Assembly: GCA_963667035.1 (NCBI GenBank)
Contig: OY762964.1
Coordinates: 992,001-1,056,000, forward strand
Length of the DNA stretch: 64,000 bases
Direction: 5' to 3'
Source: Candidatus Cloacimonadales bacterium
GTDB taxonomy: Bacteria > Cloacimonadota > Cloacimonadia > Cloacimonadales > JAFGVF01
Shown here: in pieces, positions 1-64,000 of the stretch
Layout of the letters: the number at the start of each line of letters is the position of its first letter
How positions within the stretch are numbered: position 1 is the first letter of the stretch
Notes under the pieces: model-generated
Seen by the model: the letters and a program-made list of their open reading frames with translations, nothing else
The model's database searches: none
What the model was told of the DNA's origin: nothing
Program-made: the position numbers and the translations under genes

Positions 1-71
1 AATTGTAATATGTTGCAATTATGGAGGTTATAGTACTGTTTAGTATGTGTTAAGCTCATCATTAAGTTTAA

Positions 72-89
72 TTGTGAAAATCATCACAG
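72..89. promoter_or_regulatory. Putative Rex-type operator upstream of PFOR
   Basis: TTGTGAAAATCATCACAG matches 12/14 informative positions of TTGTGAAnnnnTTCACAA; lies just upstream of TTGACA at 106-111. Confidence 0.45.
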
Positions 90-200
90 GAAAAGCGGAA
101 AATAATTGACACTTTATTGTTTATAATTTCGCTGTCATAAACGAAAGTTCAGATGATTTTTTGATATAAATAGACAAATAAACTCGAAAAGGAGATGAGA

Positions 201-3200
201 ATGGCACAATTCAAGAAACAGACAATGGAAGGAAACATGGCCGCTGCTCACATCGCTTATGCATTTAGTGAAGTCGCAGCTATTTACCCCATTACTCCAT
301 CTTCAACCATGGGAGAATTAACCGATACTTGGTCTGCCAATGGTTTAAAGAATATCTTCGGCACAGAAGTAGATGTCGCTGAGATGCAATCAGAAGGTGG
401 TGCTGCAGGTGCTGTACACGGTTCATTATCAGCCGGTGCTTTAACAAGCACATTCACTGCTTCTCAAGGACTCATGCTTATGCTTCCTAATATGCATAAG
501 ATTGCCGGTGAGATGCTTCCAACTGTATTCTACGTTTCAGCTCGCTCTTTAGCAGCACAATCTCTTTCTATTTTTGGTGATCACTCTGATGTGATGTCAG
601 CCAGAAATACAGGTTATGCAATGCTTGCATGTAACTCAGTTCAAGAAGTTATGGACCTCTCAATAGTAGCTAACCTTGCTACACTAAAAACAGAGATTCC
701 TTTCTTAGTATTCTTCGATGGTTTCAGAACTTCAAATGAAATCCAGAAAGCAGAAGTTATCGACTATGAAACATTAGGCTCAATGCTTGATATGCAGTAT
801 GTTGAAAGATTCAGAGCAAGAGCTCTTAATCCTGAAAGTCCTCGCGTAAAAGTTGGAGCACAAAATCCTGACGTATATTTCCAGGGTCGTGAAACAACCA
901 ATAATACTTATGATGCAGCTCCTGCCGAAGTTCAAGCTTACATGGATGAAGTTGCCGCTAAGATAGGTCGTAGCTATCATTTATTTGATTACATCGGTGC
1001 TCCTGATGCTGAATCAATAATAGTAGCAATGGGCTCAGGTTGTGAAACAATAGATGAAACAATCGAATATCTTAATGCAAACGGTTCTAAATACGGCTTG
1101 TTAAAAGTTCGTTTATACAGACCATTCTCAATTGATGCTCTCATTAATGCAATTCCTGCTTCAGTTAAGAGAATTGCTGTTCTTGATAGAACAAAAGAAC
1201 CGGGTTCAATCGGTGAACCTTTATATATTGATGTAGTAGCTGCTCTTAAGGGTAAAGATATCACTATCATTGGTGGACGTTACGGTTTATCTTCAAAAGA
1301 GTTTACACCTTCAATGGTTAAAGCTGTTTACAAACATCTTGATAACGATGGTTTCCACGGATTTACAGTAGGTATCACAGACGATGTATCTAACCGTTCA
1401 ATTCCTGTTACAGAAAGGATTAACACAATTCCTAAAGGAACTATCGGTTGTAAATTCTGGGGTCTTGGATCAGACGGTACTGTCGGTGCTAATAAGAATA
1501 GTATCAAGATTATCGGTGACAACACTGACAAATATGCTCAGGGTTATTTCCAGTATGACTCTAAGAAATCCGGTGGTATCACTCGCAGTCACTTAAGATT
1601 CGGTGATACTCCTATCCGTTCACAATATCTTATCCAGAATGCTGACTTCATCGCATGTCATAATCCTGCTTTCATCGGTAGATATGATATCCTTGAAGGA
1701 ATCAAAGAAGGAGGTGTATTCCTTCTTAACTCACATTGGACTCAAGAAGAAATCTTTGCTAATCTTACCGAAGACATGCAGAAGACTATTGTTGAGAAGA
1801 AAGTTAGATTCTATAACATCAATGCACTTGAAATTGCTAAAGGCGTAGGTCTTGGCGGTAGAATCAATACAGTTATGCAAGCTGCTTTCTTTATAATCTC
1901 CGGTGTTCTTGAAAAAGAAAAAGCTATCGAACTTATCAAAAATGCAATCAAGAAATCTTATGCTAAGAAAGGCGAAGAGATTGTTAAGATGAATATCGAA
2001 GCTGTAGATAAAACAGAAGCTGCTCTCGTTGAAATAACAATTCCTGCTAAAATGGATGGTACTTTCGTTGAAATGAAGAAACTCATCCCTGATAATGCTG
2101 ATGAATTCACTAAAACAGTTATCGAGCCAATCATGAGAGAAAAAGGTGACGACATCAAGGTCTCTGAGATGCCTTATGACGGTTTTGTACCTTCTGCTAC
2201 AACTAAACTTGAAAAACGTGGTGTTGCGCCGTTTGTTCCTCATTGGATTCCTGAAAATTGTATCCAATGTAACCAGTGTTCATTCGTATGTCCTCACGCA
2301 GCTATCAGACCTAAATTGATTGCTAATGATGATATGGCAAATGCTCCTGAGGCTTTCAAAACACTCAATGCTATGGGTGATTCGGACCTTCAGTATAAAC
2401 TTCAGGTTTACATTGATGACTGTCAGGGTTGTCGCGTATGTGTTAACGAATGTCCTAAGGGTGCACTTGTAATGAGCCCTATCGATGAAGAAAGAGCTGC
2501 CGGCGAACAAGCTAACTATGAATTCTTCGAAACTCTTCCTGAAGACAAATTTGGTAAGATGAAGAATATCAATGTTAAGACTTCTCAGTTCAAACAACCG
2601 TTGCTTGAGTTCTCTGGTGCTTGTGCAGGTTGCGGTGAAACACCTTATGTAAAACTTCTTACTCAATTGTTTGGAGACAGAATGCTTATTGCAAACGCTA
2701 CAGGTTGTACTTCAATCTGGGGTGGCACATTCCCAACAATTCCTTATTGTAAGAATCAGAACGGTCATGGTCCTTCATGGGCAAACTCACTGTTTGAAGA
2801 TAATGCTGAGTACGGATTTGGTTTCCGCTTAGCTGTTGATTCCAACAGAAAGATTCTCAAGATGAACCTTGAAAAGGCTACAGCCCTTCTCACTTGTGAC
2901 AGTTGTATTGAAGTATTCAACAGAAGACTTGATAATTGGGATTCAGTTGATGATCAAGCTAAAGCTGATGCAGCAAAGATTAAAGAGCTTCTTCCTAAGC
3001 TTCTTGAGAAAGCTGATGACAAAACAGCTCCTATCGTACGTAAGTGTATCGAATTGCAGAACTATCTTGTTGATAAGAGTGTTTGGTGCTTCGGTGGTGA
3101 CGGTTGGGCTTATGACATCGGTTATGGTGGACTTGATCACGTAATGGCTTCTAACAAGAATGTTAATATCCTTGTTGTTGATACAGAAGTTTATTCAAAT

Positions 3201-3713
3201 ACAGGTGGACAGGCTTCTAAATCTACTCCTCTTGGTTCAGTTGCTAAGTTTGCAGAGTCAGGAAAAGCTACGGTTAAGAAAGACCTTGGTATGATGATGA
3301 TGAGCTACGGATATGTTTATGTTGCATCCATTTCTATGGGTTCAAACAAAGCTCAAGCTCTCAAAGCTATCCAAGAAGCTGAAGCTTATCCGGGACCATC
3401 AATCATTCTTGCTTATGCTCCATGTATCAATCACGGTATTGATATGGGTATGAGCCAGAAAGAAGAAAAAGCAGCTGTTGATAGCGGATACTGGATTAAT
3501 TACAGATACAATCCTCAACTCAAAGCTGAAGGTAAGAATCCGTTTGTTATGGATTCAAAAGAACCTACTGCTGACCCTCTTGACTTCATAGACGGTGAAA
3601 AGAGATATACATCACTCAAGAGAACTTTCCCTCAGAAGTTTGAGCAATACCATGCCGAACTTAAGAAGTTCCTCGAAGCAAGATACGAAAGATACAAAAA
3701 AATGGCCGAATAA
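201..3713 (+). CDS. nifJ: Pyruvate:ferredoxin (flavodoxin) oxidoreductase, single-chain
   Basis: YPITPS, EMQSEGGAAG, CIQCNQC..CP and CQGCRVC..CP ferredoxin motifs, SGACAGCGE, GGDGWAYDIG TPP motif. AAGGAG at 189-194 favours the ATG at 201 over 195. Confidence 0.96.
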   Translation: MAQFKKQTMEGNMAAAHIAYAFSEVAAIYPITPSSTMGELTDTWSANGLKNIFGTEVDVAEMQSEGGAAGAVHGSLSAGALTSTFTASQGLMLMLPNMHKIAGEMLPTVFYVSARSLAAQSLSIFGDHSDVMSARNTGYAMLACNSVQEVMDLSIVANLATLKTEIPFLVFFDGFRTSNEIQKAEVIDYETLGSMLDMQYVERFRARALNPESPRVKVGAQNPDVYFQGRETTNNTYDAAPAEVQAYMDEVAAKIGRSYHLFDYIGAPDAESIIVAMGSGCETIDETIEYLNANGSKYGLLKVRLYRPFSIDALINAIPASVKRIAVLDRTKEPGSIGEPLYIDVVAALKGKDITIIGGRYGLSSKEFTPSMVKAVYKHLDNDGFHGFTVGITDDVSNRSIPVTERINTIPKGTIGCKFWGLGSDGTVGANKNSIKIIGDNTDKYAQGYFQYDSKKSGGITRSHLRFGDTPIRSQYLIQNADFIACHNPAFIGRYDILEGIKEGGVFLLNSHWTQEEIFANLTEDMQKTIVEKKVRFYNINALEIAKGVGLGGRINTVMQAAFFIISGVLEKEKAIELIKNAIKKSYAKKGEEIVKMNIEAVDKTEAALVEITIPAKMDGTFVEMKKLIPDNADEFTKTVIEPIMREKGDDIKVSEMPYDGFVPSATTKLEKRGVAPFVPHWIPENCIQCNQCSFVCPHAAIRPKLIANDDMANAPEAFKTLNAMGDSDLQYKLQVYIDDCQGCRVCVNECPKGALVMSPIDEERAAGEQANYEFFETLPEDKFGKMKNINVKTSQFKQPLLEFSGACAGCGETPYVKLLTQLFGDRMLIANATGCTSIWGGTFPTIPYCKNQNGHGPSWANSLFEDNAEYGFGFRLAVDSNRKILKMNLEKATALLTCDSCIEVFNRRLDNWDSVDDQAKADAAKIKELLPKLLEKADDKTAPIVRKCIELQNYLVDKSVWCFGGDGWAYDIGYGGLDHVMASNKNVNILVVDTEVYSNTGGQASKSTPLGSVAKFAESGKATVKKDLGMMMMSYGYVYVASISMGSNKAQALKAIQEAEAYPGPSIILAYAPCINHGIDMGMSQKEEKAAVDSGYWINYRYNPQLKAEGKNPFVMDSKEPTADPLDFIDGEKRYTSLKRTFPQKFEQYHAELKKFLEARYERYKKMAE

Positions 3714-3729
3714 GTCATTAAGATATATT

Positions 3730-3762
3730 AAGGGAAGGTTGATAATCAGCCTTCCCTTTTTT
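3730..3762 (+). terminator. Rho-independent terminator after PFOR
   Basis: AAGGGAAGGTTGA-taa-TCAGCCTTCCCTT hairpin followed by a T tract. Confidence 0.85.
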
Positions 3763-3886
3763 ACATACTCAAATTCTTCTTATACTTTTAGAAATATCGC
3801 TTGACGTCTATTGTACATATTAATCATTTATAGTAACGTTTACCTTTAACGATGATTCTACTAATCGTAGCAATGAGGAGTATACT

Positions 3887-4450
3887 ATGAAACAGAGATG
3901 CCAATGGTGCGAATCTAATCCCATAAACATAAAATATCATGATGAAGAGTGGGGAACTCCTGTACACGATGATAGATTACTTTTTGAATTCTTGATTTTG
4001 GAAGGTGCTCAAGCAGGACTTAGTTGGACTACAATTCTCAAGAAAAGAGAAAACTACCGTAAAGCATTCGATAATTTCGACTTTAATAAAATAGCTCTCT
4101 ACACAGATGATGATAAAGAGAGATTACTTGCAAATGAAGGGATTGTCAGAAACAGAAGAAAGATTGATTCAACGATTAGGAATGCTGCAGTCGCTATTGA
4201 TATTATCAAAGAATTCGGTTCTCTTGATAAGTATTTCTGGAATTATGTCGATGGAAAGCCAATTATAAACTCCCGGAAATCATTATCGGAAATCCCTGCC
4301 AAAACCGAACTGGCAGAGAAGATGAGCAAGGATCTTAAGAAAAGAGGCATGAACTTTGTAGGTCCCACGATTTGCTATGCCTTTATGCAGGCGATAGGAA
4401 TAGTAAATGACCACACTGTAGATTGTTATAGATATAAGGAATTGAGCTAA
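3887..4450 (+). CDS. tag: DNA-3-methyladenine glycosylase I
   Basis: RCxW, YHDEEWG, LILEGAQAGLSW, FVGPTICYAFMQAIG..NDH..C motifs; GAGGAG RBS. Confidence 0.95.
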   Translation: MKQRCQWCESNPINIKYHDEEWGTPVHDDRLLFEFLILEGAQAGLSWTTILKKRENYRKAFDNFDFNKIALYTDDDKERLLANEGIVRNRRKIDSTIRNAAVAIDIIKEFGSLDKYFWNYVDGKPIINSRKSLSEIPAKTELAEKMSKDLKKRGMNFVGPTICYAFMQAIGIVNDHTVDCYRYKELS

Positions 4451-4559
4451 GGCATTTCTTCTTAACATAATTATGTAATTTATCCGGATAGTTGTGTTAT
4501 TTTATGCAGGGAATACTAAGTTAATTTGTATATAATGTAGAAACAGGTATGGAGGAATT

Positions 4560-5024
4560 ATGAAAAGAATTCTATTGTCACTTATGGGTTTGATATTGTT
4601 GTTTTCATTAACAGCAACGGAACCGACTTTGACAACTCCGGCTCCCAAGGATAAGAAGACACCTCGTGAACCTAAAGCTTTGGAAGCTCCTGAGGTCTCG
4701 AAAGCTGTGCTTGATAGAACTGATAATCAGATGAAGGTCTATACTGAAGAGTTAGATCTGACACCAGAGCAAGTTACAGTAATCAGAGAGATTATTCTTG
4801 AAAGAAACCGCATTATCCAACAGCATAAAAACGTTGGAAATGATGATTTTGAGAAGAACAGAATAGCCCGAAGTAAAATCAGTACTGCTAACCGGAAAGC
4901 CGATGAGAGAATTATCAAGCATTTGAATGAAGAGCAGGTGGTTAAATTTAAACATCTACAGAAACGTACATTGGAGAATAGAAAGAAACCGATGAAAAGT
5001 CAAAAAAAACCTTCAAAATTCTAA
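4560..5024 (+). CDS. Secreted hypothetical protein, Spy/CpxP (LTxxQ)-like
   Basis: Signal peptide MKRILLSLMGLILLFSLTA; LDLTPEQ and LNEEQ motifs; basic helical sequence; GGAGG RBS. Confidence 0.6.
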   Translation: MKRILLSLMGLILLFSLTATEPTLTTPAPKDKKTPREPKALEAPEVSKAVLDRTDNQMKVYTEELDLTPEQVTVIREIILERNRIIQQHKNVGNDDFEKNRIARSKISTANRKADERIIKHLNEEQVVKFKHLQKRTLENRKKPMKSQKKPSKF

Positions 5025-5078
5025 AGTAGGTTTGAATTGACTTAAACTAAGTTCATCAGGAAATCCAATATAAATCTC

Positions 5079-5124
5079 AAAGCAGAAAGCGATGTTTATT
5101 AAAACAAGCTTTCTGCTTTCTTTT
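5079..5124 (+). terminator. Rho-independent terminator
   Basis: AAAGCAGAAAGC...GCTTTCTGCTTT 12-bp inverted repeat followed by CTTTT. Confidence 0.7.
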
Positions 5125-5262
5125 GTTAATATAGTTTATACAGTTCCGGGGACTATATGATTTGATCTCAAATCCATAGCAATATGAATCTACAGTGGCA
5201 TTTATCAGTGTCTAGATGATTTCAGTTCATTTACTGTCCTCCTTTTCTGCTTATTCTACCAA

Positions 5263-5356
5263 CCCGCTGTTTTTGCACTGTGCAGGCAGTGCTATCGCAC
5301 TGCCCACGCACTGAAACACCGGGTTGACAGTGCATTCACAGTGCAAAAACAGTGGG
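5263..5356. repeat. 11-bp-periodic CASTG palindromic element
   Basis: CACTG/CAGTG-like cores at 5265,5276,5287,5298,5309 and 5317,5328,5339,5350; outer inverted repeat 5263-5282/5337-5356 (19/20). Confidence 0.8.
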
Positions 5357-5540
5357 AAACATCCGCTTTGTTGAAGAGTTTACAGAATGTTTGATGTTTG
5401 AAAAAAGAAATTGTAAATTTTATGGGAATTCAGGATATGGAAATATATAAAAAACTATTTTGTCTAATTAATCATTGAGAAAAAAGTGATTGACATAAAC
5501 AATCCGTTAATACTAACTATCAATCAAAATGGAGGATTTT

Positions 5541-5792
5541 ATGGCAAGGGAAACTAAAGTATACAAGTTTAAATGTCCTGATTGTGACCACGAAATAGAA
5601 TTCAAGATAGAGATTAAAACTTCCTCGGAGGGTAAAACTACTAAAGAAGTAGTTGTGTATTGCCCTTTTTGTGATAAAAAATATGTAGCAGAGATACCTG
5701 CGAAACCGGCTAGTAATGCAACTGTTTTAAGATCATATGAAAATGGAGATAAGGATGAAATGGGTCAAGATACCTCTGATTTTAGAATCTGA
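5541..5792 (+). CDS. Small zinc-ribbon protein (CxxC...CxxC)
   Basis: CPDC and CPFC pairs; GGAGG at 5531-5535 supports the ATG at 5541; overlaps the next gene. Confidence 0.75.
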   Translation: MARETKVYKFKCPDCDHEIEFKIEIKTSSEGKTTKEVVVYCPFCDKKYVAEIPAKPASNATVLRSYENGDKDEMGQDTSDFRI

Positions 5793-8700
5793 ACAGGAGA
5801 CGGAATTAGAAAAGCTTTGGGATAATATTGTTCGGTATCATTCCAATTCACTAACAATTGAGCCGAAGAATACATCTATTGAAAGAATGTTTACGATTAT
5901 GAGCGAAGTAGCAAAAGCTAATCCACAAATTCAAGTTGCTATTAATCAATCGGAGAACGGGAGTGAGCATATAGTTCTAAACTTACAGCATGATAACAGA
6001 ACTATTCTTAACCTTCCGTGGCATGGATTAAAGGATTGCACCGGAAAATCACTTTCATCACTAAGTCAACTTACCTGTGTACGCTCATTTCCAGAATGCT
6101 TTAGTGACCTGAAATTTAAACCTCGAGCACTACCTATGAAGGTTCTTGTTGTAGTATCGTCACCGGATGATTTGACATTTGAAGGTAGATTGGATTATGA
6201 AACTGAGATGAGTAATATACTCACCATTTTCTATCCCTTGATGAAAAGGGGGGAGATAATAGTTGATATCGCAGATGATGCTTCTCTAATAGGAATCGAA
6301 AAGAAAATAATTCAAGTTAAATACGATATACTTCATTTCTCCGGTCATGGTTCATTCAACAAAGATACAGGAGAGGGTCATATTCTGTTGGAAAATGAAG
6401 ATGATATGAATATGAATTTTGTAAACGCAAAGGAGTTTGCTGAAGTCTTGAATAGTCATCCTGAGCATAGGATACCTCTCGTTGTAATGTCCTCATGCCA
6501 TACTGCTCATAGTGACAGTAGTTTTAAAGGTGTTACCGATCAACTGATACGTGTTGGCACTCCTGCCGTTATCTCTATGGTTATGTCTGTCGGTGATGAT
6601 TACGCAACTGAGTTCTCTAACAAGTTTTACGAGAATATCTGTAACAGATATACGATCCCACAGAGCTATCGAAAAGCTGTTGAAGCACTAAGAGTCTACG
6701 AATATGATAGGCATAGTGCAAAAAAAACATCTCACATACCTACTCAATGGATGATTCCCAGTCTGACAGTATCAGAAGAGATTGAAAAGCTCACAGATTT
6801 TGATTTGGTTAATGAGATAAGAGATTATGAATCTCAAGATGTATTTTCAGGAAAGAGATATATAAGTAAGCCTGATAAAGAATACTTGTTTATTGGCAGA
6901 TGGAGAGATGTAAAAAGATACTTTGGAGAGCTTAAATCAAAGGGATTTGTACTGATAACGGGACAGGGTGGAATAGGTAAAACTTATCTGGCAGAAGAAC
7001 TTATCCGAAGATATTGTTTGAAACAACTTGAGGCAATTGTATTTGCCTTTGATGAGAAGAATTTGAGTGGTGTTAATATATTGGATAAAGGTATATCCTA
7101 TCTGAAGGATGATGGAGATTTTGATTTTCTAAAGACCTATAAAGATGTGAAGTCTATTGAAGATAAGTTTTTGTTTCTTTTTAACCTGATTGCTAAACAG
7201 GGAAAGTATCCGATTTTTGTTTTTGATAACTTAGAGTCTTTTATGGATGATGATTGCCGAACCTTTAAACCGGAGCATAGCGAAATAGTAAATCTAATCA
7301 CTTTATTACAAAGAATTGAAAAATTTCCTCTTATCATGACTTCCCGATATGCTTTTGAAACGGAATATTATGACATAAATCAGCATGTGGATTTAAAATC
7401 GGTTTCTTTTACCGATTATTGGAGGAAAGCAAAAGATACGAAAAACATTATCTCAGAACTTGGAGACACAAGAGAGGATTTCAAAGATAATCTGTTTTTG
7501 TTATACAATAAACTGGGAGGGAACTATAGAGCACTAGAATTTATTGATACTTTGCTATCTACTGTTAAGTCTGACGACTTAATGAAAGCAATTGAATCCG
7601 TTCAAGATAAAATGGTTGAGAATCTGTTGTTTAATAAGATAATTGAATTATTGGATGATAGTTTGTATATATTCCGGTTTCTTATGCACTTTGATGTGCC
7701 TGTTACTACATTAGCTTTGGAGTTACAAGGATTAGTAAAAGAGAAGATTGAAACTGCTCTCAAACGAATTAATTCATTAACTCTTTGCGAAAGAATGAAA
7801 CAAGATGAAACGGATTTATATTACATCACTCCGCTTATAAAAGACTTATACAAAAAGAACTACCTTAACGAAGATATTATTTTTTCTCATGAAATGGCAG
7901 GGAGATATTTTACTTATAGAATCAACAATGGTTTTGATTCAGGAATGACGAGTCTGATAAATGCTTTTGAACATTTTTGCCTTTCCGATAATAAAAAGCA
8001 AATCAATGATTTAGGGAATAGAATAAGCTTCATTTTTGAGGAAAAATTCATGTTTGAGATGGCTCATTATTATGCTGATAAAAGTTATAGTATACTTGGT
8101 GATGAATGCAATGTCTATTTAATCCATAGATTAGGCTTTATTGAACTAAACATTGGGAGATATGATAATGCTTTAACTCATTTCAATAAGTGCTTGAAGA
8201 TATTTGAGGAAATAGGCGATAAATCTGGAGAAGGAACTTGTCTCAACAATATAGGTCAGATTTACGCTTCACGAGGAGATTATGATACAGCTTTATCTTA
8301 TCTCGAGCATAGTTTGAAGATAAGACAAGAGATAGGCGATAAATCGGGAGAAGGACAATGTCTTAACAATATAAGCCAGATTTACGCTTCACGAGGAGAT
8401 TATGATACAGCTTTATCTTATCTCGAGCATAGTTTGAAGATAAGACAAGAGATAGGCGATAAATCGGGAGAAGGACAATGTCTCAACAATATAAGCCAGA
8501 TTTACGATTCACGAGGAGATTATGATACAGCTTTATCTTATCTCGAGCGTAGTTTGAAGATAAGACAAGATATAGGCGATAAATCTGGAGAAGGAACTTG
8601 TCTCAACAATATAAGCCAGATTTACGATTCACGAGGAGATTATGATACAGCTTTATCTTATCTCGAGCGTAGTTTGAAGATAAGACAAGATATAGGCGAT

Positions 8701-9015
8701 AAATCCGGAGAAGGACAATGTCTCAACAATATAAGCCAGATTTACGCTTCACGAAGAGATTATGATACCGCTTTATCTTATCTTGAGCGTAGTTTGAAGA
8801 TATTTGAGGAGATAGGAGATAAATCGGGTGAAGGATACACATTATACAATTTAGCTTTTATGCTACTAATCAATTTGAATGAACCAGAAAAGGGAATGAA
8901 ATGCTTAATTGAAGCACTTAAAATCAATCAAAAAGTTGGAGATGCCGAGTTGGGAAAGCATTTATCGGAATTGTTTACATGGAAGAAACAGCAAATGGAG
9001 GAACAAGATGCCTGA
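5755..9015 (+). CDS. CHAT (caspase-like) protease - STAND/NB-ARC-like ATPase - TPR protein
   Basis: CHAT dyad LHFSGHG and VVMSSCHT; FIGR motif, Walker A GQGGIGKT, Walker B IFVFDNLE, sensor-like MTSR; C-terminal 40-aa TPR repeats. Start at 5737, 5743 or 5755 (GGAG at 5745 favours 5755). Confidence 0.88.
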   Translation: MKWVKIPLILESEQETELEKLWDNIVRYHSNSLTIEPKNTSIERMFTIMSEVAKANPQIQVAINQSENGSEHIVLNLQHDNRTILNLPWHGLKDCTGKSLSSLSQLTCVRSFPECFSDLKFKPRALPMKVLVVVSSPDDLTFEGRLDYETEMSNILTIFYPLMKRGEIIVDIADDASLIGIEKKIIQVKYDILHFSGHGSFNKDTGEGHILLENEDDMNMNFVNAKEFAEVLNSHPEHRIPLVVMSSCHTAHSDSSFKGVTDQLIRVGTPAVISMVMSVGDDYATEFSNKFYENICNRYTIPQSYRKAVEALRVYEYDRHSAKKTSHIPTQWMIPSLTVSEEIEKLTDFDLVNEIRDYESQDVFSGKRYISKPDKEYLFIGRWRDVKRYFGELKSKGFVLITGQGGIGKTYLAEELIRRYCLKQLEAIVFAFDEKNLSGVNILDKGISYLKDDGDFDFLKTYKDVKSIEDKFLFLFNLIAKQGKYPIFVFDNLESFMDDDCRTFKPEHSEIVNLITLLQRIEKFPLIMTSRYAFETEYYDINQHVDLKSVSFTDYWRKAKDTKNIISELGDTREDFKDNLFLLYNKLGGNYRALEFIDTLLSTVKSDDLMKAIESVQDKMVENLLFNKIIELLDDSLYIFRFLMHFDVPVTTLALELQGLVKEKIETALKRINSLTLCERMKQDETDLYYITPLIKDLYKKNYLNEDIIFSHEMAGRYFTYRINNGFDSGMTSLINAFEHFCLSDNKKQINDLGNRISFIFEEKFMFEMAHYYADKSYSILGDECNVYLIHRLGFIELNIGRYDNALTHFNKCLKIFEEIGDKSGEGTCLNNIGQIYASRGDYDTALSYLEHSLKIRQEIGDKSGEGQCLNNISQIYASRGDYDTALSYLEHSLKIRQEIGDKSGEGQCLNNISQIYDSRGDYDTALSYLERSLKIRQDIGDKSGEGTCLNNISQIYDSRGDYDTALSYLERSLKIRQDIGDKSGEGQCLNNISQIYASRRDYDTALSYLERSLKIFEEIGDKSGEGYTLYNLAFMLLINLNEPEKGMKCLIEALKINQKVGDAELGKHLSELFTWKKQQMEEQDA
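8194..8835 (+). repeat. Intragenic tandem array of about 5.3 near-identical 120-bp TPR units
   Basis: Units at 8221, 8341, 8461, 8581 and 8701 differ by only a few nucleotides. Confidence 0.95.
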
Positions 9016-9409
9016 TGAATCATTGAAAGTTAAACCAATCTCACAAGAAACAACACAATGGCAAGAGTTCATGATAAAAGAGCAACAGGAAACTCCTCAT
9101 AGGCTTGAAACGGTAGGGAAGTCATTGTCAGGGATGATATCTGTTACATTATCTATTATATTGGTATTTAGTGCAAATATCCTTAAAACTAATACAATTC
9201 CTGTATATGTACTAGTAATTTGGATTATAGCTTTATTTCTATCATTTCTGGTTATATTTCCATTCCCATACAGGTATAACACACAGAGTCCTCAAACATA
9301 TAAAGAAGCTCATAAACGTATAACAGTAGTCAAGTATACGATACTGATATTAAGCGTGATTGCATATCTGATAGCTGTATCATGGCTAGCGATAGAGCTA
9401 TTCGGATAG
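9008..9409 (+). CDS. Three-TM membrane protein, unknown function
   Basis: GGAGGA RBS at 8997-9002; ATG at 9008 overlaps the upstream stop (9013-9015); three hydrophobic segments. Confidence 0.8.
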   Translation: MPDESLKVKPISQETTQWQEFMIKEQQETPHRLETVGKSLSGMISVTLSIILVFSANILKTNTIPVYVLVIWIIALFLSFLVIFPFPYRYNTQSPQTYKEAHKRITVVKYTILILSVIAYLIAVSWLAIELFG

Positions 9410-9612
9410 TATAGAAGTCTATTCACAGATGTGAATTGCCTTATTACGTAGTTAATGGTAAAACTTCAAAATACAATAATTCCAATTCATACATAATCAT
9501 TCTTATCTTGACGTATATATTACCTTTCTGAATATCAAACATTATGATGTCATAAAGTTGTATAGTAGTATATAAAGATTATCATATTTAAAATAAAGAG
9601 AATAGAGGAGGT

Positions 9613-12330
9613 ATGATGAAGAAAACCCTGAATCTTTTTTTGTTATTAATCATTAGCGTTTCATCTATGTGGGCTTACATGACCAGATATGAAACGGTCC
9701 TGACTCAACCTGACGGTAGTAAGTTTAGTGCTGTTATTGAAGGTGACGAATACTTTCGAGTTGTGTCGGATAAGGATAACTATACCCTGATGGTAGACCC
9801 TAAGACAGGATACTGGATGTATGCGGTTAAAGGAAACAACGGTTTAGAACCGGGAATGTACAGACAGGGAACTGTCAATCCTGCGTCAATAGGCTTGGAC
9901 CCCGGATTAACATATTCTTCCGGCCAGATTAATAAAAGAGTGGAGGAGATGAAAGAGTTATTCTCCGCTAATAGCATAAATAGAACTCCCAATACGGGAA
10001 CATTCAATAACCTTGTTGTGTTTATTCGTTTCGCAGGTGAGAGTGAATTCGGACAGAACATTAGTACTTATACAAATATGATTAGCGATACAACACCCGG
10101 AGCTAACTCCATGGTGAACTACTTTGAAGAAGTGTCCTATAATCAATTAACCATAGACTCTCATTACTATCCACCGACATCAAACAACATGGTTGTTTCT
10201 TATCAGGATAGCTATGCAAGAAACTACTTTCAACCGTACAGTGGTTCTAATCCAAGCGGATACAGCGGAGATGACGAGAGAAAAGATAGAGAATTTGCTT
10301 TATTGGATAGAGCAATAGACTATGTAGATGCCTATATCCCTTCATCATTGAATATTGATGCTGATAATGACGGTTATGTTGATAATGTAGTATTCATAGT
10401 GAAAGGTGATACCGACGGTTGGTCTGATTTACTATGGCCTCATCGTTGGGTTCTTTATGATAGAAACGTGTATCTGAACGGTGATAGAGTTTGGGATTTC
10501 AATTTCCAGTTGCAATCGCATCTTGTCAGTAGCGGAACAGGCGTTATGTGTCATGAAATGTTCCATTCATTAGGTGCACCCGATTTATATCATTATAACT
10601 ATGACGGTTTGACGACTGCCGGAGAATGGGATGTTATGGAGAATTCTACCAATCCTCCTCAACACATGCTAATGTACATGAAATACAGATATGGATTGTG
10701 GCTAAACAGTATACCTGAGATAACTTCAAGCGGGACATACTCGTTAAACCCGACAACTAACAATACAAACAATTGCTATAAAATAGCTTCGAATGATCCT
10801 GACGAGTACTTTGTTATTGAGTATAGAAGAATGACCGGAACCTTTGAATCAAGTCTACCCGGAGAAGGGTTAATAGCTTATAGAATAAACACGACTCTTG
10901 ATGGAGAAGGAAATGCAGACGGACCACCGGACGAGCTTTATGTGTATAGACCGGGAGGTAGCCTCACTCAAAGCGGTAGCATTAGTCAGGCAGTATTTAA
11001 TCCTGCTTACGGAAGAACCGAGTTAACAGATTATACAGACCCTAATGGATTTCTTTCCGATGGTTCATTAGGTGGGCTGTTCGTTACGAATATCGGTACT
11101 GCAGGAACAACAATCTCTTTTACAGTTAATATTGGAGGTGCAGGTGATCCTGATATTGCTGTGACTCCTTCATCTTATTCGATTAGCTTACCCCCTGAGA
11201 CAACAGCAAACAGAAGTTTGAGAATAAGTAACAATGGCACAGCTCCTTTAAACTATTCCCTTAACTTACAGAATGTAACAAGAGATACAGGTGGTCCCAC
11301 TGCAAGCGGATACTATTGGATTGATAGTTCTGAAGCAAATGGTCCTGATTATATATGGGAAGATATCTCTTCTGTTGGAACCGAGATTAATTATAACTCT
11401 GATGATCAGCTATCCGCTTCGCTTAACCTAGGTTTCACATTCCCGTTTTACGATAACAACTATACTTCTCTTGCCGTATGTAGTAATGGTTTCTTGAGTT
11501 TTTCAGGTTCGGATACGCAATGGGATAATATGGATATTCCCAATAGTATTACACCAAACAACTTCATTGCACCTTTCTGGGATGATTTAAGTCCTCAAAA
11601 CAGTGGCTCCGTTTACTATTACAGCGATGTGGCTAATCAACGCTTTATTGTGCAATTCACTGATGCACCTCACTATAGTACTGTTAGCGGTACTTATACT
11701 TTCCAAGTTCAGTTGTATTCTACCGGTGAGATATACTATTATTACAATAATATGCGAAATACTATAAATAGTGCTACAATAGGTATTGAGAACAATGACG
11801 GTTCGGAAGGATTAAAAATAGCTTATAATGAGAACTATGTTTCTAACGGTAAAGCAGTATTAATAAACAATGTTAACTTTATACAGGATGATGTTGATTG
11901 GGCGGATGCAACACCTATGAACGGAACGGTTAATCCTGGTGCTTATACCGACGTTGCTTTAAATATTGATACAACAGGATTGATTGCGAATAATGATTAT
12001 ACAGCTAATGTAGTTGTTAATTCCAATGATAATGACCTGCCGTCTATCAGTATCCCATTATATTTATCGGTAATCGGGGCACTTGATGCTCCTGAAAATG
12101 CTACTGCTTCTGTAGTTAACGGAAGATTAGAGATAAAGTGGACTCCTGTAACGGGTGCAAGTTCTTATAATATCTATATGCAGAATCCAAGTAACGGGAT
12201 TTACTATAATAGAAACAGTTACGGGACATTCGGCACATCCGGAAGTTATATTACTTGGACAACTACTTTTGAATTGGATAGTTTATCATGGCCAAGAGCT
12301 TTCTTTTATATTAAAGCTGTTGCAGAATAA
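9613..12330 (+). CDS. Secreted M6-family (immune inhibitor A-like) metalloprotease
   Basis: Signal peptide; QPDG...GDEY propeptide; HEMFHSLGAPDLY zinc motif; WDVM Met-turn; IAPFWDDL domain; C-terminal beta-sandwich. Confidence 0.88.
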   Translation: MMKKTLNLFLLLIISVSSMWAYMTRYETVLTQPDGSKFSAVIEGDEYFRVVSDKDNYTLMVDPKTGYWMYAVKGNNGLEPGMYRQGTVNPASIGLDPGLTYSSGQINKRVEEMKELFSANSINRTPNTGTFNNLVVFIRFAGESEFGQNISTYTNMISDTTPGANSMVNYFEEVSYNQLTIDSHYYPPTSNNMVVSYQDSYARNYFQPYSGSNPSGYSGDDERKDREFALLDRAIDYVDAYIPSSLNIDADNDGYVDNVVFIVKGDTDGWSDLLWPHRWVLYDRNVYLNGDRVWDFNFQLQSHLVSSGTGVMCHEMFHSLGAPDLYHYNYDGLTTAGEWDVMENSTNPPQHMLMYMKYRYGLWLNSIPEITSSGTYSLNPTTNNTNNCYKIASNDPDEYFVIEYRRMTGTFESSLPGEGLIAYRINTTLDGEGNADGPPDELYVYRPGGSLTQSGSISQAVFNPAYGRTELTDYTDPNGFLSDGSLGGLFVTNIGTAGTTISFTVNIGGAGDPDIAVTPSSYSISLPPETTANRSLRISNNGTAPLNYSLNLQNVTRDTGGPTASGYYWIDSSEANGPDYIWEDISSVGTEINYNSDDQLSASLNLGFTFPFYDNNYTSLAVCSNGFLSFSGSDTQWDNMDIPNSITPNNFIAPFWDDLSPQNSGSVYYYSDVANQRFIVQFTDAPHYSTVSGTYTFQVQLYSTGEIYYYYNNMRNTINSATIGIENNDGSEGLKIAYNENYVSNGKAVLINNVNFIQDDVDWADATPMNGTVNPGAYTDVALNIDTTGLIANNDYTANVVVNSNDNDLPSISIPLYLSVIGALDAPENATASVVNGRLEIKWTPVTGASSYNIYMQNPSNGIYYNRNSYGTFGTSGSYITWTTTFELDSLSWPRAFFYIKAVAE

Positions 12331-12353
12331 TTAATCGTATATAAAACAATAAA

Positions 12354-12390
12354 AGATAAGCTTTCGCAATGCGGAAGCTTATCTGCTTTT
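12354..12390 (+). terminator. Rho-independent terminator
   Basis: AGATAAGCTTTCGC-aat-GCGGAAGCTTATCT hairpin followed by GCTTTT. Confidence 0.75.
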
Positions 12391-12482
12391 ACAACTAGTA
12401 TCAATGACCGGACCAAATAGTTAGCAATCACAAAGAATAAATTGATTGACAATTTAGCTTATTCTCATAATTTCACATTAAA

Positions 12483-12514
12483 CCTTTAATCGAGTCCAGA
12501 GAGGCTGAAAGGAG
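12483..12514 (+). promoter_or_regulatory. PyrR-binding loop (pyr mRNA leader)
   Basis: CCTTTAA..AGTCCAGAGAGGCT..AAAGG matches the ARUCCNGNGAGGYU PyrR consensus, directly upstream of pyrB. Confidence 0.88.
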
Positions 12515-12520
12515 ATAAAT

Positions 12521-12625
12521 ATGAAACTAACTTTAATAATGCTAAATAAGCATAAATCCCCCAATTCTTTAAACACCATTACTATACCCAATCATTTAAG
12601 GAGTATTTCATGCAAAGCAATTTAA
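12521..12625 (+). CDS. Putative 34-aa leader ORF overlapping the pyrB start
   Basis: AAAGGAG 6 nt upstream of the ATG; open frame MKLTLIMLNKHKSPNSLNTITIPNHLRSISCKAI*. Confidence 0.4.
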   Translation: MKLTLIMLNKHKSPNSLNTITIPNHLRSISCKAI

Positions 12626-13548
12626 ACTTCCTGGGACGATGTATGTATGATCTCGATGACTATTCGGCAGAAGAGATTATTCATATTCTTGAAGCATCCA
12701 AGATTATGAAGGAAATCAATCAGAGGGAATACAAGAAAGTTCCAACTCTGAGAGGTAAAACTGTTTGTACTCTATTCTTTGAAAACAGTACAAGAACACT
12801 TATGTCTTTTGAGCTTGCTGCCAGTCGTTTAAGTGCTGATTTAGTCAGTTTCAATTCAAGTACTTCATCTTTAGCAAAAGGTGAAAGCTTACAAGACACT
12901 GTTTATACTCTTGATGCAATGGGTATTGACTGCTATATAATTCGTCACAGTTATCCCGGAAGTCCGCAGTTAGTGCATAAATACTCACAGAAACCTGTAT
13001 TAAACGGGGGAGACGGACGTCATGCTCACCCGACTCAAGCATTGCTTGATATGTTCTCAATATATGAGAAGAGAGGCTCTCTGGATGGTATGAAGATTGC
13101 TATTGTAGGTGATATTGCTCACAGTAGAGTTGTTCGTTCTAATCTTATCGGAATGAAGAAGCTTGGAGCTGAAGTTACTATTTGCGGTCCAAGAACTCTT
13201 ATGCCTGGTAAAATGGAAGAAGTTTACGGATGTAAAGTAAGCTATAATCTTGAAGAAGCACTCAAGGATGCTGATGTTGTTATGGGACTTAGAATGCAAC
13301 TTGAAAGACAAGCTGAAGGTTTATTCCCTAATCTTGAAGAGTATACAAAGCACTATGTACTTTCAAAAGAGACTTTGAAATTTGCCAAGAAAGACGCTTT
13401 AATAATGCACCCAGGTCCAATGAATAGAGGTGTTGAAATTTTACCTGAAATAGCAGACAGTGATCGTTCATTAGTGTTACAACAAGTTGCCAATGGTGTT
13501 GCCGTGAGAATGGCATTGTTGTATCTCATGCTCGGTGGAAAGATGTAG
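12610..13548 (+). CDS. pyrB: Aspartate carbamoyltransferase catalytic subunit
   Basis: FFENSTRT, HPTQALLD, MHPGPMNRG motifs. Confidence 0.96.
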   Translation: MQSNLNFLGRCMYDLDDYSAEEIIHILEASKIMKEINQREYKKVPTLRGKTVCTLFFENSTRTLMSFELAASRLSADLVSFNSSTSSLAKGESLQDTVYTLDAMGIDCYIIRHSYPGSPQLVHKYSQKPVLNGGDGRHAHPTQALLDMFSIYEKRGSLDGMKIAIVGDIAHSRVVRSNLIGMKKLGAEVTICGPRTLMPGKMEEVYGCKVSYNLEEALKDADVVMGLRMQLERQAEGLFPNLEEYTKHYVLSKETLKFAKKDALIMHPGPMNRGVEILPEIADSDRSLVLQQVANGVAVRMALLYLMLGGKM

Positions 13549-13557
13549 GAGGAAACC

Positions 13558-14838
13558 ATGAAGATATTGATTCAAAACGGAAAGATTTATCAAAACGGAA
13601 CTTTCGAAAGAAAAGATATATTGATTACGGATGATAGAATAGAAAGAATAGATACAGCTATTATTGCTGCTGATGCGGATAAAGTAATTGATGCTGAAGG
13701 ACAGGTCGTTCTTCCGGGTTTCATAGACTTGCATGCACACTTAAGAGATCCGGGTCAGGTTTATAAAGAGGATATAGTAACAGGTACCAGAGCTGCTGCC
13801 AAAGGCGGGTTCACAACTGTTTGTGCTATGCCTAATACAGAGCCTGTTGTTGATAGTGTTGCAAGTGTTGAATACATAAGTAGAAAAGCTGCTGAGCTTG
13901 GTTTTGCCAGAGTTAAAGTTATAGGTGCAATGACCAAGAAATCCGAAGGTAAAGAAATTGCTTTAATGTCTACTATGAAAGATGGTGGGATTGTTGCAGT
14001 TAGCGATGATGGGAAATGCGTTCAAAATGCAAAGTTAATGCAGAACTGTATGAAATATGCAGTTAATTATGAGCTCCCGGTAATTATTCATCCTGAAGAT
14101 TATAATCTTGCAGGAAAGGGACAAATCAACGGTGGACGCTACTCAACTCAGTTAGGACTTGGAGCAATACCGGGTTTAGCAGAAGATATTATTGTTTCAA
14201 GAGACATAATGTTAGCTCGTAGTACAGGTTGTCACTTACATGTGGCTCACGTTTCAACTGCCAGAAGTATTCAGATGATAAGAGAAGCAAAAGCTGAAGG
14301 ATTAAATGTTACAACAGAAGTTACTCCTCATCATTTGACTCTAACCGATGCAAGCCTTACATCTTTTGACACTAACTACAAATGCAAACCTCCTCTAAGA
14401 GGCGAGCAGGACAGAATGGCATGCATCGAAGGTTTGATTGACGGTACAATTGATTGTATTGCTACAGACCATGCTCCTCATGCAGACTACGAAAAAGAAC
14501 GTGAATTTAATCTTGCTCCATTCGGTATAAACGGCTTTGAAGCAGCTTTCGGCTCTATGTATACCGAGTTAGTACTCAACAATATATTACCGATTAATGT
14601 GATTATAGATGCTCTAACCAGCAAACCTGCAAAATTCCTGAAACTTAATTCGGGGGAATTGAAAGAAGGACTTCTGGCGGATGTTACCGTTATTGATTTA
14701 GACCGTGAGTTTACACTTACCGTTGATAACATGCAATCAAAATCAGCCAATACACCATATTTGAATATACCGCTAAAGGGGACGGTTACTCATACAATAT
14801 GTGGTGGCAAGTTAACCTGGGAATTAGAGAATGTATAA
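13558..14838 (+). CDS. pyrC: Dihydroorotase
   Basis: PGFIDLHAHLRDPG, GGFTTVCAMPNT, ATDHAPH; pyr operon context. Confidence 0.95.
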   Translation: MKILIQNGKIYQNGTFERKDILITDDRIERIDTAIIAADADKVIDAEGQVVLPGFIDLHAHLRDPGQVYKEDIVTGTRAAAKGGFTTVCAMPNTEPVVDSVASVEYISRKAAELGFARVKVIGAMTKKSEGKEIALMSTMKDGGIVAVSDDGKCVQNAKLMQNCMKYAVNYELPVIIHPEDYNLAGKGQINGGRYSTQLGLGAIPGLAEDIIVSRDIMLARSTGCHLHVAHVSTARSIQMIREAKAEGLNVTTEVTPHHLTLTDASLTSFDTNYKCKPPLRGEQDRMACIEGLIDGTIDCIATDHAPHADYEKEREFNLAPFGINGFEAAFGSMYTELVLNNILPINVIIDALTSKPAKFLKLNSGELKEGLLADVTVIDLDREFTLTVDNMQSKSANTPYLNIPLKGTVTHTICGGKLTWELENV

Positions 14839-15586
14839 AACAAGTAGAATAACCAACTACCGAGAAATGGGAGTTGATTACTTCGTACTGACAATTAGCG
14901 AAACTGACCTGGCACAGAAGTCTGTTGCCGGTCAGTTTTATAATCTTGGTTACTCTAGTGGCGAGATACCAAGACTTAAAAAGCCTATCAGTATCTATGA
15001 CATTAATGGAGATGAAATCTCCTTCATGATAAAGAGAATTGGCAAAGGGACTAGTGAATTATCTAAGCTGAGACCAGGTGATGAGATAAAGATCTTGGGT
15101 CCATTAGGTAACGGATTCCCTCTTTTAAAAGATAAAAAAGTTCTTCTCATCAGTGGAGGTGTAGGTTATCCTCCCATGGTGCATCTTAAAAAAGAGTTAA
15201 AAGACTGTGTAGCAATTCATTTGCATGGCGGAAGAACAAAAACCGATATCTTTCCCTGTGATATTGCCTATACTGAAGACGGTAGTTTCGGTAAAAAGGG
15301 ATTTGTTACTAAAGACCTTGATTTCATAATCAGAGAGAATGAGATAGACCTTATCTATACTTGCGGTCCTGATGTAATGATGAAAGCAGTAGGAAAAATT
15401 GCAAAGGACAACGGAATAGAATGCTATCTGTCTTTAGAAGAGTATATGGCTTGCGGGATAGGAGCGTGTTACGGTTGTGCAGTAAGAATTAAGGCCGATA
15501 ACTCGGATGGTTTTGTGAACAAACGTGTCTGTAAGGACGGTCCTGTGTTTGAAATAAATGAACTTTGGATGGCGGAAGATGAATAG
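14831..15586 (+). CDS. pyrK: Dihydroorotate dehydrogenase electron transfer subunit
   Basis: GPLGNGF, GGVGYPP, MACGIGACYGC...VCKDGPVF 2Fe-2S motif. Confidence 0.93.
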   Translation: MYKTSRITNYREMGVDYFVLTISETDLAQKSVAGQFYNLGYSSGEIPRLKKPISIYDINGDEISFMIKRIGKGTSELSKLRPGDEIKILGPLGNGFPLLKDKKVLLISGGVGYPPMVHLKKELKDCVAIHLHGGRTKTDIFPCDIAYTEDGSFGKKGFVTKDLDFIIRENEIDLIYTCGPDVMMKAVGKIAKDNGIECYLSLEEYMACGIGACYGCAVRIKADNSDGFVNKRVCKDGPVFEINELWMAEDE

Positions 15587-16484
15587 ATTAGAAACAAGAT
15601 TGGGAAGACTTAAACTAAAGAATCCCGTGACCGTAGCATCCGGTACATTTAGCTATGATTATTCTGAATATGTTGATTTCAATAAACTTGGGGCATTAGT
15701 AACAAAAACTATAACCAAAGCTCCAAGAGCAGGAAATCCTACTCCTCGTTTATATGAAACTGAAGCGGGACTTCTGAATTCGATAGGTCTACAGAATCCC
15801 GGACTAGAGACATTCATCAGTAACGAATTACCAAAGTATAATACTTGGGATTCTCCGCTGCTAGTTAGTCTATCCGGTTCCAGTATTGATGAGTTCTGTG
15901 AAATTGTCCAAAGAATGGAAGATGAAAAATGTGAAGGCTATGAAATCAATGTTTCATGTCCGAATGTAAAGAATGAAGGAATTGCTTTTGGAGTAGATCC
16001 TATTATTGTTTCTGAACTTACCTCTAAACTAAGAAAAATAACCGAGAGAGAGCTTATTATCAAATTGTCACCTAATGTTACCGACATAGTGTCTGTCGCT
16101 AGAGCAGCAAGAGAAGCAGGTGCTGACAGCTTGGCGTTAATAAATACTTTACTTGGAATGGCTATAGATTGGAAAACAGGTAGGAGCAGAATTGCCAAAG
16201 GTGTTTGTGGATATAGCGGTATTGCTATTAAACCTGTTGCCCTAAGCAATGTTTACAGAGTTGCAAAAGCGGTTGATATCCCGATTCTAGCAATGGGTGG
16301 TATCTCAACTTATGAGGATGCCATTGAATTTTTCTATGCGGGAGCAAGTGCTGTTGCAGTGGGAACTGAGAACTTTATGAATCCTAAAGCAACCGTCGAT
16401 TTGATAGAAAACCTTGACAGACATTTAACTAAAAGCAATAAGTTGCTTCATGAAATTATTGGTAAGATATCCGGTATTGTTTAA
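15579..16484 (+). CDS. pyrD: Dihydroorotate dehydrogenase B catalytic subunit
   Basis: ASGTF, GNPTPR, NVSCPN, KLSPNVTD motifs; ATG at 15579 overlaps the pyrK end. Confidence 0.94.
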   Translation: MNRLETRLGRLKLKNPVTVASGTFSYDYSEYVDFNKLGALVTKTITKAPRAGNPTPRLYETEAGLLNSIGLQNPGLETFISNELPKYNTWDSPLLVSLSGSSIDEFCEIVQRMEDEKCEGYEINVSCPNVKNEGIAFGVDPIIVSELTSKLRKITERELIIKLSPNVTDIVSVARAAREAGADSLALINTLLGMAIDWKTGRSRIAKGVCGYSGIAIKPVALSNVYRVAKAVDIPILAMGGISTYEDAIEFFYAGASAVAVGTENFMNPKATVDLIENLDRHLTKSNKLLHEIIGKISGIV

Positions 16485-17235
16485 AGTAACAAATATATTG
16501 ATTAAATACAGATTAGGGTTAGTAATAACCCTAATTTTACTTTGTAACAACTTGATTGTTGTAGCAAAGACTCTACCCGATTTTAGTCAGTTCCCGATTG
16601 GAGAAGCAAGAAAAACAGCCTTTTACAATTTCTTCAGACCTATTATTAAAGATGAGAATGCAAAGATACTGAAAGAACGTGATTTCATGCTTTCCTTTAA
16701 ATTCAAGTATGATAATGGAATTGAGATTCCTGAAGAAGATATCAAGATATTTCATGATTTAGCTAAGAAATATAAACTAGATTCTGATAATTTTGAGAAA
16801 GAGTATTTCTGGGATAGAGTTAACAGAAGAGTTGACCATATTCCTTTTGAAATTGCAATGGCCCAAGCTGCGGTTGAGTCAGGATGGGGAACATCAGGCT
16901 TTGCAATTCAAGCTAACAATATATTTGGAGTTTGGACTTATGAGCAAGGTACCGGTATTGTTCCCAAAGAGAGAATACAGGGAGCAACACACGAGATTAG
17001 AATTTATGATAATGTGGAATCCTCAATTGCAAGCTATATGCTGAATCTTAATACGAATAAAGCTTATCGTAGATTTAGGGATATCAGATGGGAATTAAGG
17101 CTTGAGGGTGTTGCTATGGAGCCGATTCTTATGTGCGAGGGACTTAAATATTACTCCCAAAGACGAATGGAATATGTGAATCTGCTCCAGAAGATGATAA
17201 GAAGTGATAGAGATATCATGGTGGGTGAAGATTAA
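16450..17235 (+). CDS. Glucosaminidase-domain (Bax-like) protein
   Basis: AQAAVESGWGTS, NNIFG, YMLNLNT..AY motifs; N-terminal hydrophobic segment; start uncertain. Confidence 0.8.
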   Translation: MKLLVRYPVLFKVTNILIKYRLGLVITLILLCNNLIVVAKTLPDFSQFPIGEARKTAFYNFFRPIIKDENAKILKERDFMLSFKFKYDNGIEIPEEDIKIFHDLAKKYKLDSDNFEKEYFWDRVNRRVDHIPFEIAMAQAAVESGWGTSGFAIQANNIFGVWTYEQGTGIVPKERIQGATHEIRIYDNVESSIASYMLNLNTNKAYRRFRDIRWELRLEGVAMEPILMCEGLKYYSQRRMEYVNLLQKMIRSDRDIMVGED

Positions 17236-17272
17236 CCCAAAGAATTAATAAATAATAAAAGAAGATAAATTT

Positions 17273-18238
17273 ATGGAGATTATAAAAGCTTTAAAAGCTG
17301 AAATGAAATTGGAAGCAGAGGCAATAATAAAGGCTTCCGAGCTAATAGATGAACAATCAAAAAAGGCATTCGAGTTAATTCGAGATTGTAAAAATAAAGT
17401 TGTTGTTACCGGAATGGGGAAGACCGGTTTGATTGGTAGAAAAGTTGCTGCTACTCTTGCAAGCACAGGAACAACCTCAATCTTTCTGCATGCAGCTGAA
17501 GGTATACATGGAGATTTGGGAATGTTAGCCGAAGGCGATGTAGTAATTGCGATATCATATTCAGGTAATACGAAAGAAGTTCTTGATCTTATCCCATATT
17601 TAAAGTTTTTAAAATTACCAATAATAGCTATAACAGGAAAACCAGAGTCACAATTAGCCACCTCTGCAGACGCTGTAATTAATGGATATGTTCCTTCAGA
17701 ATATGAACCGCTAGGACTCGTTCCCACATCTTCAACAACAGTTGCTCTTGCTATATGTGATGCTTTGGCAATAGCACTTCTTAGAGCCAGAAAATTTGAG
17801 GAAAAAGACTATGCTTTGTTTCATCCGGGTGGAACTATCGGAAAGAAGTTACTCTTAAGGGTTAGAGACTTAATGCACAAGGATGCAGACCTTCCTAAAG
17901 TGAGTGAATCAACAAAGCTTTTTGAAGCAATCTCGATTATAACAGAGAAGAAACTTGGATGTACTACAGTTATTGCAGATAAAAAGATGATTGGTATTAT
18001 TACTGACGGTGATTTAAGACGCATTATGCAGAAGAGAAGAGGTGAGCTTCTTGAACTTCCGGTTACAGAAGTAATGACAAAGAATCCTATATCGGTTAGT
18101 CAGGAGATGCTTGCCGTTGAGGCAATCAATATTATGGAAGAGCACAATATCACTATGTTGCCTGTAACAGATGAGGATAATCATCCTATTGGACTCCTAC
18201 ACATGCATGACCTTATTAAAGCCGGAGTTGTAGGCTAA
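17273..18238 (+). CDS. kdsD: KpsF/GutQ arabinose-5-phosphate isomerase (SIS + CBS)
   Basis: VVTGMGKTG, HGDLG, FHPGG motifs plus a CBS pair. Confidence 0.92.
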   Translation: MEIIKALKAEMKLEAEAIIKASELIDEQSKKAFELIRDCKNKVVVTGMGKTGLIGRKVAATLASTGTTSIFLHAAEGIHGDLGMLAEGDVVIAISYSGNTKEVLDLIPYLKFLKLPIIAITGKPESQLATSADAVINGYVPSEYEPLGLVPTSSTTVALAICDALAIALLRARKFEEKDYALFHPGGTIGKKLLLRVRDLMHKDADLPKVSESTKLFEAISIITEKKLGCTTVIADKKMIGIITDGDLRRIMQKRRGELLELPVTEVMTKNPISVSQEMLAVEAINIMEEHNITMLPVTDEDNHPIGLLHMHDLIKAGVVG

Positions 18239-18249
18239 GATAGATTTCA

Positions 18250-18687
18250 ATGAGATTGGTTGTTCAAAGAGTCAGCGAAGCATCCGTAAGAATCAATGGT
18301 GAACTCATTTCTTCAATTAACAGAGGTTTATTGGTTTTATGTGGGGTAGGCAAAAATGATGGTAAAGAGGCACTGACTTGGCTTGCTAATAAACTAGTGA
18401 ACCTGAGGATTTTTGAGGATGATAACGGCAAGATGAATAAATCACTACTTGATATATCCGGTGAAATCATTATTGTTTCTCAGTTTACTCTCTATGCTGA
18501 TTGTTCAAGAGGTAGAAGACCGGATTTTCTTGATTCCGCAAAACCTGAAATTGCTGAGAAATTATACGATAGATTCTGTGAAGAGGTCAGTTTCTTTGGT
18601 GTTAATGTTAAAAAGGGAATCTTCGGAGCGGATATGAAGGTTAGTTTACTCAATGACGGACCTGTTACTATCATCTTGGAAAGGTAA
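18250..18687 (+). CDS. dtd: D-aminoacyl-tRNA deacylase
   Basis: MRLVVQRV, SQFTL, NDGPVT. Confidence 0.96.
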   Translation: MRLVVQRVSEASVRINGELISSINRGLLVLCGVGKNDGKEALTWLANKLVNLRIFEDDNGKMNKSLLDISGEIIIVSQFTLYADCSRGRRPDFLDSAKPEIAEKLYDRFCEEVSFFGVNVKKGIFGADMKVSLLNDGPVTIILER

Positions 18688-18822
18688 AACTCTCAGTAAA
18701 ACCTTATTAATACTCATTTAATATACGAAAATAGTAGACAACTTAGCTATTTTGATGTCTTTTGAGCTAAAATTAAAAATAGCGGAGTATATGCCATCAA
18801 AAAGGTAATACTATTATCTATA

Positions 18823-20712
18823 ATGTGGATCATAATAACACTCAGTATAGCTGAAATAAATCATTATGCCACAATAGATACATTGAGAACAGCAGCTTAT
18901 AAAGCACTAAAAGAGAATAACTGGGAAAAGACAGCCGTAAAGTATTTGGATATATCTTCTTACTTCCAGTTAACAGGCGATGTGGATAGTCTTCTATTCT
19001 ATTCGGAAGCTGCCTATGAACTAGCAGACAAGTATAAATTAACTAATTATAAAGCTCACTCTCTTAATCACATCGGAAGTTATTACAATTATACAGGCAA
19101 CTATGACCGAGCATTAGAATACTTTCATCGAGCACTACCATTCTACATGGCAGAAAATGATAGCCTTAGAATCTCTACTGTTTATGAGAATATCGGAAAA
19201 ACACACAAAGATTTAGGTAACTATAAAGAAGCTATAACCTATCTGTTAAAAGCCGCCGACATAATGGAGAAGCAAGATAATGTTGATATCAGACCTTCAA
19301 TCTATATAACTCTTGGAACTGTATTCTATAAAGTAAAAGATTTTGAGAGCATGTATAAGTATCTGTGCTATGCCAGACAACTGATAGAAGAGAGTGATGA
19401 CCTGACATTGGAGCATGCAATTCTCTACAATGAACTGGGAAATTATAATGATGTTACAGGGGATGTTAAGGCATCAGAGATTTGTTACAAAAAGGTCGTT
19501 GATGTCAGTAGGAGAATAGGTTGGACTCTAGGGGAATCCACCGGACTTAGTAATCTGTCCGACATTTATTATCAGAGGGGAGAACTGGATAAGGCTTTAA
19601 GCAATCATTTAAGAATACTTGATATTGACAAGGATATCGAGAGTAGTTACGGCATAGTTAAGGATTTCTCTTTTATAAGCGAGATATATCTAGATAAGAA
19701 TATGTATAAAACTGCAGAATCTTATGCTGACTCGGCACTTGCTATTGCTGAAGAGAAAAGTATGGCTTCCGAAGTGACATCAGTACTGAATTTGCTGAGT
19801 AGAATCTATTATGAACAAAACCGCATTAAAGATGCTTTTGATACATTCTATCTCTACCACACTTATCAAGATAGTTTAGAGAATCTTGACTATAAAAAAC
19901 ACATTAGCGATTTATCTGAGAAGTATCAACTTGCAGTTAATGAAAGAAGACTACTTGAGGAGCAGACTGAAAAGAAGATTTTAAAGCAAAGATCACTAAT
20001 ACTTTTATATGCTCTAATATCATTAATACTCATAGTACTTACTTTTGTCATTCTAAGCTTCCAAAGATCCTTGAAAAGTAGATATAAAAATCTGATTCTT
20101 AAACAGCAATTGTTTAGAGCTCAAATGAATCCTCATTTTATGTTCAATACTTTGAGTGCCATACAGCACTATATTCTAAAGAATGAAACCAAACTTGCTG
20201 CGGAATACTTGGGTTCGTATTCAAGGCTGATGAGACTAATACTCGAAAGCTCCGATAGTGAATTGATAACTCTTGAAAAGGAGCTTGATATCGTAAATAT
20301 TCAGTTACAACTTGAACAGTTAAGATTTGGAGATAAATTCGTATATGAGTTTAAAGTTCAAGAAGATATAGAGCTTGATGAGGTTTATGTACCGCCAATG
20401 CTTCTTCAGCCTCTTGTAGAAAACTCTATTAAACATGGTTTTACCGGACTTGACTATCAAGGAATAATTGAGATTGAAGTCACTATGGATGATAAGCATT
20501 TAAGACTCATAGAAAGAGATAACGGTTCTGGTAAGTTTACTAGTGATTTCTATGCAAAATCCCATGCTCTAAAAATTATGAAGCAACGTTTAGAGGTGTT
20601 AAAAAACGTAAAAAATATTGACACGGAATTAACGGTTTCATCAAATAAGACTAAGGGAATCACTACTGAGATTATTATACATAATCCAAAAAAACTTACA
20701 CCGGAGCTATAA
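18823..20712 (+). CDS. TPR-containing LytS-type sensor histidine kinase
   Basis: TPR repeats, one TM segment, AQMNPHFMFNTL, PPMLLQPLVENSIKHG, DNG; true start may be near 18791 (see findings). Confidence 0.88.
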   Translation: MWIIITLSIAEINHYATIDTLRTAAYKALKENNWEKTAVKYLDISSYFQLTGDVDSLLFYSEAAYELADKYKLTNYKAHSLNHIGSYYNYTGNYDRALEYFHRALPFYMAENDSLRISTVYENIGKTHKDLGNYKEAITYLLKAADIMEKQDNVDIRPSIYITLGTVFYKVKDFESMYKYLCYARQLIEESDDLTLEHAILYNELGNYNDVTGDVKASEICYKKVVDVSRRIGWTLGESTGLSNLSDIYYQRGELDKALSNHLRILDIDKDIESSYGIVKDFSFISEIYLDKNMYKTAESYADSALAIAEEKSMASEVTSVLNLLSRIYYEQNRIKDAFDTFYLYHTYQDSLENLDYKKHISDLSEKYQLAVNERRLLEEQTEKKILKQRSLILLYALISLILIVLTFVILSFQRSLKSRYKNLILKQQLFRAQMNPHFMFNTLSAIQHYILKNETKLAAEYLGSYSRLMRLILESSDSELITLEKELDIVNIQLQLEQLRFGDKFVYEFKVQEDIELDEVYVPPMLLQPLVENSIKHGFTGLDYQGIIEIEVTMDDKHLRLIERDNGSGKFTSDFYAKSHALKIMKQRLEVLKNVKNIDTELTVSSNKTKGITTEIIIHNPKKLTPEL

Positions 20713-21452
20713 TGCGTGCAATAATTATTGATGACGAACAACTTACGAGGGAGTTAATAAAAGAGATTCTTACCTCTGAGTTCCTGGGTATTGAGATTGT
20801 AGGGGAAGCTGACAACTATCAATCAGCAATTGATTTAATTGAAACAACAAGTCCCGAGTTAATGTTACTTGATATTAATCTCGGGAATAGAACAATTTTT
20901 GAAGTATTAGAACAAGTTCCAAACATTGATGCTAGACTTATCTTTATTACTGCATATTCTGATTATGCAGTAAAAGCTATTAAATTCAGTGCTTTTGATT
21001 ATATTTTAAAGCCCATCATTCCTTCCGAGCTTATTAAAGCTGTTAACAAAGCAGTGCAGTTGAATAAGGAAGAGCAGGACGAACAATTATCCTTATTATC
21101 TAAGAATATTAGTAATCCTGAGAAAATAGTTCTTAAAACCTCTGATAAGATGTATATTGTTAATTTGAAAGATATTGTATACTGCGAAGCTGATAACAAC
21201 TACACAATCTTCCATCTTAAGGACGGAAAAGATTTGATTCTTTCCAAGAGCTTAAAGATTTATGAAGAGCTTCTCAGCGATAACTCTTTCTTCAGGGTTC
21301 ATCAATCTTATCTGGTTAATCTAAATGCAATTGTTACTTTCGAAAAGCATGACGGTGGCTATCTTGTGATGTCTAATAAGCAGAGTGTACCTGTATCTAC
21401 TACAAAGAAAAAGAAACTCCTTAATCATCTGCAGAAGATTTATATGAGTTAA
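20712..21452 (+). CDS. LytTR-family response regulator
   Basis: IIDDE, LLDINL, FITAY, DYILKP receiver; FFRVHQSYLVN LytTR domain. Confidence 0.93.
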   Translation: MRAIIIDDEQLTRELIKEILTSEFLGIEIVGEADNYQSAIDLIETTSPELMLLDINLGNRTIFEVLEQVPNIDARLIFITAYSDYAVKAIKFSAFDYILKPIIPSELIKAVNKAVQLNKEEQDEQLSLLSKNISNPEKIVLKTSDKMYIVNLKDIVYCEADNNYTIFHLKDGKDLILSKSLKIYEELLSDNSFFRVHQSYLVNLNAIVTFEKHDGGYLVMSNKQSVPVSTTKKKKLLNHLQKIYMS

Positions 21453-21552
21453 TAGTTTTAAGTGTTTACATTGTTCTTCGAACAAGATAGTACATTCTTT
21501 TAAACTGAATATATTTTTGGGCATAATTTAGTATGCCCTTTTTGGGTAGCTA

Positions 21553-21654
21553 AACCACCTGCTTTGCAGGTGGTTCCAGACTATTGACAAAGCTATGAGG
21601 GTATTTACATAGCTTTGTCAATAGTCTGAAGAGTGCCTTATCTAAGACACTCTT
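21553..21654. repeat. Three stacked hairpins between convergent genes (IS-end-like remnants plus probable terminator)
   Basis: AACCACCTGC-ttt-GCAGGTGGTT (21553-21575); perfect 21-bp inverted repeat 21577-21597/21608-21628; AAGAGTGCCTTA/TAAGACACTCTT (21629-21654). Confidence 0.75.
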
Positions 21655-21678
21655 CCAATATATCTACAATACTCTGAA

Positions 21679-23139
21679 TTAATCTTCAGGTACGTATCTT
21701 ACATTAAGTTGTCTTGCTGCAAGCACATCATCAACACGTCTTACAGGTGTTGAGATAGGAGCATGATGCAATAACTCGGCATCAGTTTCACATTCCTTAG
21801 CAATCTTAATCATAACGTCAACGAAATGATCGAGTGTCTCTTTACTCTCGGTTTCTGTAGGCTCAATCATCATAGCTTCTTTGATAATGAGAGGGAAGTA
21901 GACTGTAGGAGCGTGCATATTGTTATCAAGAAGTCTCTTAGCAATATCAAGAGTTATAATACCATACTTCTCTTTCTGCCAAGTTGCATCAGCAACAAAC
22001 TCGTGCATACAATATGTATTTTTGTATTGAATATTATAGTAAGGAGCAAGTTTTGCTTGAAGATAGTTAGCATTAATGATAGCATTCTCTGCAACTGCTC
22101 TGATTCCTTTAGCTCCAAGCATTTTGATATAAACAAATGCTCTTACATTCACAGCAAAGTTACCGAAGAAGGTATGTACTTTACCGATAGAAGTTTCTTT
22201 ATGGCTATAATCAAGGAAGTATGTCCCGTCATCCTTTTTACCTACCATTGGTACAGGAAGATAAGGGAGAAGTTTTTCAACTACACCAACAGGACCTGAA
22301 CCCGGACCACCGCCACCGTGAGGGGTAGAGAAGGTTTTATGTAGGTTATAATGCATAACGTCAAAACCTATTTTTCCAGGTTTCACAAGTCCTAATAAAG
22401 CATTAAGGTTTGCTCCGTCCATATACATCAAACCATCAACACTGTGGATGATTTCAGCAATCTCTTCAATTCTTCCTTCAAACAATCCAAGAGTGTTAGG
22501 ATTTGTAAGCATGAATCCTGCAGTGTTCTCATCAACCAATTCACGAAGATGGTCAATGTCCACTTTACCGTTCTCATTGGATGCTAATTCAACTACTTTA
22601 AATCCTGCAAGACTACAACTGGCCGGATTGGTACCGTGAGCTGAGTCAGGCATAATAATAGTATCTTTATGAGTATTACCTTTAGCTTTATGGTAAGAAG
22701 AGATAACTTTTAGTCCGACAAACTCGCCTTGAGCACCTGCAACAGGTTGAATTGTTACATTAGCCATTCCTGAGATTTCTGCTAAGTCATTTTGTAACTC
22801 GTACATTATTTCCAAAGCACCCTGAACTGTTTCTTCCGGCTGGTAAGGATGTACATTACCAAGTCCTGAATTACGTACAGCAACTTCATTTACTTTAGGA
22901 TTATACTTCATAGTACATGAACCTAAAGGATAGAAACCTTTATCAACCGAGTGATTCTTTTGGGCTAGATTAAGGAAATGACGCATAACATCAAGTTCGC
23001 TAACTTCGGGAAGTTCAGCATTTTCTTTTCTAGTAAACTTCTCAGGAAGAATAGAGCCTAATTTAACATCTACATCATTCTTAGGAAGTGTATATCCCTT
23101 GCGACCTTCGCGACTGATTTCAAATATAGTCTTAGACAT
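21679..23139 (-). CDS. gcvPB: Glycine dehydrogenase (decarboxylating) subunit 2
   Basis: PLGSCTMKYNP, SAHGTNPAS, NLHKTFSTPHGGGGPG PLP-lysine motif. Confidence 0.96.
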   Translation of the reverse strand: MSKTIFEISREGRKGYTLPKNDVDVKLGSILPEKFTRKENAELPEVSELDVMRHFLNLAQKNHSVDKGFYPLGSCTMKYNPKVNEVAVRNSGLGNVHPYQPEETVQGALEIMYELQNDLAEISGMANVTIQPVAGAQGEFVGLKVISSYHKAKGNTHKDTIIMPDSAHGTNPASCSLAGFKVVELASNENGKVDIDHLRELVDENTAGFMLTNPNTLGLFEGRIEEIAEIIHSVDGLMYMDGANLNALLGLVKPGKIGFDVMHYNLHKTFSTPHGGGGPGSGPVGVVEKLLPYLPVPMVGKKDDGTYFLDYSHKETSIGKVHTFFGNFAVNVRAFVYIKMLGAKGIRAVAENAIINANYLQAKLAPYYNIQYKNTYCMHEFVADATWQKEKYGIITLDIAKRLLDNNMHAPTVYFPLIIKEAMMIEPTETESKETLDHFVDVMIKIAKECETDAELLHHAPISTPVRRVDDVLAARQLNVRYVPED

Positions 23140-24482
23140 TATTTCACCTCCTGAATTGCTCTAACAAGTGCATCCATTTGAGCTTTGGTTTTCTTTTCGG
23201 TTACTGCAACCATAAGTTGATTAGGGTTACCGAAAGGAGTCATATCAATACCTGCATAAATGTTCTGTTTTGCAAGTTCATGAACAATCATACTTGCAGG
23301 AACAGGAGTATTAATAACAAACTCTCTAAAGAATACAGCATTAGGATAAGCCATACTGAAACCTTCCAGCTTGCTTAACTCATCTGCAAGATAATGAGAT
23401 TTTGTCATTGAAAGAGTAGCAACTTCTTTAAGTCCTTCTTTTCCCAAGATACACATGTATACGGTTGCAGCAAGAACACAAAGTGATTGATTGGAGCAGA
23501 TATTAGAAGTAGCTTTCTGACGTTTAATGTGCTGTTCTCTAGCCTGAAGAGTCAAGCTATAAGCTTTCTTTCCTTCTGCATCAAGAGTAGCACCAACAAT
23601 TCTGCCAGGCATTGTTCTGGCGTTCTTTATACTATTGGTAGCAAAGAAACCGAACAAAGGTCCACCATAATTAACGGCATTACCCAATACTTGACCTTCA
23701 CCAACAACTATGTCTGCATTATATTCGGCAGGGGAGTTGAGGATTGATAAGCTGATAGGGTCAGCAGATACGATGAACATAGCTTTAGGATTGGAATGAG
23801 CAATTTCCTCAATTGCAAATACTTCTTCCAGATTACCAAAGAAGTTTGGAGTCTGAAGAATCACGCATGCAGTTTCAGAGTCTACTTTAGCTTTTAAATC
23901 GTCGAGGTCTACAAGACCGTCTTTAACATTAGTATAAACTATTTCTGTGTCTATACCTTCAGTGTATACTTTAATTACTTCTTTATAGTTAGGATGGATA
24001 GTGCCTGCAACTATTGCTTTATTCTTACGAGTTTTACGTACTGCCATAAGAATAGCTTCTGCTATTGCAGTTGCTGCATCGTACATGGATGCATTTGCAA
24101 CTTCCATACCGGTAAGATTACAAATCATTGTTTGATATTCATAGATATACTGCAAAGTTCCTTGGCTTACTTCAGCTTGATAAGGAGTATAAGCAGTAAA
24201 GAAATCAGGTTTGGAAACAACTGAATCAACAGCTGATGGAATAAAATGGTCATAAACACCACCACCCAAGAATGAGTTAGCTCCGAATGAGCAAGTATTC
24301 TTGTTGGAAAGTGTGTTAATCCTGTTAAGAATTTCAAGCTCAGATACAGGATCTGAAAGGTCTAGTAATTCTTTTAATCTGAACTTCTCAGGTATTGGGG
24401 CTAACAAGTCTTCAAACTTGTCTACGCCAATTGCTTTTAACATTTCCTGACGTTCTTTGTCAGTATTGGAAATATACGGCAT
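23139..24482 (-). CDS. gcvPA: Glycine dehydrogenase (decarboxylating) subunit 1
   Basis: YTPYQAEVSQG, NASMYD, REQHIKR.KATSNICSNQ. Confidence 0.96.
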   Translation of the reverse strand: MPYISNTDKERQEMLKAIGVDKFEDLLAPIPEKFRLKELLDLSDPVSELEILNRINTLSNKNTCSFGANSFLGGGVYDHFIPSAVDSVVSKPDFFTAYTPYQAEVSQGTLQYIYEYQTMICNLTGMEVANASMYDAATAIAEAILMAVRKTRKNKAIVAGTIHPNYKEVIKVYTEGIDTEIVYTNVKDGLVDLDDLKAKVDSETACVILQTPNFFGNLEEVFAIEEIAHSNPKAMFIVSADPISLSILNSPAEYNADIVVGEGQVLGNAVNYGGPLFGFFATNSIKNARTMPGRIVGATLDAEGKKAYSLTLQAREQHIKRQKATSNICSNQSLCVLAATVYMCILGKEGLKEVATLSMTKSHYLADELSKLEGFSMAYPNAVFFREFVINTPVPASMIVHELAKQNIYAGIDMTPFGNPNQLMVAVTEKKTKAQMDALVRAIQEVK

Positions 24483-24766
24483 ACATATCTCCTTTTAGTT
24501 TATTATTTTGCCTGCATTGATTGTAATTATCTTTTTTTGTCAATAATAAAGAAACAGCCATTACACGATTTATTGTATCTATATGATAATCAAATTGATA
24601 AGAATTGAAAACTTATTACTCATTCGTACAGCTGTTTTTGTATATTGTGATGAGTCTAACGATTTCTTTTGTCTCGATCAGGTTGTTTATTGTCAAAAAG
24701 GCATTAACTGCATAGGAAATTCTTATTGACAAATTAACATAGCCTAATTTCCTCATTCCTACATGC

Positions 24767-24858
24767 GGAGAAGTGTCCGAGCTGGCCGAAGGAGCACGGT
24801 TGGAAACCGTGTGTACGTCACAAGCGTACCTAGGGTTCGAATCCCTACTTCTCCGCCA
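24767..24858 (+). tRNA. tRNA-Ser(GGA)
   Basis: Acceptor stem GGAGAAG/CTTCTCC-G-CCA; anticodon arm CACGG-TTGGAAA-CCGTG; long variable arm GTACG..CGTAC; T loop GTTCGAATC. Confidence 0.96.
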
Positions 24859-24979
24859 CTATTCTATCTATCTACCTATCTTATAATTATCTACCCAAGA
24901 AATACTATTATCTAACTATCTATTATTTAGGAATATTATGTGAATCCAAGATGATTTTTCTCATTGTGCCCGAATTAAA

Positions 24980-25088
24980 CACACGGGACTTACTCGGGAA
25001 TCACACGGGAATCTCTCGGGAATCACTCGGGACTTTGCCCGAGAAATTCCTGCGATATTCTCGTCAAATTCACGGAAAATTCCCGAGT
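24980..25088. repeat. 11-bp tandem/inverted repeat element (CTCGGGAAT-like unit)
   Basis: CGGGA cores at 24984,24995,25006,25017,25028, then reverse-oriented degenerate units at 25038,25049,25060,25071,25082. Confidence 0.8.
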
Positions 25089-25206
25089 GTTGAAAGAGAT
25101 TGCGAAGAGTGAGCTATTTTAATAAACAAAATGAAATGTATTCTTGACAAGAATATGATAAATTCTACCTATACTGAATAAACAAAAATGCAAAAGTGGA
25201 GAGTAG

Positions 25207-26823
25207 ATGTCCTATACAGTTCTAGCGAGAAAATACCGTCCTCAAACTTTTGAAGAAGTCTATGCACAAGACCACATTACAAGAATTCTAATCAATGCAA
25301 TTGAAATGAATCGAGTTGCACAGGCCTATTTATTTGCAGGTCCAAGAGGTGTTGGTAAAACCTCAATGGCACGCATTCTTGCGAAGAGTCTTAACTGTGA
25401 AGTAGGAACTTCAGCCCATCCATGTAACGTTTGTTCCAATTGTATTCAGATAACCAATGGAACATCTCAAGATGTTGTTGAGATTGACGGAGCATCCAAT
25501 ACAAGTGTGGATGATGTTAGGGATTTACAGAAAGATTTGATATACATGTCAGCAACATCCGATTACAAGATATACATTATTGATGAAGTTCACATGCTTT
25601 CTAAAAGTGCTTTTAATGCACTCTTGAAAACTTTGGAAGAACCTCCTGAGAAAGTAATATTTATTTTTGCGACAACCGAACCTCATAAAGTATTACCAAC
25701 AATTATATCTCGTTGCCAGAGATTCGATTTCAAAAGCATACCTGTTTACGATATAGTTAGACGTTTAAAAGATATTGCCGAGAAAGAAGAAATTAAAACA
25801 GACGAGGAGTCCTTGTACATAATCGCCCAGAAGGCCGAAGGAGGTATGAGGGATGCTTTATCTTTGTTTGATCAGGTAATATCATATTGTAATGACGATA
25901 TAACTTATGATAAGGTTCAAGATATATTCGGAATTCTGCCTTATGATTTGTTTATCGAGATTATGAGAAACATTGTAACAAGTTCCTACAAGGATTTGTT
26001 AATAAACTTTCATGGCGTTGTTGAAGCTGGTAAGGATTTACAGGAATTTCTAAATGGGTTGATGGAATTCATTAGGAAGTTATTACTTATAAAAATAGGT
26101 GTAAAGCTTACTGATGTCCCTGAATCCATGCAGGATATGTTTGCTAAAGTTGCTTCTGCTTTTGCTGAGAATACGCTTCTTTACTACATTACAATGTTAA
26201 TGAAACTGAAAGAAGACATTAAATCCGGTTCAAACTCCGTAATGTTGACAGAGATAACTCTCCTAAAGATGAGTAAAGCGGAAGATATGATCGGAGTTGC
26301 GGAACTTGTTGAAAAGATAGACAAAGCTCCGGGTAATGATTACCAACCTCAATCAAAACCTATGATTCCCGATTATTTTCCTGAGAAAAGTAATGAGATG
26401 CCTTCTCCGGTTGTAAGAGAAATAGTGGAACAAACTATTAATGAGTCCAATCAGCCACAACCTCAGAAAGTCCTATCTGTAGAAGTGCTGAGAAAAAACT
26501 GGGAAGATGTGATTGAAGTTGCTAAGAAAAAGAGTTTTACGGTAGGTAGTTATCTTAGTGATATAAAGCTAACCTCAATAAGTGCAACGGTTCTTGAAGC
26601 GACTGCAGATAATAAGTTGGTAAAGCAGAAGATAGATGAGTTTGGAAGTGAGCTACTCACAATTATAAACAACAAATATAATTCTGATTTGAAAACCTTG
26701 AAAATAGCTTTGATTGAGAAGAAGGAGACAACACAAGAATTTAACATGTCTACTTTAAAGGAGAAATCTCCCCACTTGGCAGAATTTATCAAAAAGACCA
26801 ATTCGGTTGTGAAGCAAGCATGA
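25207..26823 (+). CDS. dnaX: DNA polymerase III subunit gamma/tau
   Basis: LARKYRP, GPRGVGKT, EIDGAS, IIDEVHML, SRCQRF. Confidence 0.96.
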   Translation: MSYTVLARKYRPQTFEEVYAQDHITRILINAIEMNRVAQAYLFAGPRGVGKTSMARILAKSLNCEVGTSAHPCNVCSNCIQITNGTSQDVVEIDGASNTSVDDVRDLQKDLIYMSATSDYKIYIIDEVHMLSKSAFNALLKTLEEPPEKVIFIFATTEPHKVLPTIISRCQRFDFKSIPVYDIVRRLKDIAEKEEIKTDEESLYIIAQKAEGGMRDALSLFDQVISYCNDDITYDKVQDIFGILPYDLFIEIMRNIVTSSYKDLLINFHGVVEAGKDLQEFLNGLMEFIRKLLLIKIGVKLTDVPESMQDMFAKVASAFAENTLLYYITMLMKLKEDIKSGSNSVMLTEITLLKMSKAEDMIGVAELVEKIDKAPGNDYQPQSKPMIPDYFPEKSNEMPSPVVREIVEQTINESNQPQPQKVLSVEVLRKNWEDVIEVAKKKSFTVGSYLSDIKLTSISATVLEATADNKLVKQKIDEFGSELLTIINNKYNSDLKTLKIALIEKKETTQEFNMSTLKEKSPHLAEFIKKTNSVVKQA

Positions 26824-27929
26824 TAGTACTGATAATTCTCTCTTACATATTATCCTTTGCTTATGCAGGATTCTTCATTGCTCTACTTGTAGGACTCTAT
26901 AAGATTGCTAAAAGAAAGCCTTATAAAGGTGAAAAGCAGAAAATATCAGTAATTGTTGCTGCACGTAATGAAGAAAAGAATATTGCTTCACTTCTAGATT
27001 CACTTCTTCTTCAAAACTATCCTAAGGAAAAGTTTGAAGTTATAGTAGCAAATGACAGGTCGACCGATAAAACACTGGATATTCTTAGTAGGTATTCAGT
27101 CACAAATTTTGGATTAATAAAATATGTTCCTGTTGAAACTCAGAAACCCGGATTAATAGGGAAGAAGAATGCACTAACAGAAGCTATTAGGCTATCTGAA
27201 AATGAAATACTTGCTTTTACAGATGCTGATTGTACTCCTGATCCGGAATGGCTGAATAAGATAAATGAGGCTTTTACGGAAGATGTGGATTTTGTTGGGG
27301 GATACTCACCGTTACAACTTGATAGCAAGTTTAACCAGGATATTAAAAATCTGGAAAGAGCATTCTTTTTCGGAATAGCGGCAGGTAGCTTCGGATTGAA
27401 CATCCCTATTACTGTTACGGGACGAAATATGGCATATAGAAAAAGACTGTTCACAAAAGTGAACGGATTCCAAGGAATAGGGACAATAAGATCGGGTGAT
27501 GATGATCTTATGATGTTTAAACTAAGTCCTCATATTAGAAATTACGGATATCTATTGGGGGAAGAAGGGACTGTTCCTTCTAAAGACAGGTCATCGATTG
27601 ATGATCAAGTTAATCTTGAAACCAGACGCTATTCAAAGCTAAAGCATCACCCTCAATACATACAAATCCTTAGCATTTCTATCTTTGCTTATTTTCTATT
27701 GTTATTGATTGATACTATTATGCTGATTATGGGATTAATGAGCTTTGATATATGGTATCAGTTCATTATAATAAAATGCTTAAGTGAGATTTTATTCATA
27801 ACAAATTATCTTGGTTTCATCGGAAAGACAAAGCTATTAGTTACTTATCCGATACTCGGAGTTTACTATATATTCCATTTTATCTGGTTCGGTATAAAAG
27901 GGACCTTTGGTAATTATAAATGGAAATAA
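26820..27929 (+). CDS. Glycosyltransferase family 2, membrane-bound
   Basis: SVIVAARNEE, NDRSTD, FTDADC, GRNMAYR, SGDDD; TM segments at both ends. Confidence 0.9.
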   Translation: MIVLIILSYILSFAYAGFFIALLVGLYKIAKRKPYKGEKQKISVIVAARNEEKNIASLLDSLLLQNYPKEKFEVIVANDRSTDKTLDILSRYSVTNFGLIKYVPVETQKPGLIGKKNALTEAIRLSENEILAFTDADCTPDPEWLNKINEAFTEDVDFVGGYSPLQLDSKFNQDIKNLERAFFFGIAAGSFGLNIPITVTGRNMAYRKRLFTKVNGFQGIGTIRSGDDDLMMFKLSPHIRNYGYLLGEEGTVPSKDRSSIDDQVNLETRRYSKLKHHPQYIQILSISIFAYFLLLLIDTIMLIMGLMSFDIWYQFIIIKCLSEILFITNYLGFIGKTKLLVTYPILGVYYIFHFIWFGIKGTFGNYKWK

Positions 27930-27995
27930 CATATTTCTTTACTAAAACAAATACTCTTACTATACTACACTCAAGGAGTACTACAGGGAAAAACT

Positions 27996-29465
27996 ATGAT
28001 TAATACATTAATGAATAAATATGGATTTAAGGATGCGTTTCTTAACTTTAAGAATGTCAGCTACTTTTTGCTGGATGAAACTAGTACACAGAAGCTTGGA
28101 GTCAAGGTTCATCATCACAATATTGGTTCTTATATACCGGCATTACTTGAGAGATACAAAAGGACTCAAGGCTTAATCGGTGGAATGGAGTTAATCGAAT
28201 ATACTCAAGAGGGTAGTTCCATATTCCTTGTAATTGAAGCTAAAAACCTTATTCCATTATTCGAAGTGACAAGTAAAGAATCTCTTATCTCGGGGAATAG
28301 ATTAATTCCATCCTTATATACAATGACCGAGGTGTTATGTCATAACGGTGAAGAATTTAACTTTAATTATACTCATTACAAGCTGATATTAATTGATACA
28401 GCAGTTTATGGATTACAGTATTGGACCATAAATGATGCCATTAGTCATGTTTTTCCAGAACCTGAGGAAATCTTCGGAACAGACGAATTCCTTATATATC
28501 GATCGCCGGAAGAGTTAAGGGGATTGGTTCCTAATGAGAAGTCGTTAATATACAAATACTCAATGATGCTGTATCAGATATTTACTGATGGCAGGATTCC
28601 ATTTTCATCCGTGCAGAAAGAAGTTATTCTAGATGAGATTAATAATGGTACATATATAAGGCCAAACTATTATAATGTGAGTATAAACTCGTCTATTCGT
28701 AATGCTATTCAGAAGAATCTTTCAGTGGACCCTAATAGTAGAATAGATAGCCTTAACAAACAACTCAATATCATTGATGATATTAACCAAGGATTTATCT
28801 ATCACAATGAGTTTGACTTGAAAGATGAGCAATTTGTTGGTGACGATTTTAAACGTAAGTTTGTATCCAAAATGATTATTGATGTGATTATAGCTTTACT
28901 GATTATTGGGGCTATAACATATTTCGTTATAAGACTCAGTGATGATTCGGAAGAAACAGATATTGAATATAGTATGAAAGATAAACAGACAATGGAGCCA
29001 ATCTCTACAAAAACTGTAACGGAAGAGAGGGTTCTTCCGATTACTCAAAGGAAGAAGTCATTTGTAAATACTGATGAATTGGATAAGCTCGTAGGACAAG
29101 ACTTGGATTCGGTAACTCATCAATTAAAGGGTTACGGAATATACATAAAAAAGATTGATTATAAACGTAAGGGTCGTAACAATCATCACGAACTGATTGA
29201 TTATATCTACAACAAAGAAAACAAGTCTATAATTCTTACATTTACTCAGAAGGGATTTACTATGCCAGACTACCAGAATAACTATCTTGATGCTGTTAAA
29301 ACAGACTTTACAAGAAGAAAGTTAAGAGTTGGAAATGTCTCTTACATCTGGACAAGTCAAGACAAGGTTGATAGAATATTGAAGACATATCCACCGGCTG
29401 GAGGATTTGTGTATGAGAATGATAGCATTAACCTTGTTGTGGGTAAAGGAGAGAATGTTAGATGA
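27996..29465 (+). CDS. Degenerate Ser/Thr kinase-like domain + TM + PASTA protein
   Basis: YRSPEE and LYQIFTDGRIPF kinase C-lobe motifs without HRD or DFG; one TM; C-terminal PASTA-like MPDY...TYPPAG...INLVVGKG. Confidence 0.7.
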   Translation: MINTLMNKYGFKDAFLNFKNVSYFLLDETSTQKLGVKVHHHNIGSYIPALLERYKRTQGLIGGMELIEYTQEGSSIFLVIEAKNLIPLFEVTSKESLISGNRLIPSLYTMTEVLCHNGEEFNFNYTHYKLILIDTAVYGLQYWTINDAISHVFPEPEEIFGTDEFLIYRSPEELRGLVPNEKSLIYKYSMMLYQIFTDGRIPFSSVQKEVILDEINNGTYIRPNYYNVSINSSIRNAIQKNLSVDPNSRIDSLNKQLNIIDDINQGFIYHNEFDLKDEQFVGDDFKRKFVSKMIIDVIIALLIIGAITYFVIRLSDDSEETDIEYSMKDKQTMEPISTKTVTEERVLPITQRKKSFVNTDELDKLVGQDLDSVTHQLKGYGIYIKKIDYKRKGRNNHHELIDYIYNKENKSIILTFTQKGFTMPDYQNNYLDAVKTDFTRRKLRVGNVSYIWTSQDKVDRILKTYPPAGGFVYENDSINLVVGKGENVR

Positions 29466-30175
29466 GAATAATTGTACTCTCTATTCTGGTACTAATACTG
29501 TTGTCAGGATGTGTTACTATTAGTAAAGAGTATATCTCGGAAGTACCGGTAGAAAAGCAGATTGAAGTTCCTGTTAAAGAGATTGTGACTAAAGTTAAGT
29601 ATGAGCAAGATAATCTCTTTGCTCAGAAACCGGGAACTGTAGAGGTAGCACTTGTTAAAACCCAAGAGTTCAGTACTAATGCAGATTTAATTATAAATAA
29701 CATATATCAGTATTTAACAACCATACCGGACCTTAATAGAAAGTATATTATCTATGATGAGAAAACACTTAAGCAGTTATTCAGTTTAAATGATTTCACT
29801 ATTGAAGATGACGCCGATATCAATGTTCTCAAGGAAAACCATATAGACTATGTCATATATATATCTGATATAGGTGTACTTGGTAATCAGTTTAAACTTC
29901 ATATTTTAGACTTGGTAAACGAGAGCGAGAAAAAAAGTATTCAGTTTAAGAACTCTTTTGAGTCTAACTATTTAAATGACTTAAAGTTTTTCTTTTTACA
30001 ACAGGAAGTACCGGTGTATTATGATGAAGAAATTACTACCGGAACTACCTACAAAACAGTTACAGAGCTTGTTGAAAGAAAGATAACTCACGACTATAAA
30101 GCAATGCCATGGGGAGGACGTATACTTTTGGCTGCAGGAATAATAGGAGTCGTATACATTCTAGCTAATCAATAA
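29462..30175 (+). CDS. Hypothetical lipoprotein with C-terminal hydrophobic tail
   Basis: Lipobox LSGC; C-terminal ILLAAGIIGVVYIL. Confidence 0.7.
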   Translation: MRIIVLSILVLILLSGCVTISKEYISEVPVEKQIEVPVKEIVTKVKYEQDNLFAQKPGTVEVALVKTQEFSTNADLIINNIYQYLTTIPDLNRKYIIYDEKTLKQLFSLNDFTIEDDADINVLKENHIDYVIYISDIGVLGNQFKLHILDLVNESEKKSIQFKNSFESNYLNDLKFFFLQQEVPVYYDEEITTGTTYKTVTELVERKITHDYKAMPWGGRILLAAGIIGVVYILANQ

Positions 30176-30190
30176 TTCAGGAAGGGGGCT

Positions 30191-32023
30191 ATGCAAAGTA
30201 GGTTAGTATTATTTGCATATTTATTTTTATTTGTTTCCATAAACGTTTTTTCGATTACTGTTGATGAGATTATGAACGCCGATAACTATCTCTTCGGAAG
30301 AGGTGAAGATAGTAGCTATAGGGATGCAGAACTTGAAGCATTACAGAACCTATCGGAACAATTCTCTGTGCTTGTGAAATCCAATTTCGAAGAAGATGCC
30401 GAAGAAACCAATGGTAATGTCAATGAGTATTCCCGATCCGTTATTCAAACTTTCTCCTCCGCTTTCCTTGATAATACCGATAAGAAAGTAATTGAGACTG
30501 ATGATGGATTCATCATATTTAAGTACTTACCCAAATCAGATAAAGAAAGAATATTCACTAATAGAAAGAATAAGGTTTATGATTATGCTTCCAGGGGACA
30601 GGCATATCTTGAGGATTTAAACATTGGTCTGGCTATGAGGGATTTTTATTGGGCCCTAATACTTCTTAAGAGCATCCCCTGCTATGATAGTTTTGTAATC
30701 ATGGACGATAACAAATCTGTGGAAGTAAACTTAAAGTTATATCTACAAAGGAAACTGGAGACAATTCTAGCTAATATCTCATTCAATATAACAAAAGAGG
30801 AACAGCTATCTAATTGTGTGACGTTATATATTGAAGCAGATTATAATGGCGATATTATTAACGATTTGTGCTTTAAGTATTTTGATGGAGAAGAGCAAAT
30901 CCTTAGTAACATTATTGATGGGATAGGTATCATTAACTTACCTAACTCATATTATTCAGTGAATGACAGGTTTGTGATATCACTTGATTATAAATACCTG
31001 GAAGTGTTGCAAAAGGATCCGTTGGATGAAGAAGTTAAAGCTTTGATTGATATTGTAAATCCAGGTAAGTTCAAGAACAGAAAGTATTTGTGCAAGGATA
31101 GAATCACCAAATCACATAATGAACACATGATTAAAACTAATGTAGTTGATTTGGCTCCGGGTAGTATTGATAAAAAGAGAATGAATTCAATGCTGGAAGA
31201 TATTATTGATGCTATAAAGACGAAAGAATATGAAAATATTCACCATTACTTTACTGAGATTGGTTACACTCAGTTTTTAAATCTAATGAATTACGGTGAA
31301 GTTAGTATTTATGAACAGAATTTTGAAGTTGATTATTACAATCTTGATCATAGAGTACAAATTAAATCAATCCCAATCATAGTTACGCTAAAGGATAAAC
31401 AAAAGAGGACCTTACTTGATAAGCTGTCTATAACTTATGAGGATGGTAGGATAACTTGGATAAGTTTTGCTCTTGATGACAGTTATATGAACGTAGCAAT
31501 CAAACAGGCGGCTAAAGCTAACGATTTAAAGGAACGATTACAATGTATTAGTTTTCTTGAATACTACAAAACTATCTTTGCTTTAAAAGATGCTTTCAGA
31601 ATTGAGCAGATATTTGCCGATAGTGCAGCTATTTTTATAGGGTATGTGAGCAAGAATCAAGAAGTTCCGGCAGGACTTAAAGATGCAATAGACGTTCAGA
31701 TTGGAGATCAAACTATTATAAAAAGAGTTACTAAGTATGAATACATAGATAGACTAAAGAATAAAGTATTCATGGATAATGATTGTGTAAACATACAATT
31801 TACTGATCATGAGATAATTCGCAGGTCTTCAAGCAGACCCATTTATGCTATTCAATTACATCAGGAATACTATTCTACTAATTATTCAGATGAAGGATAT
31901 CTAATGCTTTTTATAGATTTTACAAATCCTAGAGAGCCTAAAATATTCTTCAGATATTGGCAGCAGGAACATATTGGAGAGGAGAAACAAAGGAGTATAG
32001 TTCCCGGCGATATCAGATTCTAA
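30191..32023 (+). CDS. Secreted protein with LPP20-like N-terminus
   Basis: Signal peptide; YLFGRG...AELEALQNLSEQFSV.V.S pattern; C-terminal YSDEGY.ML.IDF..P.I..R.WQ. Confidence 0.6.
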   Translation: MQSRLVLFAYLFLFVSINVFSITVDEIMNADNYLFGRGEDSSYRDAELEALQNLSEQFSVLVKSNFEEDAEETNGNVNEYSRSVIQTFSSAFLDNTDKKVIETDDGFIIFKYLPKSDKERIFTNRKNKVYDYASRGQAYLEDLNIGLAMRDFYWALILLKSIPCYDSFVIMDDNKSVEVNLKLYLQRKLETILANISFNITKEEQLSNCVTLYIEADYNGDIINDLCFKYFDGEEQILSNIIDGIGIINLPNSYYSVNDRFVISLDYKYLEVLQKDPLDEEVKALIDIVNPGKFKNRKYLCKDRITKSHNEHMIKTNVVDLAPGSIDKKRMNSMLEDIIDAIKTKEYENIHHYFTEIGYTQFLNLMNYGEVSIYEQNFEVDYYNLDHRVQIKSIPIIVTLKDKQKRTLLDKLSITYEDGRITWISFALDDSYMNVAIKQAAKANDLKERLQCISFLEYYKTIFALKDAFRIEQIFADSAAIFIGYVSKNQEVPAGLKDAIDVQIGDQTIIKRVTKYEYIDRLKNKVFMDNDCVNIQFTDHEIIRRSSSRPIYAIQLHQEYYSTNYSDEGYLMLFIDFTNPREPKIFFRYWQQEHIGEEKQRSIVPGDIRF

Positions 32024-32055
32024 ATTATAATAAGATAAATTACGGGGGGCGAAGT

Positions 32056-34638
32056 ATGAATAAATTGCTATCTTTATTCGTAATTCTATTAAGTTTCTCA
32101 TTATTGACTGCGTTAGAGTTTACAGTCGAAGATTTTGAATTAAATCCGTTAGATATGAAGGGTAATCTTGATAGTGTACAAGATGCTAATGGAGATGATT
32201 GTGCTTTAATAAAAGTTGAGACTGATGCCGTATCAGAGATACATTTTGTTCAAGTCGAAGTAGCAAAAAAAGTTAATGAATCTCCGGGTGTTTACTACTT
32301 CTACATTTCTTTCAGAGAAAGACAGGTTAAGATTACTGCTGAAAACTATATGCCAATGAATTTTAAGTTTCCGATAGGACTTGAAAGCAGAAAAGTCTAT
32401 ACTTTAAAGCTTAAATCATCCGGTGAAGTTTTCAAAGAGGAAGATTTAGTAACTGTCGTTGTATCAGTAAAACCTTTGGATTGTAATATTGCAGTTGACG
32501 GCGTTGAAATGAATACTAAGATATTTAAGCTCGTTAAAGGTATTCACAATATAAGTATCAGTAAGGAGGGATATATCTCAAGAACAGAAGATTATGACTT
32601 CCAACTTGATGAACAGATTAACTTTGAACTGTTTCCGGGTAGGCATGAAATAGTGGTTGAGAAGATTAACTATAAAACTCAAATAAGAACAATTAATTTT
32701 ACTGAGGATCAAACTCTATTCTTCGATCTGGTTAAGAATGTTGCAATTGCTAATATAAACATTCCTGAGTATTGCAAACTCTATATTGATGGAGTTGAAA
32801 CGAAGAAGATGTATGGAATTGAGTTATCTCCCGGATCATATAATGTCAGGATAAGTAATCCTGTAGGTGAAGATGTAGCGGATGTTTTGATTGTTAATGA
32901 TTTGGCTACTATTGATAGGACTTATGAACCAAAGGTCAAAACCGGAATCATCGATATTGAGGTATATCCTTATAAAAACACTACTGTAACTCTCACTGAT
33001 GCATTAGGTCAAAAGCATTCTAAAGTCGGTGGAGCATACTTCAATGATATCTGTATAGGAAACTACACTATTGAATGTACTAAAGAAGGTTTTGAGGAAT
33101 ATCGACATGCAGACTACCTTTACGAAGGGGAAGTTAAGAAACATCAATTCAATCTTAAGGAGCTAGAGGGAGAGGGAACACTTACCGTTAATGTGAGCCC
33201 GACTCATGCAAAAGTTAAAGTGGTTTCCGATAAGAATGGTAAGACATACTCTGCAAGTAACGGAAAGAGCTTGGAGAAGCTACCGGTTGGAAAATACAAA
33301 ATATATGCTACAGCTAAAGGTTATACAAAGAAGAATACTTCTGTAACGATAAAGAAGAATGAGTCACAAAATACCAGTATTTCGTTAAGAGAAAGAGGTT
33401 TTAGGGTAAGTCTTAATAATACCTTGCGGTCTAGATTTCTATATATCGGAGGTATTGAACACCACGGCAGAGATTTTGAAGATGAATTCTCCCCATCCGA
33501 TATCTTTGATACTGAGAATATAGAAGGTAATACTTTGCTTTTCTGCGATGATATATATGCTAATATGCGTCTAAAATACGGAGTTATAGGAGTAAAAGCA
33601 GATGCAAGTGTGAGTGCAAAGCTTTACAGAAAGGCAAAAACTCACTACCCGATAGAATCCGTTGAAACCTATGAAGATGCAATAATGTATGGTAATAAGT
33701 TTATGCGAGGAGAGCTGTTCTTTGATATGAAAGGATCTTACATAGCAGCTAAGTATGGAAGACTAGCAAGTATTAATCGCTACGCCCTTATTCATAGGTA
33801 CGGAGGTATTGGTTATCAACTTGAGATGAGAGCAAACCCTATCGAATTAAATTTAATGTATACTTCTCCCGCTAAGATTTATGGCTACTCGGATGACATT
33901 GAAGATATAACGGATTTTGAGACGGATGATGAATCATATTTGTCTATTACTTTTCTTAATAATTTCGACAAGAATAAAAGCATCTACTTTGGTGGAATAA
34001 CGGATGATAATAGCTCTCTATATTACTATAATTTTGAGTCAAAGTTAGGGGAGTTAAGAGGTAGATTCGGATACGGAAATGCTAAGAACACAGAGCAAAT
34101 TTATGTGGTAGATTTAGGTTTTCAATACGAAGATGAACACATGGTTGAATTAGGATTCTCCATGGCTAGCTGGGAAAAGGAGAATGAAACCGATCGTGAA
34201 TACAGTATTTTTGCTCAGAATGCTTTAAGAGCTTATTTCGACTGCTATTATTTCCTATCTTTAAAAACGAATCCACTTGAAGATAGCCTTGATAATGCTA
34301 ATGACAACACAGTGATAAGCATTCTGGAAGCGGAAGAGTACATCATAATGATGCCATACTTTAATCTGCACTTTAACTATTATGGTGAGTTTATGCCTTA
34401 TTGGACGTCAACTGCAATGTTCACTGATTCGGGAGTGATTCTTGAAATTGATGTTGGAGCAGAAATTGTTCTCGTTAAAGAGCGTTATAATCGCTTGGTT
34501 TTAGGAATCCAAACAGCATTTTTGCATCAGCATTTAACTGATGGTGATACATTTGAGAATGATGAAAGTGATTGGAGATACTTTACAGAGGAGAATCTGT
34601 TTGGGATAAAAACTGAGATAAGTTGGAGAATCTGGTAA
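32056..34638 (+). CDS. PEGA-domain secreted/outer-membrane protein
   Basis: Signal peptide from the ATG at 32056; DANGDDCALIKV N-terminal motif; repeated G.H.I.I.KEGY PEGA-like units; aromatic C-terminal beta-strand. Confidence 0.75.
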   Translation: MNKLLSLFVILLSFSLLTALEFTVEDFELNPLDMKGNLDSVQDANGDDCALIKVETDAVSEIHFVQVEVAKKVNESPGVYYFYISFRERQVKITAENYMPMNFKFPIGLESRKVYTLKLKSSGEVFKEEDLVTVVVSVKPLDCNIAVDGVEMNTKIFKLVKGIHNISISKEGYISRTEDYDFQLDEQINFELFPGRHEIVVEKINYKTQIRTINFTEDQTLFFDLVKNVAIANINIPEYCKLYIDGVETKKMYGIELSPGSYNVRISNPVGEDVADVLIVNDLATIDRTYEPKVKTGIIDIEVYPYKNTTVTLTDALGQKHSKVGGAYFNDICIGNYTIECTKEGFEEYRHADYLYEGEVKKHQFNLKELEGEGTLTVNVSPTHAKVKVVSDKNGKTYSASNGKSLEKLPVGKYKIYATAKGYTKKNTSVTIKKNESQNTSISLRERGFRVSLNNTLRSRFLYIGGIEHHGRDFEDEFSPSDIFDTENIEGNTLLFCDDIYANMRLKYGVIGVKADASVSAKLYRKAKTHYPIESVETYEDAIMYGNKFMRGELFFDMKGSYIAAKYGRLASINRYALIHRYGGIGYQLEMRANPIELNLMYTSPAKIYGYSDDIEDITDFETDDESYLSITFLNNFDKNKSIYFGGITDDNSSLYYYNFESKLGELRGRFGYGNAKNTEQIYVVDLGFQYEDEHMVELGFSMASWEKENETDREYSIFAQNALRAYFDCYYFLSLKTNPLEDSLDNANDNTVISILEAEEYIIMMPYFNLHFNYYGEFMPYWTSTAMFTDSGVILEIDVGAEIVLVKERYNRLVLGIQTAFLHQHLTDGDTFENDESDWRYFTEENLFGIKTEISWRIW

Positions 34639-34759
34639 TTAAGTAGTATTTATTTTGTAAAACTAAGTAATAAAATGTTACTAGCCATTAATCTTTTCTT
34701 GACTTAGAAAATGAATATATATAGAATTACGAAGAGGTTTGCAACTAAGGAAAAGAAAA

Positions 34760-37700
34760 ATGGAATTAAAACTTTCGATCCTATTAGCTAATGTAGCACT
34801 TTTACTTACTATTGGTTTACTTTACGATAACTTCTCAGGTATCAATAACTTTAATACCTTTAAAAAGAAAGTATTGATAGGTTTAATCATCGGTTTGATT
34901 GGAATATCTTTAATGACTCAACCCTGGACGTATTCGCAAGGAATAAGTGTAGATACAATATCAATACTATTAAGTATTTCAGGGCTATTCTTTGGACTAA
35001 TACCAACAGCTATAGTATCAGTTATCACCATTGCTTTCAGACTATATCTGGGTGGGGTTGGAGCAACTTACGGTAGTTTTCTAATCATTGCATCTGCAGG
35101 AATAGGTGTTCTTGCAAACCATTATTTTAGTCGGAACCAAAATAAAGAGTTTTCTTGGATTTATATTCTAATATTAAGCTATGTGACTCATATAGTAATG
35201 CTTTTTCTTATATTCACTTTACCCGGAACAATCAGAATTCAAGTTCTGGAAAGTGTTCTCTTTGTAACTTTAGTAATCTACCCTATAACAGAGTTTCTTT
35301 TAGGATTAGTTATTCTAAATAAGATGAAAAGAGACCTTAAAGATAGGTTGATAAACGAAAGAGAAAAGATATTTCGTTCTCTTTTTTGGCATGCCCCTAT
35401 TGCTTACCAATCCTTATCCAATGATTTTAAACTATTAACAGTAAATCAAACTTGGTTGGATACTCTTGGTTTTGATAAAGAAGATATAGTCGAAAAAAGC
35501 TTTTGGGATTATGTTCATCCGGATGATGTAAGCCTTGTTAAAAATACCTTTAATCAAATGATATTAAATGATAAACCATTAGAATATCAGTTGAGGTTAA
35601 TAAAAAAAAATGGGTCTTACTGTTTTTCAAATTTCTCCAGCAGGATTGTAAAAGGACTTAATAATGAGTTGGTAAGAACACATTGTACTTTTATTGATGT
35701 AACGAAGCAAGTGATAGCTGATAGAGAAAAATCTACTGCAGAGAATGCCTTTAAAAAGCTATTTGATGAAGCTCCAATTGGTATCTTTCAAACTACATCA
35801 AAAGGTCAAGTTATCTCGGTAAATCCTATGGTTGTAAAGATTCTAGATTGTGAAAATGAAGAAGAATTACTTAGACATTATGTATCCTTATATGAAGACC
35901 TCTATGTGAATTCTTCAGAAAGAGAACGTTTTATTGAGTTGCTGAAGAGAGACGGTAAAGTATATCAGTATGAGTATAGAGGGAAAACCGCTACAGGTAG
36001 AATTCTCTGGTTGGTTATGGATGCAAAAGTGAGTTTTTTAAAGGAAAACGGAGACTTTATTATTGAAGGTTTTGTATCTGACATTACAGCTCGCAAAGAA
36101 GCTGAAAGAGAACTCAAATCCATTGAATGGATGCTTACAGGTAATCCTGATACCATTAGTATGAACATTTTATACAGTGATTTGGTTAAGCTTAATCATG
36201 ATGGCTTGATTCTCAAATCGGTAGGGTATGATATGTTAACGGATATTGTTAGTGACTATCTTAATTTAATGAATACGTCGACTGCCGTTTATGAATTGGA
36301 CGGTTCGTATGCTTTGGGTTTGTTCACTTCGGATTGGTGTAATTTGTTGGGAGATGCTACTTATAAACTTGCGAAAAAGGATTCACTTTCTGAAGCAATC
36401 GATTCAGGTGATTGGCTTTGTCATGAATCATGTTGGACCAATGTCTCAAAGTCATGCATAGAAACAGGACAAGCCGTGGACAGAACATGTGCAGGAGGAC
36501 TCAGATTATATGGGGAACCTATTTATGCCGGAGATAAAATAGTCGGTTCATTAAACTTTGGTTATGGATCTCCTCCTAAAGACGAAAGAATTCTTAAAGA
36601 ACTTGCAGATAGTTACAACATTCCATATGAAGACATTTTGAAAGCTTCAGAGAACTACATGAGTCGACCGCCATTCATTGTGGAGCATGCTAAGAAACAG
36701 CTTCATTCTGCTGCTCGCATCATAGGTGAGATAGTCGAGAGAAGGATCGTGCAGGATGAACTATCGAGAAGTGAGGCGACTCTAAGAGGTCTGTTTGATA
36801 ACATGACTAGTGGAGTTGCAATATACAAAGTTAAGAATGAAGGAAAGAATGCTGAAGATTATTATGTAGAGTATTTCAATAAAAAGAGTCTTGAATTGGA
36901 AGGTAAATCATTACCTGATGTCGTGGGCAAGAATCTTAGGGAGCTTAGACCAAATATCGATGATTTCGGTATTATTCCGATTTTTCATAAAACTTTTGTA
37001 TCTGGTAAACCTATTTTCTATCCAGCGAAAGTCTATGTAGATGAAAATTTCAATAATTGGTATGAGAATAGGGTATTTAAGATTCCTACAGGTCAAATAG
37101 TGGCTATCTATGATGATGTTACAGATAAGACAAGAGCATTGATGGAGCTTAAACATAGCGAAGCATCTTTTAGAAGTATATTCTCGGCAGCCTTGGTTGG
37201 AATAGGTGTAATTGAAAAAAGGGTTTTTAAACAGGTGAATCCTGCTTTATGCAATTTGCTGGGATATACTGAAGATGAGTTGGTTGATAAGAGTACCAGA
37301 ATATTATATTTAAATGATGAAGATTATCATAAAACTGGTGAATATCTCTATAATTACAAGAATGGACAAGAGATTGTAAACTATGAAATGAGTCTAAAGA
37401 AGAGAGATGGTTACGGTATTGAAGTACTAATTAACCTTGCTCCCGTAGAGCCAACCGAACTTGACGGGGAGATTATTTTTACTGCTCTTGATATTACTGA
37501 ACGAAAAGAAGTAGAGAGGGAAATAACCTTACTTAATCAGGAACTTGAACAAAGAGTGAAATCCAGAACAAGAGAGTTATCTCAAGCCAATAAAGAGCTT
37601 GAAGCATTTGCCTATTCGGTTGCGCATGACCTTAGGACTCCTTTGAGAGCAATAAACGGATTTACTCAATTCTTAATTAATGATTACTCCCAGACTCTTG

Positions 37701-38266
37701 ACGATGAAGGTAACAGACTATTGGGTATTATTAAAAATAGCTCTCATCACATGGATTTACTAATCAAGGATTTGTTATCTTTAACCCAAATTGCACGGTT
37801 AGGTTTAAACTATAAGCTTGTAAATCATGTGAAAATCATAGAGACGTTAATGGTAAGTAACTATACGGGGAATGATATATCTAAATATGAGATTAAAATA
37901 GGTAAGCTACCTAAAGCCTATTGCGATGCAGGTTTGTTTAAGCATGTATGGAGTAATTTGTTATCAAATGCAATAAAGTACTCAGCTCCCAAGGAACATC
38001 CAATAATTGAGATAGGATGTACTGAGGAAAAGGATAGATTTGTTTTCCATGTTTCCGATAATGGAGTAGGCTTTGATATGAAGTATGTTGACAAACTGTT
38101 CGGAGTTTTTAAAAGATTACATAGAATAGAAGATTTTGAAGGTACGGGTGTAGGATTAGCCATTGTGAAGAACATTATTTCTAAGCATAATGGTGATGTA
38201 TGGGCTAAAGGAGAAGTAAACGTGGGTGCAACAATTTATTTCTCCATACCTAGAAAGGAGGCGTAA
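34760..38266 (+). CDS. Sensor histidine kinase: 5TM-LytS-like + PAS + PocR + PAS + HisKA/HATPase
   Basis: N-terminal TMs; PAS motifs (VHPDD, DITERK); PocR-like Cys (SDWC, CAGGL); SVAHDLRTPL, NLLSNAIKY, DNGVGF, GTGVGL. Confidence 0.9.
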   Translation: MELKLSILLANVALLLTIGLLYDNFSGINNFNTFKKKVLIGLIIGLIGISLMTQPWTYSQGISVDTISILLSISGLFFGLIPTAIVSVITIAFRLYLGGVGATYGSFLIIASAGIGVLANHYFSRNQNKEFSWIYILILSYVTHIVMLFLIFTLPGTIRIQVLESVLFVTLVIYPITEFLLGLVILNKMKRDLKDRLINEREKIFRSLFWHAPIAYQSLSNDFKLLTVNQTWLDTLGFDKEDIVEKSFWDYVHPDDVSLVKNTFNQMILNDKPLEYQLRLIKKNGSYCFSNFSSRIVKGLNNELVRTHCTFIDVTKQVIADREKSTAENAFKKLFDEAPIGIFQTTSKGQVISVNPMVVKILDCENEEELLRHYVSLYEDLYVNSSERERFIELLKRDGKVYQYEYRGKTATGRILWLVMDAKVSFLKENGDFIIEGFVSDITARKEAERELKSIEWMLTGNPDTISMNILYSDLVKLNHDGLILKSVGYDMLTDIVSDYLNLMNTSTAVYELDGSYALGLFTSDWCNLLGDATYKLAKKDSLSEAIDSGDWLCHESCWTNVSKSCIETGQAVDRTCAGGLRLYGEPIYAGDKIVGSLNFGYGSPPKDERILKELADSYNIPYEDILKASENYMSRPPFIVEHAKKQLHSAARIIGEIVERRIVQDELSRSEATLRGLFDNMTSGVAIYKVKNEGKNAEDYYVEYFNKKSLELEGKSLPDVVGKNLRELRPNIDDFGIIPIFHKTFVSGKPIFYPAKVYVDENFNNWYENRVFKIPTGQIVAIYDDVTDKTRALMELKHSEASFRSIFSAALVGIGVIEKRVFKQVNPALCNLLGYTEDELVDKSTRILYLNDEDYHKTGEYLYNYKNGQEIVNYEMSLKKRDGYGIEVLINLAPVEPTELDGEIIFTALDITERKEVEREITLLNQELEQRVKSRTRELSQANKELEAFAYSVAHDLRTPLRAINGFTQFLINDYSQTLDDEGNRLLGIIKNSSHHMDLLIKDLLSLTQIARLGLNYKLVNHVKIIETLMVSNYTGNDISKYEIKIGKLPKAYCDAGLFKHVWSNLLSNAIKYSAPKEHPIIEIGCTEEKDRFVFHVSDNGVGFDMKYVDKLFGVFKRLHRIEDFEGTGVGLAIVKNIISKHNGDVWAKGEVNVGATIYFSIPRKEA

Positions 38267-38697
38267 TGAAACATGCGATGATGGATATTCTCATTATTGA
38301 GGATAGTCTCTATGATGCTGAACTGATTATAAGAGCATTAAAGAAAGATAATCCGGACATAAATGTTGAGATTCTAACAGATGGGGAAGAGGCAATCGAG
38401 TTTATAGATAATAAAATTATCAAAGATAATTTCATACCAAGGATAATCATTTTGGATTTGAAGCTTCCAAAGCTGAATGGAATTGAGGTTCTTACTCATT
38501 TGAAGAGCAAGCAAGAGACAGAGAGTATTCCTGTCGTTGTTCTATCATCCTCATCTCAGAAATCGGATGTAAAAGCATGTTATGAACTGGGTGCTAACAG
38601 CTACGTCTTAAAACCTATTGATGTGGATGATTTCTTTGATAATCTCTCAACAATCAGTAGTTATTGGCTTCAATTGAATCTTACAATGATACGCTAG
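38266..38697 (+). CDS. Single-domain response regulator
   Basis: ILIIED, LDLKLPK, LSSS, GANSYVLKP. Confidence 0.92.
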   Translation: MKHAMMDILIIEDSLYDAELIIRALKKDNPDINVEILTDGEEAIEFIDNKIIKDNFIPRIIILDLKLPKLNGIEVLTHLKSKQETESIPVVVLSSSSQKSDVKACYELGANSYVLKPIDVDDFFDNLSTISSYWLQLNLTMIR

Positions 38698-38751
38698 TTA
38701 AGGTAGGGATATTCAATAGAAATTGATAATTATCTGTAGCTTTTCTCTAGC

Positions 38752-38820
38752 ATTTCCCTTGGGTTACCCTTGCCTCGCAAGGGAAACCCGAGGGTGAGGC
38801 AAGAGTAACCCAAGGGAAAT
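38752..38820. repeat. Long inverted repeat with 11-bp CTTG/CAAG periodicity between convergent genes
   Basis: 38752-38776 vs 38796-38820 are 24/25 complementary; cores at 38758,38769 and 38778,38789,38800,38811. Confidence 0.8.
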
Positions 38821-38841
38821 TATTTGAAAATACTATGAAAT

Positions 38842-39483
38842 CTACCGGGCAGTTTTACCTTTCTTAGTAAAACTTATCTTACTCTCAGTACCTTTAACAA
38901 GCCTTTGAATATTTGCTTTATGCTTGTAGATTATGAATCCTACCATAATTCCAAGTAAAATTAAAGTCGGTAAATGATTGAACTCTCCTCTAATATTTCT
39001 GATTAGCTCCAATAGAATAGCAGTTAGAGCTGCAGATATAGAACCTAGAGACACATATCTTGTTAAAGCTACAACAACAATAAAAACTAACAAAGCTATT
39101 GCTATTGCTCCGGTAGTTAAACTTAAGAATACCCCGGCGGTCGTGGCAACACCTTTTCCTCCCTTGAACTTTAAAAAGACAGGAAGGATATGTCCTATGA
39201 TAGCCATTACACCACAACTTACAATCTGTAACTCATAGGTTAAATCAGAACATTCGGAGATAATGGTTTTAGCAATGAGTACTGCCGCAATTCCTTTTAA
39301 CATATCGAGAATCATGACAATTATACCGGGTGTTGTTCCAAGCACTCTCAGTGTATTGGTAGCACCGGCATTACCGCTTCCATGCTCTCTTATATCGATT
39401 CCTCTTAAGACTTTACCGGCAAGATAACTAAAGGGGATACTGCCAAGTATGTATGCAATACTAATACTCAGTAGAAAATTCAT
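38842..39483 (-). CDS. plsY: Glycerol-3-phosphate acyltransferase
   Basis: GSIPF, GSGNAGATN, FKGGKGVAT, HKANIQRL. Confidence 0.96.
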   Translation of the reverse strand: MNFLLSISIAYILGSIPFSYLAGKVLRGIDIREHGSGNAGATNTLRVLGTTPGIIVMILDMLKGIAAVLIAKTIISECSDLTYELQIVSCGVMAIIGHILPVFLKFKGGKGVATTAGVFLSLTTGAIAIALLVFIVVVALTRYVSLGSISAALTAILLELIRNIRGEFNHLPTLILLGIMVGFIIYKHKANIQRLVKGTESKISFTKKGKTAR

Positions 39484-40804
39484 CTTCTTTGCGTCCTTTA
39501 AATATCAGTTTTATAGTTGCTCCCGTGAAGCCGAACTCTTTACGTATCTGATTATGAAGGTATCTCTTGTATTCCTCTTTTATCAAAGTTGCATCGTTGC
39601 AGAAGAACACGAATGTCGGAGGGTGTACTCCGGCTTGAGTGATGTAAAAGAACTTGATTCTTTTACCTGTTTTATGAGATGGTTGATGCTTATACACAAC
39701 TCGTTCGAGGAAGTCATTAAGCATTGAGGTTGTCACCCTTTTGTTTGATTCTTCAGTAACGCTTACAACAGTCTCCATAATCTTATGTATTCTTTGGGTT
39801 GTTTTAGCTGATACAAACAATATCGGAGCATAGTCGATAAAAGAAAGCTCATCTCTTATCTTTTTTATGTACTGTCCGGTTGTTGCATTGTCTTTATCGG
39901 GTAAATCCCATTTATTCACCACAACTATCAAGTCCTTGAACTTTCTTCTCACATAGGATGAAATACGTTGTTCCTGATTAGAAATCTCTTCGTCTGCAGA
40001 AATTACAAGTATCACTACATCAGCTCTATCTATGGCATCGATTGTTCTCATTGAACTAAAATATTCAACACCGTATTTAACCTTTGATTTACGTCTTAAT
40101 CCCGCTGTATCTACAAGCACGTACTCTTCACCGTAATATTTGATTACAGAGTCAATTGAGTCACGAGTAGTTCCCGGAATATCGGAGACTATGAGTTGTT
40201 GCTCACCTAAAAGACAGTTTGTGATTGAGCTTTTACCTACATTAGGCTTGCCGACAATCGCAATATGAAGTCTGTCATCAGTTTCAACATAATCATCATC
40301 AATTGTCTCAGGCATTACAGCAAGAAGTTCGTCCAGGAAGTTACCCGTATTTCTGCCGGCATTTGCGGCTATAGGGAAAGCATCTCCGAAACCTAGTTGC
40401 ATGAACTCATATACTTCGAGTTCATCTTTCTCGTTATCAACTTTATTAACAACAAGCATGACCCTGTCTCTAAACGGCATTAACTTCTGAGCTAACATCA
40501 TATCAAGGTCAGTTACACCGGTCTTTGCTTCAACAACAAAGAGTATCCAGTCGGCTTCCTCTATTGCTAGATCCGCCTGATGCTGAATGTGTTTATCCAT
40601 TGGCTCATCTGAGTCGGCAACAATTCCACCCGTATCTATAATTGTGAACTTTTTACCGTTCCAAACGACATCCTCATACTTACGATCTCTTGTTATTCCC
40701 GGTTCAAAGTCAATAATCGCTTTGCGTTTCTTACATAATCTATTGAAAAGTGTCGATTTTCCTACATTGGGTCTACCAACTATTGCTACTATCTGTTTTC
40801 TCAT
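39461..40804 (-). CDS. der: Ribosome biogenesis GTPase Der (EngA)
   Basis: Two G domains (GRPNVGKS/DTGG/NKVD and GKPNVGKS/DTAG/NKWD) and a KH-like C-terminus. Confidence 0.96.
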   Translation of the reverse strand: MRKQIVAIVGRPNVGKSTLFNRLCKKRKAIIDFEPGITRDRKYEDVVWNGKKFTIIDTGGIVADSDEPMDKHIQHQADLAIEEADWILFVVEAKTGVTDLDMMLAQKLMPFRDRVMLVVNKVDNEKDELEVYEFMQLGFGDAFPIAANAGRNTGNFLDELLAVMPETIDDDYVETDDRLHIAIVGKPNVGKSSITNCLLGEQQLIVSDIPGTTRDSIDSVIKYYGEEYVLVDTAGLRRKSKVKYGVEYFSSMRTIDAIDRADVVILVISADEEISNQEQRISSYVRRKFKDLIVVVNKWDLPDKDNATTGQYIKKIRDELSFIDYAPILFVSAKTTQRIHKIMETVVSVTEESNKRVTTSMLNDFLERVVYKHQPSHKTGKRIKFFYITQAGVHPPTFVFFCNDATLIKEEYKRYLHNQIRKEFGFTGATIKLIFKGRKEDEFSTEY

Positions 40805-41020
40805 TCTATTTTTTCCTATAACTTACTTTTTCTCAAAATTTTAGAGGGGTTTAATCTGTCAAGTAGTGCTTATTTCTCTGCATGTTTATCCTTCCGAATA
40901 TTTTCAGTCAAGATATTATGGAGAAAACTCTGTCCTACACAAAATCCATTAGATTCTGAGTTATATAAAGACAGCATTTGTATATGACACTAAGAGCCAT
41001 GCTCTCATTCTTAAATAATA

Positions 41021-41907
41021 TTGACACCAAAACCTATAAGCCTTTAGTGTATTCACTTAGAATAGCTGACAGGCTTTCGTTACAGCTTGACACCAAAACC
41101 TATAAGCCTTTAGTCGCAGAATGAAGAAAGAAATAGATAAGATGAGTTACAGCTTGACACCAAAACCTATAAGCCTTTAGTTATGGTTGCTGAAGGAGCT
41201 ACTAATTTTGAGTTACAGCTTGACACCAAAACCTATAAGCCTTTAGTCACTCCGAGTGGCTTCCCTGCTATCAGTGTGTTACAGCTTGACACCAAAACCT
41301 ATAAGCCTTTAGTCCTACGTCCACACTAAAACTTGGGCTACTAGTTACAGCTTGACACCAAAACCTATAAGCCTTTAGTTTGGTAATTGTTCTTGTTTAT
41401 CTTGCTCCTGTTACAGCTTGACACCAAAACCTATAAGCCTTTAGTTCCCGGCTATTCATGGACAAGTGCCGATATGTTACAGCTTGACACCAAAACCTAT
41501 AAGCCTTTAGTCACTCCGAGTGGCTTCCCTGCTATCAGTGTGTTACAGCTTGACACCAAAACCTATAAGCCTTTAGTTGTGCTTTCTGTTTCGAGCAGGA
41601 ATAATTCGTTACAGCTTGACACCAAAACCTATAAGCCTTTAGTTATTGGGATAAAGTAGAAGAGCTTATATCAGTTACAGCTTGACACCAAAACCTATAA
41701 GCCTTTAGTTGATTTCAAAATCAAGATATCCGTATGCCAGTTACAGCTTGACACCAAAACCTATAAGCCTTTAGTCATTCAACAACATCATATCTTGTAC
41801 ATTCGGTTACAGCTTGACACCAAAACCTATAAGCCTTTAGTACCAACAGGGACTAATGATGCTAATTCTTCGTTACAGCTTGACACCAAAACCTATAAGC
41901 CTTTAGT
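41021..41907 (+). CRISPR. Type II-C CRISPR array: 13 full 36-bp repeats plus one truncated repeat, 13 spacers (30-31 bp)
   Basis: Repeat GTTACAGCTTGACACCAAAACCTATAAGCCTTTAGT at 41079,41146,41212,41278,41344,41410,41476,41542,41608,41674,41740,41806,41872; last 28 nt only at 41021. + orientation inferred from tracrRNA complementarity. Confidence 0.97.
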
Positions 41908-41914
41908 AGGCTTT

Positions 41915-41954
41915 GCGGAACCCACTGATTAGCAGTGAGTTCCGCTATTATTTT
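41915..41954. terminator. Hairpin between the array and the cas2 stop
   Basis: GCGGAACCCACTG-attag-CAGTGAGTTCCGC followed by TATTATTTT. Confidence 0.6.
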
Positions 41955-42291
41955 ATAGATTTTCCCAGATGATTTCGAGTTGTTCAGGGGGTAATTTAGG
42001 TCCGATAACTTCAGTATTTCTGATATTTATAACGGAACCGAATTGCTTATCTGTGAAGAAAAGAATAGAAACTTTACCTTTTAACGGAGCTTCCTCATCA
42101 AGTTTTTTCACCATTGATTGCATTTTGTCTCTAGAACCGCAGAATCTAAGATATACAGAGAATTGAGACATCTCAAATCCATTATCAAGTAGGAATTTTC
42201 TGAATTTTGAAGCTTTCTTTCTTTCCTGAGCAGTAGTAACGGGTAAGTCAAACAGTACCATCATCCACATAAGTCTGTATCCGCTTAACAT
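41953..42291 (-). CDS. cas2: CRISPR-associated endonuclease Cas2
   Basis: LSGYRLMWMMVLFDLPV, FRKFLL.NGF.MSQFSVY, FTDKQF. Confidence 0.95.
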   Translation of the reverse strand: MLSGYRLMWMMVLFDLPVTTAQERKKASKFRKFLLDNGFEMSQFSVYLRFCGSRDKMQSMVKKLDEEAPLKGKVSILFFTDKQFGSVINIRNTEVIGPKLPPEQLEIIWENL

Positions 42292-43169
42292 TGTTCAAAA
42301 TCCGGAAAGAGAAGAAGGTTCTTCTTTTCTCGATAACTTTTTACAAGAGAATCTATAGAGTTTTGTATACAATTATATAAAACCCATCTCTTATTACTCA
42401 TTTCTCCTGTATACTCCATGAATCCTAATAGCTCTTTTTTTGATTGAGGAGTTAACTCGCAGGAGTCATCAATCTCCATCCGCTTAATCAGATAATCAAC
42501 ATAAGGGCGATACGGTTCCATCATATCGTCAGCAAGACACCACGGATCTAGCCTGTTACAATGATGTATTCCAAAGCTTTGATGTAGTCCTGAAGCGGCT
42601 ATAGCTCTTACAACCGTGCTCCTAAGAATAGCATACCCGAAATTCAGAAAAGAATTTATACCCGGTTTATCAAAGTCTCTTCTAAACTCTTTACCAAACA
42701 AATCTTTCCAATATCGTGAAGCCATTTGCCCTTCAACATTGCTTATATCACCCGACTGTACTGTTTTAATACTTTTTGAAAGTACTTTGTCCTCAATTTC
42801 GCAAGCCATTAGAGTAAGATATTGGTTTTTAATTTTCTTCCTTATAATCTCTTGCCACAATCTATCATTGAAAGCTTTACTCGTAGAAATCTGATCATTT
42901 AATCTACCTGAAAGGTCATAGTTTACTTCCGTTCCGGATAGAAAACCGCACGGCATGAAGTTAGAACCGCAAATAACCATTGGTATATTCCTATTACATA
43001 ATTCTACAATCAGGTTATGACTATATCTTATTCCAAATCCTGAGACTATCAGGCACTCAAATGTATCGAATGCCCTTTTAACAATGCATTCACCATCAGT
43101 CTTTCCTATCAAAAATCCTCGCTCTTTTGATATGGAAATATTGTTTCTTGATATTTCAAGATAATTCAT
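42285..43169 (-). CDS. cas1: CRISPR-associated endonuclease Cas1 (type II)
   Basis: SGD..N.EG.MAS.YW..LFG, N..LNFGYAILRS, GIHH, LADDMMEPYRP. Confidence 0.95.
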   Translation of the reverse strand: MNYLEISRNNISISKERGFLIGKTDGECIVKRAFDTFECLIVSGFGIRYSHNLIVELCNRNIPMVICGSNFMPCGFLSGTEVNYDLSGRLNDQISTSKAFNDRLWQEIIRKKIKNQYLTLMACEIEDKVLSKSIKTVQSGDISNVEGQMASRYWKDLFGKEFRRDFDKPGINSFLNFGYAILRSTVVRAIAASGLHQSFGIHHCNRLDPWCLADDMMEPYRPYVDYLIKRMEIDDSCELTPQSKKELLGFMEYTGEMSNKRWVLYNCIQNSIDSLVKSYREKKNLLLFPDFEQC

Positions 43170-43193
43170 TTTCCCTCCATTTCCTACTTAGGT

Positions 43194-46100
43194 TTACTTG
43201 TTTACATATCTGTCCTTTACTCTTCCTGTGATAGTTACTGTTATCTTTCGTGCATTGCACTCTTGTAACTGTTTTGCACTATAACTCTTAAAATAGCACT
43301 TCGCTCCTGCAAATAAATGACTAATCAAGAATACTTGTTCTTTTGATACAAACTTTACTCTAAAGTATTTTATGCCCTCCTCAGTATCCAAAGCAATCAT
43401 ATCATTAATCTGCAACCTCATAATCCTTTTAGCCATAGGATATTTTTGTTTCCAATTTGGTACAAAACCATGCCGGTGAACTGCAAAGAGTGGGATAATT
43501 TCACATTCCCATTTTCCTGCTAATTCCCTTTTAAACTTCTCAGGGAAAGCGTAAATGTCAGCACAGTAGTTACTACCGCTAATGTAATATTTATATACTT
43601 TCCCTTCTTTATCCCTTACTCCGAAAAGTGTAGCTTTCTTTCTCTGCTCTAGAACAACTTTGACTCTCTTAACTCCCGTTTCTTCACTATACTTTAGTAA
43701 TGCATCTTTCATCTCTAAATCAAAATTAGAATTCAAAAACATGAGTATGTCTTCATAAAGGCGTCTGTCTTTTATCTTTTCCAAATCTGCTTTTTTCTTA
43801 AAATCAGTTAAAAGTTTTTTGACAGTAATCCACACCTGACCCTCTTTACTGCTTTTTTGATTCCAATCACCTTCAAATATTGAATATGCTGTTTCATCAT
43901 GTAATGCCCCAATTGCCTTACCTGTTCGAATAGCTCTTTCTGCATTCCCATGGTCAGGGCGATGAGAAACAATAATGTTATCAACAATGCTTTGAGTTCG
44001 CTCTACAAAGTTTTCAAAAGGTTGAGGCATCTTCTCCAAGAATCTGGAATCTCCCGTTCTCTTTATTGCCCTGTGATATTGTTGAATCATTGAACGAGAA
44101 GTTAGTGCAACTACGAGAGCATCAATAGAATGGTGTCTATGGTCTGTTCTTTCTTTTTTCCCTGAATCTGACAGTAGGCTGTTCAATCCCCAGTAATACC
44201 TAAACTTTGCAGTCATTTTACCTGGTATAACCCAAACATCATCGGGACCTGCAACAGAGGTCATATATTCTCTTGCTATTTTGGACATATAACGAGTATC
44301 ATTGAGCATTCTTGCTAAGATTGCACCCTCATCTTCAAATCTTTCCATAGCGTCTTTTGCAAAACGTTTACGTTTGCTATAGCTTTGAATCTCATTAGCT
44401 CTGGCAATTATCTTATCCCATTCATATCCCTTTGGACTACTTCCAAATGCTTCATAGGGGCTACGCTCTCCTTTAATCCTGTTTGCTCCTCTGAGTGAGA
44501 TGGTTTTATTCATGAAGCTATCATCATAAGTTCTTGATTTTGGTAATATATGCTCAATCTCAAAGCGATTTGAGAAAAGCTCATGCTGAGGGATTTGTAC
44601 TCCACTGTATGGACAACACCTTTTTAGAGGATCTTTATTTAAATCCTCCCACAACTTATATCGTAGTCTATTCGTATAATTGTTAGGTATTCCAAGCTTT
44701 TCTAATTCCAGAGCTATTGCTTCATTATGTTTTCTCTCACGAGTTTGTTTTTTGCTAACGTCGTCTTTCTGCTTCTTATTTAGTTTCAAGTCTCTAGCTA
44801 ACTCAAGAACTATCTGTGAAGGAGCTCCTATCTCTAAAGCAAGTTGATTAACAAGCTTACGCAATTGGTTTAAAGCAATATGCACGGTTGGATTAGATAT
44901 TCTACCATAAATCTCTTCATCCAATTGACCATTAGGGTCAGCAAACATTACTTTAGTAGGCATCAGTTTACCATAATAAGGTAAATCTCCATCAACAAAC
45001 ACTTCACCTGTTCCCGGTTTTGAGTGCTTGTATCCTGCTTCGTTGCAAGCATCGCTATATATAAGCCCTTCTCTTAGAGAAGGAAGAATCTTCTTTATAG
45101 CTTTTATAGAGAGATTCCCGGTACCTGCCGGTAGATGTAAATTGGTTACATACTCCGCTTGCTCTTTCGATAAGCTATAATCATTTTGCAACACATTAAC
45201 AAGATTCTTTTCTACTTCAAGGTCATTCTCATCATTAAGTATCAACATCACAATCTCATGTTGTTTCTCAATTGGCAAGCTAAACCATTTCTTACCGAAT
45301 GCCTTCTCATTGCTTAAATCAATAGTAGTGGCATTCCCATTCAGTTCTTTTCGCTTATCATCTTCTAGATTAAAGCTATACATATCATAAATAGCTTTTG
45401 GAAGTATCTTTTTCCTAATTGTCATAAACTTGGCAGTTTTCTGTTTCATTAGCATTTCAATGATAGTGCTTCTTTGCTCTGAAGTTAACAGGGTTTTATT
45501 AAACTCCATATCCACAAGTACAAGATTGTTTACTTCAGAGAGTATTCTAAACTCTTGGAAATATGGACTTGCTTTCATAGCTCTTTCTTCACCTTTTTTG
45601 TATTCGAAGATACAAAGACCTTTTGGTTGAGCTTTAAGCGGTCTCTGATAGAAAATAATGTCTTTTATTTTATCGTGTAATTCCTGAGTCATAGTCGTAT
45701 GGTATTCAGCTTGTTTTTCCCATATCTTATCGAACTCATCTTCAATTAATTCTCTATCGGGAAAAATATCTTTCTCAGTTTCACCCGCATGGAATCTGAG
45801 AGAGCACTTCTTAATGTGTTGGGATTTATTCAATCCGGCATTAAGACTATATAGATATTCGCCGATAGTATCTGCTCTGTAATCTTTAAGTTTATCTTTT
45901 AAATTACTGATAGCTGCCTTGGTAGGTCCTGTTTCTTTATCATTTCTATCAAGTTTGCGATTACTTTTAAACCCTCTTCTTTTACTTAGATGAAAGATAG
46001 CTCTACCTATTTCATGCAGAGTTAATTTATCATGTAAAGCCTTTGTTCTTAACTCATAGGGATCAAGTTTAATTAGTTCTTGTATTTCAGATTCATTATT

Positions 46101-46358
46101 AGACATCAACCCATTTTTCTTTAGAGTTTTAAGAAGCTCTTCTCTTCGCATAAGATATCTGTCATGATTTCTCCGCATAGAACGTTTCACTCGTCTTGTA
46201 ACAGCTAAAGGCTCTTTACTTTTATTATCTCTACCATCATCAAATATCCTCACACCCATCCTAAGAATATCTATTGGTTCCTTATCCTCATTAAGCTCTA
46301 AAGCACACCAGCCTAAAGAAGTAGACCCCATATCAATTCCAAGTCTATACTTTTTCAT
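43194..46358 (-). CDS. cas9: Type II-C Cas9, about 1054 aa
   Basis: RuvC-I LGIDMGSTS, Arg-rich bridge helix, RRGFKSNRK, NPTVH.ALNQLRK, RuvC-II VLELAR, HNH EIEHILP...NK...N..KG, RuvC-III DHRHHSIDA. No csn2 or cas4. GGAGG favours the ATG at 46358 over the GTG at 46364. Confidence 0.96.
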   Translation of the reverse strand: MKKYRLGIDMGSTSLGWCALELNEDKEPIDILRMGVRIFDDGRDNKSKEPLAVTRRVKRSMRRNHDRYLMRREELLKTLKKNGLMSNNESEIQELIKLDPYELRTKALHDKLTLHEIGRAIFHLSKRRGFKSNRKLDRNDKETGPTKAAISNLKDKLKDYRADTIGEYLYSLNAGLNKSQHIKKCSLRFHAGETEKDIFPDRELIEDEFDKIWEKQAEYHTTMTQELHDKIKDIIFYQRPLKAQPKGLCIFEYKKGEERAMKASPYFQEFRILSEVNNLVLVDMEFNKTLLTSEQRSTIIEMLMKQKTAKFMTIRKKILPKAIYDMYSFNLEDDKRKELNGNATTIDLSNEKAFGKKWFSLPIEKQHEIVMLILNDENDLEVEKNLVNVLQNDYSLSKEQAEYVTNLHLPAGTGNLSIKAIKKILPSLREGLIYSDACNEAGYKHSKPGTGEVFVDGDLPYYGKLMPTKVMFADPNGQLDEEIYGRISNPTVHIALNQLRKLVNQLALEIGAPSQIVLELARDLKLNKKQKDDVSKKQTRERKHNEAIALELEKLGIPNNYTNRLRYKLWEDLNKDPLKRCCPYSGVQIPQHELFSNRFEIEHILPKSRTYDDSFMNKTISLRGANRIKGERSPYEAFGSSPKGYEWDKIIARANEIQSYSKRKRFAKDAMERFEDEGAILARMLNDTRYMSKIAREYMTSVAGPDDVWVIPGKMTAKFRYYWGLNSLLSDSGKKERTDHRHHSIDALVVALTSRSMIQQYHRAIKRTGDSRFLEKMPQPFENFVERTQSIVDNIIVSHRPDHGNAERAIRTGKAIGALHDETAYSIFEGDWNQKSSKEGQVWITVKKLLTDFKKKADLEKIKDRRLYEDILMFLNSNFDLEMKDALLKYSEETGVKRVKVVLEQRKKATLFGVRDKEGKVYKYYISGSNYCADIYAFPEKFKRELAGKWECEIIPLFAVHRHGFVPNWKQKYPMAKRIMRLQINDMIALDTEEGIKYFRVKFVSKEQVFLISHLFAGAKCYFKSYSAKQLQECNARKITVTITGRVKDRYVNK

Positions 46359-46464
46359 TGACACATACCTCCGGTCATTTATAAATTGTTATGTTTTATT
46401 TGATAATCTTTTCATACAATGTCAAGTGATATGATGAAAAGGTTTTGTGTATAAAATCTTATTT

Positions 46465-46557
46465 GTACTAAACACTTATAGGTTTTGGTGTCAAGCTGTT
46501 AATAAGGTTTTTTAACCACAAGATTAGGACACAGACTACGGTCTGTGTCCCTTTTTT
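46465..46557 (+). ncRNA. tracrRNA
   Basis: 46467-46499 matches the reverse complement of the repeat at 31/33; followed by AAGGTT..AACC, the GGACACAGAC-tacg-GTCTGTGTCC hairpin and a T tract; divergent from cas9. Confidence 0.9.
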
Positions 46558-46584
46558 ATATTAGCTCTACTTTAATGTATAAAG

Positions 46585-46614
46585 AAAAAGCCCCGACTCT
46601 TATGTGTCGGGGCT
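46585..46614 (-). terminator. Rho-independent terminator of the NatB-like gene
   Basis: AGCCCCGAC/GTCGGGGCT stem with an A tract on its left (U tract on the minus strand). Confidence 0.8.
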
Positions 46615-46632
46615 AAAGTAATATTCTGTATC

Positions 46633-48654
46633 TTATTCAATCACTTCTTGTTGATTTACAGTCGGGTTCATCTTAACAAATAGATAGATGACACCTGCAA
46701 CAATAGCAAAAGCAATAGGTATTAAGTAGTTATTGATTTCTCCATTCTCACCAACCAGAATCTGCAAAGCAGGGATTTGGTCTGCTCTTGTGAATAAAAC
46801 TGCGATACTATTATTCAAAGCATGAGCAAGTATGGGAATAAAAATACTCTTGGTTTTATAGAGTAGGAATCCCATATATATACCTAAAAGGAAAGTCGAC
46901 AGCAATCTGAACGGGTCAAGATGATAGATTGCGAACAATAGGGCGGATATAATAATAGGAATCCAGGTTTTACCGTTCTCAAAGAAGCGAGTAATGAATC
47001 CTCGGAACATTAACTCTTCACACACACCGGGTAATAATCCTATCACAACTATAGCGTGTAATAGTGATGTATCTTCCATTGAAATCAATCCGGCTAGTTT
47101 CTCCAGATACTCGGGAGGAATAGGGTAAATAAGATTAACCAGTGATGCTAATGAAGAAGCGGCAATAGCTAATGGTAATGCACCAAGTATAACAAGTCCG
47201 AAGTTAACCGGTTTCGTCATTTTTTGTCTGAATATTTCTTTCTTATCCAGCTTAAGTAGTCTTGTTATAACAAACGGTGGAAGCAAAATAATGAATATTT
47301 GAGTTCTCATTAATCCTGAAATTGCATCCTTTGATTGCCAGTAACTTCCAAGATAATAGAAAGCAAGCAGGGCAATCGTGAAATATACAATACCGAACAT
47401 TGGATTAAAGAAGTTCTTCTTATCCTTCTTCACGTTCTTAAGGTTTGTCTCTTCCTCTGTTCTAAAAAGGATTCCTTCAGAATTGAATAACTTCACTGTA
47501 ATGAATATGGCTATAACATCCAGAACTAATATCGAACCTACAGTAACAAGGAAATGAGAGATAATGAAATCACCCATTAGTATTTCCCTCATTAAAAGAG
47601 CAACATTAACAATAGGTATTAAAGCAATTCCTATATTAAGGTCGATACCGGGGAACATTGTTACCATACCTGCAAACATAGCCATCATCATCAAAGGCGA
47701 TTCATAGCTCTTTGCTTCCTTAATGTTTCTTGCAAATGTGGATATTGAAAGCAATAATGCCGAGAATAGCGTAATCAAAGGCAACAAAGCAATTAAGATA
47801 TAAACGAAATTTATAAGCGGCATGTTTATCGCACCGCTTTGCAGTCCTGAATTAGACAGTAAGTATTTCATGGAAATAGATAAACTGAATAAATTCACGA
47901 CCACATTTAATGCCGACATAGCCATAATAGTCAGATATTTAGCTAATACAATCTCATTACGCTTTGCTGCACTAATCAGAAGCGTTTCTAATGTCTTACG
48001 CTCCTTCTCTCCGGCTATCAAGTCAGTAGCAACAACAGCACCGCCACTAACAATGAACATCATGAGAATGTAAGGAAGAAAACTTCCTGCATATTTACCG
48101 TATACTCTGGTTGTACTTGCAGTTGATTTACTATTTGTGATGATAAGATTAAGATACTCGTCTCCAATGCCAATTTTTGCAAGTCTATCTGTTGTAATTT
48201 TCTTCTCGGCGACCTTCAAAGCATCACCTATCTTACCGAATCCCATTTCACTGCTGTCTTTAGTGTTGTCATATTTAATATCGGTAATAAAGACATAAGT
48301 ATTAGTAGCAGTCAAACTGTCTCTGATAGTAATTGTTGCATCCGGTTTAGCATCATCAGGGAACTCATAATCAGCACTCATTGTTGAAATGTTCAACGCT
48401 TCCTGCTTTTTCAGCTCCTCCAGGATTATGTCCAGGTCAGCTTGGTTCTCGGGGTTTATATCCCAAACAACATTAACATTAGCCCCTTTCTTTTCCAACT
48501 TACCGGCTTGCACCATCATAATAGAGCTGAAACCGATAAATATAATAGGGTAGAGAATCATTGGAAACAGAATAACAGTGAACATTGTTCTCTTATCACG
48601 AATCACTTCCAGAATCTCTTTTTTAAAGATTGCTCTAACTTTTTTAAAATTCAT
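46633..48654 (-). CDS. NatB-like ABC permease fused to CPBP (CAAX-like) intramembrane protease
   Basis: KE..E..RDKRT, AGEKERKTLETLL, EELMFRG, FAIYH, HALNN. Confidence 0.9.
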   Translation of the reverse strand: MNFKKVRAIFKKEILEVIRDKRTMFTVILFPMILYPIIFIGFSSIMMVQAGKLEKKGANVNVVWDINPENQADLDIILEELKKQEALNISTMSADYEFPDDAKPDATITIRDSLTATNTYVFITDIKYDNTKDSSEMGFGKIGDALKVAEKKITTDRLAKIGIGDEYLNLIITNSKSTASTTRVYGKYAGSFLPYILMMFIVSGGAVVATDLIAGEKERKTLETLLISAAKRNEIVLAKYLTIMAMSALNVVVNLFSLSISMKYLLSNSGLQSGAINMPLINFVYILIALLPLITLFSALLLSISTFARNIKEAKSYESPLMMMAMFAGMVTMFPGIDLNIGIALIPIVNVALLMREILMGDFIISHFLVTVGSILVLDVIAIFITVKLFNSEGILFRTEEETNLKNVKKDKKNFFNPMFGIVYFTIALLAFYYLGSYWQSKDAISGLMRTQIFIILLPPFVITRLLKLDKKEIFRQKMTKPVNFGLVILGALPLAIAASSLASLVNLIYPIPPEYLEKLAGLISMEDTSLLHAIVVIGLLPGVCEELMFRGFITRFFENGKTWIPIIISALLFAIYHLDPFRLLSTFLLGIYMGFLLYKTKSIFIPILAHALNNSIAVLFTRADQIPALQILVGENGEINNYLIPIAFAIVAGVIYLFVKMNPTVNQQEVIE

Positions 48655-49408
48655 GTTGTTCTATTTCCTCTTCCTCGACTTGGTTAACAAAATGTACGAA
48701 TATATCATCAAGATATGTTTTAGAACTAACATCTTGTAACTCTTCGAGTGTACCTTCTGCCAGTTTCTTACCTTTATGAATCATTACTATTCTGTCGGCA
48801 AGTCTCTCTGCTTCTCTCATAATATGAGTTGAGAAAAGAACACACTTTCCTTGTTCTTGAGATCTTCTCATAAACGATACTATGTTTCTTGCCGTAAGAA
48901 TATCCAAACCGGAAGTCGGTTCATCAAAAATCATTACGGGAGGGTCGTGTATAATTGAACGAACAATAGAGACTTTTTGTTTCATACCGGTTGATAAGAA
49001 CTCTATCTTTTTATCGAGAAAAGATTCCATATCAAGCATTTTTGCCATCTCGTCAATTCGTCTGTTTGCGGTTTCGGTGGGTACATCATATAATGCAGCG
49101 AAATAATTCAAGAATTCTCTTACTCTCAATCTATTGTATAGCCCAGTGTCACCGGAAAGGAATCCCAGATTCTCACGAACATTCTGACCATTTGTTAAGA
49201 TGTCGTATCCTTGAATTTTTGCCGTTCCTGATGTTGGTTGCAAAACAGTGGATAATACTCTCATGGTAGTAGTCTTGCCGGCACCGTTTACCCCCAAAAG
49301 GCATACCGTCTCACCGTCTTTGGCATTAAAGCTCAAAGAATCTACTGCTTTTTGAATATCACCATTCTTTTGCTTAAACTCTTTTGTCAGATTAATAACT
49401 TCTATCAA
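48644..49408 (-). CDS. NatA-like ABC transporter ATP-binding protein
   Basis: GVNGAGKT, LSTGMKQK, IFDEPTSGLD, STH; TTG start with GGAG RBS. Confidence 0.92.
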   Translation of the reverse strand: MIEVINLTKEFKQKNGDIQKAVDSLSFNAKDGETVCLLGVNGAGKTTTMRVLSTVLQPTSGTAKIQGYDILTNGQNVRENLGFLSGDTGLYNRLRVREFLNYFAALYDVPTETANRRIDEMAKMLDMESFLDKKIEFLSTGMKQKVSIVRSIIHDPPVMIFDEPTSGLDILTARNIVSFMRRSQEQGKCVLFSTHIMREAERLADRIVMIHKGKKLAEGTLEELQDVSSKTYLDDIFVHFVNQVEEEEIEQHEF

Positions 49409-49420
49409 AGTAACGACTCC

Positions 49421-50482
49421 TTAGAATTTGAAAGGATAGAGGTCAAATTTCTCATCTATTCTTTTAATGAATTCAGCGGTCAATCTAGCAGTGTTCTCTA
49501 AGTCCTTAAGACTTACTACTTCATTTGGACTGTGCATGTAACGATTAGGTATACTTATCAGAGCTGACGGGACACCATTTTTGTTAGAGAAAATAGAATC
49601 GAGGTCAGTACCGGTTATCATTGTAGAAATTTCGTATTGAACAGGGATTTTGCATTCGTTAGCAGTTTCTTTTAATAATGCTAACGCTTTATCATTGATA
49701 TTTGCTCCTAAGCATAAAACCGGACCGTCACCTAAGGCTATGTCTCCATATACCTTTTTATCAACACCCGGATGGTCGGAAGTAAAAGTAACATCAAATA
49801 CGATTGCTAAATCAGGGTCTATTTTGTGTGAACTTGTCTTTGCACCAAATCCGCCAATCTCTTCTTTAACCGAAGCAACGCTATATACATCAGCATAAGT
49901 TTTATCTTCTGCTAGAAGTTCTTGAACCACACCGGCAACAAAAACACCTGCCTTATTATCCGTAGCCTTTGTTGCTACAAGGTCTCCGTGTAATACTTCA
50001 TAGTCGGCATTATATGTTACTATATCACCAATAGCCACTCTTTTTAAAGCATCTTTCTTATCTTTTGCACCAATATCGAACCAAATGTCATTGAGTTTGA
50101 TTTTGCCTTCATCACCTTGTATCATGTGGGCTGCTTTACGTCCTGCGATTGCTCTGACAATTTTACCTTCATGATGAATATTCATTCTCAATGCAGGAAG
50201 AATAGAGGCGTCTATACCACCGATTCGCTTGCAATAGATATAACCGTCTTCAGTTATATGACTAACCATTAATCCTATTTCATCTGCATGTCCTACAAGC
50301 ATAACCGAGAATTTGCCTTTACCTTTCTTGTGGGCAATAACGTTACCATTAACATCTACTTCTACATTGTCCGCAAACTGTTTTACGAAATCATAGTAAA
50401 CTTTCTGAGCCGGTTTCTCATAACCGGAAGGACTATATGATGTAACAAGATTCTTAAAGAATGTTTTGTGTTGTGTTTTCAT
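49421..50482 (-). CDS. M42 family aminopeptidase
   Basis: SPSGYE, GHADEIG, DNKAG, KEEIG, DVT, GTD, RYMHSP; GGAG favours the ATG at 50482. Confidence 0.9.
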   Translation of the reverse strand: MKTQHKTFFKNLVTSYSPSGYEKPAQKVYYDFVKQFADNVEVDVNGNVIAHKKGKGKFSVMLVGHADEIGLMVSHITEDGYIYCKRIGGIDASILPALRMNIHHEGKIVRAIAGRKAAHMIQGDEGKIKLNDIWFDIGAKDKKDALKRVAIGDIVTYNADYEVLHGDLVATKATDNKAGVFVAGVVQELLAEDKTYADVYSVASVKEEIGGFGAKTSSHKIDPDLAIVFDVTFTSDHPGVDKKVYGDIALGDGPVLCLGANINDKALALLKETANECKIPVQYEISTMITGTDLDSIFSNKNGVPSALISIPNRYMHSPNEVVSLKDLENTARLTAEFIKRIDEKFDLYPFKF

Positions 50483-50562
50483 TTTTATCTCCAAATTGTG
50501 TATTTAAATGCCTTTTTCAAACATTTTAAGAGTATTAATTATGCTCAAAACTTTTGAAACTA

Positions 50563-50599
50563 ATGAAATAGGGAGGTAACAGTAACGAAACCTCCCTAT
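50563..50599 (-). terminator. Probable terminator after the cupin gene
   Basis: ATAGGGAGGT/ACCTCCCTAT 10-bp stem; weak U tract. Confidence 0.5.
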
Positions 50600-50604
50600 A
50601 TTAT

Positions 50605-51006
50605 TTAACAGTTATTTGCAACTCCGGCTGCAAATGGGTTCTTAACTTTCTTCTTAGGTGCTTCCTGTTCAGGATGAGGAATTATGCAGAGGAAACGCAT
50701 CATGGAATCACCAACATTCTTAAACTGATGATTCATATTCGGGTCAACATATATGCAGTCCCATTGTCCGAATTTTTGGTTTCCACGGTCAGTTATGAAT
50801 TCACCTTCTCCTTCAAGCACAAAAACTTCATGCTCCCAAGCATGTTTATGGAATGGTGTATTCCCACCTGCTTCTATCTCAAACATTCTGAGAGCAAAGT
50901 TGGGAGCTCCGTCTTTTTGCCCTATCATCCAACGAATCTTTGCATTAACTGCACCTTCAACATTGACATCTTCAAGTTCTATGTCTTTATAATTAGCTAT
51001 TTTCAT
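50605..51006 (-). CDS. Cupin-domain protein
   Basis: TPFHKHAWEHEVFVLEG and HQFKN cupin motifs; GGAGG RBS. Confidence 0.9.
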   Translation of the reverse strand: MKIANYKDIELEDVNVEGAVNAKIRWMIGQKDGAPNFALRMFEIEAGGNTPFHKHAWEHEVFVLEGEGEFITDRGNQKFGQWDCIYVDPNMNHQFKNVGDSMMRFLCIIPHPEQEAPKKKVKNPFAAGVANNC

Positions 51007-51180
51007 TGTTCCTCCGTTGAAATATTTTTATGTCATTTACGCTTTGAGATAGATTAAGTCAATTAAAATCATCAGCAAATCTTCTTTGCATTGCTTTGTT
51101 AAAGAATACTATTAATTTTTACAAATCAGTTTGCAACAATTCACACTTTTTTGAACTGTTATTCTGCCGACTTCGTCGTC

Positions 51181-51352
51181 ACAGCAACTCAGGGGAGTTG
51201 CTGTACATATAGACGACATCGTCTTCGTCGATGTTGAACTAACGCAGTCAATTCACTGCTAAATCCTTTACTTATCATGACATGGGTTTTAACCCATGGT
51301 ACCGGGTACGCGAGCTTCCAGCTCGCATTAGGATATGCCTGCAGGATGCCGG
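51181..51352. repeat. Cluster of REP-like short palindromes
   Basis: ACAGCAACTC/GAGTTGCTGT (51181-51204), ACATCG/CGATGT (51216-51234), CATGGGTT/AACCCATG (51281-51298), GCGAGCT/AGCTCGC (51310-51326). Confidence 0.65.
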
Positions 51353-52741
51353 TGGCGAGTGACCCTTAAAAGTATCCACCCTAGGGAGGTCAAAGTTTTA
51401 CCAAGAAAAATACTACGTAAACTACATGATATAATATCATCAATAGAGACCGGTGTCTTTATGGGTTATATACTTGATAAAAATGCAGTTAATCAGTTAA
51501 AGGAATATTTTAATGAATTGGATTATTTCTAGAGAAATGCAGAGTAAATGTTTCATCCACGCAATGAGCGTAGCGAATGGAGGGGATGAAACATTCGCCT
51601 TGAATACTTGGATTATATATATCCTACAAAAAAAGAGTGCCAGCAATCTAAGAATTAGATATACTGACACTTATGTCATACTTAGAGATGAGATTACTCA
51701 GTAAAGAATTTAAGTCAAGAACTCTTTTACGGTATCAGATGTATACTCTTTCAATGCAGCATGGCATATCTGAAACAGCTAGGATGTTAGGCACAACCAG
51801 AAAGACTGTTCGTCTCTGGAGAAATAGGTATCTTGAGCTTGGAGAGGCAGGTCTCGAGAATAAGTCCAGGGTTGGTCAGGAACATCCTCTGAAGATGCCA
51901 AAAGATATTGAAGATGCTATCATCAAAGAACGTAAAGATCGTGGCAATCCCGGAGCTCGCACTATAGTAAATAATCTGAAATTGCATTACTCAGCAAAGA
52001 CCGTTCATAAGGTATTAAAGAGACATAAGCTTGTTTTGAAAAGAAAAACAAGATACAAGAAAAAGAAAGATATGTCAGCTGTAAGAGCACACTATAAGCC
52101 TATGCAGAAACTTCAGCTTGATGTTAAATACCTAAATGATATTGCTAAACAGAGTAGAGCATATGAGTCCGGCGCAATACCTATGTTTCAGATTACTGCC
52201 AGAGATTACAAGACAGGAATGGTATTTCTAGGCTTTACAAACTATAAAGATGATCTCTCAACTGCCATTTTTGCTGATTACGTAATTGAATACCTAAAAG
52301 GGTTACATTGCTCTCCTAATGATATTACTTTCCAAACAGATAACGGTACTGAATTTATTGAACCTCTTCATAGTAGAGTCACAATCTTTGAAGAAATCTT
52401 AAACAAGCATGGAGTAACTCATGTTCGTATACCTCCAAAATCTCCAACATTCAACAGTGATGTAGAAAGCTTTCACAACACCATAGAACAAGAATTATAT
52501 GATTATGAAGAGTTTAGAGATATTATATCTTTCATTAGTAAAGTCTTCATATATCAGACTTACTACAACCATATTCGTAAAATCAGGACTAGAGGTAACA
52601 AGGCCCCCGTTGAGTTAGTCGCAGAATATGGACTTAAGGCTAAAACTGCTGATTTATGCTTTATCCCCATATTCTGCGACTCTTTTAGAAAGAATTTTCT
52701 TGCTAATTACAAAACTGGATACTTTAAAGGGTTACCTCCCA
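51353..52741 (+). mobile_element. IS481-like insertion sequence, about 1.39 kb
   Basis: Imperfect terminal inverted repeats TGGCGAGTGACCCTTAAAAGTATCCA / TGGATACTTTAAAGGGTTACCTCCCA; flanking direct repeat CCTGCAGGATGCCGG at 51338-51352 and 52742-52756. Confidence 0.85.
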
Positions 52742-52770
52742 CCTGCAGGATGCCGGCGTACCAATCGTAG
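51673..52770 (+). CDS. IS481-like DDE (rve) transposase
   Basis: N-terminal HTH (TARMLGTTRKTVRLW.NRY...G..GL), QLDVK, QTDNGTEF, NSDVESFH DDE motifs. Confidence 0.88.
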   Translation: MSYLEMRLLSKEFKSRTLLRYQMYTLSMQHGISETARMLGTTRKTVRLWRNRYLELGEAGLENKSRVGQEHPLKMPKDIEDAIIKERKDRGNPGARTIVNNLKLHYSAKTVHKVLKRHKLVLKRKTRYKKKKDMSAVRAHYKPMQKLQLDVKYLNDIAKQSRAYESGAIPMFQITARDYKTGMVFLGFTNYKDDLSTAIFADYVIEYLKGLHCSPNDITFQTDNGTEFIEPLHSRVTIFEEILNKHGVTHVRIPPKSPTFNSDVESFHNTIEQELYDYEEFRDIISFISKVFIYQTYYNHIRKIRTRGNKAPVELVAEYGLKAKTADLCFIPIFCDSFRKNFLANYKTGYFKGLPPTCRMPAYQS

Positions 52771-52836
52771 TGCATCTATACCTCTAAAATCTTGCTATTT
52801 TCCTATTATCACCCACTATTATCATCTTTCTACCAT

Positions 52837-52920
52837 CCTTTAGGGCGACTTCTAAAGACATTGGAACCGGATTGGTCCCACCAAGGAGCCTCCTTGGACC
52901 CTCCTTGGCGAAGGCCAAAG
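52837..52920. repeat. Degenerate 11-bp-periodic CCWWGG element
   Basis: CATTGG 52859, GATTGG 52870, CCAAGG 52881, CCTTGG 52892, CCTTGG 52903. Confidence 0.5.
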
Positions 52921-53135
52921 TTGTCCACATCGTGTGGATAACTTTCACCATAGAGTTTCTTTGGTTTTTAATAGTATTGCAGAAGGGGTGTAACAGGTTC
53001 ATGACATGTTCATTAAATTGGTGAGTCATAACTATATTAAAAAATTTTATAATACCTAACTCTTCTCAGTATTAGTTAACATTGAGATTAATACTTGCTC
53101 GAGGCTATATAAAAGGTTAGCCTTTAGGTGGAGGA

Positions 53136-55265
53136 ATGATTATGAAATTAATATATATATTTGCTATAATACTTACACTGATGAGCAGTCTGTCGGCAGT
53201 TTGGGAGAAAACCAACGGTCCGACAGGAGGATATGTAAATAGAATTTATGAATGGAACGGAGATCTCTATGTGGCGACAGGGGGCTCTTTAGGCGAGAAC
53301 GGTAGTGTTTACAAATCGAGTGATAATGGAGACACTTGGAATCTTTGTAGCAGCAATTTCAATCTAAACTTTGGTGTATTCGATTTAGCCGGTAACAGCA
53401 CTTATCTTTTTGCTGGAACTAAGGGTTTAGGATTATATAGAACAGATAATCCGGACAATGGTTGGACTAATATAGATAGCATTGATGGGTTAGGGCAAAT
53501 CAATATTACTAGTCTTTTTGCTGAGGATAATATTTTAGTGATCGGAACATTATCTGACGGAGTCTTTGTTTCCTATGATGACGGAGAGAACTGGCAATCA
53601 CTAAATTATAATCTATCAGGAAACTCACAAAGGATAAATGATATAATAAGGGTTAATGATTATTTAGTAATCGGAACTCCCAGTGGGGCTTACAAACTCG
53701 ATGATGAGAACTGGAGTTTGCTTGATAATCAACTACAGAATTACGTATACGAAATGGATTATGACGGGGAATATGTGTTTGTTTCCGGTGTAAATGCTTC
53801 GTACAGATTCAATCCGGATACCTTGGAATTAGTAGCATTACCTTTTACTAACAGTAAGTGGTTCAAGCACTACGATAGCACAGTTTATACTTCGGAGAAT
53901 CAAACCATATATACTTCACAAGACTCAGGGGTAAACTGGAATTCGATAGAACTTGTAGATTTCAATACAAATCTTAGGATAAACGACTTTGTTATTAGTG
54001 ACGATGCATGGTTAATTGCCAATGAAGTTTTTTCAGTATTCAAATCAAATGATCAGGGACAGACATGGTCAAGAAGCTCTAAAGGTATATCTAACATTAC
54101 TGTTAACGATATGACCGAATATCAAGATAATCTTTATGCTACTTCCGAGTTTGCAGATTTCGGACTTGTTTACTCTACGGATAATCAGGGAGATGATTGG
54201 GATATTGTTGAAGGAGGTTTGGATATTTTCGGATATGATTTCATATTCAGTAATAATCAGATAATGCTAGTTTCTTCTTTCGGGTTCGGACTATACCGTT
54301 CTGAGGATGGTGTGAACTGGCAACATTTGAATCAAAATGATTATCCTCCTTCTTATTCAGGTCAGATAATTGAGCATGAAGGTTCAATTTATACAGGAGC
54401 AAAAGGATTCTTGATTGACGTATACAAAAGTACTGATTCGGGGAATTCATTTCAAGCTCTTTCAGTTCCGGGAGAGGGAGACATTATTGCACTCCTATCA
54501 ATGGGAGATATGATTGTTTACGGGAGAACCGATAATGTTTACTATTCGAATGATGAAGGTGAGAATTGGAATGTTTTGGGAAACGGATTTCAGAGTTTAC
54601 CTTTTATTACTCAGTTAGTTGATTATCTTGGAACAGTCTTTACAATAGCTAACAGACAAATCTATTACTTGGATAACAATAATGATTGGATTCATTTTGA
54701 GATGCCGGATAATGCTCAAGTCGCTTCTTTGAAAACAATTGATAATACTTTGTTAATCGGTACTTATAATAATGGATTGTACACTTATAATCAGCAAGAT
54801 AGCTTTAGTTTGATGAATGAGGGTCTTCCTGTAGGAGATAATGGTTTGTCTCCTAAGATAATGTGTATTAAAACTTATGATGATAATGTGTACTTAAGTG
54901 TAGAAATGTATGGAATTTATAAAGAACAACTTAGTGTAGTATCTTCAATAGATAAAACTATACCCTTAACTTCAAATAAGTTATCAGTATATCCTAATCC
55001 GATAACTGGTACTACAGAGAAGGTTAATCTCAGGATAGAAGATGAATCTCTTACTAAAAGTATTAACAAAACTGATGTATCTGTATACAATTTAAAGGGA
55101 CAAAGAATCAGAGTTTTACATAAAGGGTTTTCAAATGTTTCTGATAAGGATATCCAATGGGATGGAAAAGATGATAATTCAATGTCTGTTTCGTCCGGAG
55201 TCTATTTCTTCAAGGTAGAATCAGGAAATGAAACTAATACTGCTAAAGTTGTTATCATAAGGTAA
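53136..55265 (+). CDS. Secreted BNR/Asp-box beta-propeller protein with FlgD-Ig/T9SS-like C-terminal domain
   Basis: Signal peptide; repeated S.D.G..W Asp boxes; C-terminal VYPNP...VYNLKGQRIR...WDGKD...SSGVYF. Confidence 0.85.
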   Translation: MIMKLIYIFAIILTLMSSLSAVWEKTNGPTGGYVNRIYEWNGDLYVATGGSLGENGSVYKSSDNGDTWNLCSSNFNLNFGVFDLAGNSTYLFAGTKGLGLYRTDNPDNGWTNIDSIDGLGQINITSLFAEDNILVIGTLSDGVFVSYDDGENWQSLNYNLSGNSQRINDIIRVNDYLVIGTPSGAYKLDDENWSLLDNQLQNYVYEMDYDGEYVFVSGVNASYRFNPDTLELVALPFTNSKWFKHYDSTVYTSENQTIYTSQDSGVNWNSIELVDFNTNLRINDFVISDDAWLIANEVFSVFKSNDQGQTWSRSSKGISNITVNDMTEYQDNLYATSEFADFGLVYSTDNQGDDWDIVEGGLDIFGYDFIFSNNQIMLVSSFGFGLYRSEDGVNWQHLNQNDYPPSYSGQIIEHEGSIYTGAKGFLIDVYKSTDSGNSFQALSVPGEGDIIALLSMGDMIVYGRTDNVYYSNDEGENWNVLGNGFQSLPFITQLVDYLGTVFTIANRQIYYLDNNNDWIHFEMPDNAQVASLKTIDNTLLIGTYNNGLYTYNQQDSFSLMNEGLPVGDNGLSPKIMCIKTYDDNVYLSVEMYGIYKEQLSVVSSIDKTIPLTSNKLSVYPNPITGTTEKVNLRIEDESLTKSINKTDVSVYNLKGQRIRVLHKGFSNVSDKDIQWDGKDDNSMSVSSGVYFFKVESGNETNTAKVVIIR

Positions 55266-55479
55266 TTTTATCGAGATTATATGAGAAATACATATAAATA
55301 AGTATTACTATATATATGTGCTTTTCTGTGATTATGTCATTGAAATACACAAAGTTATTGCTTCAATTTCTAAAGATTCTAAACTTCTTGACACTGTGAA
55401 TACAGGGCAAACATTTGCGTCGAAATAATGTAAGATAGTAAATCTATTGATCGTGGAAACATGACCTAATTGGAGCAAT

Positions 55480-56922
55480 ATGAATCCGTTCCTGTTTTCA
55501 ATACCGGAAACAAGTGACAATCTGCAATCCGATATACAAACTTTTATGTTTAATGGCTATAGACCATTAGCATATTATATGGATGCAGATAAGAAAATTA
55601 CTTGTTTATTTGGGAATGATAATACTCATAAAGTTGAACTTTTAAGGTTCAATCTTCTCGAAGGTAATAGATACCCGTGTTTAACCAATAGCTTTAAGCA
55701 ATTTCACATGTTTGAAAGAGAACTATGGGAAGAAACAGGTATTCTGCCGGAATCTCATCCCTGGTTAAAGCCTCTTCGCTATCCCAATGAAATATCAAGA
55801 CATAGTATAAAAGATCATCCCTTCTTAAAAGCTACTTCCGAATCTATGCATGAAGTAGCGGTAGGACCGGTTCATGCAGGAGTTATAGAACCTGGACATT
55901 TCCGTTTCCTATGCGAAGGAGAAGATGTTCATCATCTTGAGATTCAACTAGGCTATCAACATAGAGGAATCAGGGCATTACTGGAAAAAGGCGATGTCAG
56001 AAATAAGATTCATCTGGCGGAAGCAATTGCCGGAGATACAGCTATAGGACATGGTCTTGCTTATTGTAGAGCAATAGAAAAATTATGCGAAGTAAATGTA
56101 CCTGATAATGTTCAAACGGTCAGAGCTATTGCCCTTGAAATGGAACGTACCGCAATGCATTTAGCCGACCTTTCTGCTTTAGCAGGAGATATTGGTTATT
56201 TAATAGGACTTAACTATTTTGCCGCTGTAAGAACAAAAGTAATAAATCTATCTCTTCATATTTGTGGTAGTAGATTTGGAAAGCGTTGGTTATGCCCCGG
56301 TGGAATCAATTACGGTATTAGTCATGAGCAAAACGAATACATGATGAAGCTTTTGACAACTATAAGAGAAGATATAAGGGTTATGGGAACCGCAATGTTC
56401 AACGATGCTAGCGTACTTTCTCGTTTTGACGGAACAGGTCATGTTGATGCAAAATCAATTGAAGATTTAAATTTCAGTGGTATGGTAGCAAGAAGTGGGG
56501 GAGTGTTACGCGATTCCAGAAGGACTTATCCGTTTTTTCCTTATGCCCAATTTGAAGAATCGATAATATTACCTCAGGGAGATGTTTTTGCTAGAGCATT
56601 TCTGAGATACAAAGAGAGCATACAATCAATAGACTTTTGTCTTAAATTGCTCTCAAATTTACCTGAGACTCCGTCTTATCAAGCTCCTTTATCAAGACCA
56701 AAAGCTAATGTGATTGTTGCTTCTATCGTGGAAGGTTGGAGAGGTGAAATAATCCATATTATCAGAACCGATGAAGATAGTAATACTATGTCATATAGAA
56801 TTTATGATCCATCATTTCATAATTGGATGGCTTTGGCACTGGCTGTGCGAGATAACGGTATCTCTGATTTCCCTGTATGCAATAAGAGCTTTAATCTTTC
56901 TTATTGTGGTAATGACTTATGA
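55480..56922 (+). CDS. Ehr/HyfG-like large subunit (NuoCD-like), lacking Ni-binding CxxC motifs
   Basis: ERE, VGPVHAGVIEPGHFRF, LGYQHRG, EGWRGE, DPSFHNW; AEAIAGD and NLSYCGNDL in place of the L1/L2 motifs. Confidence 0.88.
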   Translation: MNPFLFSIPETSDNLQSDIQTFMFNGYRPLAYYMDADKKITCLFGNDNTHKVELLRFNLLEGNRYPCLTNSFKQFHMFERELWEETGILPESHPWLKPLRYPNEISRHSIKDHPFLKATSESMHEVAVGPVHAGVIEPGHFRFLCEGEDVHHLEIQLGYQHRGIRALLEKGDVRNKIHLAEAIAGDTAIGHGLAYCRAIEKLCEVNVPDNVQTVRAIALEMERTAMHLADLSALAGDIGYLIGLNYFAAVRTKVINLSLHICGSRFGKRWLCPGGINYGISHEQNEYMMKLLTTIREDIRVMGTAMFNDASVLSRFDGTGHVDAKSIEDLNFSGMVARSGGVLRDSRRTYPFFPYAQFEESIILPQGDVFARAFLRYKESIQSIDFCLKLLSNLPETPSYQAPLSRPKANVIVASIVEGWRGEIIHIIRTDEDSNTMSYRIYDPSFHNWMALALAVRDNGISDFPVCNKSFNLSYCGNDL

Positions 56923-56938
56923 TAAGGGAGAGGTAATA

Positions 56939-57721
56939 ATGAAACTAAGACCTGTAACCGGTTTGTCCTTGATTGATTTGTTAAAAGCTAGATTACGTCA
57001 TGGTGACCAGGCTATTCCGGATCCACGAAAAGCAGTAACCGATAAAGCTTTTCCGGGTTTTCCTACATTTGATAAATCAGATAAGGATATTTGGAACAAT
57101 GCAATAGAAAACTGTCCTACCGGAGCAATTGGAGAGGATGGTCTTGATCTTGGACGTTGCGTATTCTGTGGAGAGTGTCAAAGAAAGTTTCCGGATACAT
57201 TTGTATTCACAAATTCGGTGAAGATGGGAGCTTCCGATAGAAAAACTCTCGTGTTAACAGGTAGTCAATCTCCTGAAGAATATGCAGAGAAGTCAATTGC
57301 TTCTTCTACTGATATTAGAAAGTTGTATGGTAGGTCATTCAAATTACGCTCTGTTTCTGCCGGTGGCTGTGGAGCTTGTGAACTTGAACTTAATGCCTCT
57401 ACAAATGTAAACTTTGATATTAACAGATACGGAATAGATATAGTGGCATCTCCAAGACATGCAGATGCTTTAGTGATTACCGGACCTATAACTAAGAACA
57501 TGGCTCATGCTTTAGAAGAAACGTGGAATGCAATCCCTGCTCCTAAAATCCTTATCCTGGCAGGAGCATGTGCTATTAGTGGTGGTTTGTTCTCTGATTC
57601 AAACACTTTAAATCGCTCTTTCTTAGACAAATTTGAATCTATATTATATCTTCCCGGATGTCCCGTTCATCCTTTAACAATTGTACATGGAATAACTTCA
57701 TTACTGGGGAGGAATAAATGA
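56939..57721 (+). CDS. Ehr small subunit: partial ferredoxin fused to NuoB/HyfI-like domain
   Basis: CPTGAI..CVFCGEC; SAGGCGACE, ASPRHAD, GACA, PGCP; GGGAGAGG RBS before the ATG at 56939. Confidence 0.88.
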   Translation: MKLRPVTGLSLIDLLKARLRHGDQAIPDPRKAVTDKAFPGFPTFDKSDKDIWNNAIENCPTGAIGEDGLDLGRCVFCGECQRKFPDTFVFTNSVKMGASDRKTLVLTGSQSPEEYAEKSIASSTDIRKLYGRSFKLRSVSAGGCGACELELNASTNVNFDINRYGIDIVASPRHADALVITGPITKNMAHALEETWNAIPAPKILILAGACAISGGLFSDSNTLNRSFLDKFESILYLPGCPVHPLTIVHGITSLLGRNK

Positions 57722-59652
57722 CTCCACAAATTTTGTTTGCAATAGCTATGTCACTAATGGTTGCTTCCCTACCTGCATCAATGCTTGGTTGGCGTAAACT
57801 ATTTACTGCTTTATCAGTAATTGGAGTGGGAATTATTGGGGCAATAGCTTTCATTTGGCATCCCATAGATATGGACGTTATATCCTTAGCATCATTTAAT
57901 CTTGGTACATTCCATGTGGAACTTGGACTTACTTGGCTTTCATCACTTTTTGCAATTATTTTATCGATAGGCTGTTTGTTGGGATTAGTGCATGGATATT
58001 TTTACTTAGATAATAGTACCAAAGGTATACGTTCTCATGGCTTCTTTTTGGCTTTGTTAGTAATAAGCTTGCAGCTTACGGTTCTTGCTAGAGATGCTTT
58101 GATGCTATTCTTTGCTTGGGAGTTAATGGGATTCTCATCTTTCTTTTCGATACTGGTAGAGCGTGATAAAGCAACATGGAAAGCTGCTAAATACTATCTT
58201 ATATTCATGCAAACGGGAGCTGCAGTATTGCTTACCGGAATTGCAATGGCTTTTCATCATACAGGAAGTCTCAGTTTTGATAAATGGATTAATCTACCTA
58301 CTTTGAATGCCATAATTCTTATAGTAGGATTTGCTTTTAAAGCCGGATTCTTTCCATTCCATCCATGGCTTCCCGTTGCACATCCAATGGCTCCGGGTCA
58401 CGTTTCTGGAATGATGTCAGGGTTACTAACAAAGACAGGAATCTATGGAATACTATTGATATTGATGTCCTTTACTCCTTCTCTTTTGACACTTTACATT
58501 TTTGGAGCGGTTGCTCTTATTACAGCTCTTACAGGAGTTTTTCACGCTTTAGCAGAAACAGATATAAAGCGGATACTTGCTTGGTCCAGTATTGAAAATA
58601 TTGGCATAATAGGACTAGGAATTGTATTTGCTTGGTTCGGAAGAATACTAAACATTCCTTCTATTGCTTTACTCGGTATATTGGGAGCTCTATTGCATTG
58701 TGTTAATCATTCACTCTTTAAACCTATGCTATTCTACTTATCCGGCAATATTCAGCATCAAGTTCATGATAGGGAAATTAATCATTTGGGTGGTTTGCAG
58801 AAATTGATGCCTGTTACCGGAGTTCTCTTCTTTGTAGGATCAATTGCAATTGCAGGACTACCTTTAATGAATGGATTCATCTCTGAGTTTCTTGTTTTTC
58901 TGAGTATTCTCAAAGGATTTAGAGTTCACGATATAGGTTTCAACATTGCTGCTATAATTGGTTTGTCAGGACTTGCTTATGTCGCATCAATAGCTTTGTT
59001 TGCTTTTGCCAGAATGTATGGCTTGACCTTTCTGGGTGTTCCTAGGTCTCAAAAGGCTACAAATGCGAAGGAAACTAAGTACGAACTATGGATTGTTCCG
59101 ATAGTTCTATCGACTCTTTGTTTATTCGGTGGCTTGGCAGGAGATTTAATGCTTTCATGGATTTATGGATTCCTTCCAAAATCATTGCAAACATCTAATG
59201 GGGATTTTGTTGCCATAATAGAAAGATTTCAGTCATTCAGAATAGTTATTGTTATCGCTGTTGTTCTATTCATTGCTCTATATGCTTGGAGACGCTTGAA
59301 AGTGAAAGCAATAAAAGCCGATACTTGGGGGTGTGGATATGAGAAGCCATCTTCAAGAATGCAATATACTGCCACATCTTTTGTTCAACCTGTAGAGCCG
59401 ATACTGAATGTGTTCACCGGAAAAAAGAGGGATTTAGAATTTGATAATGAGCATTTCCCCACCAAGTTGTCATTAACTAGAGAAGTTAGTGATAGAGTTC
59501 AAAATACTCTTATAAAACCTCTAGTTCGGATTATAAATCGTTTCCTTGATCTCTTTGCCGGAGTTCAAAGTGGTAAAACACAAGTCTATATAACTTATGG
59601 CTTGGTCTTTTTATTAGTTGTACTAATTTGGGTAATTGTAGGTGAATCATGA
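57718..59652 (+). CDS. HyfB-like (NuoL/MrpA-type) antiporter-like subunit
   Basis: FAWELM, KAGFFPFHPWLP.AHP, LAWSSIENIG, NHSLFK, TWGCGY. Confidence 0.9.
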   Translation: MTPQILFAIAMSLMVASLPASMLGWRKLFTALSVIGVGIIGAIAFIWHPIDMDVISLASFNLGTFHVELGLTWLSSLFAIILSIGCLLGLVHGYFYLDNSTKGIRSHGFFLALLVISLQLTVLARDALMLFFAWELMGFSSFFSILVERDKATWKAAKYYLIFMQTGAAVLLTGIAMAFHHTGSLSFDKWINLPTLNAIILIVGFAFKAGFFPFHPWLPVAHPMAPGHVSGMMSGLLTKTGIYGILLILMSFTPSLLTLYIFGAVALITALTGVFHALAETDIKRILAWSSIENIGIIGLGIVFAWFGRILNIPSIALLGILGALLHCVNHSLFKPMLFYLSGNIQHQVHDREINHLGGLQKLMPVTGVLFFVGSIAIAGLPLMNGFISEFLVFLSILKGFRVHDIGFNIAAIIGLSGLAYVASIALFAFARMYGLTFLGVPRSQKATNAKETKYELWIVPIVLSTLCLFGGLAGDLMLSWIYGFLPKSLQTSNGDFVAIIERFQSFRIVIVIAVVLFIALYAWRRLKVKAIKADTWGCGYEKPSSRMQYTATSFVQPVEPILNVFTGKKRDLEFDNEHFPTKLSLTREVSDRVQNTLIKPLVRIINRFLDLFAGVQSGKTQVYITYGLVFLLVVLIWVIVGES

Positions 59653-60566
59653 TAATAAACATACTTTTTATTGTTTTCATACCATTCCTTTTTGTGGGAA
59701 TTGTTAACAAAACCAAAGCTTTTTGGGCCGGACGACGTGGTGCTCCCGTGTGGCAACCTTATGTTGATTTCATTCGTCTTATTAAAAAAAATGAAGTTAT
59801 AAGTCATACATCCGGATTTATATTCAATATATCAGGAGCCATCTCTTGTTCAACTGTCTTCACTGCCGCTTTGTTAATACCTTTCGGACAATATCATGCT
59901 GTGATAAGCTTTGAAGGTGATTTCGTTCTCTTTCTTTATTTAATGGGATTTGCAAAATTCATATCGGTGTTAGCAGCATTAGATACAGGTTCTGCTTTTG
60001 AAGGTATGGGAGCAAGTCGTGAGATGTCCTTTACTACTTTCCTTGAGCCTGCATTTTTCCTTATAGTCGCTTCCCTGATTTATGTTTCTGGTGCCGGAAC
60101 TCTAAGTGACTTGATATCTATGCATACGCTGAAACTCTCCAGTCAATGGTCATTGATGATAACAGCTTTGACAATACTAGCTTTGTTCATAATGATGTTA
60201 GTTGAAGGATCTCGTATTCCTTTTGACGACCCAACTACTCATTTAGAGTTAACTATGGTTCATGAAGTGATGGTTTTAGACCATTCAGGTCCAAATTTCG
60301 GTTTCATACAATATGCTGCGGCATTGAAAATGACAATTTTCGCTTCTCTTATCTCCTATTTCATTATACCTTGGGGATTGAACACTATAACTGTTACCGT
60401 TAGCTATCTAGGGTTTATGATTGCTCAAGCTCTTCTTCTTGGTAGTGTTGAATCTTTCATACCACGAGTGCGTATGACTCGTAATCCGGAACTGGTATTT
60501 GTACCACTAGCTTTAGCATTGTTAGCTCTTACTGCTCTTATAGTACTGGGTCATGGAGGTTTATAA
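59649..60566 (+). CDS. HyfC/HycD-like (NuoH-type) membrane subunit
   Basis: GRRGAP..QPY.D, FEGMGASRE, RIPFDDPTTHLELTMVHE. Confidence 0.9.
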   Translation: MIINILFIVFIPFLFVGIVNKTKAFWAGRRGAPVWQPYVDFIRLIKKNEVISHTSGFIFNISGAISCSTVFTAALLIPFGQYHAVISFEGDFVLFLYLMGFAKFISVLAALDTGSAFEGMGASREMSFTTFLEPAFFLIVASLIYVSGAGTLSDLISMHTLKLSSQWSLMITALTILALFIMMLVEGSRIPFDDPTTHLELTMVHEVMVLDHSGPNFGFIQYAAALKMTIFASLISYFIIPWGLNTITVTVSYLGFMIAQALLLGSVESFIPRVRMTRNPELVFVPLALALLALTALIVLGHGGL

Positions 60567-61201
60567 TGACTGATATATTGGCAATACTATTCGGAGTGAG
60601 TCTTTTGATCGCTTCCACGACTAATATGCTTGGGAAAATGATTCGAATATTAGCTGTGCAGGGTGTTATACTTTTTTTGATCACAATTACCAATATAACA
60701 GAGTTTAACTGGGTACAACTGGTTTTTGTCGCTCTTGAAACATTGGTTTTTAAGGCAATCATAATACCTTATCTCCTCGCTGACATGATAAAAAGAAACA
60801 ATATTGTTCGTGAAGTTGAACCTAAAGTTTCAAACTTCTTCTCGCTTTTTACTATGACGGTTATCTTTGCATTCGGTTTTCTTATGGGACATTGGGCAGG
60901 CAAGAATTCACCTAATGTGCACCCTCTTATCTTTGGGATTGCTTTTTCAGCAATTTTAAAAGGTCTCTTCATTATAATTACGAACAAGAAGTTGATTACT
61001 CATTTAATGGGCTATCTTGTGTTAGAGAACGGAATCTTTTTATTGTCTCTTGCAGCTTCTAGAGAAATGCCTTACATAGTAAGCTTAGGAGTTTCATTGG
61101 ATATTCTGCTATCAATTCTGGTTGCAGGCTTGTTTATTAACAAAATCAAATCAACATTTAATGAAGAAGATATCGACACTCTGTCGGATCTAAAGGACTA
61201 A
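60566..61201 (+). CDS. HyfE-like membrane subunit
   Basis: Multi-TM; GYLVLENGIFL; C-terminal LSDLKD. Confidence 0.85.
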   Translation: MTDILAILFGVSLLIASTTNMLGKMIRILAVQGVILFLITITNITEFNWVQLVFVALETLVFKAIIIPYLLADMIKRNNIVREVEPKVSNFFSLFTMTVIFAFGFLMGHWAGKNSPNVHPLIFGIAFSAILKGLFIIITNKKLITHLMGYLVLENGIFLLSLAASREMPYIVSLGVSLDILLSILVAGLFINKIKSTFNEEDIDTLSDLKD

Positions 61202-61203
61202 CA

Positions 61204-62607
61204 ATGTCTATCATTCTTATAATACCTGTAATATTCGTTATTTTGGCCTGGTGGAAACGTAATCCGATTTTGAACAATGCTTTAATGATATTGCATGCAA
61301 TCATACATATTGTTATGGTTCCTGTTTTGTACTTTATTCAGGATTCTCCTTTTAATGTTCCCTATTTTACGGTTGATTCTCTTGGAATCTTCTTCTATTT
61401 GATTTTAGCCGTATTATATCTTATTACTACTCTATATGGGGTAGGATTCATGAAGCACCCGGGAAGAACTCATAGTACTCTTACTGCAACAAGTATAATG
61501 ATGTTCATCTTTTCGATGGATGGAGCTCTTTTTGCTGATAACTTAGGCTTGTTATGGGTGTTTATTGAAGCAACCACATTAGCCTCGGCACTACTAATTA
61601 ACTATGATCAAAATCGTCATTCTCTAGAAGCTTCTTGGAAATATATCTTCATTTGTTCTATCGGTATAGCATTGGCATTCGTTGGAATATTACTCCTTTT
61701 TGTGGCAATGCCATCGGATTCTTCTCTTACATTCTCATGGATGATTGCACATGCAAATGAGTTATCTCCATTCTGGTTGAAGATTTCTTTTGTGTTTCTA
61801 CTTATTGGATTTGGTACCAAGTTAGGTCTTGCTCCAGTTCATGCTTGGTTACCGGATGCTCACTCTGAAGCTCCGGCTCCGGTATCAGCATTATTATCGG
61901 GTGCGTTATTAAATACTGCATTGGTGCCTATTCTCAGAATGATGCCGATAATGCAAATCGCACAGATTATGCCTATGGTAAGAACACTTCTTTTATTAAT
62001 GGGATTTTTATCCGTATTTATTGCTGCTGTTTTTATTGTACGCATACATAACTATAAACGTTTACTAGCATATTCTTCAATTGAAAACATGGGTATAGTA
62101 GCTATTGCTCTAGGTACCGGTGGCATAGCTCTGAATGCTATGTTTATGCATTTGCTGGGTCACTCACTGATTAAAGGAGCGTTCTTTTTGATCACAGGAA
62201 ATGTTTTAGCACTATACGGTACAAAGGATTCTGGAGAAGTAAAAGGTCTTCTTGAGAGAAACAGTAAAACAGGCTGGTTGTGGCTAACAGCTTTTTTGAT
62301 GCTATCGGCATTACCTCCTTCACCTTTATTCTTTAGCGAGTTTAAGTTAGCTCTTGGAATGATTGGCTCCGGACATGGTTGGTTACTCGCTTTGCTATTA
62401 CTTCTGCTTACATTTGTAGTTTATGGAATGGCAAAAGTAAGCTTAAGTATTACTATGGGTAAAGATGAATCAGATAAAAAGGTAATACTACCTGCTTATC
62501 AATGGATTTTACCAACAATACTACTTATCTTGGGAGTTACCGTTCTTATGATTCCTGGATTTATTCAGAATTTGATTGAGGAATCAATTAAGATTGTTAA
62601 CGGATAA
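61204..62607 (+). CDS. HyfF-like (NuoM/N-type) antiporter-like subunit
   Basis: WVFIEATTL, LEASWKY, GTKLGLAP.HAWLPDAHSEAP, KRLLAYSSIEN. Confidence 0.9.
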   Translation: MSIILIIPVIFVILAWWKRNPILNNALMILHAIIHIVMVPVLYFIQDSPFNVPYFTVDSLGIFFYLILAVLYLITTLYGVGFMKHPGRTHSTLTATSIMMFIFSMDGALFADNLGLLWVFIEATTLASALLINYDQNRHSLEASWKYIFICSIGIALAFVGILLLFVAMPSDSSLTFSWMIAHANELSPFWLKISFVFLLIGFGTKLGLAPVHAWLPDAHSEAPAPVSALLSGALLNTALVPILRMMPIMQIAQIMPMVRTLLLLMGFLSVFIAAVFIVRIHNYKRLLAYSSIENMGIVAIALGTGGIALNAMFMHLLGHSLIKGAFFLITGNVLALYGTKDSGEVKGLLERNSKTGWLWLTAFLMLSALPPSPLFFSEFKLALGMIGSGHGWLLALLLLLLTFVVYGMAKVSLSITMGKDESDKKVILPAYQWILPTILLILGVTVLMIPGFIQNLIEESIKIVNG

Positions 62608-62834
62608 ATACTGATTTGCTTGATAATTGTAAGTTGACACCCTTCTTTCGATTTGCAAAAACGCCGCCTGAGAAACCGAAGTGAAAAAACGTAAAAACGC
62701 TACCTACTTCGCATAGTTGAAAACACGAAACTGCATCGTCATCTCGCCGATGATCTGGAAACGGCATAGCCGAAATCCTCGACTCCGGACAGTTCGGAGT
62801 CGCCAACGGTATTAGTCGTGCACCAGGTTACACA

Positions 62835-63810
62835 TCAGTCCAAAGATTCTTCAAATTCAACCACAATCGTATTGAGGTAAGCCCTCAGATCGGACATCCA
62901 CTTCGGCTCGCTTTCATATGATTCCGATGTAGACCAAAGACAACGAGTGTAACGAATCAAGTTCCCATAACGATGAAAAAGCGATCCTTCGGCAAGCAAG
63001 TCTTCCTTCAGGCTACTCACTTGCAGGTATCCCTTCAGAAAGCTCTCACGGGCAATTTGTTTATATTGATCGGGTAACTCGTCTACCATGTTGTTAATGG
63101 TAACGATTACATCCATTACATACCAGTGATAGACCGTATCGTCGAAATCAATTACCGAAAACTCACCTTGCTCTTCGGAATAGAAAACATTGTCCAGTTC
63201 ATAGTCATAGTGGATCAAACCATACGTCTCAGGTGTATCCGATAACCGATTGAGACCCGCGCGAAGTTGAACAAGCTCATCGAATACCTTGTCAGGAGCA
63301 TGGCATTCTCGCAAAACCGATTCAACCTTGGATAACTGCTTTTTCCAGCTCGGACGTAAAGGTTCTGACGGATGATAAGCTCGACTGAGATTATGCAATT
63401 TGCCCAGAGTCTGTCCGTATCCCGTGAACAGACTATCGGAATATTCAAGGCTCTCCATTTTTTTTCCCGGCAATACGCTTGAATACAACCGCAATAAATC
63501 GCCCCCAATCTGTATTAATAACCAGCAATTCCGAACCATTTTTCGTTGGAACTATTTCTGGTACCGAAAAACAACGTTCGCGGAGGTAAGCGAGGAAATT
63601 CAATTCGGCTTGAACGGATTCTACCTCCTTTTCTTCCACTGGTGCAAAACGCAAGAAACAGATTTCCCCAAATCGATAAAACGGGTACACTGCATTGGCC
63701 GATATACGGAACTGGTCAAGAATGGAAATAGCATCTTCATCATATTGCCAGTGTGAAAGTAAACTCAATACCAAGGGCCTGTTGTCCACAAGATTTTTCA
63801 ATTTCATCAT
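62835..63810 (-). pseudogene. APH/choline-kinase-like phosphotransferase split by a frameshift in an A8 run
   Basis: N-half MMKLKNL...FKRIAGKK (ATG 63810, GGAG RBS) joins C-half MESLEY...IHYDYELDN...IDFDD if the T8 at 63458-63465 were T7. Confidence 0.8.
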
Positions 63811-64000
63811 AAGCAACTCCATTTCAATATTATTATTTGTAGCACTGTAATATAAGTCCATCCTGTCAAGTGCAAACAGCGAATTGCATCTATTACATCC
63901 CCCCACTTGGCAGAAGTTTACAGACGCTCGGTTTTCCACCCAAGCATCTACTGTCACTTCAAGAACTGGAATTAGGGAGAACATGCTATCACAAAATGGG

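Follow-up and report, generated by a model that had tools for sequence, protein, structure and literature searches.

We analysed a stretch of 64,000 nucleotides (referred to here as the window) from a Candidatus Cloacimonadales bacterium and focused on positions 5541 to 9409, where ORF calling and Pfam searches placed three overlapping genes on the same strand, encoding a Zn-ribbon protein, a CHAT-nSTAND3-TPR protein and a protein with three predicted transmembrane helices (3-TM), in that order. The features of the locus are as follows.

5541 to 5792, + strand: gene of the Zn-ribbon partner, 83 aa (alternative ORF start at 5529; GGAGG 5 nt upstream)
5721 to 5735, + strand: tail motif TVLRS of the Zn-ribbon protein, residues 61-65, with R64 as the proposed P1 residue
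5755 to 9015, + strand: CHAT-nSTAND3-TPR gene, 1086 aa (the mechanical ORF from 5737 gives 1092 aa)
5950 to 6693, + strand: CHAT protease domain (PF12770), with catalytic His198 at 6346-6348 and Cys248 at 6496-6498
6925 to 7347, + strand: STAND NTPase core (PF20720), with Walker A at 6961-6984 and Walker B at 7216-7236
8044 to 8946, + strand: TPR array, the putative sensor (TPR_12, TPR_10 and related Pfam matches)
9008 to 9409, + strand: gene of the 3-TM partner, 133 aa (GGAGG 6 nt upstream)

We preferred the start at 5755 for the large gene, which agrees with the N-termini of eight homologues and with a 1086-aa database entry. The Zn-ribbon and CHAT genes overlap by 38 nt and the CHAT and 3-TM genes by 8 nt (ATGCCTGA), the three-gene operon is compact (3.9 kb), and Shine-Dalgarno-like GGAGG or GGAG motifs, read directly, lie 5-6 nt upstream of all three starts. 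An earlier note on this DNA had described three overlapping genes between unrelated neighbours, and both parts of this description hold: all three ORFs exist as described and are flanked upstream by genes for PFOR, a Tag glycosylase and a 154-aa ORF without a Pfam match, and downstream by an M6-like peptidase and pyrB/pyrC-like genes (Pfam).

The 1086-aa protein matches CHAT (PF12770) with 88.5 bits (cut-off 24) and TPR_12 with 190.8 bits, and its match to nSTAND3 (PF20720) is marginal (30.0 bits versus a cut-off of 27.2), which places it among both CHAT and STAND proteins. We located the catalytic motifs HFSGHG at residues 194-199 and SSCHT at 246-250, Walker A (GQGGIGKT) at 403-410 and Walker B (FVFDNLE) at 488-494, in agreement with the earlier claim of a CHAT-STAND-TPR protein with an intact dyad and Walker motifs. 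Eight full-length homologues share 29-34% identity with it by BLASTP (28-41% in the alignment), and H198 and C248 are invariant in 9/9 aligned homologues. Across the wider family, the catalytic His and the catalytic Cys are each found in 65 of 66 rows and the whole dyad is kept in 64; E213 is present in 66/66 and D281 in 65/66, and the Walker A Lys and Walker B Asp in 63/63 and 63/64 rows, respectively. Some homologues carry a precomputed NACHT match (PF05729), and the nearest solved sequence relative of the CHAT domain is chain 8tl0 ('CHAT domain-containing protein', E 0.003). Further, the TPR region contains a tandem DNA repeat (8212-8835; 120-bp unit, 5.2 copies, 93% matches by Tandem Repeats Finder), also recovered as repeat family D1, and such likeness between repeats at the DNA level is expected for a fast-evolving sensor.

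The Zn-ribbon protein has two cysteine pairs, C12/C15 and C41/C44, of which C41 and C44 are invariant across the family alignment (34 members), and has no transmembrane segment. Its AlphaFold2 (AF2) model consists of four strands (residues 3-11, 18-26, 35-41 and 46-52) followed by a disordered C-terminal tail, with pLDDT below 50 at residues 56-77. We note that this model is of low confidence overall (mean pLDDT 63.2), which we counted against the reading of the locus that we favour below. The protein belongs to no Pfam, NCBIfam or PADLOC family, generic Zn-ribbon matches in Pfam being all sub-threshold, and a word-index search returned no homologue of it. The alignment nevertheless revealed a conserved tail motif, [TS]-φ-φ-[RK]-G, located 19-22 residues past the last Cys. 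In the 34 aligned members, the P1 column holds R in 28 and K in 5 (R or K in 33/34), P2 holds L, I or F in 29, P3 holds V, I or L in 27, P4 holds T or S in 20 and P1' holds G in 20, and no other feature of the disordered tail is as well conserved as the position of R64, which speaks indirectly for the cut at LR|S guessed in the earlier note. When members were found independently of the motif with a tail-free HMM (53 hits), the strict motif was present in 44 and a basic residue at a comparable place in the tail in 52. Between 3 and 19 residues lie beyond the motif Arg, so cleavage there would remove very little, a point that counts against the favoured reading. The motif would also be suited to docking of the tail to the TPR array or to the TM protein.

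The claim of a 133-aa downstream protein with three TM segments was also borne out, since hydrophobic peaks lie at about 40-60, 63-88 and 110-132 and the AF2 model (mean pLDDT 85.9) has helices at 13-55, 64-83 and 95-132. The N-terminus is predicted to lie inside and the C-terminus outside, and the loop at 88-109 has a net charge of +4. W18, E34, W72, P85 and Y88 are invariant in the family alignment. No family in Pfam, NCBIfam or PADLOC includes this protein and the word-index search gave a single homologue, but the family has 487 cluster representatives (50% identity) at E<=1e-3 among 1.84 billion.

Co-conservation of the two partners with the large gene had been set beforehand as the test by which the proposal could be refuted. 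We therefore consider 62 loci that were collected by the large protein alone, with the partners scored afterwards. The Zn-ribbon gene was found in 45 of the 62 loci (45 of the 54 evaluable, those with 300 nt or more of sequence upstream) and the TM gene in 30 (29 of the 37 evaluable, those with 600 nt or more downstream). When both flanks were available (34 loci), both partners were present in 28, the Zn-ribbon alone in 3, the TM protein alone in none and neither in 3. Every partner gene found lies on the strand of its CHAT-STAND gene, and the loci are spread over Bacteroidota, Aminicenantes, Nitrospirota, Calditrichia, anammox bacteria and Melioribacteraceae; the two partners thus accompany CHAT-STAND-TPR genes across phyla. 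The genes occur in four orders (Zn-CHAT-TM, Zn-TM-CHAT, CHAT-Zn-TM and TM-Zn-CHAT), indicating that the link between them is functional and independent of position. Protein distances over 29 loci are correlated between CHAT-STAND and Zn-ribbon (r 0.78), CHAT-STAND and TM (0.67) and Zn-ribbon and TM (0.72), and none of 2000 Mantel permutations reached the observed r values. We conclude that the three genes co-diverge.

Only two family members have a dead catalytic residue (Cys to Ala in L025, His to Gln in L072), and both are without either partner, which, with the dyad kept in all other rows, ties the partners to proteolysis; the third locus without both partners (L021) has a split ORF. The link was also seen in reverse: among 14 metagenome loci ascertained by the TM protein, a CHAT-STAND gene was on the contig in five, and in three more a TPR-ending ORF cut by the contig edge lies directly upstream. 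Two others hold a Zn-TM pair without CHAT-STAND, one followed by an ATPase_2 (PF01637) protein (L079) and one with the pair alone (L081), and these retain the tail motif (SIFRS and KIFRG, respectively), implying that the motif may serve something besides CHAT cleavage. However, CHAT-STAND has at least four close paralogues elsewhere in the genome of L081 (G638), on contigs other than the one with its single TM gene, and in a second genome (G637) two close paralogues accompany one TM gene.

Some MAGs hold several close CHAT-STAND paralogues; in the genome of the window the gene is single-copy. CHAT-STAND was not found in the 40 nearest relatives searched, and the TM family was found in 1 of 232 genomes of the phylum, the genome of the window. 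The distribution of the module is sporadic and accessory and looks horizontally acquired. The earlier note had suggested checking for defence islands nearby. Of 26 loci, 5 have strong PADLOC matches among the genes within 5 kb (a raw count with no matched control), comprising PtuB with a type IIG RM system, an AbiLi-like ATPase, PDC-M72A, mad3 and SspH, but the window's own locus has housekeeping neighbours and no defence island, which counts against the reading given next.

The trio looks like an undescribed cell-suicide immune module. We tentatively favour, at somewhat short of an even chance, a three-gene NLR-like abortive-infection (suicide or dormancy) module in which activated CHAT trims the tail of the Zn-ribbon protein after Arg, a cut that licenses the membrane protein. 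By analogy with Avs and other NLR-like proteins, the variable TPR array would bind an invader-derived ligand, the STAND core would oligomerise in an NTP-dependent manner, and the N-terminal CHAT domains would be gathered and become active. The conserved motif suggests that the protease would then cut the disordered tail after the conserved Arg or Lys, that is, after R64 in TVLR/S. Gene linkage is consistent with the Zn-ribbon protein acting as a hub between the protease and the membrane protein; once its tail is clipped, it may hold the 3-TM protein differently, because an inhibitor is released or because the new C-terminus is an activating one, and the 3-TM protein would in turn damage or depolarise the inner membrane and abort the infection. 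Two CHAT proteases with mapped sites, Craspase (acting on Csx30) and the Runella gasdermin protease, reportedly cut after Leu or Met rather than Arg, which we counted against cleavage at Arg. Precedents for the individual activities are described in the available text of two preprints, namely Arg-specific caspase-like proteases in bacterial immunity (bioRxiv 10.1101/2024.10.24.620036) and PCi, a small partner that both inhibits a caspase-like protease and is cut by it (bioRxiv 10.1101/2023.06.23.546230). We regard as doubtful the fuller proposal of an unnamed multi-phylum NLR-like immune system in which STAND-activated CHAT trims 3-19 tail residues of a Zn-ribbon adaptor after Arg to license an unclassified 3-TM killer, and in which, where a genome has many sensor paralogues, a single Zn-ribbon/TM cassette may be shared by several of them in trans.

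It is unlikely, though the best of the alternatives, that CHAT is itself the executioner, cutting promiscuously after Arg in the manner of the type IV Thoeris caspase or PCaspase, that the Zn-ribbon protein is a pseudo-substrate inhibitor or antitoxin whose φφR-G tail occupies the active site until activation, and that the 3-TM protein only anchors the complex or senses membrane events. The basic-P1 motif in a disordered tail, the two precedents just cited (PCi and the promiscuous Arg-specific caspases), the three Zn-only loci against no TM-only locus among 34 and the loss of partners from the dead-dyad copies would all fit this arrangement. However, the TM protein is about as conserved as the Zn-ribbon protein, with its cytoplasmic helix and loop conserved best, which is beyond the needs of an anchor, and Zn-TM pairs exist without an adjacent protease.

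These pairs, with their retained motif, and the genomes with several paralogues and one TM gene each would fit an arrangement in which the two small proteins make up an effector cassette complete in itself, the tail motif docks to the cytoplasmic face of the TM protein or to the TPR array and is no cleavage site, and the CHAT-STAND-TPR proteins are interchangeable upstream sensors, of which several can feed a cassette in trans. TPR domains commonly bind short C-terminal peptides, in line with such docking. We nevertheless consider this quite improbable, because the near-universal dyad, missing only from partnerless copies, ties the partners to proteolysis, and MAG fragmentation may hide adjacent genes.

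Less probable again is that the module has a role other than antiviral, serving in development, kin conflict or stress as a device for signalling by regulated proteolysis or for programmed death, of the kind proposed for many NTPase-caspase systems in bacteria of complex morphology. Family members are most frequent in Saprospiraceae, Aminicenantes, magnetotactic Nitrospirota and anammox bacteria, searches of viral contigs gave no relative, and the window's locus has no defence neighbours; in addition, the available text of Kaur et al. 2020 (PMC7159879) ties related systems to a multicellular habit. Set against this are the sporadic, apparently horizontal distribution, the defence neighbours at some loci and the homogenised and variable sensor repeats. 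Finally, that an ordinary CHAT-TPR gene happens to be flanked by chance ORFs or by genes unrelated to it, as the poor yield of the word-index search might suggest, is scarcely credible and was rejected, because HMMs recover both partners in dozens of loci in several phyla, always adjacent and on the same strand, far beyond chance, and because of the size of the TM family and the SD-like motifs at all three starts.

NLR-fused caspase-like proteases are common in bacteria, and their substrates are known for very few. The module supplies a conserved candidate substrate, a protein of about 70 aa with a candidate site at one-residue resolution, and a candidate executioner from an unannotated family, within an operon that could be transferred to a laboratory host. 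If the favoured pathway is true, a third protein, an adaptor, is inserted between protease and membrane effector, the 487 representatives constitute a new family of small membrane effectors, and the module can be used to test how NLR-like sensors of bacteria connect to cell death, possibly with many sensors feeding one effector. If one cassette serves several sensors in trans, bacteria would have a counterpart to the sensor/helper NLR networks that operate in plants.

The earlier note recognised no named system in the trio, and we likewise found no described match in PADLOC, Pfam, NCBIfam or a literature search, the last of which returned no description of the trio or of the two small partners. 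The lack of a PADLOC model was counted against the favoured reading. The module resembles Avs and other bacterial NLR-like STAND proteins in its architecture (an N-terminal effector, a STAND NTPase with intact Walker A/B and a C-terminal repeat sensor) and in its sporadic, accessory distribution. It differs in that it matches no curated Avs model in PADLOC, where the trio gave only a generic TPR model and weak PDC-S39, mad8 and SAVED_CHAT matches at E<=0.01, and in that it has a CHAT protease as effector together with two small, conserved partners dedicated to it, a combination that we found described for no Avs family. In the available text of a 2026 Nature survey (PMC13581612), CHAT and zinc do not occur in the main text, nor CHAT, caspase or Peptidase_C14 in seven supplements.

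The available text of Kaur, Burroughs, Iyer and Aravind 2020 (PMC7159879) describes a two-gene EACC1-caspase conflict system in which a small constant partner, the single-TM protein EACC1 encoded 5' of the protease, adjoins an N-terminal caspase-superfamily peptidase with variable modules including STAND NTPases and repeats, and proposes effector release by proteolysis near the membrane. The CHAT protein is like the 3' gene of that system in having an N-terminal caspase-superfamily peptidase and variable C-terminal modules. In contrast, the 5' partner of the module is a soluble Zn-ribbon protein without a TM segment and its membrane partner is three-helical. EACC1 does not figure in the Pfam matches listed for either partner family, which cover the 25 Pfam families matched by most members, nor in the full tables for the window's two partner proteins and ten further TM members. 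In the type III CRISPR cascades (SAVED-CHAT/PCaspase/PCi and Craspase Csx29-Csx30), an oligomerisation-activated CHAT protease cuts a dedicated small partner to set off the response, as is proposed for the module. Unlike these, the module has no CRISPR, SAVED or sigma-factor genes among its neighbours within about 9 kb and nothing CRISPR-like in Rfam over positions 4000-10500, its partners are unrelated in sequence, and its activation would run via STAND/TPR.

The resemblance of the 3-TM protein to Pycsar PycTM (PF18967), suggested in the earlier note, was not confirmed. Both are small helical membrane modules with a cytoplasmic loop before the last helix, and weak signals exist: of ten other TM members, one matched PF18967 (11.8 bits, E 0.34; cut-off 27.2 bits) and one the PADLOC PycTM model (E 0.002), and the top language-model cluster carries PycTM on 11% of its members, which is a lead only. 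However, hhalign of the TM family against 16 PF18967 regions gave 12.4% probability over 35 columns, the window's 3-TM protein has no PycTM/PF18967 match in Pfam or PADLOC, and no pyrimidine cyclase is among the trio's neighbours. In bacterial gasdermin operons, a caspase-like protease with NLR-like or repeat modules is encoded next to a separate effector that damages membranes once a short peptide has been removed from its C-terminus. The module is like them in encoding an NLR-fused caspase-like protease beside a separate membrane protein; no gasdermin family is among the Pfam matches of the trio and its neighbours. It differs from them in that its membrane protein, of 133 aa, is all-helical and constitutively 3-TM, and in that the cleavable-looking tail is carried by a third protein.

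Three overlapping genes on the same strand stand precisely where the earlier note had placed a proposed NLR-like protease defense system.

5541 to 5792, + strand: Zn-ribbon protein, 83 aa, with C12/C15 and C41/C44 and with TVLRS as residues 61-65
5755 to 9015, + strand: large protein (CHAT-nSTAND3-TPR), 1086 aa
9008 to 9409, + strand: TM protein, 133 aa, with three hydrophobicity peaks and, at 88-109, a positively charged loop

The genes overlap by 38 nt and then by 8 nt, and GGAGG or GGAG lies 5-6 nt upstream of all three starts; for the large gene, the mechanical ORF start is 5737, and the Met at 5755 is the start in eight homologues and in the database entry. The motifs read in the large protein (HFSGHG, SSCHT, GQGGIGKT, and FVFDNLE) were all found in the window sequence, and Pfam assigned CHAT (88.5 bits), a strong TPR array, and nSTAND3 at 30.0 bits, barely above the cut-off. 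The AlphaFold2 model of the TM protein is confident (mean pLDDT 85.9) and consists of three helices. By Pfam, the flanking genes are housekeeping genes and, as had been claimed, unrelated to the trio. Promoter and terminator scans were not above shuffles (26 versus 20.8 expected and 3 versus 2.0, respectively). We note that the TPR array contains a 120-bp tandem repeat (window 8212-8835; 5.2 copies, 93% matches in DNA, no indels), and the high likeness among its units suggests recent unit expansion or homogenization of the sensor.

A word-index homologue search gave 0 matches for the Zn-ribbon protein and 1 for the TM protein, and this apparent orphan status is a sensitivity limit of that search. 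We assembled a locus set by scanning an eight-homologue alignment of the large protein against one genome per prokaryotic species; 134 of the 190 pattern matches encode a relative, and the best 80 of these 134 were kept, giving 62 distinct loci. Within this set, judged by record titles, Bacteroidota, mostly Saprospiraceae, make up the large majority, alongside Aminicenantes (7 loci), Nitrospirota (5, including a magnetotactic MAG), Calditrichia (3), anammox Planctomycetota (2), Melioribacteraceae (1), and an unlabelled bacterium (1). The small ORFs adjoining the large genes sort into two clear families, and partners were counted by running HMMs from both families against all six-frame ORFs of the loci, with seeds drawn from the same loci and therefore matching by construction. 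Among these loci from the best 80 of 134 relatives, the Zn-ribbon protein was present in 45 of 62 (45 of the 54 with at least 300 nt of upstream flank) and the TM protein in 30 of 62 (29 of the 37 with at least 600 nt of downstream flank). Where both flanks were available (34 loci), 28 had both partners, 3 had the Zn-ribbon protein only (L019, L047, and L066), none had the TM protein only, and 3 had neither (L021, L025, and L072), so that the two small partners do keep company with CHAT-STAND-TPR genes across phyla, which is what the earlier note had proposed to check. Every partner lies on the strand of its large gene. The order Zn-CHAT-TM prevails in most loci, with Zn-TM-CHAT in L018 and L035, CHAT-Zn-TM in L038, L053, and L056, and TM-Zn-CHAT in L086, L087, and L114. 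Further, pairwise distances of the three proteins were strongly correlated over 29 loci (CHAT-STAND versus Zn-ribbon, r 0.78; CHAT-STAND versus TM, 0.67; Zn-ribbon versus TM, 0.72), values reached by 0 of 2000 permutations; because shared host phylogeny adds to r, what the correlation shows is that the genes are inherited as a module, which need not mean physical co-evolution. Five further trio-bearing genomes each carry exactly one TM-family gene, that of the trio. Overall, we conclude that the trio is a real, conserved three-gene module.

To count residues of the large protein, 79 rows (67 loci and the window) were aligned by HMM, and each count takes in only the rows that cover the column. 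The catalytic His and Cys were each conserved in 65 of 66 rows, Glu-213 in 66 of 66, Asp-281 in 65 of 66, the Walker A Lys in 63 of 63, and the Walker B Asp in 63 of 64. Asp-281 is acidic and lies 33 positions past the catalytic Cys, which would fit a pocket for a basic P1 residue, as in paracaspases. The dyad is broken in L025 (Cys to Ala) and in L072 (His to Gln), both among the three loci with neither partner; in L021, the remaining one, the reading frame is split. A dead dyad in 2 of 3 partnerless loci versus 0 of 31 others would be unlikely by chance with kinship ignored; given the small numbers and the related loci, we read it as a strong hint that the partners are of consequence only where the protease is active. 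At L025, a 331-aa ORF (L025:3968-4963) ends 35 nt upstream of the Cys-to-Ala paralogue (L025:4998-8339), and its N terminus (…HMSDLHIGD…) may carry a calcineurin-type phosphoesterase motif.

In the alignment of 34 Zn-ribbon members, Cys-41 and Cys-44 are invariant and Cys-12 nearly so, and the first knuckle varies (CxxC, CxC, or C…H). The AF2 model has low overall confidence (mean pLDDT 63.2), with four strands and a tail whose residues 56-77 have pLDDT <50. The tail column of Arg-64, the proposed P1 residue, is R in 28 of 34 members and K in 5; before it stand T/S (20 of 34), V/I/L (27 of 34), and L/I/F (29 of 34), and after it G (20 of 34), then a hydrophobic position and K-K. This motif stands at a fixed 19-22 residues past the last Cys, with merely 3-19 residues beyond it. 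Because the seed filter had included the tail pattern as one alternative, we repeated the search with an HMM ending before the tail: 44 of 53 hits had the strict φ-φ-[RK] motif, and 8 of the other 9 had R or K at a comparable position when their printed tails were read by eye, L047 being the sole hit with no basic tail residue. A language-model search with the Zn-ribbon protein returned no cluster with a common family, and neither partner family attains any Pfam, NCBIfam, or PADLOC threshold.

Conservation in the TM protein is highest in two places. One is a cytoplasmic N-terminal helix, which carries Trp-18 and then, continuing into TM1, P-x-R-L-E-[DE]-A-A-K-[FY]-L; the other is the TM2 end together with the loop after it (F-P-x-x-Y-R-Y … S-x-x-S-I … K). 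Against 1.84 billion cluster representatives, a full HMMER search found members numbering 487 at E<=1e-3, falling to 182 at 1e-10 and to 80 at 1e-30, nearly all stand-alone proteins of 130-160 aa; among 14 longer members scanned, one had a DUF6265 extension and the others nothing informative. The TM2-TM3 loop, which carries R-V-V-R-x-K in many members, was rejected as a second cleavage site, as the window protein lacks that Arg. When the model was compared by fold with PDB structures, nothing scored at E<=0.001, and the best-ranked entry, NINJ1 (9bia), with E 0.55 and TM-score 0.40-0.47, is not a meaningful match. The loose likeness to Pycsar TM effectors drawn in the earlier note is not supported, since PF18967 (PycTM) was unmatched and profile comparison gave 12% probability. 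Of 401 Bacteroidota genomes sampled, 166 had matches to PF18967 itself that exceeded its cut-off (e.g. L093-L112), mostly C-terminal in ORFs of ~400 aa and in some ORFs of ~200 aa, which is far commoner in this sample than expected of a Pycsar-only effector domain.

As a reverse test, we scanned metagenome contigs with a narrowed TM-protein alignment alone, which yielded 14 loci. A CHAT-STAND gene was on the contig in 5 (L080, L083, L086, L087, and L089), and in 3 (L082, L085, and L091) the ORF directly upstream ends in TPRs and is truncated where the contig stops; 2 (L084 and L090) were not judgeable. L088 has a solitary TM gene, and the contigs of L079 (5.8 kb) and L081 (9.1 kb) each carry a tight Zn-TM pair and lack a CHAT-STAND gene. 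On the 1.5-kb contig L078, a 440-nt insert (L078:500-950) separates the Zn-ribbon and TM genes, and its frame, by eye, presumably resembles a small toxin-antitoxin-type gene. At L079 (L079:765-4277), the pair is followed by a 369-aa ATPase_2 (PF01637, 1.7e-39) and preceded by a divergent AAA_15/AAA_21 ATPase; L079 may be a variant with another ATPase in place of the CHAT-STAND-TPR protein. The genome of L021 combines at least four close CHAT-STAND paralogues with a single TM gene, which lies on a CHAT-less contig identical to L081; the genome of L018 has two close paralogues and one TM gene, and that of L020 three and one TM-family gene (a weak match, E 3.5e-7). What several paralogues per single TM gene imply is limited by MAG fragmentation. 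The Zn-ribbon protein looks like a hub between the other two: it occurs with the protease minus the TM protein in 3 loci and with the TM protein minus the protease in 2, and no locus paired the TM protein with the protease alone.

The best-supported reading, to which we give slightly less than an even chance and whose functional part we infer, is that the trio is an NLR-like abortive-infection module acting by tail cleavage and membrane damage. By the Avs/NLR paradigm, the TPR array would bind a ligand and NTP would drive oligomerization, and proximity would switch on the CHAT protease, as in SAVED-CHAT and related systems. The activated protease would cut the Zn-ribbon tail after the conserved Arg, a step suggested by the motif's position in a disordered tail, the basic P1 residue, and the Arg specificity known for other bacterial immune caspase-like proteases (bioRxiv 10.1101/2024.10.24.620036). 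By gene linkage and analogy with TM effectors elsewhere, the 3-TM protein would damage the membrane as the output. Three points argue against cleavage. First, the tail motif persists in two CHAT-less Zn-TM pairs. Second, a cut would remove very little. Third, CHAT proteases with mapped sites are known to cut after Leu or Met and are not known to cut after Arg. Instead, a promiscuous executioner protease could be held in check by the Zn-ribbon protein as its pseudo-substrate, which we consider unlikely, or, less probably still, the tail motif could be a docking peptide for the TPR array or the TM protein, with sensors feeding a shared Zn-TM cassette; the lack of both partners beside dead dyads speaks for the inhibitor and against the docking peptide, and the Zn-TM pairs without CHAT speak the other way.

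This complete 3.1-Mb genome encodes the large protein once; it was not found in the 40 nearest relatives searched (one unrelated weak match, E 7.6e-4), and this genome is the only one of 232 from the phylum in which the TM family was found; the viral contigs searched held no relative of the large or the TM protein. The trio flanks are not syntenic even inside the genus: PFOR, Tag, and an M6-like peptidase (window 1-13000) are separated by hundreds of kilobases in G001, a genome of the same genus, so the region is rearranged within the genus and, with no direct repeats found at the flanks, synteny could not define an insertion. The 500-nt gap 5' of the operon contains a hairpin (window 5253-5358; arms 5263-5291 and 5328-5356) that is a dispersed palindromic repeat of ~100-140 nt, found in at least 34 further places in this genome at 69-87% identity (40 of 59 candidates scored), in roughly 40 places in G001, and not among the matches listed in four same-family genomes searched. 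The element is possibly of a REP- or MITE-like kind, and the weak mir-33-type Rfam matches there (27 bits versus a cut-off of 50) merely reflect the hairpin. PADLOC models were run on 139 flank ORFs from the 26 loci that have 5-kb flanks, and a strong defense neighbor was found at 5: PtuB (1.7e-69) and a type IIG RM (1.1e-90) at L015, an AbiLi-like ATPase (8.6e-16) at L018, PDC-M72A (6.8e-82) at L040, mad3 (7.2e-39) at L051, and SspH (2e-67) at L066. The window locus itself does not lie in a defense island, and 5 of 26, a count without a matched control, is only suggestive of a defense context. A non-antiviral signalling or death role for the module seems to us improbable.

In the accessible text, a full-text literature search, preprint supplements aside, brought up no account of a CHAT-STAND-TPR gene accompanied by both partners, and the trio is not described in the accessible parts of PMC7159879, PMC8195603, PMC13581612 (including 7 supplements), and PMC13069673; it is apparently unnamed so far. 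The closest kinds are the Avs/NLR-like proteins, although no Avs model in PADLOC matches the large protein; the two-gene EACC1-caspase system (Kaur et al. 2020, PMC7159879), whose partner is EACC1, unlike either partner here; the CRISPR-linked CHAT cascades, whereas no CRISPR or SAVED genes lie near the trio; the gasdermin-protease operons, whereas no gasdermin is found at the trio; and, for the TM protein, PycTM, from which it differs by the PF18967 and profile results. We place the trio in a kind already known, the NLR-like protease systems with separate effectors, to which it adds two new partner families and a sharply defined candidate cleavage site.
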